Assembly: GCA_012295275.1 (NCBI GenBank)
Contig: CM022672.1
Span: 620,001 to 684,000, forward strand
From: Chrysomallon squamiferum
Taxonomy: Eukaryota > Animalia > Mollusca
Direction of reading: 5' to 3'
Length of the DNA stretch: 64,000 nt
The notes beneath the pieces were generated by a model. It searched no databases and was not told where the DNA came from. It worked only from the letters and a program-made list of their open reading frames with translations. Position numbers and translations under genes: made by a program. The stretch's first letter is position 1; each line of letters starts with the position of its first letter. Positions 1-64,000 of the stretch are shown piece after piece.

Positions 1-158
1 TCAGGACTTAGCTAAATATAGAAAGAAGACTTGGAATTAGGTACAGACAACCAGATTTAATTACTTTTAATTATGAAATAAGTGTTCTTACTGTGCTCTG
101 TCTTGTTTTAGCATGTTGAAATAAATTAAATTGTGTTGTGTATGTTAACTTATTTGTA

Positions 159-161
<3 letters not shown>

Positions 162-216
<55 letters not shown>
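162..216. repeat. (GT)n microsatellite
   Basis: Perfect dinucleotide run. Confidence 0.95.
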
Positions 217-221
<5 letters not shown>

Positions 222-1842
222 TATACCTGTGTACAAATGCAATAATACAAACTCAGTTAGCTAGTTAATTTTGGAATGTGATTATAACTAATAATATGTC
301 ATGTGTACGTATGTTTGTAGGTGTTTGTGTTTTTATATTATACCAGAATAAGTGTACTGATATTTCATAGTAAACTAATTTCACGTTGTGACTTTGTAAA
401 ATAATTTAAACACGTCTTAACTTTGTGACAAATTCCTTTTCTCTACATCTGTCACAGATTAATAATCACAGCAGCCGTCCTAATGGCTCCTTCTCGTCTG
501 AAGAGCGTGCTAACGTCATCGTTGCTAACAGATACTCAGTTAGCACAGATCAGTCCATAACACACAGACTGTGTTAAAATCTCTTCAGACTGAGCGTTGT
601 TAGCCTTAAGAAGCACGTGTTAAAAGTGTGACTTACTTTTAAGTATAGATTACTAATGTGACGATAATACACGTGATCAATTGAACAATTACTTTCCTTG
701 CTGCGTGTATTGATCTGTGGGAAGCATTTATCACTCGGTTTAGTGGAAAATAGCACTGGAAATGTTACTTGAAGAATTTATCATGTTTCACAGATATGGG
801 ACACAGAGTACAAATATGTCAGCAAATATAAGCTGCTCTCTACAGCAGTTTAACACTTGTAGTACTCAGTTTAGTTTCTCTTACTTTTTGTATCCATTAG
901 CATCGAGGAATCCTTTCAGATGCAGAACAGTACGTACCACAACATTAGATACACAGATCGGTCCATTACTCCGGATGGAACTTGAAACAGACGAATAAGC
1001 CACCAGTGTTCCTCAGTTCTAGAGCAAGAACATATCATTATGGGTTCTTTTCTGTTAGCCCATATTTAAAGTAAAAAAAAATAAAAATAAAAATAAAAAA
1101 AAAAAAAAAAAAAAAAAAGAAAGAAAGAAAGAAAGAAAAGGAAAAAAAGTGGGTTAAGGAAAGATGTACCAAGAATTAATTTTGGTATTTTAAATTCCAG
1201 CTGAGAAATATCAATACTGTCTCGACATTTGAGTCAGAAATATATTTTAATTATCACATCGTGATTTTCATGTTTGACGTCACAGCAGTGAGGCTGAACT
1301 ATTTTAAAATTATTAAAGTTCAGAGAAAGTCGATTATATCTGTACCCAAGTTTTATTCAAAACAGTATACTGTAATAGGTAGAATTTCCCTCAGTTACGT
1401 CAAAGATCTAATTTTACGACAATTCTATAACCGAACTTTTCGACATTGGATGTATTTTGGTTAATCATTTTTGTTACTTTTTTTTTTTCCAAAGTCTTAT
1501 TTATTATACTTTACTAATATAGGCTCAGATAATATCCTCATAAAATTAGACAACCACGAACAGTAATTATAGGATCTTACTGAACGTTCGTAAACCTCTA
1601 GTTATGCTTTTGTTGTTTTGTATTATATCTGTGTGTTTCTGTATGGACGTGATTGTCTGTGTACTTGTATTTTAAATTATATATATGTGTGTTTATGTAT
1701 ATATTTAGATAGATTAGTTGAATTTATTCATATGTGACCCGAATGACTTAATTATTTGTTTCAGTGGTATTTGTCTTTCTTTCTTTACTTACTTACTTAC
1801 TTACATATTTATTTATTTATTTATTTATTTATTTACACACAG

Positions 1843-2645
1843 GTAAAATCGTACCTTTCCTGGAGAACTCTTCCCTGCACTCGTCCATCCTCACTCTGCT
1901 CACAATCGGGTTTGAACGTTACTGTGCGATCTGCGACCCGTTCACTAAGCAGCGTGGTATTCACCTCTGTAAAACACGCACCAACATCATCGCCATCTGG
2001 GTCATGTCCTACGTCCTGTCTCTGCCTTTCATCTTCATGACGTCGTACGAAGACGCCGACTTTTACGACGGAAGCAAGGTGAAGGTCTGTCGAACCAAAA
2101 TGGACGACTTGGTACCTAGGATGTATATTATGTTTTTGTTCTGTATCATGGTGCTGTTGCCGCTGGCGTTGCTCACGTACATGTATTCGTCCATTATCTG
2201 GCAGCTGTCACGTCAGGACAGCGCTGCTACTGTTCCAGGAAGTTCTCAGAACAAACGAGCTTTGAGTTCTCGAAGACAGGTTGTCAGGATGATGGTGTAC
2301 ATCATAATCCTCTTCTTTGTGTGTCTCTTGCCTATCCGAGTCGTCATCCTCCTCATCGTGTTTCTCACCGCGGACACCATGCAGTCCATCGGCCTCGAGT
2401 CATATCTCAACATTCTCTCGTGCGTCCGAATCATGATGTACGTCAACAGCGCGGGGAACCCCATCATCTACGGCCTCCTGTCGACCAAGTTCAGAGACGC
2501 TTACAGGAAGACAATCCCGAGCTGCGCACAGCAGCGAGACTGCGAGGAGAAGAAAAACTTTCACACAGACGCGAAGAGGGAAACGCAGGGATTTACAGCA
2601 CCAGTGCAAGTCGCTCTGGAAACCATGGACGGGACTCCGATATGA
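1843..2645 (+). CDS. Last coding exon (TM3-TM7 and C-terminus) of a class A neuropeptide GPCR, ecdysis-triggering-hormone-receptor/PRXamide-receptor-like; the TM1-TM2 exon is not in the window
   Basis: Acceptor ttatttacacacAG|GT AAA ATC (AG at 1841-1842, phase 1). Translation (C)KIVPFLENSSLHSSILTLLTIGFERYCAIC has the ERY motif. ECL2 DADFYDGSKVKVCRT resembles insect ETHR 'AEYxDGSxVxVCLT'. TM7 YVNSAGNPIIYGLLSTKFR carries NPxxY. Stop at 2643-2645. Confidence 0.9.
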
Positions 2646-3197
2646 ACATTCCTCCTCACTCACAAACAGTAACAAACGTGTTCTGTTAATTGATATAAGT
2701 TATTTGTTTTCTATATTTGAAACTGGAGAATTGGAAACAATGTTTTTTTTAATTACTAAAACGAAACATTTTTATCTCAAAGTACTTCCAGATTGTTCAT
2801 GATACGTGATATCCTCCACACATCAGTAAACATGATGTTTGTAAATAAATGTTTGATGCCGTACACCGATTTTAAACATTTGTAAAGTAGGTCACCGAAA
2901 ATCTGATCGATATTTATTTGACGTAATAAAAACGTCTAATGTATAATGTTAAACGTCGAGAAGTGAAACCCGCTAAGAGATGTTTTAATTAAACATTCTC
3001 ACTGAACATGGATTTTACAAATACCGGTCGTGCAAGAGCGGCACGAAATAACGAAGTTTGTATATCTACCAATGTTTTTCTCACTTCCTTTTACAGAACG
3101 TAATACAATTTACAATGTAATATGAAATTATAATATACAACGTAATACAACATATAATTTATAATGTAATATGAAATATAATGTGTGTGTTTGTTTG

Positions 3198-3243
<46 letters not shown>

Positions 3244-5307
3244 AATGTACAATAGATGCAATGTACAATGTGATACAAAATGTAATATACGATTTACTAT
3301 ACAAAGTTATGTCAGCGGCACTAGTAAATAAATAATAAGTCACAAATTATTTTTTTTAGTTTTATTTTTATTTTTGTTTCTATTTATTTATTTATTTATT
3401 TATTTATTACGTATTATATTTTTTTCTTTGCTTCTACATAAACCATTACATTTGATATTACTACTATTACAACTATGAGAGGACAGAATCCGAACGACAT
3501 TTTGTGTTAATAAAAAAAAAAAAAAAAATCCCAGTTAATGATTTTTATACAGTTTTATGTAAATTTACTTATAATACGTCTCTGGTAAAGCAGCACGACA
3601 AAAATCTACCCAATCTGTGAACTAACACGTACAAAAAAACCTGACTGTTTTCTTTTGTGCTAAACAATACAACTCATCCTTAGCTCATCTGTAGTCTGTT
3701 TTAAGTTGTGAAGGTACAAGCTAATATATATATATATATATACATACATACATGTGCACACATACACACACACAGATATAGATATATACACACACACACT
3801 CAGACTTATAATATCTAAGTATCTTGGCGGGACACAGGAGAGTTTTTGATATGCATGACGGTTTTTTTAAACACAAGAAACGATCAATATCTTTAGTTGT
3901 TTGTAAATTTAATAAAAATGTTCAGAGGCACGAGTCTGTGTGTGTGCAAAGAGGAAATCTAATCACTACTAAATCCTGCTGAAAACGTCTAATGTTTCTG
4001 AAATCAGTTCGGGTTTGCTCGACTCGGGTGTTGTGCCTCGAGCTTTTGCCTGGATGTGACTGTTTAATCACAAACAAAAACATCTATTTTAAAAATAATG
4101 CATAAAAACAATCAGCACAACCTGTACTAATATTACAGCCCCGTGTTTTTTTTTTTTTTTTCTTTTTCTTTTTATATTGTCTGTTTTTATTTATATTTTT
4201 GTGAAATAGAGTTTTGGGGTCTTTTTTTTGTGATTAAACAAGATACATCACTATCTAGTGATCTGTAATATTACAATTAAAAAAAATGTTTAATGGAAAA
4301 TATTGAAAAAAATGTTCATCATTTTGCGGAACAATTTTTTTAATTCATTATACAACTTGTAATACATTTTGTGTTCATTGATGTATGTAAAGACAATGTT
4401 ATTTTCTTTTTATCATTATACTAAGAAAATTGCGTTTTTGTTTTCAGTCACACATCTAAACAGAACATTCCCAGATAACAGAAATGTCTGATTGAAAGCA
4501 AATGATTTGAAAGAGAAGATATACACTTTTCATTTTATCACCTGAGAAACATCGATAACCAACTCGTTTCTTTGTTTATTTTTTTTTTTTCATTTATTAT
4601 TATTATTATTATTATTTTTCTTCTTCTTATTATTTTTAGTATTATTATTAATGTTGTTGTTGTTGTTGTAGTTGTTGTTACTGGGTTTAGTTTAAGTTAT
4701 GTATATATTACAAATTTTACAGAAAGTTTTTCTTATAAATAAATCATTATTTAAGTTTTTGAATAAGGGATGCTAGTCCTGTGTTTATCATAAAAATCTT
4801 TAATTTTAAATTGCATTCAGTCGTTTAAAATTTTAAAGTTTATTCAGACACACGTGGTTGCTGACGTATGAGTGACGTCATCCTCCATCGCTACGATCAC
4901 AACTCTCATCGTTCGACAGCAAGGAGTCTTTTAAAAACATTTTCCAACAGCAAGAAAAGAATACGCGACTAAATCGTTTCAAGCGCTCTGGTTGGAATGA
5001 GAAAAACCTCCAAGAACATTTGAGCATTGAGCATATGAACCATCAAACAAAGGTTGTAACCACTGAACTGAAACCCGATCTTTTTCTCAAAGAACAGTGT
5101 TAAAGTGAATGTTTCTTTTATTTAATGAAATGACGTGTTAATGTTCTATCATCGATTACAGAATATTAGAAAATACTGATGAATTTTTTTAGAAGAAACC
5201 CACAGTGGATCTCTTAAATACATTTTTTTTTCAAACAAAACAGCCTGTGTCATGAGATTTGTTCTTGTATTATTAAAAATTGTTCAATCAATATAGGATT
5301 GGATAAA

Positions 5308-5375
<68 letters not shown>

Positions 5376-6462
5376 CTTGCAAAATTAATATCTATGACCA
5401 ATAAAGTTAAATCATTAATAATCATTGGGCAAGACTTGGATAATACTGACGTCTGATTGGGTCGCCGGTGCTGAACAGTTGGTTCATGATGTTTAGCCAT
5501 AGAGGTAACCTGGTATTTATTCGGATCCTGTCTGAAGAAAAGTAATTTGAATATGTGACTCTAAGATGGGATTTTCTTCATCCTACACGGTTTAAGAGTT
5601 GTTTTGAGTTCTGACTGGTTGGTTTAGTAACTGTTACAGTTAATCGAGATGTAGCTGAACCGTTTGGACAAATAGAACGTTATTGGTTTACGTTCTCTCT
5701 CTACTAATCACTTTGTAGCAATACAGAAAACAAAGAACAACAGTTGTTAATTTAGTGAAAAAATGTAATTTTCAGAAACACAACATACAGAATTCACATA
5801 CTAGACGATGATAATAGAATATTTAAATATGAGAATGGTTACACAGTGAGATTTGTATTTCTACAGAAAGGTATTCAGTGAAAAATAGCTGTAAACATAA
5901 ATGTTATTTTCCTTGTCAAGATGCTATACATTATAAAATGATGTTTATTTGACAAAAATATAAATAGAAACAGTGAAAGATTCAGCCGTTAGCAGAGAAA
6001 AAAAAAGTATCAACTGTTTTTATCAAATTTTATAAATAGATTGAGAATATTTTTTTAAAATTCTGAGCATAAAATGAAATTTATGCAAAACAAAGTGAAA
6101 AGTGTAAGACATTATTAATTATGCTGCTCGGAATTTCAGTTAAAGGATTCTCAGCCTGTTCCAGTGTTGATATTTCACCTTTCATTTCACAATCTCTCTT
6201 TTACTTGCATTCATTTACTCACTTGCTCACACATCACTCACACACACATACTCACATTTATTCAGCTGTCAGAGAGAACTAGTTAAAATATTATAGTATT
6301 TCAGAAGTCGGATTAAATAAACTATTGCATTTTTAACACATAGAAGTTAATTCTTGTGTTGTTGTTGTTGTTGTTATTATTATTATTATTCTAAATATAC
6401 TTGTAACGTACAGGACACATAATGTTGATAAAGGGTATTAGGATACGCACTAAGTTTCTCGT

Positions 6463-6521
<59 letters not shown>

Positions 6522-7260
6522 CAATGACGATGACGATTACAGTATTTATACCAGACAGGAAATCTTTATGATATATATTTATCAAATTCATATAAAGCTT
6601 ACAACATTTAGAAAACAAACATTAATAACAGACGAACTGTATTACTCCAGCATTATTAACAGTGATGGATCAGTGTACATATTGCTATGTTTCAAATAGC
6701 ACTTTCATAATCTGTCATTACTGGTATAAAAGATCTGTTAGTGTGAACCCAGGACAGGCGTACTTGAACGAAAAATGTTTCAGATGAATGTAACTATTAA
6801 TGTTTTGTCAATGACAGAACTGCATGAAGTGTCCTGCTGACAGCAGTTCACAAACATGACAAAAAATAACCTGCACAAGTTTGATTTATTATTTTTAAAC
6901 GCGTAAATTCAAGAATGTCGTTTGTGAGAGTATTCAGATATAAATATGTTACAGATTAAGTTTTTTTCTTTTCTTATTTTTTTGACGGTACGTCGAGATT
7001 TTCGGTAGCTGCCAAATGACACTAATATCATCAGTGTCATCTTTATCTAGTATACAACCACTGCCGATAGATTCTCTAGTTCACTGGTAATTGATATTAC
7101 ACATCACTATTGTCGAAATGACTCCCTAATGTCGTATATCGCTCCTGTCGACTGCTTTTTCTAATGTCATTGAACTCAACATATGTCACTAACGCTGATA
7201 TGTGTCATTAACATGAAACAGTGTCACTAATGTATTTATAAAACCGCTGTAGTAGACTGT

Positions 7261-8048
7261 TTATCTTCGCAGACTACGCAGTAGAAACTGGTTTTGCACG
7301 TCGGGAGGAAACCTGGGCGGAGAACCCGTCCTGGGCGTGAACGAACCGCGCCTTTCCATCTGAGTGTTGCAGCTGGGCAGGGAACGACTGAACGCACTTC
7401 GGAACTTGGTGGAGATAAGGCCGTAGATGAGCGGGTTGCCGGCGCTGTTGACGTACGCCAGAATCCTCGACAGCGACAGAATGTTAAAGTAAAACTCCAT
7501 CCCCATCCACTCGATGCTGGTCGACGGAGTAAACACCAGCCACAAGCCGACAATTCTGATTGGCAGGAGTGAAACAAAAAATAAAATCACTATGGAAACC
7601 ATCATGCGCACAACCTGTTTCCGGGAATGAATGGCTTTTACATTGGTGCTTTCCCCTGGCGAGGTTTCGTGGTTCAGTCTGAAGAGCTTTTTGATGATGG
7701 ACATGTACATGAACGTCAGCATACACATGGGCAGCAGGAAGAACACACAGAACATGAGGACGACGTACAGCTTCGGCAGCGTCGTCTCCATCTTTGTACG
7801 ACACACCTTCACTGCAGAGCCGTCGAAGAACTCAGCATCCTCCAGTGACGTCATGAAAATGAAGGGTAGTGACAGAATGAATGCAGACAACCAGATGCAC
7901 GTCACACAGACAGCCGTGTTGCCAAGGAGACACATTCTCTTGTCACTGAGTGGGCGACATATCGCGTAGTACCTCTCCAGACCGATCGCTAACAGAGTCA
8001 GCACCGAGGAATGTAGGGACGCGTGTTCGAGAAACGGTACCAGCTTAC
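7261..8048 (-). CDS. Coding exon 2 (TM3-TM7, C-terminus) of a second ETHR/PRXamide-receptor-like GPCR
   Basis: Acceptor tttatttttcAG|GT AAG CTG (AG at 8050-8049, phase 1). Motifs KLVPFLEHASLHSSVLTLLAIGLERYYAIC, DAEFFDGSAVKVCRT and YVNSAGNPLIYGLISTKFR. Clear paralog of 1843-2645. Confidence 0.92.
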
Positions 8049-11026
8049 CTGAAAAATAAACAATTGTTAACATTTGTACATTTGTTTCAGCTACGCTGTG
8101 ACAGTCGTATGTTACAACAACACTGTTACAGTCATCACTACTACGACTATAATGTTACCAATTTGTCGTATCAACTTAGACTACTAGTTTAACTATTACC
8201 AACACTTCTACACTACTACATCTGACATCGCCATATCCTCATCCATTATTACTAAAATCACACTCATCACCATTACTAACCCCACTCACACTACCACTGC
8301 TACTACTACAACAACTATTATAACAGAAAAACTAATTATTTTAGAACACTGCAAACCACATTTAATCTTGATGTGTGGGATAACGTGTTATAAATATCTG
8401 AAGACCTATCTTTTAATCTTTGATTTTTTTTCTATAATTAGATTTTTTTCTGGATTATATGGATGGTAGAGTTATACAGATTATATAGAATAATTCGTGA
8501 TGTTTTACAAGTGGAGTAAAATGAGGCTAGTTCAGTAAAATGGCATGACGACACGACATTTTCAAAGAGTATCTGAAATTACACGCAATACAGCTCATTA
8601 TACTGATTTAACAGGAACATATATATTTTACAGTACACTGCATAGACAAACACTAAAACACAGACAGACGACATCATTAAAAATAATGATATAGTCATGA
8701 TGATATCTATTCATGACCAGATTTAACAAGTGAATTCCAAATTTGTTTCACCGTTACATAAACACGCTTTTAAACTTGGACAGAAGAAACCAAGCTGTGT
8801 TTTAAAGAGACTGGTATTTAACTCATTTTGAAAAATCACTGGTGCTTAGTTTAACGTAACATCTGATGACATTACTGAACAAAAATAATGTTTACTGGAA
8901 ATCATGGTAGTGGAAGTTCGCTATTGCCAAACCATGAAATAATTCTATTGACACAAATATAACGGACACCATATCTCAAACTTTTATCTTCTATTTGCTG
9001 TCAAAAAGATGGAAATAAAACTGGTTCTATGCCCTGTTTTTGTAAGACAAACATCATTTCACTATGCTAAAACATAATAATCGTATAAGCATGTCTGCAT
9101 ATTTTCCTGATGAAATTGCCAGTTTTCCTTTTTTCACCCTTACATTTAAAATTCATAATATTCAAATTAAAAGAAGATAGTAACCAAAAAAAAATAAAAA
9201 TAAAAATAAAAAAAATAAAAAATAATATGAAATAAAAATATCACAACAAAAAGCCAAAAACCAACAACAAATGTAAATGACGTAAATCGTTGGGAGCCTA
9301 GATACCAATTATTGTCGCCAAGGTATCCGCTTAACTGGCAAAATGATGACAGTAATATGATCTAAGAGACCCGCTTGAAGACATGGCATAAAAAAACAAG
9401 AACGATATAACCCTGAGCGGAAACGTTTTCATAAATTACACGCTAAGTGCTGTTAGTATATGTGCTGACTTGAACGAAGCTCATATAATGTTCAAATAAT
9501 GTGTGAAAAAAACCTCTTTGTACAAAGTAAAACGTAATGTCTGTTTTTAAATAGACATATCTATTAACGTAACATTTATTATAAAAATAGATCTACCTGT
9601 AACTTTAACTTAACAGATGTCTATATTAATATAACATTATTTTTAAATGTATCAATCTGTAACATCGACATAACACTTACGATAAATTGTCCGTATGTCA
9701 CATCAATACAACGTTTATTTCATATAGATTTATCTGTAACATATTAAGATAGCAATTAATTTAAACAGATGTTTTTGTAACATTAACATAACCGTTTTAA
9801 AATAGATCAGTTTGTAAGGTGTTAACGCAACAGTTATTTCAAAATGAATTTGACATAAAACGTAACAGTTATTTTAAAGAGATCTATCAGTAACGTTAAC
9901 GTCAGTTATTTCAGATAGATTCATCTGTAATATATTTACATCACAGTTATTTTAAATATATTTGTCCGTAGAATATTAATATAAGTTACTTTAAATAGCT
10001 CTCATCTGGGATCTGGCGACATTTCTCTAGTCTAGTACGGCTGTGTCATTTATAAATTCATGTTTTGCTAATCGCTTTCTGCTAACAACCGGGTTGTCTG
10101 CGAAACAAGAATTGGCTGATTGACAGAAATGATTAAATTATTGACAACGTACTGAAACTTATAAAAAAAAATAAATAAAAAAAAAAATAAAAAAAATAAA
10201 AGAAAAACGTAACATAAAAATAGAAACTAACTAACATATTAAAGTGTTCTGTTCAAATTCATCAGTTCTTATATTTGCCTTTTTTAAATTTATTTTGTTC
10301 AGCATGTCTTTCTTTCTTATTCACCGTATTGTGCTTCTTTAGAATTATATGATACAATGTTGTTATTATAATTATGTAATGTTGTTATTATATGATACAA
10401 TGTTGTTATTATAATTATGTAATGACTTTGACACATATTTGACATTCTAATTTTATTATGTATATTTTCATAAAATATATAAGATGAAGCCAAGTTTTGC
10501 ATTTTAAAATCACATTTTTATTCTTTCATAATTTAATAAATTAATAAATAAATAAATAAATAATTCTGGTTTTCGTTGATCCAGTCTTTATATCTGATTT
10601 AAATTTATTTCTAAATCTTCAATTTTTATTGTTTTTTAATTTTGTTTCTAAAAATCCACTATTCGAACAGTAATCTGAATATTGCACGTAAATCGATGTG
10701 CTGGGTCCTAGATTCCCGCATATGTCAGGGCCGTATGTGTCCCAGCTTATCGTGAGTCAGACTGTAACCGGAAACTTATCTACGCATGTGCAACACTGTC
10801 ACATGTAATCCCTCCCTCGCCTTCCTTTGATTACGCGAATGTCGTCAAAGCCACAGATTTTGAAAAATGATGACGACTTTGGCCCCTTGTAAAGACCTGA
10901 CTGATATTTTTAGAAATGCATATTAATTCTACTTACATTGTGCAAACTATGAAAATACGAAAACAACTGCCATTTATGCTATAAAATAGATATATGTATT
11001 TTTTTTTGTGTGTTTAGAATACTTAC

Positions 11027-11486
11027 ACATTGCTTCTCCAAGAAGCCAGCGATCTTGTCCAAAAAATTCCAACATGGCCGACGGCTGACAAATGACCAGC
11101 ACGAGCAAATCCGCCACGCTGAGGCTCATCAGGAAGTAATTGATGCGCGAGCGCATGGCTTTCATCCGGGCTATCACCTGAATCACCATGATGTTACCCG
11201 CCACACCCACAAGAAATATAGCTCCGTTTAATACAGATACGTAAAATAGTAGGTAGAACGGCATCTCAATGATATCACGTGATTGGCTGGAAGTGTTAGT
11301 GTGTATGACGTCACTGGTGACGTTACAGCATTGTGGTGATACGTCACTGAAACTAGACCTTGGAAAGCTGTGCAGACTCTCTCCTACAAGTCCTGACTCT
11401 ACGACAAAGTTTGTGTGACTTACGTTTTCTGCGTGAGAGAAAAACTCCATTTTGTGAAAACTGTTGTAAAACTCGAAATGGTACAT
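11027..11486 (-). CDS. Coding exon 1 (N-terminus, TM1-TM2, ECL1) of the minus-strand GPCR; joined to 7261-8048 it gives about 415 aa
   Basis: GVAGNIMVI (TM1 GN), NYFLMSLSVADLL (TM2 LxxxD) and WLLGEAMC. Donor ATG T|GTAAGT (11026-11021) is phase 1 and rebuilds T|GT = Cys of 'MCKLVPFLE'. N-glycosylation sequons NVS, NVT, NTS in the N-terminus. The true start could be the second Met. Confidence 0.9.
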
Positions 11487-12099
11487 ACTATGCTAATATT
11501 TCATAGGTTTACGTCATCTGAGTAGTTCTGTAAATGGACTGTTTAGATTAGTGAGCTTACAAGTAGACGTTTACATTAATCATGCAAACACACCTTTTAC
11601 AGTAGTCGTAGAAATAGCTCACTGACACCAGTCCTGTAAGAACACCATTTACTTGAGTCCCACAAGAAAAAAAATCGATATTAAAAGTCCTCTTAAGAGA
11701 AGACCGTAAGCATCAGATCCGCAAGTACATAGTCTATCAGACTTCACTGGACACTTATTTCAATAAATCTCCACTGTTCATACCTTCCATTGTCCTGTCA
11801 AAGTCACTGAAAACACGAATACCTTTTCTGTAACTGACGAAATGCTGTTTTCAGAAAATTACTGACAAAAAACAGACTGTCCAGTAGTGATCATAAAAAC
11901 AATATTTAAAAATTCAGAATTATTCTAAGCCTTAAACGAATTGCTATATAAAGGCCTGCTAAAACGAGAAAAGTTGACATTACTACGAGTTAGGATTTCA
12001 GCCTGACGAGTATTCCCACAAGACAAGACGAAGTAACAACTCTTCGCGCTGACTCGGTTCATGAATCGTTTTTCTCTTATCTTAGTAGAGAAATATAAC

Positions 12100-12580
12100 T
12101 GTATCACTGTGTGCAGTAACAACAGCTGTATCACTGTGTGCAGTAACAACAGTTGTATCACTGTTGATGTAAGAACGTTAGTAACAACAGCTGTATCACT
12201 GTTGATCTAAGAACGTCTGTTTTTAAATCAAGTTTGTGTCACTGTTGATCTAAGAACGTCTGTTTTTACATCAAGTTTGTGTCACTGTTGATCTAACTAC
12301 CTCTGTTTTTAAATAAGTTTGCACCACTGTTGATCTAAGAACGTCTGTTTTTAAATCAAGTTTGTGTCACTGTTGATCTAAGAACGTATGTTTTTACATC
12401 AAGTTTGTGTCACTGTTGATCTAAGATCGTCTGTTTTTAAATCAAGTTTGCACCACTGTTGATTTAAGTATATCTGTTTTTACATCAAGTTTGTGTCACT
12501 GTTGATTTAAGTACTTCTGTTTTTACATCAAGTTTGTGTCACTGTTATTTAAGTACTTCTGTTTTTACATCAAGTTTGTG
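12100..12580. repeat. Minisatellite, ~43-bp unit (about 9 copies), preceded by shorter related units
   Basis: cactgttgatctaagaacgtctgtttttaaatcaagtttgtgt recurs at 12197, 12240 and onward. Confidence 0.9.
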
Positions 12581-12998
12581 TCTGTGTTTTGACAAATAAT
12601 TATCTGGTACCCACATGTTTGACAACAGCTGTTGTTTTTACAGTTGACTTACTCTCCGTCACTGCTGTACTAGAAATGACGTGCACTGTTTTTTTTCTAT
12701 TATATCGCTGCTGAGAGTTGACTAGCACCGTTTGACTGCTGTTTTACTGGTATGGAATTGAAGGAGACGGTTTCGCCCACCGCTCATCGATTGTGATTAC
12801 AGGGTTACGTAGACAGAGAGAGAACTTGATAAACCCATGTTGTGTCACTCGGTTCACACTCTCGTTTTGTTCACCTGAAAAAAATAAAACAAAACAAAAA
12901 TTAGACATAGAAAGTTTGTGTGTATGTCAGTGTGTGAGAAAGAGGACAGAGAAAGAAAATTAAAAAATATACATACATACATACTTAATACTTAATAC

Positions 12999-13098
<100 letters not shown>

Positions 13099-13842
13099 AA
13101 TTCAATGTTTATGTGATACTGGTTGTATTAATGACAGAAATGATTTTGAGTATGTCAGAATGGAACACAGATATAACATTTGAATAAAAAAGTGTAATAA
13201 ATGTTTAATAAAGTTAGTAGAGTAATGTGTATTAAACTTTAAAAAAGTGCTTACGTGAGCTCAGTTACTCAAATGTTTATGCTGTCTTTATTAAAATTTC
13301 AATAATACCGCTTACCGTAAACGTGCAAATAAATATTTTTCTGCAGTTTTAAATAGTTACGCCAAGTTAGCATTTGTCTTGTAAACATTTATCTCTCTCT
13401 CTCTTTCAGTCTATTTGTGTGCGTGGAGTGTGCGTGTGTCTGTGGGTGCATGTATCTCTATATTTGAGTGGTAGTGTCAGTTGCTTGTTTTTTAAATGTA
13501 CATATGATCGACTGTTACTAATATCACTGATGGTGTTACAGATATCGTATTTTAATTGCCGCAGGTTTTATTCTCAGTTATTTGTTATTTCTTAAATAAA
13601 TGAATTTCAACTTAAAAAACGACAGGAAACTTCAAGTATGACAAATCATAGCATTATCAAAATAACATAACATTAATTTAAGATAATGCGAGTTGTAAAT
13701 TTAAAACCAGTTTTATGTAAAAATCAGGTTTTTATTTATTTATTTATTTATTTATTAATTTATTAAATAATATTTATTTATTTATTAAATTAATTAATTT
13801 ACTTATTTATTTATTTTAAAACATAATTATAGTTATAATTAC

Positions 13843-13922
13843 AAACACTATTATTTAGTTTTTACTGTGTTTCTAAAGGAAAGCAAACACTATTATTTAG
13901 TTTTTACTGTGTTTCTAAAGGA
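13843..13922. repeat. Direct duplication of about 40 bp
   Basis: caaacactattatttagtttttactgtgtttctaaagga occurs twice in tandem. Confidence 0.85.
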
Positions 13923-15529
13923 ACGAATCTTAGAAAACGTTTAATGTCAGCAAACTTCTTATTTCTCATCTGACTCGTCAGTTAACTCAGATACAGTTCA
14001 GTGTCCTATTTCCATACAGAACACAATATCTTCTAATATTTCTTCTCATTACTCAGCTCACCACTGTCTAACTAATTTCTTTTCAGTTCTCTTCCTGCTC
14101 TCATTTTTTTGGAGTGAGAATTACTTTCACTCTCTTTTGATGGTTTCTGTTTTCTAAGATTTAAATTATTCGCTTCATAACTTTGAATTCAGGCGTAAGT
14201 TTGAAGTGAGGCGTGAAACTTCCTCACTGAGTCTGTACTAGTAGCAGCACGTGCGACAACTGCACAGTCAACAAGAACACTGTCAGCAGCTACAACAACG
14301 ACTGCAAACTTGCGTTACATTTTACTGTGAACAAAATGTTAAAGCAGAATCGCTCCATACTGACATGGACATAAATGAGTGTCAGTTCTTACAAATTTCA
14401 AATACTCAGGCATTCATAACACAAATATAACACTATTCTCCATTGCACAACTGTATTTGTCGTGTTATTTGTGGATGTTGGTGTCAATATATGTGACCAT
14501 GGCCAAGCGCTGTACATTGAACTTGTCTCTCTGACACTTTTGTTGGCTTATTTATGATTTTTCAAGACAGGACAAAAATGCGAGTAACTGTTACGTATGT
14601 AGTAAAAACCGTTTATCGGATCAATACAGAGATTTGCATGCTTCACATACATTTTCAATGTGGTGTTGGGTTCCATGCAATAGACACATATTTGTTTCAC
14701 GACTGATTCTCTTTAAGAGAAGCAGTTTGCTACTGATCATTCCACTGCAGTGTTTCATTCGTTGAATCACAGTAGTTTTCTACAGAACCAAATTTCAAAG
14801 ACTGAAAACAAAAGCAAAACAAACAAAACATTACTATTGAGTTTCTATTTCAGTTTTGTCCTGGATCTACACTGATCACACATTATATTTCACTGTCTAA
14901 AAATTATAAGACAGAATCCAGTTTTTGAAGTAAATATTAATGTCAGATGTACGAAAATGTAAATTAATTTTTTTCAACAAACATCTTCATCAAAATAATG
15001 GTTTTCTTCCGCCACGTTCAATAAAATAATGTTTTTTTTTTTTTTTATTTAATCAAAGAAAAGGATATATCCTCAGATGTGAAGGAGTAATTACACTTTG
15101 ACATTTCTTTCTAACCCAAGGACAAAACGTGGATAACGAGCGTTAGGTCTCTCTCACAATAGTTTTTAATTCCAGAACATGTCACAGGATAAAAAATTAC
15201 TTCACAACATGAAACATACAACTGTTGTTTAATACGATTCAACTGTTTAAATTATACAAAATGAGAATACACACAGAGTTTTATCAGATTTTTAACACGT
15301 CTTTAATTTAAATTATACTAAATGAAAATAGGTTTGATTTCGAGACTGTACATTTTTTAAGACACGTTTTTAATTTAAATAATACAAGATGAAAACAGCG
15401 ACTAATTTCGACATTTTCAGTTTTCAGTGTTTAACGTCAAAGTCAAAGCTGTGGAAGAAGACGTTGTTATGTTAATGACACGAATAAATGTTAACTATCA
15501 GCAATCTCCTCTGTACTCTGACGTCATCC

Positions 15530-15644
<115 letters not shown>

Positions 15645-18047
15645 CAAAGACTAATGCCGAGAGAGGAGAATTAACGTAGGATTTTCTTCATAATTAACTT
15701 TTTAATCTTTTTCATCATCTAGCCAAATCAGAATAATAAATGTATTTGTGAGAGACAGATCTGTCACACACGGGTCAAGCTGAATACGTTGATGTTTATC
15801 TTCACAGTTCACGTGGTGCTGTTTATTACGTGTCTATCGGATCACGACGTGTAACAGCAAAAAGGTTACTGATACATAGTTGTAGTAGCATGTCATTTAA
15901 GGGTATGGGTACAGGTTGTAGTAGTTACAGTAGTAATAGCAGTGATAACAGTAGAAGCAGTAGTGTAAGTAGTAATAGTAGTTGTTGTAACGGAGGTAAA
16001 AATCGCAGTTGTAGTAGTTGTAATAGTTTTCGTTTTTGTATTGGAGTGATAATTGTAAAGTTATCGATCTTAAATTAATTGTAGTAGAAGTAGATGTAGT
16101 AGTAGTAAGAAAAGTGGTTGGTGTTCTTCTTTTGTAGCTGTAGCAGTAATTGTTGATGTAGTAGTGGTAGTAATAATACATATACACAGACACACACACA
16201 CACACACACACACAAAATCTCGCATATGTTCGACGTAGTGTATGATGATTAAAGGACAGGTATTTTTATTATGTCATACTGATATGTATTTCATTTACGC
16301 AGCAATTTGATACTTTTATGAATAAAACATTCAGGGAAAGAATAAATACAATAATCCTATACAATCAGTTTGTTAACAACATTAAAAAAACATCAGTAGA
16401 TGTCAAACACACAAAAATTAAAAATTAAACCAGAGACAACTGTTAAAAGTGAACTGTTTAGCTAATCACGGAATTGTCTGAAATATTCACTGCGAAACAC
16501 TTCTATTTGTATTCACCTCATTTTCCTGTCGGTTTTTATTTTCTGTCGACATGGAAATTAGTCGTTTTGTTCTTGAACAGAATATTAATGAAGTAATTGC
16601 AGATTAGCCAGAAATAGAATAAATCCAAATACATCAATAACTAGAGGACGACATTACCACGAACTGACCATAACTGACCACGATGACCGCTCCTTGTTTA
16701 TTCTTCAAATGTCTTTCGTATTGCTTAAGGCAAAACATTATTGTTTAGCGTTGTTCATTTCTCAACAGCTTTCATATTTTTAATGGAAAAACATCATTTT
16801 AGATAATATTTTTACAGAAAATATTAATATGAAAATAAATAAATTATTAATAATTTAACCCAATTTCAATACATTTGAATTCTAAGTGTTAGAAAATGTG
16901 ACAGCAATGATAATAAAACACAAGCTACTGTCGTCAGTGCATTAAACTCAGTGTTGTTATCTTTACTTAACGAGGCTTTAATTTTCTGGAGAGTTCTGTT
17001 TGCTAATAATAAAGTTTTATAATAAAAATTTATCAGAGATTCAAGGAGGCTGTATTTAACTTTTTGGACAGATACACATCACAGTATGCTGTCAAGTCAT
17101 GTGGGTTGTACACAAATTCTGTTGCCATGGTTATCTTCTCGATGACGTAATTATAGATTTTTTTGTAATAACTTAAATAAATATTGAACTGAGAGCTGAT
17201 GTAGATATTAAACACTGCTAATCTCTTTGTTTTGTCTTTGTGATAATATTTATCTTACACAGCTGATGACACACAGGACTTTTTCTTTCTTTGTAATACA
17301 AAGGGCGGGTCTAAATTCATATACAGTGGATGCAAATCAACAGATTTGTAAAATTCAAATATATAATGTTCAAAAACTGTTGTTTTTTTTTTTTAGAATG
17401 AACAATTTATTTATTTATTTAACTGTCTATTCATTCATTCATTCATTTACAGCGATAATGTTGAATTTCTACATCAGGTTGCACTAGGTCATATTAAGTC
17501 AGCAAATATTGTTTTTCTGTTTGTTTTGTTGCTTGTTTAAGTTGACGATGTAAGTTGAAAATAAACACAGGACAATGTCGCGTGAGAAGAGAGTGAAAAC
17601 TACAGTCAGGCATCCTGTACGAGATATCAAACTGTGACGTAACTGTTTATTACACAGAGAAGTTGACTGTTTTACTGTTCAGGGAGAATGCGTGTTTTAC
17701 TGCGATATTTGTCTTAATGTTTGACACTAGTCGTGACCTGTGACCTGTGACCTGTGACCTGCGCTGAGACCCGCCATCAGCAGAATTCGAAAGAAATTCT
17801 AAAACGACTCGTACGAATTATTTTCTATTGGTTAATAAAACAGCAGTTAAAAAAAACTAACAAACGAACAAACAAACAGACAAACAAACAAACAAATAAA
17901 TAAATATAATACTAACAGAAAACCCAAGTAAAAATATGAAGAATATGAAAACATTCAGTGATATCTGATGCGAAAGTTTTTGACTTTATTTTGTTTTTGT
18001 TTTACTATTATGGTTACTATTACCACTCCTATTATTAATTCTGCCAG

Positions 18048-18123
<76 letters not shown>

Positions 18124-18597
18124 GCTGATGCTATTATTGCTATTAATACTACTATCATTTTCATCACTGTTACATTTTCAGAGTTATTATTTCTTTTTAC
18201 TTTAATTCAGGTATAATCATGAAAATGTATATTTTATTATATGTATATTTCACATCTCGAAGAAACGCTTGGTGTAATTTGCAACCCAAAGACGTCCCCT
18301 GACTAATTTAGTTTGTTATTGATACGCATAAATCAAACCAGCCAAGGTCTTTGTATCTTCTATTTTTTTTTCTGTCTTTTTCTAGGATCTCCTTCGCAAA
18401 GTAATATAGAAACAGAAAAAACACTGTTGACAGAGGCAGTAGAAGGTTTCCACTCAGAATAAAATTAATGAAACCATATCAGTGGCTATTAGAACAATTT
18501 ACTGAATTATTTCCCTTACCAGATGTCTTCTCCGTCCAAAGTCGACAAATAGTAGACAAATGATATTAGTAATGGAGGTTTTTATTTTTTTTATTTA

Positions 18598-18633
<36 letters not shown>

Positions 18634-19989
18634 TTATTTTATTTTTTATTGATTTGGCATAAATGTTATCTGCAGTTTATTTTTTTTATTTTATTTTATT
18701 TTATTTATTTTCTATTCTTTTTATTATTTTTACAAAGGAGTTCAGCAAAGAACAGTAAATAATAACGAAAAGTTTGTTAAAACTATCAAATTAGTGTGTG
18801 TATCTGTTATATTTGTTTTTAGAGGAAAAAAAAAAAAAAAAAAAAAAAAAACGACAACAACAACAAAACATAATAGTAATGAGTCAGTTTTTTTTTTTTT
18901 TTTTTGGAGAAAAGTCGAAATTAACAAGTAGTGTTGTGACGTGTTTGAAACAAAACAGACCAGTGAATTAGTTTGTATCTGATTACATTCTGCTAAGTTA
19001 CTTCGTTACCAGACTAACTCGTAGTATCAATTACTCACCCAATTACTAGCTTAAATACCAATGCAAATATTTAATGACAAAACAAGTGACTTCTTTACCA
19101 ACTTATTTTTACCAACAGGATAAATTCAGTAACGTAGTGAAATACTGACCGACCTACTGCCTGATTTACTGATGTCCTTTTTTACTTACAAACTTACTGA
19201 GACTGACTAACCTGCTTACTTACTTGATCACTAAATTCGACTCACTTACTAACAGCGACTAAGTGATAACTTACGTGTAACTGCTGACTCACTGACTGGC
19301 TATCTGAATGAACTGTTTTACTGACTACTAAGAATTTGCTGAAGCCCAACTGTAACTTGAATTATTTGTTTATCTACAATTATTTACTGACTACTAGCTT
19401 ACTGAAGACTTGTTTATAGCATGGACTTTATCATATAACTGTCCGATTAAAGTCACATAATTTTATCTTGTTGCTTGTTACCGAAAATGTGTCTTCATTT
19501 CTGCATCTTTAGAGATATCGCATACTCTGACTACCATGGTAACGCACACCTTTCTACGTCAATGAATAAACATTATACATATCTTTAAAAGATTTCTAAA
19601 AAGAGAAATTTTACGCACGAAATTAAACTGATTCTAATTAAAACAGTTTTGAAATAGTTATGTACTGCAAGAGAAACTTACTGTATTATATTTATTTCAT
19701 ACACCTCTAAACACTGTTTATATACTTATTTAAATTCATTAATTTGAAATTTCTGACACAGAATAGATCATATTATCTTTGTGGTTATCGTTAGACATTC
19801 CTGCAATCAATCATTCACAACATCCGATTACATACATATTCCTCATTTGCGTAGCTTCACTTTATACATTATGCAGTATCTCAGTCTTGGTAAGATTCAG
19901 AATAATAAAGCGACATAATAATTAAATAAATAAATAAATATATAAATAAATAAATAAAGATGAAAATGAAGAAATAAAATAAAATAAAA

Positions 19990-20196
19990 TTAATAAATAA
20001 TGTAAAGAAATAATGATAACAATAATGATTGTAATGGTAATAATGATGTATAAGAACAATAACAGCGGCGAAAATCAAGGAGGTCAAGATGAAAATAATA
20101 ATAATAATAATAACAGTATCAGTTATAATGGTGATGATGATGATGATGATGATGATGATAATAATAATAATAGTATCAGATATAATAGTGATGATG

Positions 20197-20242
<46 letters not shown>

Positions 20243-20259
20243 CAACAACAACAACAATA

Positions 20260-20294
<35 letters not shown>

Positions 20295-20312
20295 TAATAA
20301 TAACAATAATAA
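19990..20312. repeat. Compound (AAT)n/(GAT)n/(AAC)n trinucleotide microsatellite
   Basis: Visible runs; they account for the poly-I/N/M ORFs. Confidence 0.9.
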
Positions 20313-20442
20313 TAAAGTACTAGTAATTATTGTAGCAACAGTAGTATTCTATTCCAGTTTTCTTCACTAATTTTTTTTCCAATCATCATTATTATAATGA
20401 TCATCAACACCATCATCACAACAAACAAAGTAGGAAACTTAC

Positions 20443-20700
20443 CACGTGGGTGACGACGTCAGAGTGGGAGAGGTGTGTACGGCGACATCTGCTCGCGGTA
20501 GTGAGATCTCGATGGACATTGACTGCGAAGTCGTGACGTGCTCCTGTTAGCTCGCTGTCGTTCTATTGATTCCACCGACTCGCTGTCACATGTCCCAGCT
20601 TGTCAAATAAGCTCGCGTCTCCGATGATGATGTTGATGTCGGCGTTGACAGGAGACAGAGTAACGAGGTGAATGTTAGGACGTCGTTGTGAAATCGAAGA
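20443..20700 (-). other. Candidate non-coding 5' exon / promoter-proximal region of the minus-strand GPCR
   Basis: Locally GC- and CpG-rich island ending in a consensus donor GTG|GTAAGT (20442-20437). A strong acceptor (tttttttcAG at 12876-12875) lies downstream, before the coding exon. The upstream boundary is approximate. Confidence 0.35.
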
Positions 20701-21956
20701 TGCGATTTGAAGAATGACAAGATGATGAAGAAAATAATTTTAAGTTGATTTCGTATTTTCTGTATGTACTTGCATGGAGAGAAAAACTTCAAGCGTGTTA
20801 AGAGGCGACTGACAGACAGACAGACGTACGTGCAGACAGACAGACGTCAGACAAAACGAATGAAAAATAGAGTCAAGAAGATTTTTTTTCTCTCTCTCTC
20901 TCTTACTAATGTGAGAGAGAAAGACAGAGTAAGATATCGACAGAGAAAAAGACTGATGAACAGAGAGAAAGAGACAGAAAGAGAAAGCAAAGAGAGACAA
21001 AAAGAGAGAGAGAGACGGAGAGACAAAGAGAGAGATGAAGAAAGATACAGCGGATAATAAAAAACACGGGAAATGTTACAAAATATAAAACTAAGAATCA
21101 AAGAAATAATACTTGACATTGTTTTTATTTTCGAGTTACTAGAGAGAAACATCGTGAAAAAAAAAAAAAATAAAAGAAACTTAAAGACTGACGAGAAAAA
21201 AAAAAAAGTCAAAGAAAAGAAAGAAAAAAAAAAACAATAAAAGCAACAAAAGGACACATTACCTATAACAAAGAAAATCAAATATGACAAAGATTGGCGA
21301 AAAAAAAAAAAAATCACAATGAAAATAGAGAAATCTATGTACATAAAATTTGTAAATATAAAATTATAAAAGAAAAATGCGACTGTTAAAGCGTGTATAG
21401 AGAAGAGTTAAGAAGAAAATGAAGAGATTGATGAATCGATAGAGCACAAATTACTCTAACAGCAAATTCATTTCCGAATCTGATTCATTATTTACAAAGC
21501 AATTGTGAGACGTTCCTTATTTTAATAATCCACTAATGTGGCCAATATATGACTGCTACGTAAAAATCGCATTAAAAAATTAATCCATAGAAATAATCAT
21601 AATTATCAGAGATAATCAAGTTTAGAAAAAGATTCTTAGCTAATGATGTTCTAGTGATCAAATCTGCATTTTCTCATTAACTTTTTGTTTTTGTATTAGT
21701 GCAAATAATAACAGTGATGATGATGATGATGATGATGATGATAATAATAATAATAAAAGAAAGAAAGAAAGAAATAAAGAAAGAAAGAAAGAAACAGATA
21801 CAGAAAGAAATTGGGAGAGGTAACAGATAGACAAAAGGTAAACAAGAAAGGTCTAAATAAGTAAATTTATTTATATTGTTTAAATTTAATTTTAGAATAA
21901 TATATATATATATATATATACACACATAAGCATTCACGCAAAACGTACGTAACTGC

Positions 21957-22028
<72 letters not shown>

Positions 22029-22624
22029 TTAAAAAGAGATATATAGCTTGTAACTCCTTGTTATTTTTTCGAATGCAGCTGATCTTCGTAATGTGAACTT
22101 TCTTACGTCACTGTTTTTAATTACACGTGTTTTTAAGTAACGTGTTTTATGTCTGAGCTACATGTATCTTGCTGACAGCACCTCTTGTCTTGTGATAGTC
22201 ACGTGACGTACTTGTACGTGGTCTAACTGACTTCTTATTTTCTACAAAAATCAGTTTAACCTTGTACATGTAAAAAAAAAAAAAAAATACTAAAAACTAG
22301 AAAAACAGTTAAAGAATTTAAATTAATCTTCTTTCTTTTTATTTTTTTCAGTGAAGTTGACTTATTTTTCTCTTCCCCATTTTTTTTTTTTTTTCTTTCT
22401 TTTTTTTTTTTTTTGAAAATTATAATGTTTTTCGTGTCTTTTTATCTATCTGTCTTTTTTTTTTTTTAATTTATATCATTTCAAAGGAGAAGAAGAAACT
22501 AAAAAAGTTTAAAAAAAAATAAATAAATAAATAAAAGTTGGACAAGTAAAACAAAATGGATAATATAAACCAGAACTGCACTGACATTAATTAAATAACG
22601 TTAACATTTAATGAACAACTCATG

Positions 22625-22681
<57 letters not shown>

Positions 22682-22806
22682 TATTAAATATTATATTAAC
22701 TGTCATTATAAAGTCCTTGTGCAGTTTGAAATTTGATCTAGGCATACTAGAAATGATCTGTAAAAGTGATTTGAGAAAAAATTTAATATTTATTCTTCAG
22801 ATTCTT

Positions 22807-22849
<43 letters not shown>

Positions 22850-22957
22850 CATGGATACGATTATGAATTTCAATAATTACATTTTGTAGCAGATTTTATA
22901 ACGTGTGTGTGTGTGTATATATATACAGAGAAACACACACATATATAAATATATATA

Positions 22958-23222
22958 CAGGTACCGGACCAAAGAAATCCGGAAATCCCAGAAAACCGGA
23001 AGTTTTTCCCGGCGTTGTCCTCACCAGAACTTTCAAGCCTCGTGGTGTTCATTCACTCGCCGCATTGTTTACGTGTCGAGTCGCCACAGTTGTGTATCGT
23101 CGATTTTCTTTATGTTTTTAATTTTAAAATGTTTATGCCAAATTATTTACATATTTAGAAAACCGGAAAATCCAGAAATCCGGAATGCCTCAAAGGAGTC
23201 CGGATAATTGGGCCGGTATCTG
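22958..23222. mobile_element. Non-autonomous Tc1/mariner-pogo-type MITE (about 265 bp)
   Basis: TA flanks on both sides. Imperfect TIRs CAGGTACCGGACCAAAGAAATCCGGA versus (reverse complement) CAGATACCGGCCCAATTATCCGGA. Internal repeated AAAACCGGAA/AAATCCGGAA motifs. Confidence 0.75.
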
Positions 23223-23382
23223 TATACATACATTACACAGATAATTAAAGAATATCATGCCATCTTTATTTTTGTTATTCTTGCTTTTCGAAAAAATGAA
23301 TAACTTCACAAAAAGAAAAAATGATTTTGTTAAATTAAAAAAAAAGAAAATAATTAATGCTGTAACATTATTTAATATTAGT

Positions 23383-23478
<96 letters not shown>

Positions 23479-25223
23479 CATACACACAATACGTATTGTA
23501 ACAGTGTACGTACTAAGTGTAGACTCACGCCACGACAGCAATATATATTGTAACAGTGTATATTGATATAACATGGCATAATTTTGCCATATACGTGTTC
23601 ACGGCTGGGAAAACCACTGTAGATACTACTGTGAACTTATACCCCCAAGATATATGATATAGATTACAATATTGTATAATACTGTACACAACGATATGGA
23701 AACTATTTATTGAACAGTAATTACATTTTCGAAGCGTGTTTACTGAAAAAGCCGGATGACAAAGACGCAGATAAGACAACGTAATCTTTCTTATAACACT
23801 GAGAATGTTTCACAAAAATGGAAATATAATTTGTTCGGTAGTTATGTTTAAATCGATCAAATCTTGAATGTATTGATTTTTTTGCAGATAACTTCAGAAT
23901 TGTTTCATATCAGATTTATTTTTTATGATATACATCTATAACAATACACAGTTTTGAGAACAGTCATGTTACAATATATAATATAAAACAATATATAAAT
24001 GCACTATGTATGAAGTAGACTTACTACGTAACACAAATAAAACAAACGTACAGTCTGGCCATGTTTGCTAACAAATGTCTGTGTTTGGTTACTGACTTGT
24101 TGTTTTGTGTTTCACACTGCTCGTTTTCTGTAGTCAGTTTCAATGCGACTGAATTTTCGTACAAATTCGTCTTCCTCAGTTTTTTGTTTGTTCATGTATT
24201 CTGTTCTAATCATTATTTTCCTGTTCACTATTACTATTACTATTGCTGCTGCTACTACTACTACTACAACTTTACTGCTATCACTACTAGTACTCTACTG
24301 TATTATTACTACTACTATGATTATGTATTACATACAGTTTTTGTTTTTGTTATTATTATTTATACATATATACATACATACATACATACATAGATAAATA
24401 CATAAATACATACATACATACACACACAGACACACACACAGACACACACACACATATACATAGTGACAGTTTATAGATAAACTGTTTGACTCTGGGTGTT
24501 GTGATCTGTGTGGAAGGGGAAGTTGATTAGTGAGGAGACCTAACGTGTGTGATGATATCACAACTCGGAGGTGTCTGTGGACCACATTTCTCAAATTCTC
24601 ATAAATCACGTCAACATTACAAAACTCTTTGTTTGCAGAAACACACAGACAGACACAGAGTCTGTCTACAAACCAACCAATACGTGATGTTACACATCCC
24701 TCAAAAATCACCTACAAAGTCATAAAAGTCTCATTTACGAACTGTTCTTTCTTTTCTGATTGTTGGAGAATGTTCAAAGTTGAGACATTTCTGACTTTTC
24801 ATGACACTAATATATCTGAAGATTTCCACAAATATTTCATGTTTCTAGAAGCGTTTTGTTCTATGTCTGCAGGAGAAAGTTTGCTAAAAATAAAATAATA
24901 AAACACAACCAAATAAACTCCCCATTGCATTAGCAACTTGTAGCTGTAAATAACAAATATAATTAAAATAGATTGACACTGATACGTGTTCAACATGACA
25001 AGCGTTTAGATTTCTTTGATTCCTGTATAAATATCCCTGCCAGTATGACATATAGATAACTTTGATTCCAGTATTTTTTAAATAAACAAAAACTAATACC
25101 ACACACGTCAGTGTTATTGTCTCTGGTGGGTTACGAGTTCTTAGTGATGTTTGTTATTGACTACATTCTCTTGTTTGGAGCCAGTTCAATATCAAATCAT
25201 TTTTTTTTACTTTTATTTTATTT

Positions 25224-25267
<44 letters not shown>

Positions 25268-26220
25268 CACTGTTTGACAAATTAGTAAATTGGCTTTGAC
25301 ATACGACAATAAACAGCCACCAGAGCTCGATTTAAGTCAAATAAAAACTTGGAAAGGGAAAACAGTTTCATTGTTTTATTTTTGAATATTTCTAAAATAA
25401 CACCAACAACGTAACAGAACCAGATCTGAATTAAATATCAGCTAAAATATCCACAGTTCACGGCTTTAAGATTTTTAACTATCATTCGTTTCCCAGGCTT
25501 ATTAAATGTTAATAATTAACAGTTAGAGCACCATCTACTGTTTGACAAAAATTAGTCTCAAACGTGTCTTAAACTGTTCCTGCATGTAGAACTTTAGAGT
25601 CGGAAAAGATTTTATTTAGGTTTAGTTGTTGCAAACCCAGCCAGTTAATAAAAGTAGCGCATACATTTTTTCTTCTTTGTGAAAGGATCTTCCTTCAGTT
25701 TTATTGTTTTAGCTTTTGTGAAAAAAGAAAAGACTCAAGCAATTCCACACAACAAGCTGTCAGCCTCGCCCTGAATCAGAATTTTATTTACTTACACACA
25801 AGAGAGTCTAATGAACGGAGACATAGCTGAGGGCGTCGCCATGTTTAAATCAGACACAGAAGTCGAGTTTAGATTCAACTTCAAATTAAATTTGTGTCCC
25901 ACTTTACATTCATTATCTTTCTATTCCAGTGATCACTGTTTTAGCAGACATTTTGAAACTTTTCAGTTTCCGTCTTTCTTCCCTGTTCTAAGTAGTCTTT
26001 TATTTCTATTTATTTCTTTGATTTAGGAGAACATTTATAAGAATAATAATAGTGACAAATATATAGGATGATGATCATCTTTATAATGATTAATACACAC
26101 TCATCATACAAACACACATACATGTAAACAACCCTAAAAGTAACAAGCTCGCGCACAAATTACTTTTTGTTTCTGTGCGAGGTCTCATTATTATCATTAT
26201 TGTTATCATTATCATTATTG

Positions 26221-26258
<38 letters not shown>

Positions 26259-29200
26259 GTTATGTGTTCTGTGTTCTGTGTTCTATGTTACGTCTGTGAG
26301 GAGGTTGGCACTGAGGACGTGGTGGTGTTGTTGATGATTTTATTACAGAACTAATCTGTCTCAGACGTACACTTTATTTTCTGATTTATCAGTCACGTGA
26401 CATTTCCACGTGTCTATCCGAAGAGAGACCTGTTTTACGTGAACCTAGAGATTTCTTAAATTTATTCTTATCTTAATTATACGTCACAGTTCAATAACAG
26501 AACTTCTGTAGCTGACAACACAGCTGAACTCTGTTTACACTCAGGCCGTAGTCTAACGGCATATGAGGATACATTCACACAAAATGTAATGTAACTATAA
26601 CAATTATAACAAGATGGTGAATTTACAATAATGTACATAATAATAAAATATATACAGTGTATCAATATATCTGCCACAGGACTTGAAAAAATTCATCATA
26701 CAGAAAATAGATAGTTTTTAAAAGTTTGGATGCTTGGTTTGGAGTGACAGAAAAATGGTAGGTAACGGTTCCTTTGATTCTTATCTTCGATGTCATCGTT
26801 ATTGCACAACAGACATATTCTATTTATCTACTTTTCTGTCTTCCAACAAACCCATCGTCCTCGTTTTACACTGATCTCACTACAGCAACATTCACCTCCT
26901 GCTTTTACGTCTTTTTCTAGGTATTAGACAACTTCTCTACAGTAACTCTCATTTTGTTCTCATCAACAGCTTCACTTTTTTTGAAGATTAACATCAAATA
27001 CGATTACGCATTATGGTTATAGATTCAGTTATATAGCTTATGGACAAATATTGTTTACATTTGTTAACCGAGCTGTGACATTTCTGACAATTCCTGATTA
27101 GTTATTTAGTTATTTAGATTATTACCGATATAACTTATGTTGTTGTTGTTGTTGTTAATATTATTATGTGTATGATTTGATGTCAAATTTGTAGTTCTTC
27201 GTTTTCTGCTAAGGCCAGCATATTAATAAAACACATGAAATTGCTGGTTATAGACTGAGTTGTATAGACTTACAGATTACAATCACAGTGCCTGGTTTTA
27301 GAGTCCTTACATAAACACGAAGTCATAGAAAACATCTTCTTCGACTACTTACGTGTAATTAGTACGCAGAAATGAACCCTGACAAAGAGATAAAGTTTCG
27401 GATAGAAATATATCAGGATAATTTTCTTCTGCTCTCTCAGCTGTTTTGTTATTTCTGCGTCTCGTGACACAGTCTAGTGTCTGCTGAAACCAAACAGTTC
27501 GAGTTTATCTGCGACGCGTGATTCACGAGCGAAGTCCTGGAAGAGCAGGAAATGCTGTAGAACAACGAGAAACGTTTCAAGTAAACACTGAGATTTATAT
27601 TACGTCAGTTTGTCAGTTCAGTTTAATAACACACTAGTTTACCTGTTTTTGTTGTTTTAATTAATTAATTAATTAATTTATTTATTGCTATAATCATTTT
27701 CATCTTCATCTCTATTATTATCAGCATCGTCATCGTTATTCCTCTTATAATTATTGTTATCATCATCATCATCATTCATCATCAGCATCATCATCGTTCA
27801 TCATTAACATTATCATCATCCTTATTAATATAAAGTCTGTTTTAGATATTTCACTGTCAGGTGTGTGACACAGATAACGTGTAAAGAAGTTTAATACAAA
27901 ACAATCACCTATGTTAATGAATACACTAATAACAACGATATACAAATGGTTGCATTCTCTGTGTTTATAAGAGAGCTTTACTTAAGTTTGCATAATCGTC
28001 ACGTGTGGAATGTGAACACTTGAAAACTCTAACAACTTTTATTATTACATATATTGCATGTCAATAACCATAGTTTTGTTAATTATCCCATCATCAATAC
28101 TAAAAACAAATTTTGAAAAACAAAATAACAGTGTAACAATAGTGATAAACTCTGCAGAAGAAAGAAAACAACAATAATGATAACAAGATGAGCAAATATC
28201 AACATCATGAACGCGAAGAAAAAGAAGAAAAAATCTTTAATTAATGCAAACAAAACTAATAAATATAAAGCTTTATTTGTTTTTATATTTTTTTAAACTT
28301 TTATCAAAACATTTATATATAATCCCTGTCTACATCAATTTAAAGCAGATTGGACAATATTCGCACTGACTTTTGGCTAACGTTTCACGTTTAATCTAAT
28401 GTAATTAGAGTTTAACCAGTGATAACGAAACAGAATCTGACGTGTTTGTTTTACTCAAAACAGTTCCAATTATCTGCGAATATTTAAGATGCCTGACAGT
28501 TAAAGTGGTAACAAAAACACCCAGATTAACGGTTTATATTATATGCAAAACTGTCATTTAACGTTATTTACAGTAAATACACTTTGATATGGCCTTGTTA
28601 GTAGAAAGATGACTAGAGTAATGCTGATTTATTATTATTATTATTGCTTTTCATGCAAAGTATATCTGACATAATAATGATTATGACATCTTAACATGAA
28701 ATTAATTTAATTAGATATCATTATTAATTATTCTTGACGTTATTTGCGATTATGACGTCATAATAAAAAATATATAAGTTGTCCTGAAACTAGTATGACT
28801 GAATAAGACTGTTCAGTGCTAATACACTTTTATTTTGAAAAAATATATTCTTTCTTTTCTTCTTCTTTTGATCCTTTTTTTTCTCTTTTGTTGTGCCTCT
28901 GGCTTTCTGTAAAATAATGCTGTCCTGAGGTTTTCAGTAAAACTTGAATGGTGGATCGAGTGACAATCAACTTTTTCAGTGACTAGAAAAACTCTCAAAC
29001 TCTCTGTCTGCAAGAACTTGTTATCAGGGCTTCTTCGTTTCCTCAAGCCATTTCTAGTTTCACCTACAACAAAGTCGTAAACTGTAAGACATCCATCCCT
29101 CTTTGTAGCAGAATGTAAATATGTTATTAATGTTATCGTTGTTGTTGTTATCATTAGCGTTTGCTGCATCCTTCGTCACCATTATCAACGTTGTTGCTGC

Positions 29201-29461
29201 TGTAGATATTATTAGTTGTAGTAGTAGCTATTGTCATTATTATCATTGTTGTCGTAAAGCATTAGTCATCATCGCTGTTTACATCCCCACTACTACTACT
29301 ACTAATAATAATAGTAAGAAGAAGGAGAATAACAATGTATGAACTTTGTCAATAAACTTTTTTAACTGGAGAGAAAATTATTTTATCCGAATTTTCTTTT
29401 ACAACATGCACGCGCGCACACACACACATACGTACGTATATAAATATATATATATATATAC

Positions 29462-29492
<31 letters not shown>

Positions 29493-29901
29493 CATACACA
29501 CACATATGAAACAATAATTTCACAAACGATAATAATAATAATAATAATTAAAATTAAATTAAGAAATAGAATAAAATAAAATAACATATTTTTAAATAAA
29601 TTAAAAATGAGTAATGACAGTGTTATTGATTAGTGTTCAAGTACAAATTCAGAAAAGACAACTTGAAGTAGAAAATTAGCCTGTAGTAATGAAAACAAAC
29701 AAGTATGTGAAAACTCCAATAACTAACGAGCTATGTATGAACTTGTTCAGAGTGCAGTGACCAGCGAATCAAAACAGCTTGTGCACTTCCAGCTTGCTTT
29801 GTTTACAAAGTGAATCGCTAATATATTTAATTATCTTGCTGTCACTAATTATTTTCTTTTTCTTCATTAGGTTCGTGTATGGGCTTTTAAACTGTTCTTT
29901 A

Positions 29902-30947
29902 ATGTGTTGATACAAGTTTTTACGACTGAAACGTGCACTCTGTGACGTCTGTGTTGATACCAGTTTATCTTTATGACTGAAACGTGCACTCTGTGACGTC
30001 TGATGTGTTGATACAAGTTTGTCTTTATGACTGAAACGCGCACTCTGTGACGTCTGTGTTGATACAAGTTATCTTTACGACTGAAACGCGCACTCTGTGA
30101 CGTCTGTGTTGATACAAGTTATCTTTACGACTGAAACGCGCACTCTGTGACGTCTGTGTTGATACAAGTTATCTTTACGACTGAAACGTGCACTCTGTGA
30201 CGTCTGATTTGTCGATACAAGTTGTCTTTACGACTGAAACGCGCACTCTGTGACGTCTGTGTCGATACAAGTTGTCTTTACGACTGAAACGTGCACTCTG
30301 TGACGTCTGTGTTGATACAAGTTATCTTTACGACTGAAACGTTTGATGTGTCGATACAAGTTGTCTTTACGACTGAAACGTGCACTCTGTGACGTCTGAT
30401 GTGTTGATACAAGTTGTCTTTACGACTGAAACGTGCACTCTGTGACGTCTGTGTTGATACAAGTTATCTTTACGACTGAAACGTTTGATGTGTCGATACA
30501 AGTTGTCTTTACGACTGAAACGTGCACTCTCTGACGTCTGTGTTGATACAAGTTGTCTTTACGACTGAAACGTGCACTCTGTGACGTCTGATGTGTTGAT
30601 ACAAGTTGTTTTACGACTGAAACGTGCACTCTGTGACGTCTGTGTTGATACAAGTTGTCTTTACGACTGAAACGTTTGAAACGACTGCACTCTGTGACGT
30701 CTGATGTGTTGATACAAGTTGGTTTTACGACTGAAACGTGCACTCTGTGACGTCTGATGTGTTGATACAAGTTGTTTTACGACTGAAACGTGCACTCTGT
30801 GACGTCTGATGTGTCGATACAAGTTGTCTTTACGACTGAAACGTGCACTCTGTGACGTCTGTGTTGATACAAGTTGTCTTTACGACTGAAACGTGCACTC
30901 TGTGACGTCTGATGTGTTGATACAAGTTGTCTTTACGACTGAAACGT
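29902..30947. repeat. Minisatellite, 50/53-bp unit, about 20 copies
   Basis: tttacgactgaaacgtgcactctgtgacgtctg(at g)tgttgatacaagttgtc with period 50 (30074, 30124, 30174). Some units are internally deleted. Confidence 0.95.
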
Positions 30948-31913
30948 CTGGTACACAGGTGACACACGAAGTCCAGAGACTTTTCATGTATAGTTCTGCG
31001 ATGTCGTTGTAGATGATGCAGTTTGCCGAATGCACGACCACACGTCGCACATACAAATGGATAAACGTTTTCTGAGATATTCGTGTCATGAATTCGCTTT
31101 CTGAAAGAAAATATTCAGAATTAGAAAAAAAGAAAGTGGAAGTTTGATATTTATTGTATAGACGCTGTTTAGTGTGAAATACAATTTTACTTTTACCTTT
31201 GTACGATCTGAATGTTAGAAACGAAAGAAACACACAACATTGACAGCCTATAAATAGGATGTTCAAAATGTGTGTATGTGTGTTAATTTTGAAAAACGAA
31301 CTTTTGAAAGTCCAAGGGATAGTAATGGATACTCCTTTAGCAACACCAGCTACTTTTTCTGCAAGCAATTTTTTCTTCAATCACTCTGGGCGATAGATAA
31401 AAACTATAATATAATATTGTAAATACAAACGTTTTATTGATATTTCTTGACAACAGTTTAAGAACAATACTGATAAATGTAAAAATATGTTTAAACAATA
31501 AAATCTCTTATACATAGCAATAACAAGTACAATGGCAAGAAACAAATAAATATTATTAAACAGATTAAATACAGTTCACTGGAATGTTGACTGAAAAATA
31601 TCTCTGCTTTCCTGTACAGACTCTGAGTTCAGTGTAATCATGTAATAAATAGTATGTGAACAGTTTAGAAACAAACAAATAACAACAACAAAATAATAAT
31701 GAGATTAAAAAAAGAGAAAGAAAGAAAGAAAGAAAGAAAGAAAAACAAAAAAACAAAAAACAAATATGGAACAAAAAAATAAATGCAACAAATGTGTTCT
31801 TATTTCCAATCCGCACTTGAATGAAAAACTGAATACATGAAAAAATAAAAAAATAAAAATAATCAAAATTAATAAAGAATAATTAAAAAAATAATAATAA
31901 AAAAATAATAATA

Positions 31914-31958
<45 letters not shown>

Positions 31959-32835
31959 CATAATAAAATAACTAAACAAAAATAAAGAAGAAAGAATAAA
32001 GAATTTTTCTTTAACTATTAAATGTCAAACAAATATGTTAATTTACTTCTTCTTGCATTTTTTTTTTTAGTTGTAAGTTGTTAAATTATAATTATGATAA
32101 TTCCTCAGAAGTCTGATTAACAGAAACAAATATTTTATATGTAACTTCCTATACACAGCACAGCACATACCATAGACTCTGACAAAAATTAACTGCAGTT
32201 GAAACATTCAGTTTCAAAAACTGATTAGAATAAATGAATGAATGAATGAACATATTAACAAACAAATAAACACACAAACAATAAATTAATAAATAATGAT
32301 GATGATGATAATAATAGTAATAATAGTAAATAATAATAACAACAATAACTGAGATATGTAGAATATAAATTAATTCATACTATCTCAGATATTAATCATA
32401 TTCATTAAAGTGTGTCTGTTGTGTTAAAATGAAAGAACAAAACAATATCGTGTTTTGTTTAGATAATAAATGAAGACAACATGATTTGTGATAAACCAGA
32501 AGCAATCACAGACTGACATAAATAAACAAAGTCTACAACAGTGAGAAACAGAACCTGTGAACAACATGAGTAAATTACACAGCTACAAATACGTAATGAA
32601 AATGTAACAATGATTAACAAGATTTGATTGTGTTTTGTTTTTTCTCTTTGTGATGTTGTTGCTACTGAGTGTGTTTACAACATCAACATGTTGAATGATG
32701 TACAGTAGTTTTCATTTTCATACACTGATCTGTTACATCAGAGGTAAACAATACTAATAAATTATTAAATTAAGTATAGATATATTAAAAAAACAAAATA
32801 AAACAAAGAAATTTAAAAAGATGGAAACCCAATAA

Positions 32836-32866
<31 letters not shown>

Positions 32867-32952
32867 AATGTTATTAAATAAGTAAAAAAAAAAAATAAAA
32901 AAAAAAAATAAAATAAAAATTATATTACAGGTTAAAGGGACATTTAGCCAAA

Positions 32953-33058
32953 TATCCCTTGGCAGAGATCAGCTCAAATGGACATTTGGATGGATACTGC
33001 TGGTTCTCCAGTGATATTCATCCAAATGTCAATCTGAGCTTTTCTCTGCCAGAGGATA
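32953..33058. repeat. Imperfect inverted repeat / hairpin, ~50-bp arms with 4-nt loop
   Basis: ggcagagatcagctcaaatggacatttggatggatactgctgg versus reverse complement of the right arm ggcagagaaaagctcagattgacatttggatgaatatcactgg. Confidence 0.8.
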
Positions 33059-33871
33059 CCCAGACTAGTAAAAATCAGAAATATTTTACAAGTGACAGTT
33101 TCAACAATCAGTAAAGCTTTAAATAACAACATGTCATAAAAATTTCTGTATCAATAGACATATTTTTTTTAAAAAGTCATGAACAGCAAGAAATCTTTAT
33201 GTAACTTCAAACAGGCAGAACACAAATCTGTGATGAAATAGCTTGACTGAGAGTAATTCTAGATCAAAGTACAAACACTCTACCTTTGGCTTATATCTAT
33301 TGTAATAGATAAACAGATAAACAGACAAATAGACAGACAAACAAATAAACAAACAAACAAACAAATAAATAAATAAGAAGGTTAAAATTAAAATGTAAAC
33401 TTATATACATTTAAATTTTATCTAAGTAAAAAATCAATTAAGATTTAAAAATAATGTTTTAAACATATATGATATTAATAAATAAATAAATAAATAAATA
33501 AATATTACACTAATTTGAAAGTATTTTTTTTATAAAAGATCAAGACAAATCTCCTAATAAACTTGTCAATCAGTTTTCACTTTGAACCCACACCTATACA
33601 TATTTGTGACAGGCTTAATAGCTGTCAGTCTGATTTTCATATTTGAGTGTTCTGCCTACATATGATCTTATTGGGCTATTAGCTGTCAGCCTTCACATAA
33701 AAAACACGCCCACACTGGGAACACTGTCTAATGTCAGGTGACTTCTTTCTTCCATTCGCTGCTAGATGTCAAGTCAGTCTAAACAAAAACAAATTTACAA
33801 ACTGTAAATGAATAAGTTAAAAAGAATTAGATACTAAAAATAAAAATTCTGATGAAAAAATAATAATATAA

Positions 33872-33902
<31 letters not shown>

Positions 33903-34287
33903 TATACACATATTTACAGATGCACACACTTATTCATTTAAAGTTAAGACCTGACAAGAAAATAAGTGGTGGTAAATTCTGACAAAAAAAAATAAAATAA
34001 AATGAAATAAAAACAAATTAGAGATCTCTGTTTGAATAATAAATATAACAAGATAACTTTCACATTCAGTAAAGAAATGGGAAAAATGGATTCTCACATT
34101 ATGTTAAAAAAAACAAGTGGGGTATCCAGGGATCCACTGGTGGATTAGACACAAATCTTTGCAGTCAAAAAATGTAGCAATTTCTGATCTTGAATTCTAA
34201 TCAGATGTTAGTTTTGTTTGTAAAAATATCTGCAGTAATTCAGTGTCACCTTTAATAACATATGATAGTATATCTATGTATGTATGT

Positions 34288-34576
34288 TTATATATGTAAA
34301 TGTCTCTCTAAAGAACTTACTTGCTTGCTGTAGAGGAGACCAGACAGAGATCTGTAGTGTGTTTTGATGTGTTTGTTTAACACGTCTTTCCTACAGAACA
34401 TCTTGGCACACACAGGACAGGAATGACACAACATCTTCTCGTGGACACTTCTCTCGTGTCGCACAAGATGATGTCGCGACGAGAACTGCTTCTTACACAC
34501 ACTGCACTCGTGATGATGATAATGATGATGACGACTTCGTAAATGAGTGAGGTCATGTGACTTGATCACGAGCAAT
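34288..34576 (-). CDS. Alternative terminal exon ZF-A: two C2H2 zinc fingers
   Basis: Acceptor cttcatttcAG|A TTG (AG 34578-34577, phase 2). CSVCKKQFSSRHHLVRHERSVH ... CPVCAKMFCRKDVLNKHIKTH. His-rich run before finger 1. Own stop codon. Confidence 0.85.
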
Positions 34577-34959
34577 CTGAAATGAAGTAGGCATGTCACT
34601 GCTGTGTACAGTTGATATGAGATCAAGTCAGAGATGAGTTTAAGATAAATGTCATTATTACGTATCTCTTTACAAACACAATATTTTTTATATTTGTATA
34701 TAATTTTAATAATCATATATCATGTACATTGAATTAATATAATTATATAATGTTTGAAAGTGAATGTATATGAGCACTGTAATACATAGCTAGGTCAGTT
34801 ATTAAAAAAACAAAAGACAGCCTTTCTGTGATAATACATTAATGAAGCCATGAAACAGATTGTAAATTCTTCCAACATCATCTCATAAAATATCAGTTAC
34901 AGTCAAATCAGCTTGGAAACATTTATTTTAACTCACTTTCTTTGATTGATTGAGTTGAG

Positions 34960-35176
<217 letters not shown>

Positions 35177-35549
35177 TTGTATCCAGTACTGACAGATAAA
35201 GGTGTTTGAAAAAAGAAGTAAAATACTGCTGTTGTTGACAAGATACTTACACTCACAAACTTTTCTTCTCACTTCGTTTTCCATCAACAAGTTCATCATG
35301 GCTATTAGTTTGTTTTTTCACTTTTGTTTTCAAATAAAAATGTATTTGTATTATTGCTTTCTTTCTTTGTTGTAGCTGATTTTCTTTTTTATTGTTATTT
35401 TTTAAATTTTTTTTTTTTTTTTTATTTGTATGTGCCAACACATTTAAATGTTAAACTGGAGATTAAAGAAAACAAATGTTAAAGAAATGCAAAAAAATTA
35501 CATTTCCATGTTTATTAGTATGTTTTTATTTATGTTTTTGTTTCAATTT

Positions 35550-36150
35550 TATTATTATTATTATTATTATTAGTAATAGTAATAGTAGTAGTAGTAGTAG
35601 TGGTGGTAGCTGTAGTAAAAGTACTACTAGTAGAGTTATGTAGCAGAAATGGTAATAACAACAGTAGTGGTAATTAGTAGAAGCAATAATCGAAGTAACA
35701 GGAATATTAGTAGCAGTAGCAGCATTAGTATTTGTAACAGTAGTAGTAATAATAATAACAATAGCAATACTATTAGTATTTGTATTAGTAGTAGTAGTAA
35801 CAATAACAATAGCAGTACCATTAGTATTTGTATTAGTAGTAGTAATAACAATAGTAGTATCATTAGTATTTGTAATAGAAGTAGTAATAATAACAATAGT
35901 AGTATCATTAGTATTTGTAATAGTAGTAGTAATAATAACAATAGTAGTATCATTAGTATTTGTAATAGTAGTAGTAATAATAACAATAATAGTATCATTA
36001 GTATTTGTAATAGAAGTGTTTGTAACAGTAGTAGTAGTAATAATAACAACCGTTAGTGTTTGTAACAGTAGTACTATTAGTATTTGTAATAATAGTAGTA
36101 GTAATACTAACAATATCAGTAGTATTAGTATTAGTAGTAGCAGCAAAAGT
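35550..36150. repeat. Low-complexity (AGT/AAT)-based compound repeat with ~42-45-bp higher-order unit
   Basis: agtagtatcattagtatttgtaatagtagtagtaataataacaat recurs several times. Confidence 0.85.
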
Positions 36151-36552
36151 ATTATTATTAATTTTGTTAAAGTTCTTTTTTCAGATTTTTACAGTCTAAA
36201 AAAGACAAACACTGAACTGTCATCTGTTTCAGTTTACAAAGTTAACTAATTGCCACTGTAACAAACAAAACAAAAATAATAAAAAAATAAAAACAACGAC
36301 AAACAAAATATAGATTTTTTGTTTGAAAGAGGCTGATGGAAAGTGTGTTTATTAAGCTGTGTTAGTCATCGTGGCATTTGCCTGTGGGCAAGGCAAACTG
36401 TGAAAATCAGAGTAACTCAGTACAAAAATCTCAAAAGCATTTCTTTAAATCTCACCAGGAAACTTCAACACAGAATAAAAAAATAAGTTGCAAGAACAAT
36501 TAAAAAAAATTATTAAAAAAACCAAGAAAAAAACACAAAGATAATATATTTA

Positions 36553-36614
<62 letters not shown>

Positions 36615-38289
36615 ACACATAATATATATATACATACATATATATATATATAAAACATTAATTATTAATTACATATTTGGAAAAATTAATTGTTTTTATT
36701 GATTATTATTTTGATAATTTAGTTGATAACCTCAACAAGTATACAATAACAACTGTTACAGAAAGTTACAGAATGTTTGTATTTGTGTTTATGTTATGGT
36801 TAGATAAACAACACATCAGTATTTGTAAAATAATATAACTAAACAACATTTACTGATTTCAGTATGTGTTTGATTTGTAAGCATGTGAGCCTTTGTGTTA
36901 ATATGACTGTCTTTTTGTGTTTGTTAATATGTTTGTCTGTTAATATGTATGTCTGTCTGCGTGTGTATATTAATGTATGTGTTTGTACAAATTAACGAGT
37001 TTTTAGTGTATTAATATGTGATGAAGTTCTCCATGTTCCAGATTACAGAAGACAAACACTGACTGAAAACTGTATTAGTACTAAGTAATGGGGTTAAAAG
37101 ATTTGACTGACGTGTTTACTTGGTGATGTATTACATACACATTGTACTGATGTGTTTACTTGGTGACATTCAGGAATTAATCCTGTCCACTATATAGGTA
37201 AATGATATACTGGCTACTTTGTGTTTGTTCTTTATTCAGATATGAGAGAGATAGGCAGATAGATAGGTAGCTAAACAGACAGAGAGAGAAAGAAAGAAAA
37301 AGACACAGAGAGGGAATAAAAATGGAAAAACACATTATGTAAATGGTGACAGTAAAAAAAATGAGAAGGGGAAAGCAAAGTGACAGAAAGAATCAATATT
37401 AGTAACAAGTTTATAAGTAAAAAACTGACACTGGTGGTGAAAGTGAGTTAAACTAAGCTGCTTTCACTAAAATGTTTATCTACTGACGTCACAAGTCTGA
37501 TTTCACTACTAGTCAACTAAATAAAGCAGTAAAACATTCCAAATTCTCTGTTTAGAAAGAAATGTTAAACTGTAAACAATTTTTTTTTTCTGACTGTATC
37601 TTTGTAAAAATATAAAACACAAAGCATATCTTTAGTTTTGACTATTTCATTTTTTTTATAAAAAAAAGCCCCCAAAACCCCTCAATAAAACAAACAGATA
37701 ATGACATTTGTCTAACAAACAAAAACCAACCAACCAACCAAATAAATAAACAAAACAAAGAGATAAGGAAAGAACCTCATTAAACAAAAACTTTATTTAC
37801 CACAAATATGATAATTCCGAGTTAAATTTCTTCCAGGAATTCCACAACAGAACTCCAATAAACTCATCACAAATGAATCCATCAGAACAAAAAACTGAGT
37901 AAAACTGTTCAGTATGTGTACAATGATTTTACAATCCACAGAAATTAGTAAACAAAAACAAAAACTCTTCATCCTCCAGTCTCTTTATCTACACTGACAG
38001 CTTTAACAGTGACAATATATTTCAGAATCTCTGGTGTGTTGTATCAATACATCAGAAAACCAGTAAGAGGTCAGGTACTGTAGTTTCCTTAGTACATAAC
38101 AGTTAACATGGCAAACTATTCTTTTTGAAGTATTTTTTATCAAGTTTTTCTTGAATTAATTGATTAATTAATGTATGTCATTCGTTTAAAATCTCCAGTC
38201 TACAAAGACATTTTTTTAAATTACTACTATGTATAGTTTAGTGCTTGTTTATTCATTATCTTTTATTTTTTTACCAACTCTGTATTCTG

Positions 38290-38685
38290 CAAGTAGATTC
38301 ATCATGTTTTAAGAGATTCAGTTTTTCTACAAGTGGATACATCATTTTTTTCTACAAGAGATTCATTATTTTTCTTCATGTTATCCTACTAGCATGCTCA
38401 TATTTTCGTACTAATATATTCATTGTTTTCCTTCTAGTAGATTCATTGTTTTCCTTTTAGTAGATTTGTTCTTCCAGTAAATTCATGTTTTTCTTTTAGT
38501 AAATTCATTGTTTTTCTTTTAGTAGATTCATTGTTTTTCTTTTAATAGATTCATCGTGTTTTTCTTTTAATAGATTCATCATGTTTTTCTTTTAATAGAT
38601 TCATGTTTTTCTTTTAGTAGATTCATCATATTTTTCTTTAATAGATTCATCATGTTTTTCATTTAGTAGATTCAGCATGTTTTTC
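38290..38685. repeat. Degenerate 22-25-bp minisatellite
   Basis: tagattcatcatgtttttctttta(a/g) repeated. Confidence 0.85.
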
Positions 38686-38691
38686 CACAGC

Positions 38692-38856
38692 TCATTTCCT
38701 GTTGTTATCTTTTCCAGTGTATGTGTGGCCACAGTGACAACATAAGAATCGTGTTTCTTGCTGGTGGATGGTGCTGTAATGTCGCTGTCCTCGGTGTGTG
38801 AATGTCTTACCACACACAGGACTACTGTCATCACTGTCAACTGTGTAATGCTGGCC
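38692..38856 (-). pseudogene. Decayed zinc-finger-pair pseudo-exon of the array
   Basis: Acceptor ttgtttttcAG (38858-38857). Reading from the first exon base gives GQHYTVDSDDSSPVCGKTFTHRGQRHYSTIHQQETRFLCCHCGHTYTGKDNNRK*. The first Cys is lost, helix 1 is shortened, finger 2 stops before its His residues, and the ZF frame is shifted relative to the phase-2 frame. Confidence 0.7.
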
Positions 38857-38920
38857 CTGAAAAACAATTATCTACACTGTAATGTGTGTGAGGTCTTATC
38901 ACATGTAATGTTTGTGTGTG

Positions 38921-39089
<169 letters not shown>

Positions 39090-39407
39090 ATTTGTATAAC
39101 TTTGGAGACAAGACGTTACTTTCTAGTTAATTTTCTAGAGAGAGAGAGAGAAAGAGTAACTATTTTAAAATCCAAACCTAACATACATCAAAACCTCAGA
39201 GACCAAGGTTTTTTCTTATTTGCTTAATAACTGTAGTTAATTCGATTATCAAGAATGTTAACAGCCACATTAAATCTAAGCTGTGAAAAGTTCAGAACAG
39301 TAACAATGTGGCTGTATGTTGCTGGCTTTCAAACTGCTTAGAATCACAACATAAATGAGAAGTAGACTGATGAGAAATAGAAAGAGAATAGCTCTCAAAC
39401 AGTATAT

Positions 39408-39497
<90 letters not shown>

Positions 39498-39711
39498 GTT
39501 AAAATGATGATGATACATGAAGATACAACAGATATAAGTACTTGAATACTTCATGAAACTTATTATGTAAACTAATTTTAACAGTGTATTACTGTATAAC
39601 ATATTTTCAAGAAAATGAATGAAATGATGAATTTCTCAAGTTGTATTAAAGAAATATTGTCAATGAAATTTACCCCCTAAATACCCACCCAGCTGCCCTA
39701 GTAACCCTGCC

Positions 39712-39949
39712 TCACAGAGTGGACAGGGCAGACTCGTGTAAGCGTGAATTCAGGTGGGCTATCAGGTGGCCTTTCTGCAGGAAACGCTGACCACACAGAG
39801 TGCAGCTGTACTTGCGCCGCTGCTCGTGTACAAAGCGGCAGTGTCTGCTGAGGTTGGCGCGGTCGTTGTATTGTTTATTACACAAGTTACACACAAACAT
39901 TTGACCTTGGCTCCTACCTGCACACTTTGAAAGCGAGTAGACAGTTCGC
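39712..39949 (-). CDS. Alternative terminal exon ZF-B: two C2H2 zinc fingers
   Basis: Acceptor tttctgtttcAG|G CGA (AG 39951-39950, phase 2), open into MFVCNLCNKQYNDRANLSRHCRFVH...CTLCGQRFLQKGHLIAHLNSRLH. Stop. Confidence 0.85.
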
Positions 39950-40040
39950 CTGAAACAGAAATTAATCAGAGAGTTACATCAACATCTACCTGCCACTCTT
40001 CTACTTTATAGTGATGTCCAGTTTCTTATTACACTTAAAG

Positions 40041-40244
40041 TCCTGTACACAACTGTCATCACCAGTTTCTCATTATAGTTTGTAACATGAACATCCTGTA
40101 CACATCTGTCATCACCAGTTTCTCATTATAGTTTGTAACACGAAAGTCCTGTACACAACTGTCATCACCAGTTTCTCATTATAGTTTGTAACACAAACGT
40201 CCTGTACACATCTGTCATCACCAGTTTCTCATTATAGTTTGTAA
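40041..40244. repeat. 53-bp tandem repeat, about 4 copies
   Basis: tcctgtacaca(a/t)ctgtcatcaccagtttctcattatagtttgtaa at 40041, 40094, 40147 and 40200. Confidence 0.92.
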
Positions 40245-41297
40245 TAAAAAAGTTAAGAAAACCTTAGTATGAAAGACACTGCTAGATATACAGTGTAAGA
40301 TATATGAATATATTATTAACAAACTTAGTAATTAGTATGACAGAACTGCAGCTAGAGAGATGTTTCTTACACAAACCAGACATACTGAACTCTGTAATTC
40401 TGAGCAACTACTTAGTAAAACATGTCACTAAGTTGTTTAGTTTACACCAGAGATAATCACACATAATGATACACTAGTCTGAATTTACAGGTCACTTTCT
40501 GACAAGGTTTGAGGTGCACTTGGAAAAATGAACATTGTTTATTAATGATAAACCTCAAGTACCTTTAATGACACCTGTGTAATTGACAATATTCACTTTC
40601 TCTGTCTTCAGTTATCACATAACAGTCACAAAATACTTGCAGCAGACTCCTGGATATATCATAGCTTACTTTCATCAACTGTACCCAAAATGACTAGGTA
40701 TCAGTTAACTGTACATAAAATTTGCTGTCAGATGATGGTACTGATTCTTTGAATGTCAAATATAAGCTATTTAACAGATTCCATTATGTTATTCAAAGGA
40801 AATGCATAATTGAGTACAGATAAGTCCATGATGATGATGATAATAGTAAAGAAAATAAATAAATTAAAAACGTGCAATTTACCTAGTTAATGTCATCATT
40901 TTCAATATTATATCTTTGTAAGAAAAGAAATCACAACTAAACCATCTAGTCACTAAATAGCAGAAAGGAGTTTTTTTTTCTTTCTTAACCTCTACTGTTC
41001 TAAGTTTATATTTTCCACCAACATTATTGCTGACACTTTTTGTTTTCTTGGGCACCATATTGGATAGGGTATAATAAAAAAAATATTCACGTAAAAGCAG
41101 CAAAACTTTAAAAGAAGCAAGAGCACAATATCAATGCAAAACCTATCGAAGACTAAAGGCCCTAATTCATGATATATATTTGCTATAGGGCATGCCTATA
41201 ATAATTACTTTGACCTTGGTAAGCATCTGTTCTTATCTTTACTATATGTTGACATGAAAACCTATGTCAAAAGAAAGCTCACCTTGGAGCATCACTG

Positions 41298-41395
41298 TAG
41301 TTTGTAACTCGGGACATTATTCATAAACCAAGACAAAAATTGCCCATGATCACAGTTTGTAATCCGAGGCATTCATAACCCGAGGTACCACTGTA
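41298..41395. mobile_element. Possible terminal fragment of a pogo/Tigger-like MITE
   Basis: Ends in CGAGGTACCACTG-TA (reverse complement TA-CAGTGGTACCTCG), with subterminal repeats gtttgtaa(c/t)(t/c)cg. No partner TIR found. Confidence 0.4.
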
Positions 41396-41701
41396 ACAGA
41401 AACATTCAGATTTATTAGACACTGTAACTGTTCATTATCATCATGTGTTTATTTCATAAGAACAGAATCATCAAACATGATATAAGACACTCCAATCATC
41501 ACCTGTTTAACAAAAGATCTCTTTTCCTTTGACAAGTATTTGCAAATCACTGTATAACACTGTATAACACACAGGTTTCTGAAAACATGAAATGTCAGAA
41601 CAGATTAAAAACGTATGTTTGTTAAACAGAAACACAAGCTGTATTAGTGTAAAGTGAAAACAGACATCACACACTGTAGATACAAGAAGAATTGAGATAT
41701 T

Positions 41702-41930
41702 TCATCTGGTTTGTTTTTTCAGAGTAGTGGGAGACTGGTGCAGTTTGGAGTTGACATGTTGTATTAAACCGTCTTTGCGATTAAACTGTCGACCACACAG
41801 GGGACATGGAAATTTCTCTCTCTGTTCGTGGATACTTCTCAGATGTCTTCTGAAGTTACTTCTGTCACTAAAACTCTTGTCACACAACTCACACACAAAG
41901 TAGGAACGTGCTGCCTTGTCCAGAGTCTTC
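41702..41930 (-). CDS. Alternative terminal exon ZF-C: two C2H2 zinc fingers
   Basis: Acceptor tttgttctgctttgcAG|G AAG (AG 41932-41931, phase 2); a second in-phase acceptor would start the exon at 41969. CELCDKSFSDRSNFRRHLRSIH...FPCPLCGRQFNRKDGLIQHVNSKLH. Confidence 0.87.
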
Positions 41931-42171
41931 CTGCAAAGCAGAACAAAGCAGTTATGGAGATGTCGCAGTCTGCAGTTTAAACAATAAAAACAAAGACAGG
42001 TTCTCACTGCTGTACTGTGACTTAACTAATGTTTAAATTTGTGTTTCTAAATAACTGTCCAGAGTTTTTGGTAGTTTTCTATTTCATATGATAACCTGGA
42101 GATAGGCTAAAAGTAACTTGTTTTGATTAGTAGCAAAGTATTAGATATAAAACTGTTATAACAAATAATCA

Positions 42172-42503
42172 GTAGTTTGTTTTAACATGAAATAACTGCG
42201 GTTTGGTATAAAATTGTAATAGATTTAATAGTTTGTTTTAACATTATGTAACTGCAGTTTGGTATAAAATTGTAATAGATTTAATAGTTTGTTTTAACAT
42301 TATGTAACTGCAGTTTGGTATAAAATTGTAATAGATTTAATAGTTTGTTTTAACATTATGTAACTGCAGTTTGGTATAAAATTTTAATAGATTTAACAGT
42401 TTGTTTTAACATTATGTAACTGCAGTTTGGTATAAAATTGTAATAGATTTAATAGTTTGTTTTAACATTATGTAACTGCAGTCTGGAATAAAATTGTAAT
42501 AGA
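42172..42503. repeat. 56-bp tandem repeat, about 6 copies
   Basis: aatagtttgttttaacattatgtaactgcagtttggtataaaattgtaatagattt with period 56. Confidence 0.92.
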
Positions 42504-44007
42504 GTTGTTGTGGTCAGGTAGAAAATGATCACAGTGCTAATCAGTAGTTGTTGTACCAGGTAACTGATGTGTTTATCTTCACTAACATGTTCCTATCATC
42601 TGTTACAAAACAACATGTTTTACTTGCTGGTGTCACATTTTTGACAGTGCAGGTCTACAGTACATTACTGAAGACAATAACAGCCTCAATAAAGTACAAA
42701 AATATTGTGTTGAACATGTTTCTTACAAGTAAATCAAGTAAACTGTTCCCAGTGATGTGGATATAAAGTGGAGGATCTGTAAGTGTTGTAGAGCAGTTAT
42801 CTGTTTTACGATTGACTCAAATTGGTGAAAGATTCCCACAGTGATCTTAAAATCCAATGTTACAATGTCCAAATAAATATTCAGTCATAGGAGACAAAGA
42901 TGAATGAAAAAGAAGACAGAGAAAATTAGAAGAAAAAAAAAGAAGACGAAATGAAAGAGAAAAAAGACTAAATGAAAGTAGTCACATTACATCTAGTAAG
43001 ATTACCATCATGTGAAATCAACGACATTTATTTATTTAGTTAAACAAATACAAAAATCTGTAACAAAAAAAAAAACATCCAGAAAATATTTATATTAAAT
43101 ATATAATTCTAATACACATAAAAATTGAATCTATATTTATTGTTGAACAACTTTTTGCCTTTATATCAAAGTCAAAATACTACAAATGACACTGAAATTA
43201 ATTCCATTCCTTAAAATGATGTTTTTTTTTTTTTTTTTTTTAAAAAGGATTATTTATTAGTATCTATGTTTATTTTTAAATAAGTTAATGATACAGAAAA
43301 TACAGAAATTCCACTCAGTGAAGATAATTTTTTATTTTATAATTTTTGTTTTTGTCAAAGGATTATGACAGGCACATACTGGGGTTGTATCCTCTACTGC
43401 AGTCTTCAATTTGTGTTTTGACAAACTGTATGGACATTACTCAAGATTTCTTTTTCAATTATGAAATATTATTCAGCATTTTCTGTCAGACATCATAAAC
43501 AGTAAGGAAATAAATCAGGATTGTATTCCTCTTTTATTTTTATCTCATGTTTGTCCTAAGTATGGACAGAGATTTGTTGAAAATGGCACAAGCTGTACTG
43601 TATATAATATTACTGGAGGAGAAAAAATTCTTCATTTCTCCAGAGCATTTTTTAAATTTAATATTTTTATTTATTTATTTATTTATTTATTTTTTGTTAC
43701 TCTAGAAATTATTCAGTGTGATTTTACACTACATCTTGTGTGTGAAGAAAAAAGTGGAAGCTGACTGAACAAAGCAGATAATTCACTTCTGTCAGGTTAT
43801 GTGTGCTGACATGCAATGTGTAGTCAGAACTGTGACAGAAAACAACAAAAAAACTATTTTATATTTACTTTGTTGTCACATTGTACTCTGGTTTGTGTAT
43901 TAACAGAACCATTACACTTCAGACAACCAGTACAAAATAAAAATGTAATTGTTTACTGACCTAGGTGTTTCACTTATAGACATTTATTATTATTCTTCTT
44001 TTTACAC

Positions 44008-44306
44008 TTTCAACCACTGTAAGATTATACATTAAATCACTGTACAATTAAATATTCAATCAATGTAAAGTTACATATTCAACCACTGTAAGGATACACA
44101 TTCAGTCACTGTACGTTTAGATATTCAATCACTGTAAAGTTACATATTCATCCACTGCATGTTAACACATTCAACCAGTATAAGATTACACATTCAACCA
44201 CTATAAGGTTATGCATTAAATATTCAACCACTGTGAAGTGACATATTCAACCATTTTAAAGTTAAATCTTCAACCACTGTAATGTTTCATATTCAAACAG
44301 TGTAAA
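44008..44306. repeat. Degenerate 21-23-bp minisatellite
   Basis: acatattcaaccactgtaaagtt-like units. Confidence 0.8.
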
Positions 44307-44664
44307 CTGATATACTGTTCAATAAAGTCACATGAAATAATTCTAACATAAACTAACACTTAATGTAACTGTAGAAATGAAAAAATAAATAAAAATAAAT
44401 AAAAATAAAAATAAAAATTACAGCAAAAAATAAACAGGAAATTATTTTTGAACAGGTTTTGTGAAATGTTATATTGCTTACAACAAACTGTAAGTCTCTG
44501 CCTCCTTTTTCACTTTTGCTTTCCTTGTGAAACATTCAGCCGATTTCTAATCATACTGCTTACTTCAAATCTTGTTCACTGCTTGACAGACTTCACATAA
44601 CTTAATGATATTCATTTCACTGAACACTACATTTTTTTCTCTGTGAACAGTGAACCTGTTATGT

Positions 44665-44869
44665 TCATTTGATGTGTTTTTTCATGTGAACTCTAAGGTT
44701 GTCTTTCCTGTTGTAGCGTGCCCCACACACAGTACAGACAAACGTGAATGCTTTCTGGTGAACTGTGAGCTTGTGTCTGACGAGCACGTAGATGTCAGAG
44801 AAGGTTTTCTTACAAATGTCACATGTGAGATTACGTTTGTAGTCTTTCTTACACGATCTCACCACAACC
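44665..44869 (-). CDS. Alternative terminal exon ZF-D: two C2H2 zinc fingers
   Basis: Acceptor ttgttatttttcAG|G GTT (AG 44871-44870, phase 2). CDICKKTFSDIYVLVRHKLTVH...CTVCGARYNRKDNLRVHMKKH. Confidence 0.87.
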
Positions 44870-45901
44870 CTGAAAAATAACAAACATCTTGGTTAATTCT
44901 CCACAGCCATCATCTCCTCAACTGTTCACACAGTAACACACAACAGTCCATCAAAGTATCACTACCTGAACCAAAACAATTCTGAAGTAAAACAATGACT
45001 ATAATCCATGAATTAATTTCATTTTAAAATGCACACAGCTCCAGCTATCAAGGTGGAATGATGAAAAACTAATATCCACTGTTTATACAGTTTTAAATCC
45101 TATACAAACTGTCAAGATAGTCATAATAAACGAATATTCATAAATAAATATCAGCAGAAATTTTTGGAAGTTGGAATAATGCATTCAGAATTACAGTAAA
45201 ACAAAGGTCGTATTGAGTTTATGACTTTTCCAAAAACATCAGTACCGAGAGCTATCAGAATACAGTTAAGTAACAATCACTGCTTAAAATAAAATAAATC
45301 ATAAATGAATGAAAATAATCAGTGTTTACATCAGATACACTTAATACTCCTCCAGTGATAACATCAGCTTGCCCATTACAACAGTAGACTCATCAGTGAA
45401 AATATTTTATAACATTTTTGGCTAATACTGTTAGCATTAGTAACAGCTCTAGATGTCTGACAATTTATTATCTTTACTAATATAATTAGTATAAAATTGT
45501 TGTTTATTTCTAAAACATATAAATTTTATATTTATCCTGTTGTTGTAGAATTCTGCTGTACAATTGTACAATCAGGACTAATTATGTACAGACAATGTGA
45601 CAGAAGTTTTCATAGTTCAAACACTGAAAGATGTTCATTGTGAACTGAAATACACAGCAGCAAACTGAAAACACTTCACCATCCAAACGACTGTGTTAAC
45701 AACCTGTGTAAAGAAGAAACCTCCAGAACACATTGTAAATACTTTTTGTTAAAATAAAGATACATGAATAGTAGCAGTGGAAAACAACTTGTCTAATTTT
45801 AGTACAGTAAGATGTTGTCAACATATCTGAGAACAATGAATTGTCTCAATGTACATTAAAGTCTATCCACTGAAAACAAGTGATGCAGCGTTAATAGGAG
45901 A

Positions 45902-46139
45902 CTAGGAGGAAGCACAGCCACGTGACACACTCTTTAAACCAAACAGATCTCCGTGTCTCTTCATGTGGGCAGTCAGGTTGTCCTTTCTGTTGTACTGCTT
46001 GCCACACAGCATACAGCCAAACAAGAACACTTTCTCGTGTACACTTTTCTTATGTCGGGACAGCACGCTGGAATCAAAGAATTTCTTGTTGCAAACTTCA
46101 CAGATGTTTTTGTCATCACTGTATTTGTTGTGTGTTACT
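45902..46139 (-). CDS. Alternative terminal exon ZF-E: two C2H2 zinc fingers (not listed in the ORF track)
   Basis: Manual translation after tttctgtgtttcAG|A (AG 46141-46140, phase 2): VTHNKYSDDKNICEVCNKKFFDSSVLSRHKKSVHEKVFLFGCMLCGKQYNRKDNLTAHMKRHGDLFGLKSVSRGCASS*. TAG at 45904-45902. Confidence 0.87.
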
Positions 46140-48483
46140 CTGAAACACAGAAATTAGTCTTTTAATTTGCTGTTTTCTTCTGCGACTGCCTGTGAGTCTA
46201 TCTACATATCTACATCCATGATTTAATCCACATCTACACACAGCTCAACACATACTGGATGCAAAAATTTGCTACAAATACTGTTGTGCTAGTCATGTGA
46301 AATCAATAAAAACAAAAACATTAGACATATAAATTATTTTATTAACAGATATTAATTTTAATTTTCATCATGTATCTCACTGCTATCACCAAAGTTCACA
46401 CAATTCAACTCTATTTGTGGACAATTAATTTGTCTGTATTACAGAAAATATGTTACAAATTTAAATATGCACAGTTTTAACCTGTTTTCTGAAACCATGT
46501 GTTAAATAAGTGGAGTAGAAAAAATGTAACACTAAATTAAAAGAATAAAAAAAAGATTGTGTGGAAAAAATGTATTATACTCTACAAATAATAATGTTGC
46601 CAATTAATACAGAACACAGATATTGTTCAGTTCTAGAATTTTAAAACACATTTAACTGATATTTGATCACTGCTGTATGTTATGCCTAGCTATACATTTA
46701 TTCTGCAGCAAACTACACACACAAAACTCTAAGTTGCTAATAGATAGTCTGTTTTTCTTCTGAAGACTATGAATTAGCTAGAGCTGGGGGTAAGATATGT
46801 TATTAAACAAATATAAACTTTTAGTTACCTACAAAGACAACAAGCAGCATAACAACAAAACTAATAAAATAAATGCACTGATTCATAACTTGATTTTACA
46901 GGTTTTTAACACTGCATCTTCAAGACTCTGATTTTTCCATTTTTTAAAATTTATTATTATTTTTTATAATTATTTTAATTATGATCATTACCATTATATT
47001 CAAATTACCGGTTCTTTTTATTTATTTACTTTTTTGAAATTTATTTTATTATTATTATTTTTTCTTTGTCTTGTATCTGTAAACTGTGTCAGCAGAACTG
47101 CTTGCTGAAGGCAAGTACTAAGAATAAGAATAAGAATTACTTTTTAAAGACATAAAAAAATCTATATTTTCTATTTAGCAGACACTACAACAGTAACTTA
47201 AGAGATGTTCTGCATGGATTAGACAACATCAACCTGTTATTTCACTCACACTTCAAACTCACAGAAACATTTGTCACATGAATTCACAGACTCAAAATCA
47301 GGGTAATTTCACTCACAAATAACACAGATTCTGGACCTATAAGTAAAGATGGAACTCTGGCAAATATTTATTGTCATTTCAAATTAGAGCTTTATTTTTA
47401 ACAAAAATATTATTAAAACTATATTTCCTCAAATTAAAATTATTTATCTGGTATAGACATATTATCTCTTGGAATTCTGCAGAAAGTTGAAAAGGTCAAA
47501 CATTATTTTAGGTGATTACATTTAGTGTTGAATACTGTAGATGTTGTAATATGCAGCAAAAATGAAAACACATGACTGTTAGATGAAATAAAAACTTCAA
47601 TATCATCTTCTTGTAGTAATGATGATGACAAAGATGATAATGAAATCAGCCAATGTTACTTTCTGTGAAGAAGTTTGACTATTTTGTTAAATAAAATTAA
47701 CCTTAAAGTTAAACAATATGAAATCTTTGATGTTTCAGGTTCAAACCTCAAAGCTACACATCTGTTACTTCTTTGACTGAAATGTCATGTGAATCCCTCT
47801 TTACAAGAATGATGAAAGAATTTCAGATGATCATTAACAAAACAACAATAACAGGAATCATGATGTATGATATACTAAGAATTTTTATTAAATATATAAT
47901 ACACAATAAAATATGATTATTGTATATCTGATTGTTAGAATTAAATTACAAACATTTGTTTATTAGTCTAAAACATTTAAAAAAAACTAATATAAAATTA
48001 ATCATTTTATGTATTTTAAAAAAAGTCTGATTGTAATATAAAACACAAATAAAACACTTCAAGTTATACATTAAAAAACACACACAAAGCTATCACCTCT
48101 AGTATTTGGTTTATATCAGTTTACAGAGAATGGTATCACTTACTGAAATCAATGTTCAACCTCTGTTATCTTACACAGATTTTGTGAGATGTTTTGTTTA
48201 TCTTGTGGATTTGGCAAATGGTAAACAACTAAAACAAGGCAACATCTTGTTATTATTTATCTTTTGTACTGGCCCTGTCAGTTGTTACAGTGGTTACTTC
48301 AAGTTACTTTGTTACAGGTTTCCTTTCTCAGAAATATTCTAAAATGTTTTCAATAAGAATTATAAAAAAATACTGGCCTTTCCTTCCTGAAATGTATTTA
48401 AACTTCTTATATATTATGAAGCATTAAATGAAGTAAGAATTCTGTAACTTGCAAGCTTTGCAAGTATAAAAGACAGGAGATTT

Positions 48484-48715
48484 CTAGGTAAGTTTCTGAT
48501 CCTTGAAATGATCTAAGAGAGTTCTGTTGTGTTTTTTCATGTGTGCAGTCAGACTGTCTTTTCTGTTGTACTTGCTGCCACACACACAGCACACAAACAA
48601 CTTGGACTTGAGGTGAACACTTTTCCGATGTCGGGACAGCACGCTGGAATCAAAGAATTTCTTGTTGCAAACTTCACAGATGTTTTTGTCATCACTGTGT
48701 TTGTTGTTATTTACT
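48484..48715 (-). CDS. Alternative terminal exon ZF-F: two C2H2 zinc fingers
   Basis: Acceptor tttctgtgtttcAG|A GTA (AG 48717-48716, phase 2). CEVCNKKFFDSSVLSRHRKSVH...CCVCGSKYNRKDSLTAHMKKH. Confidence 0.87.
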
Positions 48716-49546
48716 CTGAAACACAGAAACAATGCCATTAGATTGACTCTACACCTCTCCAGTCTACATGTCAACTACTTAATGTTGATTAATCCAAGTG
48801 GCTATTCTTCCAATAACTCAGTACAACAGTCTGACATCCAGTCAGTTTCTTTTTATGCTATATATTGTCTTGAGCTACCATTTTTTTTTAAAATGCTTTA
48901 TTGTTTATACCAAATACAAGAACAGGATTAACCCATGTCTGACACATTGTCACATACTGTACATGTTCAAAAACTGTAATTGTTTGTCACTGCTACTTTC
49001 ACTATAAAGTGAGATCTAGACTATGGTTGATTGTAACACACTGGAATGTATAAAAACAGAATACTTGATGACACAGAACTTTCTGATAAAGAATACTGTT
49101 CCTCTTAACAGTCTTGTATAATGTGATTTCATTTTTCTTTTCCATAAAATGAAAAGTGTTAGTTTAGTTGAGGATCCCAGGTTAAAAAAAAGATCTCAAC
49201 AAGAAAAAGATGACATTGTTGTCACACAGTAGAGTGATTACACTGCAAAAGGATGCTGGTTTCCTTTTTTTAAAACGTACATGTTGAACAACAGATTAAA
49301 TAAAACATTTCTTCCGACAGATATTCAAGTAATATCTCAAATCTGTCTGTATAAGAAGTTAGTAAAACTAAGTCTTCATTTACTGTATTTGTATAAACTG
49401 CAACACAATTGATATAATAATAGATAATTAAAAGAAAGTTATCACTTTCGTGTGATTTGTTAGTTGTTTGTCCTCCATCCTAGTAATGTAATTATAGTTC
49501 ATACTTCTTTAATAATACAGTCAACAACTACAAAACTGGGGATGTT

Positions 49547-49784
49547 CTATGTAACGTGATCGTCAGTGATGTTGTGTACACCACATGTTGACTTCTTCAT
49601 GTGCTGGATCAGGTTGTCTCGTCTGTTGTATGCAGCACCGCAGTTGCACACAAACGACCGCTTCTCGTGGACAGTGCGATGATGTCTGAGCAGTGTATAG
49701 TGGTATGTGAATCTCTTCATGCAGATGCTGCACACGTGGCTTGCCGACACTGCTGCTGTCTGCTGCACCCAGTTCCCTCCATGC
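49547..49784 (-). CDS. Alternative terminal exon ZF-G: C2H2 finger plus atypical CxC...HxxxxxC finger
   Basis: Acceptor tttcctttccAG|G CAT (AG 49786-49785, phase 2). CSICMKRFTYHYTLLRHHRTVH...FVCNCGAAYNRRDNLIQHMKKSTC. Confidence 0.82.
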
Positions 49785-51139
49785 CTGGAAAGGAAACGAT
49801 GCAGTCAATTAGACGGCAGCAGTGACAACATAAAAACACACACCAACTGATACACATTTTACCTGTAAAGTACCTGCGATAAGCAGTCTAATTAATATAC
49901 TTCTAATATACAAAATAATCATTTTATTATTTTAGGTGTCCTATCACCCTCCATTGTAACATTCACCACTCTTAGGAAAATATGACAAACTAATACTGTG
50001 ATAAAACATCTGAATGTCATCACTTCACAACTTGAGTCATATCACTATGTACATGGTAGACAGACTAATTTTTTTGTAAGGCAATATTGCAAGAAATTTT
50101 AGAGCAAACTGATTTGCTCTGATAATATCACAATCACAGAAATGTCATTTTTTAACTGCTATCTTTTGTTATTCTTTGCTATGAAGAATAGACAGTATAA
50201 AACAAACAAAACAACTTGAAAAATTTCAGAATATATTTAGACTATTTTCATTAAAAGTATGTATTAATAATTAAGTGGCTTTTTTAAACATAAACACACA
50301 CCATCTTTGTACATTTTTATGTTATTTATGAAATTTGTTTCACTACTGTAAAATGTAGCATCATAAGATACACTCAAAATTATCATGATATATTTCTAAA
50401 AATTCAATGTAGTTTTAATTAAACAAGTTATGGCTTGTTAATGTGAATTATATAACAAAGTATTGTGTTTAGTGAATGGAAGAGTACAGTTATAGTTAGT
50501 TATTGTACATTACTGTTGTCTGTTACATATACACTTGGTTCTTACTACAAACTGCCCAGTTGTAACTAGCTGAACACTACATACCATCAAAATATTAAAA
50601 TAATTACAAACCATCTGAGTTAAATTTCATCTTCAACATTACCAGTTATAAATATTACCTGTCAAATTACTGTATGTGTACTTAAACTAAATTAACATTC
50701 CATAAACAAACATCGAATCACATTTTCACACCAAATTATACCCACAATTCAACTGTTACAGAACCATACTGAACAATTATTACACTGGTGAACCATTAGA
50801 ACAATACATAAAACAAAATCAAATTTCAGAAGTTTTTTAACTGAAAAGTAAAAGTGAATTTTGCAGTGACAGATGATATGAAGTTAACAACGATGAGAAA
50901 ATTGTTTTTTTATTGATCAATGAAGGAGAAGCAAATGATCCTCCAGTGGGTTTATGAGAAATGACTAAACAATTTGAAATGACATTTAGTTTTAGTTTAT
51001 TTAATTTTCACCAAATATTAACACTGTCATCATATACTGAAGGTATTTACTATGAGGAAGAGTTGCTGTTATTATTTTTCAAAGTAACAGAAATTATCTA
51101 CAGTTTGTCAGCTGAGGTTTCAGTGAACTGACTGGAATT

Positions 51140-51171
<32 letters not shown>

Positions 51172-51531
51172 CATATCCCCCACCCCCCAAAAAAACACAT
51201 TAAAATTAAAATAAATAAATATAAATTTAAAAAGATTAAAAAAAATATCTATCTGAAATAATACTAAGACATTTGTGGAATATTCAAACATTAAAATTTA
51301 CTTAGAATTTAGACAAGTTAAATACACTCACTCAGTGAAGCCAGACCAACATGACATTACAGATGTTTCTTAAAACAAGCAACTATAACTGTCCTTGTGT
51401 TCACAACAGCCAAGAGATACTTTCAGAATAAGTAAATGATTTGAGTAACTTAGTCACTTATCATACAACTGATTGCTTTAACACGGTAAATATCCTCACA
51501 ACCACTGAACAGTTTGAAGCATCAGTGACTA

Positions 51532-51763
51532 TCAACTGTCACCATGGTGAACATTCATGTGAATGTGGAGGTGATCCTTCCGTGCGAAACCCTTAGAGCA
51601 AACTGAGCATGAGAAGCGAGTCATCTTGAGGTGCACACTCTGCACATGACGGCAGAGAGACTGGCGATAGGAAAACTCTTTAAAACAAATGTGACAAGTC
51701 ATCGAGTCGGACCGTTTGGGGACATTCCCTCTCAGCATGTGAGGAGTCAGGCGTTTGACAGGC
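51532..51763 (-). CDS. Alternative terminal exon ZF-H: two C2H2 zinc fingers
   Basis: Acceptor tcttctactttcAG|G CCT (AG 51765-51764, phase 2). CHICFKEFSYRQSLCRHVQSVH...CSVCSKGFARKDHLHIHMNVH. Confidence 0.87.
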
Positions 51764-52339
51764 CTGAAAGTAGAAGACATGGCTTATGAAAACTTGCTTG
51801 TCACACACATTTACTCTTAAATTAAAAGCTTCTTGCACAGGACAGTTATAACCTGTAACTGATCACATTCATTTCCTCCTTTGTACTCTCTTAAACCAAA
51901 CTGATAAATGTAAGTGAGGACCACACCTGCAGACATGATGACAGTACAAAGATTACCTCAACATACTGATATGTGTCATTTTATGTACTGTCAATTGATT
52001 TTAAAACTGCCATTAAGAAAAACTCCTGGTGTATCTGTGCATCATTTTAGACTGGTCAAACTAGCATAATTCAAAGGAACACACACACACACACACAAAC
52101 AGATATAACAATAAGTGTAATGACCTTTTAATCCTAATTCTTGTAGTCCAGAGTAGATCTGCAATCAACCTATTTAAAATTGTCTTAACACTTGCAAAAT
52201 ATCCTCTATTTTAGACTTCTGAATAAGCAGTTTTAAATGTATCATGTACTTACTACCTCAACATCAATGTTTAAGTCAGAGTTTATTTAGTTATTACCTA
52301 ACTTATTTAAGCTGATATTGAACATGTACCTGAATGTTA

Positions 52340-52393
<54 letters not shown>

Positions 52394-52475
52394 ATATCAA
52401 TAAATAAAACTAAATATTTGCAATTATAAAGTAATACAAATTATTTTTAATAAACCTTGACTGTAACACTAACTT

Positions 52476-52788
52476 CACAAAATTACTTCCAGTTCCCTCA
52501 AGAATATCATCAGTGAAAGACAATCAAAATTAATACACACAATATACTGTTTAGACAGATTAGAGATGATCAAAAAGTATTAAAAATGTATCTTCTGTTT
52601 ATGTATTTATAACCTGTTTTGAGATAGATGCACAAAATTACTTCCAGTTCCCTCAAGAATATCATCAGTGAAAGACAATCAAAATTAATACACACAATAT
52701 ACTGTTTAGACAGATTAGAGATGATCAAAAAGTATTAAAAATGTATCTTCTGTTTATGTATTTATAACCTGTTTTGAGATAGCTGCAC
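52476..52788. repeat. Near-perfect 155-bp tandem duplication
   Basis: cacaaaattacttccagttccctcaagaat...gagatag starts at 52476 and again at 52631. Confidence 0.92.
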
Positions 52789-52984
52789 AGTGTACTCATG
52801 GTTTATAGTTTATAAGTGAACAGAAAGAATGTAACTGATGCAGAAACTGTTCTTACAGACCACTTGAAAAACTTTGATTAGCTTGGAAGTTTCAAAATGG
52901 AATAATTATATGATTATGCTATTACACACTTTATATATAAAAATTTCTATTTTGTGCATTTCAAGTCAAAAACAATATAATCAA

Positions 52985-53528
52985 CAGAAACACTGAAATA
53001 ATTCACTAATAAGAATTTGTTGATATAATTGGTTTGTTCTGAATACAGTAGAACATTGAAATGTTTCATAATTGAAATGTTTTATTTGTTCTGAATAAAA
53101 TAAAACAGTGAAACAAATGTAGGAGTTTGTTGAAAATGTTTCACTTGTAGGAGTTTGTTGAAATGTTTTATTTGTTCTGAATAAAGTAAAACATTGAAAT
53201 ATTTCACTTGCAGGAGTTTGTTGAAATGTTATTTGTTCTGAATAAAGTAAAACGTTGAAATATTTCACTTGTAGGAGTTTGTTGAAATGTTATTTGTTCT
53301 GAATAAATAAAACATTGAAAAACATTGAAAATTTGTTGTTGAATAAAGTAAAACATTGAAATGTTTCACTTGTAGGAGTTTGTTGAAATGTTTTATTTGT
53401 TCTGAATAAAGTAAAACATTGAAATATTTCACTTGTAGGAGTTTGTTGAAATGTTTTATTTGTTCTGAATAAAGTAAAACATTGAAATATTTCACTTGTA
53501 GGAGTTTGTTGAAATGTTATTTGTTCAG
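52985..53528. repeat. 61-63-bp minisatellite abutting the stop of exon ZF-I
   Basis: tctgaataaagtaaaacattgaaatatttcacttgtaggagtttgttgaaatgttttatttgt repeated. Confidence 0.92.
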
Positions 53529-53529
53529 A

Positions 53530-53731
53530 CTAAAATAGTTTAGAGTGACGTACAAGAGAGTCTCTTCGTGTGAAAACTTGGTCACAGAGAGGGCATGAAA
53601 AGGACACTGATCGAGAATGAACAGTGTCATGATGTCGTTTTAAGTCATGTGGAAATGCAAACACTTTGTTACACTTAGCACACAGGTGGCGCTGTCTGAC
53701 AACACTTCCTGATTTTGTCTTCATGCCTGGG
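53530..53731 (-). CDS. Alternative terminal exon ZF-I: one complete and one truncated C2H2 finger
   Basis: Acceptor tttgtttctattgcAG|C CCA GGC ATG (AG 53733-53732, phase 2). CAKCNKVFAFPHDLKRHHDTVH...CPLCDQVFTRRDSLVRHSKLF* lacks the last Zn ligand. Confidence 0.78.
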
Positions 53732-55948
53732 CTGCAATAGAAACAAAGTTGGATGTCAAAGACTCATGAGTTGTGTCCCCTAACTCAGGTGTTAAACTTT
53801 AACCACAATCAACTATCTACTTTTGTAATGTAAAACACTGCTGTTTTTGTGTGAAATTATAAAACTCACACATAATCAAGTCTATGTGTTTATAGTTTAC
53901 TATACTTTTAAACAGTATAAAAATAAGATGCAGATTAGAAGGGTTATCACTGTTGAAAGTCAAATCAAATAAATTAATTATGATGTTGGTACAAGTACAC
54001 CTCTGATTCAGTAATCCTTTGCTGTAGTCTCTGCTAATTATCAGTTTTTTCCCACATCAGGATAATTCAGCTATACACCTTTAAACAAATAAATATGTAT
54101 CTCCCATATCTTTAAAGAACCATACACTGCTATGAACTTAAATTAAATACTTAAATAAAACATATCAGTATAAATGGTTCTAGATTATAAGTACTTGTTG
54201 CATTAAAAAAATAATAATAAATAAATTAAAAAAAGAAAATTAAATTTAAAAAATTTTAAAAATCAGATAATGATTTTAAAACAATATTAAATGAAAATTA
54301 AGAGATATAATATGGAGGTCCAGATCATCAATGTCATGAAAATATCCTACATTTCAAGTTCTAGTTAGTAGTTGCATAAAAAAAATAATAAAATTAAAAT
54401 AAAATCAGATGATTTTAAAACAATAGCAAATCTATATTAAGTGATATATTTTGAGGTTCCAGATCATCAATGTCTGGAAAATTGATCATGTATAGTAAAA
54501 TCAATAAATTAATTAAATACACTTTTATAATTTAATGTACAAACTTCAAAATGCTGCTTATTCTACAGTTTAAATACCAGTATTTCTTGAAATCCTGCAG
54601 TGTTTTAAAACAACAACTTTTAGTGTAAAGTCCTTAAATAATTTTCAATTCAAAATAAAAAAAACTGTAAAGAATTAATAACAGAATATGTAAATTTTTA
54701 AATTTAATTCAAAACCAATACTGCAGACTAGGTAAATGTAGTCAGGTAACATTTTGCTACCTAACAATCTGAAGTCACGACATTCAAAGCATACTTTTTA
54801 GACCAGACTATGTATTTAAGGAAATGATGGTGATCTCCATTAACATACACACACATGCATACATGCACACATGCACACACACCTGTTTTTACAAAAATTA
54901 AGAGCGATATATTAAATTACATGCAAGAGATAAGAACAATATTTTCAGTAAACATTTATTGCACATTATGACACTTTATTAAAACAGAAAAATAAAATTA
55001 TTTGTTTTTGTAATGTGAACGTATTTTTATGCTGATGATTATTAAGTGTCAAGTACTTTATAAAGAACAAGAGATAAAAGCCACTAGAGCAGTTCTTTGT
55101 GAGTTCGTGTCTCAAGGACAGCAGAGATTATCTTAATTGTCACATAACACAGGTTGGAATATAAACCACTGGGAACACAATGGAGAACTGATCCTGCAAT
55201 CCTAGATAACACTTGACAATATCCTACAACTGATACAAACACTCGTAGGTTTATCTGATATCTGTGGACAAACAGAAATCTCTAAAATAATAACTAACAC
55301 AAATATTTTCTTTTGCATGGATAATGAGTGAACAAAAAACAGACTATTAATCATTAACAAGCAAAAACAAACAAAATAATAAACAGGATGAAGTTTAGAC
55401 AGATATTCTGTTTATTATAAAAAAAACAAAACAAAAAAAACCCTATCAAACATATGAACACACTAACAAAGGAATGTGTAAGTAAATGTTCCTCTGTAGT
55501 AACTAACAACAATGTTTATAAGACATGAGGAATAAATGTAACCCAGTCTGAAATCACAAACTGTTTTATATCTGCTCTGTGTGTTTGATTTGGTTTTCAA
55601 AATGTACATCTTTCTTCACAAGCTTTAATCTGTGACTTCTGTCAGTGTTTTGTAACAAATCATCAGATATCTGAATTAACTTGTCTTCATCACTGTCACT
55701 GGCATCACTTGTTTTTTTCTTCTGTGCTGTAATACAACTTTCTGACACACACAACTAAACACTTTGTACATATTTGAAATAAAGCTCTTCCTACAGCTGC
55801 CATTGTTCTTCATGCAAATATAAATAAAAGACTTCTTAATAATAAATGCTACAGATATGACTCAAACACTTGGATTCTGTTGTTTTACCTAAATAAATGA
55901 AACACTTGTAAATGTTTTACATATACAAATGAAACCCTTTGCTGATGT

Positions 55949-56189
55949 TCACAGGTATAAATGAAACACTTGTGGATGGTGTTGTTTGATGTGAAGGTTG
56001 AGGTTAGAATTGCGGCTGAACTGTTTTCCACACACTGCACATTCACACTTGCTCTGGGCATGGACAGTACGCCTGTGTCTGGTCAGAGCAGAACGAAATG
56101 TGAAAGTTTTTGTACATTCACCACATTTGTACCTTGATCCACCAATGTACCTCTCTGACGAGACATTCAAGTTTGAACTTTGAGCCACT
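55949..56189 (-). CDS. Alternative terminal exon ZF-J: two C2H2 zinc fingers
   Basis: Acceptor tgcttccctttcAG|A GTG (AG 56191-56190, phase 2). CGECTKTFTFRSALTRHRRTVH...CAVCGKQFSRNSNLNLHIKQH. Confidence 0.87.
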
Positions 56190-56722
56190 CTGAAAGGGAA
56201 GCAGACAAAAACTGTGTAAGCCTTCGCAGTTGAAGCACATAACTGTTGACATCTGCAACTCAAACATTACAATCTCACTATTCTCAGCAATACTAGATAC
56301 TCAAGAAGTCCATACAGTTTTTTCTAAACTTGTCTTCTTGTCTTCTTTGTTTGACCTACAACTGCAGTTCTAAATATGACACACACATACTGTTACAACA
56401 CTAACCACAATTGTAAAAGAAACTAATGCCCTTCTAGCAGTATTCAAAAATGTCAAATACACCATTTTCAATAAATGAAAAATAAAATTGTTTCAGAACT
56501 GAAATCAAGAAATCCCATTAAATGATCCCTGAACACAGTAACAAACTGTTCTATTAATACATCGATTTATATCACTTTTTTAACGAGGCAAATCACTGAA
56601 ACTGGTCACATTCTGACCTTGGTCTAGTGACTGGTCACTAGTCTTATTATTTTTAATCATCTTTTTCAAGTCCTTCAGGTTGATCAGATTGATATTGATC
56701 TCCTGAACATCTGCACACCATC

Positions 56723-57086
56723 TTATTTTTCATCATGTTTTTTAACAGGTAAGTCATCAAGGACAGTCAGATGAGGATGTTCTGCTGTGTCTAGCTGTGG
56801 ACTGCTTTCACTAAACTGGTCAGACATGTGAAATGACGAGTGACCTGCTGATTTCAGGTGTGAGTTGAGATGTTGAGCGAGAACATCCTTCCTGTTGTAG
56901 TTCTTGCCACAGAGAGGACATGTGTGACGCAGAAGACGTTGGTGCACACTCTGCTGATGTCGTACTAGAGTCCAGTTATATGTGAACTTTTTGTTGCAAG
57001 TTTCACAAATGTGATCTTTCTTAGATTTTATGGAAAATCGAAAGTCTCCTGTCATATCAATATTTGCATCAGCTTTTGAGGTCATT
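56723..57086 (-). CDS. Alternative terminal exon ZF-K: two C2H2 zinc fingers plus C-terminal tail
   Basis: Acceptor tttgttttgttttcAG|A ATG (AG 57088-57087, phase 2). CETCNKKFTYNWTLVRHQQSVH...CPLCGKNYNRKDVLAQHLNSH. Confidence 0.87.
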
Positions 57087-57301
57087 CTGAAAACAAAACA
57101 AATTGCAGTTGAAAGGTCTGTACAACAAGGGCGATTGTTTCACTCAGTCCACTATTTACCACATCTTAACCACTGCTCAAATCTATTCAAAACTCTGCTT
57201 ATGTAAGTCTCCAGAGTGAGGTCAGTATTCACATTTCACTTCTCAGTATAGCAAAAAGGAAGTAATAAGCTGATGACATGAAAAAATAAATAAAAAAAGA
57301 A

Positions 57302-57344
<43 letters not shown>

Positions 57345-60300
57345 AAAACAAACAAAATGAAAACCTCAATAAATATATAAGACTAAAGTGATAATGAGCT
57401 TACATTTTCACATTTCTGATTCATTCTGAAATTATTTACCATCATAAAATTCATTATATATTTTTTTTTTTTTTTTTTGAATGGAAGATTTGGTGGTGGT
57501 TTTTATTTGTATTTATTAACTGTTAAACCAAATGTAAGTATCTGGTATGCCACAACCAATGAATTCCAAAGTTAATAAGTTAAGACTGATTTAAGTGATC
57601 AGTAGAACTGACATTTACTGGGCTGTTCAGATTTTTGTCTACACAGTAATAAAACTACAACAACACAGCACAACAGAGATTATTTCATTACAAACATACT
57701 GCATTATTTAGTAGTATTTATTATTATCTAGGAAGATTTCTAACAGAAAAACAACAGTGTGACGAAAGGCTTTTCACTTGTAAAATTATTATTACTACTG
57801 AAATATGATGGTATTAACTTTTAAAATTGTCATCGGTTGAGGTATAAAAAAAAAATATATCAACAAATCACTGTTACAAATCTTCCCATTTCTGCCCGTG
57901 TTCTCGATTGAAATTAAAATAATCTTTGCTGCTGACTGAAAAAAACAAAACACATCAAGTTATTTAATTTTTATAAGTTATTAGCAACCATTATTTGAAT
58001 CAATGAACCATAACTTTCAAGTACAGCAAGTGTTCTTGACAATAAGTCTAAAACTGAGATATAAACCATTATTAATATATACTGTGATTAAGTTATTTAA
58101 TGGTGGTTCTAAAATCTTTCTTGACTGTATTCCGCAGAGAGGATACACCTTTAAGCTAATCAAATGAAAAATCGATAAATGACATTAATGGTAAGAATGG
58201 ATTAATAATTAATCTGCTTTCTAAATGTTTTCTCTTTCCATTATCTCAAGTGAAGTTTGAAATGATTAAGAGGTTTTTTTAATTACAACATTTTCCTCAT
58301 TTATTCCCTTTTTAATATTCTCCAACACAGAGCGAGACAGAGACTGAAGGAAATGACAGAAATGAAGTTATGAGATACCCATTATGTGCAAGTTTTATGT
58401 TTTTTACTGTCAAAAAGTTTAGCACTCTTCTTTTCACAAAATATTCTATTAAAGCTAAATTATGAATCACATCACTGTACAGAAATTAATTGTCTTTTTC
58501 TTTCTAGGTGGTTGTTGGGAGTTTCTTGGGGTTTTTTTATTTGAGGTTTGGTTTGTGTCTTCTTTCTTGGCAGTAAATAAAGAAGATATCAGTTTCAACA
58601 AATTGAAGAATTTTGTTTATTAGGTCTTTGAAACTGTTAACATGTTTATCTCTGTTACTATTAAAGATAAATTGTTCCTGTCTTACAAAAGTTACATGTT
58701 TTCAGTTCACTTTCTTGTTATATCTCTTTAACTTCCATGTACTGTGTCTGTTTGTCCCTGCACCATCTATGCTGTCATCAGATGGTGTAAAATTCCTGTA
58801 TATCTTCATCCATGCTTCTCTCTATATTTGTTTTGTTTTTTATTCTCATCCCTTCTTCCCAAGGGATTTGTTTCTACTTTTACTTGGTATTAAAATACAC
58901 AACGAGGCTACCTGGATTATTTTTAGCAGTGTATGATTGTCTACAAACTGAACAATATGATACATACAAGCATATTCACAATTTGTTTGGAGAACAGTAG
59001 GTTTGTTTCAGACTTGCAGTAATAATTTGTAGTTGATAAGGCATCAGAAAGAAACAAAATAAAAATAAATACACTGTACTAGAAGAATTTTATTAATATT
59101 AACATGTGTTTGTGTGAATATAGTTGAATATTTGCTCATTTTTATGAAAACATTCTGTATAGAAAACAAAGTTTATCATCAAAATAAATCCAAAGTATTT
59201 TGTTTACATTAATACTAAGTTATGAAAAATAAATGTTTGTCTCATTAGAAATCAAGATATGTCAAAGATGGTGTTATTTTCAGTTAACTGCAATAAACAA
59301 TGAACAGTGTCACAGGTACAATCTAATTCCAGTCTGTTGCACAAAAGTTATAAGACAGCTAAAAACATAGTATAATTTGCTGTTGTGTTCTGAATACACT
59401 GCTCACAACAAATCAAGATACTTATATTTTGTTTCTGTCAAACCTCTGAAGTGAAATAACATGTCGAGTATTGTTTAAAATAAAAAACCCTGTAATTTAT
59501 GAGTAGCTCAATTCATTTTATACTGGAAACTTGGTGTGGATTACCCCTTGTAATATTTTTCCTTTAGCTCTAAGTCACGTATAGTGTCTCATTTTATAAT
59601 CAATCAGAAATATATATATATGGCTTGTAAGAAATATATATATATATATTTTCAGTAACAGTTAAAAAGTATACAACAAAACAAATATTTGCAAAAACTT
59701 TTACTTATCAACACACTGTTCTAATCTCTTTAGTTATTTCTCTATATACAACTGAATTCTTAATGTCAGTTTGTTTAAAATTTGACATTGCCATTGGTAA
59801 CAGGAAAGGCCTTATGAACAGTAACTACAGCAACAACAAAAAAAAAAAAAATAAAAAATTAAAAATATAAAAAAAATAAAAAATTAAATGTTTTTTGTTT
59901 TTAATGTGTACATCTTCCAATGTATTATCATCTACTTGAAACATATGTAACAACAAATAGTTGTACTTGCCATTGTATATAAACAGAATCAAGATGGTTG
60001 TATCTGCCAATGTATATAAACAGAATCAAGATGGTTGTAATTTCCAATGTATATAAACAGAATCAATTAACTAATGACGACTACTGTTTTTTTGTTTTTT
60101 TTTATGTATGTGCCCATCTGTAAATGTTGTACAGCTTTGATAAATTGCTTTTTAAATTTACAAACAGCAGATACTTATAACAAACAAAAACATAAAGTAC
60201 CAAAAAACTGCAACAGTAGTAATAATACTAATAATACTAATAATAATACTACTACTACTAATAATAATAATAAACATCCCACATAATTATCTATATCAAT

Positions 60301-61797
60301 TTGCTGCCATCTACAATTAGTAATTCATAAAATTAATATTCATAAATATTTTTATAGTTATCTTTTCTTAGTATTTAGGAATATTTTTAAACAACACTTT
60401 TATGATTATAAATATTAGAATTGTTGTAGATTATTATTATTTTTTGTCTGATAATACTGCAGATCTCTCTCTCGCACACACACACACACACACACACACA
60501 AACACGTGCACTTGCCCAGTCCTAAACATTATTCAAACATAAAATTCTTCAATTTTCAGTTAAATAAAATATGTTGATAAAACCAGATGTTCTCATCATG
60601 ACAAGAGTTGCAGATTATTTATCAGTTTAATTATGAATATAAATTCACAAGATTGAAAAAAAAGTAGATTGTGTACCAAAGTAAATAACTGTTAATAACT
60701 GTAGCCACATGTTTCTCAAACAATATCGTAAATAGTAAATTAGTATATAACTGAATTCACTAGGCATTTTTACTAATAATTTACTAATATATACAATAGT
60801 GAAATTCAATTAACAGATAAAATAAGCTGTATTTTTAAAGTTTGCATTTTTTTTAAATACTGTCATATATAGTTTATGATCTCAAAAGGTAAACTGTTGG
60901 TACAAAGTTTATGATTTATTTTTATCCACACTGGTTTTCTGACAGATGTTACTGACAATGTTTGTTTTTGTATTTTTTATTTTTTTAATGTACTATGTTG
61001 TTTTATAAATTCATCAAATAAACATACATGTTGAAAAACACAAATACTGACTGAACTTGGCTTAAATAAATAAAATAAATGTGCAGCAGACACTCATTAG
61101 TGAAAAATAAATACATTTATTACATATGGTTTTATCACGCTGGACAAATGAAGAATCTTTTCAGACTTAGTGAAATGTTCTGGGCTACTTTCTCAGCTGA
61201 GATGTTAACAATATGAATTCATTTGTTCATTTTTATCTGACCTGACTACATCAGTTCAAATCCTTAACACAATTTTAATAAAGATTAATTTTATTATTAC
61301 TCTGAAAAAGCTAAAGTAAACAATTCAATACATTTTCCTGTACATTGTATCAACACTCATGTCAGTAAACTTCAACTGAAATGGCATTTTCCTTGGGATT
61401 TTGTTTTTCATCAATATTTGGTTAAACTGAAATATTCTATTTTGCTTTAAGTATGTTTTAAATTACAGTATTTGACTAAGCTGAAATATATATTGTCTTA
61501 TTCTTTTAATGAGTGTCTAGCTGATTCACGTTAACAACTGAAATATGTTAAAAACAAAGCATGCAGTATACTGTTGTTCTAGTATATCTGTGACATCTGA
61601 CTCCTTTTTTCAAATCAAAAGAACCACAAAAGGCAAAACTAACAATGGAAGCAGTAACAGATAGCAAAGAATAGTGCACTTTTTAAGCAACACTGATAAA
61701 GTATGGAAATCTATTTTTCATTTATTTACTGCTTTAAATCTTAACTTCTTGTAAGTAATAAAAACAAATTATCAAATCAATATAAGAATAGACTTAC

Positions 61798-61806
61798 TGA
61801 GTGAAA
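61798..61806 (-). CDS. Candidate 9-nt frame-preserving microexon
   Basis: ttattttttaatctttcAG|TTTCACTCA|GTAAGT: consensus acceptor and donor 9 nt apart. Confidence 0.35.
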
Positions 61807-63918
61807 CTGAAAGATTAAAAAATAATGTTAAGATCTGTCTATTCTAACAGCTACATTAATGGACAGGATATATCAGAACACTGGCCTTGTTGGCTGACAG
61901 AAGAGTATTAAAACATTTACTTTTTTCATTAGAATTTTCCTCTTAGTGTTTTGCAGCATAATTCTATAAATTGAGACAACTAGCAAAATTTTAAACAAAA
62001 CAAATTATGAACTACAAAATAAAACTGCTTTAGCAATAGGCAGTATTATAAGTCTCATTAAGACATAGCAAAGAGTTTGTTCTCTCACATTTTATTATTT
62101 TTTACAAGTAAAGGTCAAAATATGCTATTCATCTATCAGACTGTTACTGCTGTACATTCATAAGCAGATTTTAAAATATTTCTAAGTCATATTTTTTTTA
62201 ACTAACTGCAGCTTGACTAGGCATGTGATGTCTGTCTACTGATGTTTTGTCTGTAAGGTTGTTCATTTTTATTTAATGAAAATATTTCTTATTAAAACTT
62301 TCACAGATATTAGATGATAAAATGTTAATTCGCAGACATTATTCACTCAAAAACTAAAGCATAAATTATTGCAAAACTAATTTACATCTTTCTTTTTTAA
62401 AACTAATTTTTTATGTTTGTAGCATTTTTTTTTTTGGCGATTTTGCTACATGTTTGATAGCGAAACTGTTCTACTATACTGTAAGGATTAAAAACTACTA
62501 ATAAAAGAAAGACAAAGAGCTGTTTTAGAAGATTCTACAGCATTATTTTGCAAAATAAATTAGTTTTAATTAATGTGCAGGTTGTTTTCTACAGCACTAT
62601 TCCAAAGTTAAATGGCAAAAAACCTCAGAAATATCTAAACCATACCTCCTATTAGTCTAGTATGATTTGAAATTGTCTTTTGAATAAGCATACTTTAATT
62701 ATTATTTTTTTAAATATATTCAGCTTGAATGCATGTTTCTATTTCCCCCCAACTTTCCCCTACTTGTCAGTGTGGTTACCTACAGAGTATGTATCTTGCT
62801 GAACAGCAGTTAGTTTCAATTTGTGTGTTACTGTGTATTTGTTTTTCTTTTTTCTGGGTTACCAGTTGGGTTGTATTCAGTGCTTCTGAACTGACATTTT
62901 TGTCAGTCTTACTTAAACTTTGTCAAGTCAGTACTGTGTGTACATGACAAATAAGGATATGCAAGCATTTGCATATGTATTTCTATTTCAAAACAATCTG
63001 ACTGGTGCAAACAGGATAACATAAACCAATAAAAATATGCAAAACATGTGACCTGTTTACTTATAAATTATATCATTATTATTATTTTTGTTGTAATTTT
63101 AACTACTGACACCTTTAACATACAAATAACAGCAGTGGAAATAGTTTATCTTATAAAATTTGAGTCTTTTAATAATTATTTTTATTTCCTGAGCAAAATG
63201 ATGAATATAAAACACAAATTTTTTAACCAGAAACATATCCTGAACAATTTTAGATGTACAGTGACTCAAATATCATAACTTCCTCACATTAAAACTTAGG
63301 CGTCTATGAGACAGACTGGCACAATTTTACAAACAGCTTGACAGCAAGACTGAACTTCAGCTTTGTGAGAGATTTAAACAAATTTACTTATTATCACATT
63401 AGAATATCTGCAAATATTGCAATTATATTAAGAGCAAAAGCTCTAAAAAAAAAAAAAAAAGTTACAACAAGTACTGCACTAATTTTCAGTGTCAATGTCA
63501 AGTTTTTAATGAAAGTTTCTATCAGCTATTACACGTGACAAACTACAAGATCTCCAAAACCTTACCCATTACATTTTATTTACTACATTTTTCTCAGACT
63601 GACTGAATCCTTTTCAACAAACCTAGTATGGGAAAACAAGAAAGATATCTGGTATTGTTTGTACATTATTAATGTACAGAAAATGTCAATCCACATTTAC
63701 ACGATAACAAGCTCAGTTCAAAAATAGGTGAATGCTAAGCTGGTAAATAAATTTAAAATGACCTTTAGAAAATTGTGTTCATACACCCTAATGGGCTCTG
63801 ACTGATGTTATGTGTAAGAGGGTAAAAATAATGGATGTAATAGAACGTCAAACTGCAGTTTACTAATTGTCTAGCTGTCACAGATACACTAACAACCAAA
63901 ATAAGTAAAAACACTTAC

Positions 63919-63971
63919 TGATTATCCCAAGATGCACCACCATCTGTTGTATTTCCAGAATGCAGTGTTTC
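63919..63971 (-). CDS. Candidate last shared (constant) exon of the zinc-finger gene
   Basis: ttttttttcacAG| 53 nt |GTAAGT (63918-63913). Read from the first base it gives ETLHSGNTTDGGASWDN+CA, which exits in phase 2 and matches all ZF acceptors. Confidence 0.55.
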
Positions 63972-64000
63972 CTGTGAAAAAAAATGGCACCTGAATAAGA

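Follow-up and report, generated by a model that had tools for sequence, protein, structure and literature searches.

The window analysed here is the whole 64,000-nt stretch of Chrysomallon squamiferum DNA (CM022672.1, positions 620,001-684,000), and it carries on its minus strand, ahead of a series of C2H2 zinc-finger exons, a 53-nt segment at 63971-63919 that is flanked by a T-rich CAG acceptor and a GTAAGT donor, as the first-pass annotation had described. This arrangement raises the question of whether the segment is a constant exon whose single donor feeds every finger exon, and of what kind of gene would be built in this way. We conclude with high confidence that the constant part of a gastropod gene ends with this exon, whose one donor is joined to at least three, and likely all 12, terminal exons, each with a C2H2 pair and a stop; the likely products are transcription factors that have their front in common and differ in their DNA-binding ends. 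The 53-nt exon taken alone is ordinary. The features considered are the following.

63972..63985, minus: acceptor (T tract and CAG) that joins the upstream constant exon; from the sequence, with contigs of all three RNA runs leaving the window here
63919..63971, minus: last constant exon, 53 nt, phase 0 in and phase 2 out, peptide ETLHSGNTTDGGASWDN plus 2 nt; from RNA contigs and ortholog
63913..63918, minus: common donor GTAAGT; from RNA contigs; read-through gives Gln and then a stop at once
56723..57086, minus: variable finger exon 1 (acceptor to stop); ortholog of Gigantopelta isoform X1; junction not in contigs
55949..56189, minus: variable finger exon 2; ortholog of isoform X7; junction in RNA run X3
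53530..53731, minus: variable finger exon 3; ortholog of isoform X10; second finger without its last ligand before the stop; junction not in contigs
51532..51763, minus: variable finger exon 4; ortholog of isoform X5; junction not in contigs
49547..49784, minus: variable finger exon 5; ortholog of isoform X13; junction in RNA run X2
48484..48715, minus: variable finger exon 6; nearest isoforms X9/X14, not reciprocal-best; junction not in contigs
45902..46139, minus: variable finger exon 7; ortholog of isoform X9; junction in RNA run X1
44665..44869, minus: variable finger exon 8; ortholog of isoform X15; junction not in contigs
41702..41930, minus: variable finger exon 9; ortholog of isoform X8; junction not in contigs
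39712..39949, minus: variable finger exon 10; ortholog of isoform X11; junction not in contigs
38692..38856, minus: decayed finger exon; an acceptor-like site remains, what is left of the finger stands in a different frame from it and has lost the first Cys; resembles isoform X2
34288..34576, minus: variable finger exon 11; ortholog of isoform X3; junction not in contigs
30830..31100, minus: variable finger exon 12; ortholog of isoform X12; 3' end enters a ~50-nt tandem repeat; junction not in contigs

Splicing of the 53-nt exon

The RNA evidence consists of assembled contigs, not reads, from three RNA runs (X1, X2 and X3; three samples of one study) over positions 63480-64000. Five runs cover the region, four of them recorded as RNA; run X5, whose kind is not recorded, gave no contig over these positions and so provides no DNA control. 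In all three, a contig covers the 53-nt exon and exits at both ends, with the break at the donor falling at 63919/63918. Beyond the donor, the contig of RNA run X1 continues into the finger exon that starts at 46139 (30 of 30 letters, with 4 differences from the paralogous exon 48715), that of run X2 into exon 49784 (30 of 30) and that of run X3 into exon 56189 (30 of 30). Each run therefore contributes one junction, 3 of the 12 finger exons are joined, and the other nine junctions are not among the contigs; the earlier proposal that this donor fits every finger exon is thus confirmed by a junction in three cases and rests on phase and orthology in the remaining nine. Spliced contigs do use the 63919 donor, as had been anticipated, although the junctions singled out for checking (34576, 39949 and 57086) are not the three that were seen. 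The loose end upstream of the exon is identical in the three runs, which corresponds to one common upstream exon. All three long contigs (records of 1,236, 1,649 and 1,624 nt) continue for about 1,180 nt on the upstream side of the 53-nt exon, outside the window, so that the segment is the last constant exon and not the first; the description of it as a shared upstream exon holds insofar as it is constant and feeds finger exons, but the transcript extends further upstream. This upstream length is compatible with the 1,101 coding nt that precede the corresponding exon in the Gigantopelta ortholog, and the loose upstream letters, read by hand in the frame of the exon, match the ortholog at 7 of 10 residues (357-366).

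The reading frame can be assigned from the same data. Frame 0 of the exon encodes the peptide listed above and leaves CA over, frame 1 is also without a stop, as had been noted, and frame 2 contains one. The frame leaving CA, with its phase-2 donor, is borne out by the RNA contigs and by 15 ortholog isoforms that diverge at this point, and on the same two sources frame 1 was rejected as the reading frame. The alternative acceptor that the first-pass annotation had suggested (exon start 63990) was rejected as well: all three contigs enter at 63971, and contig depth is 0 in the bin 63984-64000. The codons formed across the joint are six CAA, five CAG and one CAC; that they are never a stop had been offered as an argument, which carries no weight because stops do not occur among CAN codons.

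In all three runs, contigs also cover a stretch of the intron behind the donor (63523-63948), which means that some RNA is unspliced or ended early, or that there is DNA in the samples. These contigs, which come from a single study, have their end points at 63564, 63523 and 63552, close to an AATAAA at 63580; one of them is without 21 nt at 63675. Donor read-through to Gln and stop, together with these contig ends, hints weakly at a possible short finger-less form; contigs cannot show RNA ends.

We propose that each mRNA would take one terminal exon by 3' splice-site competition coupled to 3'-end formation after that exon, in cis, which is the simplest route because all variable exons are colinear with the constant exon. 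The same proteins could be made by trans-splicing, with a constant transcript that ends in the intron after the 53-nt exon and is joined to separately transcribed variable exons, but we consider this unlikely. Trans-splicing is established for both fly genes of comparable design, lola and mod(mdg4), according to passages of PMC11426971 and PMC4387717. It would also accommodate the end points near 63580 in all three runs and the position of the farthest exon, 33 kb from the donor and behind 11 other terminal exons. On the other hand, cis splicing is enough for 12 exons that all follow the donor on its own strand, and the end points weigh little given that AATAAA occurs 2.5 times per kb here, that the runs are from one study and that contigs have no power on RNA ends. 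No CAGGTRAGT (up to 1 mismatch) was found on the minus strand between 57087 and 63917, a result that is compatible with trans-splicing all the same; in the window as a whole this motif, with up to 1 mismatch, has 16 matches against 21.8 expected. The first AATAAA stands 72-2,852 nt past the stops of the finger exons, and as poly(A) evidence these matches were rejected as uninformative in such AT-rich DNA.

The finger-exon array and its Gigantopelta ortholog

Downstream of the 53-nt exon, on the same strand, we identified 12 C2H2-pair exons and a decayed thirteenth at 38856, where 11 finger pairs had been counted before. All 12 score above the Pfam zf-C2H2 cut-off, DNA binding being predicted, and each is open to its own stop. 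A phase-2 acceptor precedes every one of them: by an ad hoc, simple and frame-blind score, the AG that ranks first in the 100 nt before the first Cys is followed by a single base and then the finger frame in each of the 12 exons (product of per-exon shares, 5e-6).

A query with exon 49784 returned one longer protein, isoform X13 of Gigantopelta aegis LOC121383300 (80% identical); a homologue search with exon 41930 gave 2 unrelated finger proteins. This locus (RefSeq XP_041369163-XP_041369180) is uncharacterised, and each isoform stands under an unrelated automatic name. Its 15 listed isoforms, which are automatic RefSeq models, have 385 residues in common and then diverge; the common part ends on the peptide of the 53-nt exon (12 of 17 residues identical), the isoforms split at the next residue, and the 15 tails have 14 distinct starts. 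The constant part of the ortholog matches the window at 63974-63918 only. Reciprocal-best tails, with 58-87% identity, were found for 11 of the 12 finger exons in the window. The two genes are thus alike in their last constant exon and in 11 of 12 variable exons paired one to one, and they differ in that the X2 end is decayed in the window and the X4/X6 end has no counterpart there.

These comparisons bear on whether real alternatives are confined to a few of the finger exons, the others being decaying duplicates or separate small genes. Such a reading is improbable: nine of the 12 junctions were not seen, the copy at 38856 is decayed, the otherwise intact-looking exon 53731 has an incomplete second finger (which also weighs against our main conclusion), and exons 48715 and 46139 have a near-identical 5' part, but a phase-2 acceptor and an open frame are kept in all 12, and 11 have reciprocal-best counterparts that are RefSeq isoforms of one Gigantopelta locus.

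The array has changed in its details. The decayed exon was found with a profile of the tails of the ortholog, and its loss in the window, compared with the intact X2 end of Gigantopelta, implies exon turnover; the decayed exon (38692-38856) adjoins a long GA repeat. Exons 48715 and 46139 have their acceptor and first finger in common (176 of 206 nt alike in the 5' part) and differ in the second finger, for which the nearest ortholog tails are X14 and X9, respectively; recent gene conversion or partial duplication within the array is likely for this pair (48484-48715 and 45902-46139). At the end of the array, a ~50-nt tandem repeat of about 20 copies (29903-30947, minus) derives from the 3' end of the last finger exon. 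The source of its unit is the recognition helix of the second finger of exon 12, and the tail of that isoform is altered; both a real expansion and an assembly artefact are possible.

Elsewhere in the window, pieces of a Rhodopsin-family receptor (7tm_1) lie on the minus strand, with a first exon at 10974-11492 and a long second exon at 7261-8154, and a similar 7tm_1 long second exon lies on the plus strand at 1752-2645; the latter is likely a tail-to-tail receptor paralog whose first exon falls to the left of the window. A lone weak finger-like frame on the strand opposite to the array (27181-27255, plus; E 0.005 with the tail profile) is likely due to chance or a remnant.

The front domain and its gastropod family

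Since the window does not reach the front of the gene, the front domain is known from the ortholog alone, in which a domain of about 75 residues is followed by a low-complexity linker of about 290 residues. By orthology, the gene in the window presumably carries the same front, a non-BTB domain of about 75 residues plus linker. Pfam at E up to 10 gave five families on the ortholog, all zinc fingers, none of them on the front and none of them BTB. In 34 further relatives that were scanned, the front likewise matched no family. An AlphaFold2 model of the domain of a paralog (88 aligned rows) predicts a helix at 3-24 and strands at 30-41, 45-56 and 66-70, with pLDDT 81-94 over residues 1-60. Foldseek with this model returned 0 matches at E 0.001, and the top VIA-align match (Z 5.1, rmsd 2.6, 62 aligned; C9orf72-SMCR8) is within the range of common arrangements. 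No BTB chain stood among the fold-search matches listed, and a BTB is still compatible with such a listing. The ESM Atlas gave no usable match for ortholog residues 1-80 or for P0224, and a PDB sequence search with P0163 gave 0 matches at E up to 10.

That the domain is nonetheless a very divergent Tramtrack-like BTB, the gene then being a true lola relative and not a convergent one, is very improbable: the overall layout and the repertoire of ends (C2H2 pairs, Psq-HTH, FLYWCH, BEN) are the same, and several second fingers carry an RKDNL-type helix, as in Tramtrack-group proteins (the Tramtrack finger domain 2drp scored only E 0.31), but the ortholog matches no BTB family at E up to 10, and its front of about 75 residues, with one predicted helix, differs from the BTB domain, which is longer and mainly helical. 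In addition, the available passages of PMC11426971 place no Tramtrack-type BTB in Mollusca or Annelida.

Ortholog residues 1-78 identified 125 proteins of 130 candidates; the 120 listed are mostly Gigantopelta isoforms. The domain heads at least 14 named Gigantopelta loci among the matches listed, and grouping by constant region gives at least 16 Gigantopelta groups with 2 to 19 different ends each. The longest contig is the same (91,665,651 bases) for all Gigantopelta entries, so these loci may well be on one chromosome. The ends in the Gigantopelta set are C2H2, Psq-HTH, Tc5/CENP-B HTH, BEN and DUF3504 (7 of 20 scanned without a family), and those in more distant relatives include FLYWCH and a transposase-type zinc finger (8 of 14 without a family). 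When 1.84 billion representatives were searched with a profile, 108 matched, including a second subfamily with the same layout; the 10 matches that were looked up come from Physella, Littorina, Pomacea, Aplysia, Babylonia, Haliotis and Gigantopelta, with isoform labels that reach X35 in Physella, X30 in Littorina, X26 in Pomacea and X15 in Aplysia. All named relatives are gastropods, from Gigantopelta and six other genera. At Gigantopelta LOC121383032 (P0019-P0025), the choice has two tiers: several isoforms have the beginning of a BEN-like domain in common and are distinguished only by its last exon, and Psq-HTH isoforms occur beside them. In Haliotis (P0105-P0121), the named front-domain matches mostly carry DUF3504 in precomputed Pfam, a domain reportedly tied to Crypton domestication.

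In open PMC and bioRxiv text, no description of the front-domain family was found. The isoforms are already public as automatic RefSeq models; the gene and the family are without description in the literature searched. For Aplysia, numbers of Psq, CENP-B and FLYWCH genes are given in a survey of transposon-derived factors, whose main text does not contain the word 'isoform' (PMC10027918). Terms for splicing and N-terminal domains are likewise absent from the accessible portion of a cephalopod C2H2 paper (PMC12513265), and the sections available of the FiNZ paper name no molluscan domain (PMC10547256).

Comparison with known systems

Transcription factor genes that pair a constant front with many ends have been described in insects, where they use a BTB type reportedly confined to arthropods. 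As described in parts of the sources, Drosophila lola has 20 isoforms with a constant BTB front, 17 of them with a unique C-terminal zinc-finger exon (10.1101/132027, PMC11426971), and Drosophila mod(mdg4) has at least 30 isoforms, mostly with FLYWCH ends, made by trans-splicing (PMC11426971, PMC4387717). The snail gene resembles lola in its one constant front and in a last common exon that is joined to one of many terminal exons with one or two C2H2 fingers each, and it differs in a front without a BTB match and with another predicted fold, as well as in belonging to a gastropod and not an arthropod; lola is trans-spliced, whereas the snail gene is known here from contigs, which cannot tell cis from trans. 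Its resemblance to mod(mdg4) lies in the sister loci headed by the same domain, whose ends are mixed and include FLYWCH, BEN and Psq-HTH. Unlike mod(mdg4), it has no BTB match, all its variable exons are on one strand, no TSA-like U1 site was found in its last constant intron (minus strand, 57087-63917), and a single snail species shows this design in at least 16 constant regions.

Set against the Tramtrack group, the snail gene has a last constant exon that leads to one of many 3' terminal exons (three junctions, and the ortholog), and each of its 12 variable exons has its own stop and its own DNA-binding-type domain, binding being predicted. Sequence profiles find no N-terminal BTB in the ortholog and 34 further relatives, and the distribution is not that of arthropods, the named relatives being gastropod throughout. 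The gene works like lola and mod(mdg4), and it is not filed as a member of the Tramtrack group because it fails the BTB test by sequence; since the way of working is the same and this test fails, the likeness is likely to be convergence. By analogy, the front domain may be a protein-interaction or self-association module, in the role that the BTB has in lola and mod(mdg4), and the products would have the front domain and linker in common while differing in the DNA site that they read.

More broadly, and as a tentative proposal towards which we do not yet lean, gastropods may have independently evolved a system like that of lola and mod(mdg4) on their own self-associating front domain, with at least a dozen genes on one chromosome, each with a constant front and up to tens of terminal exons that would serve as a landing site for new DNA-binding modules, many of them transposon-derived (Psq-HTH, CENP-B/Tc5 HTH, FLYWCH, DUF3504, transposase zinc fingers). 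If this is true, a large share of the snail regulatory repertoire is hidden as isoforms, and isoform heteromers would allow combinatorial DNA recognition. The same design and the same kinds of ends on an unrelated gastropod domain would be a clear case of convergent gene architecture, within a range that includes the neurobiology model Aplysia, and the system is also suited to testing whether such arrays depend on trans-splicing. An unnamed domain family is thereby defined, and gene-level counts of molluscan transcription factors would miss many specificities.

A further comparison is with KRAB and FiNZ, which are described in passages of PMC10547256 as lineage-specific N-terminal domains of zinc-finger families. 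Like them, the snail family is restricted to a lineage and consists of DNA-binding proteins headed by a short, conserved domain. Those families diversify mainly via whole-gene duplication of long finger arrays, whereas the snail family combines one front with splice-swapped short ends of several domain classes.
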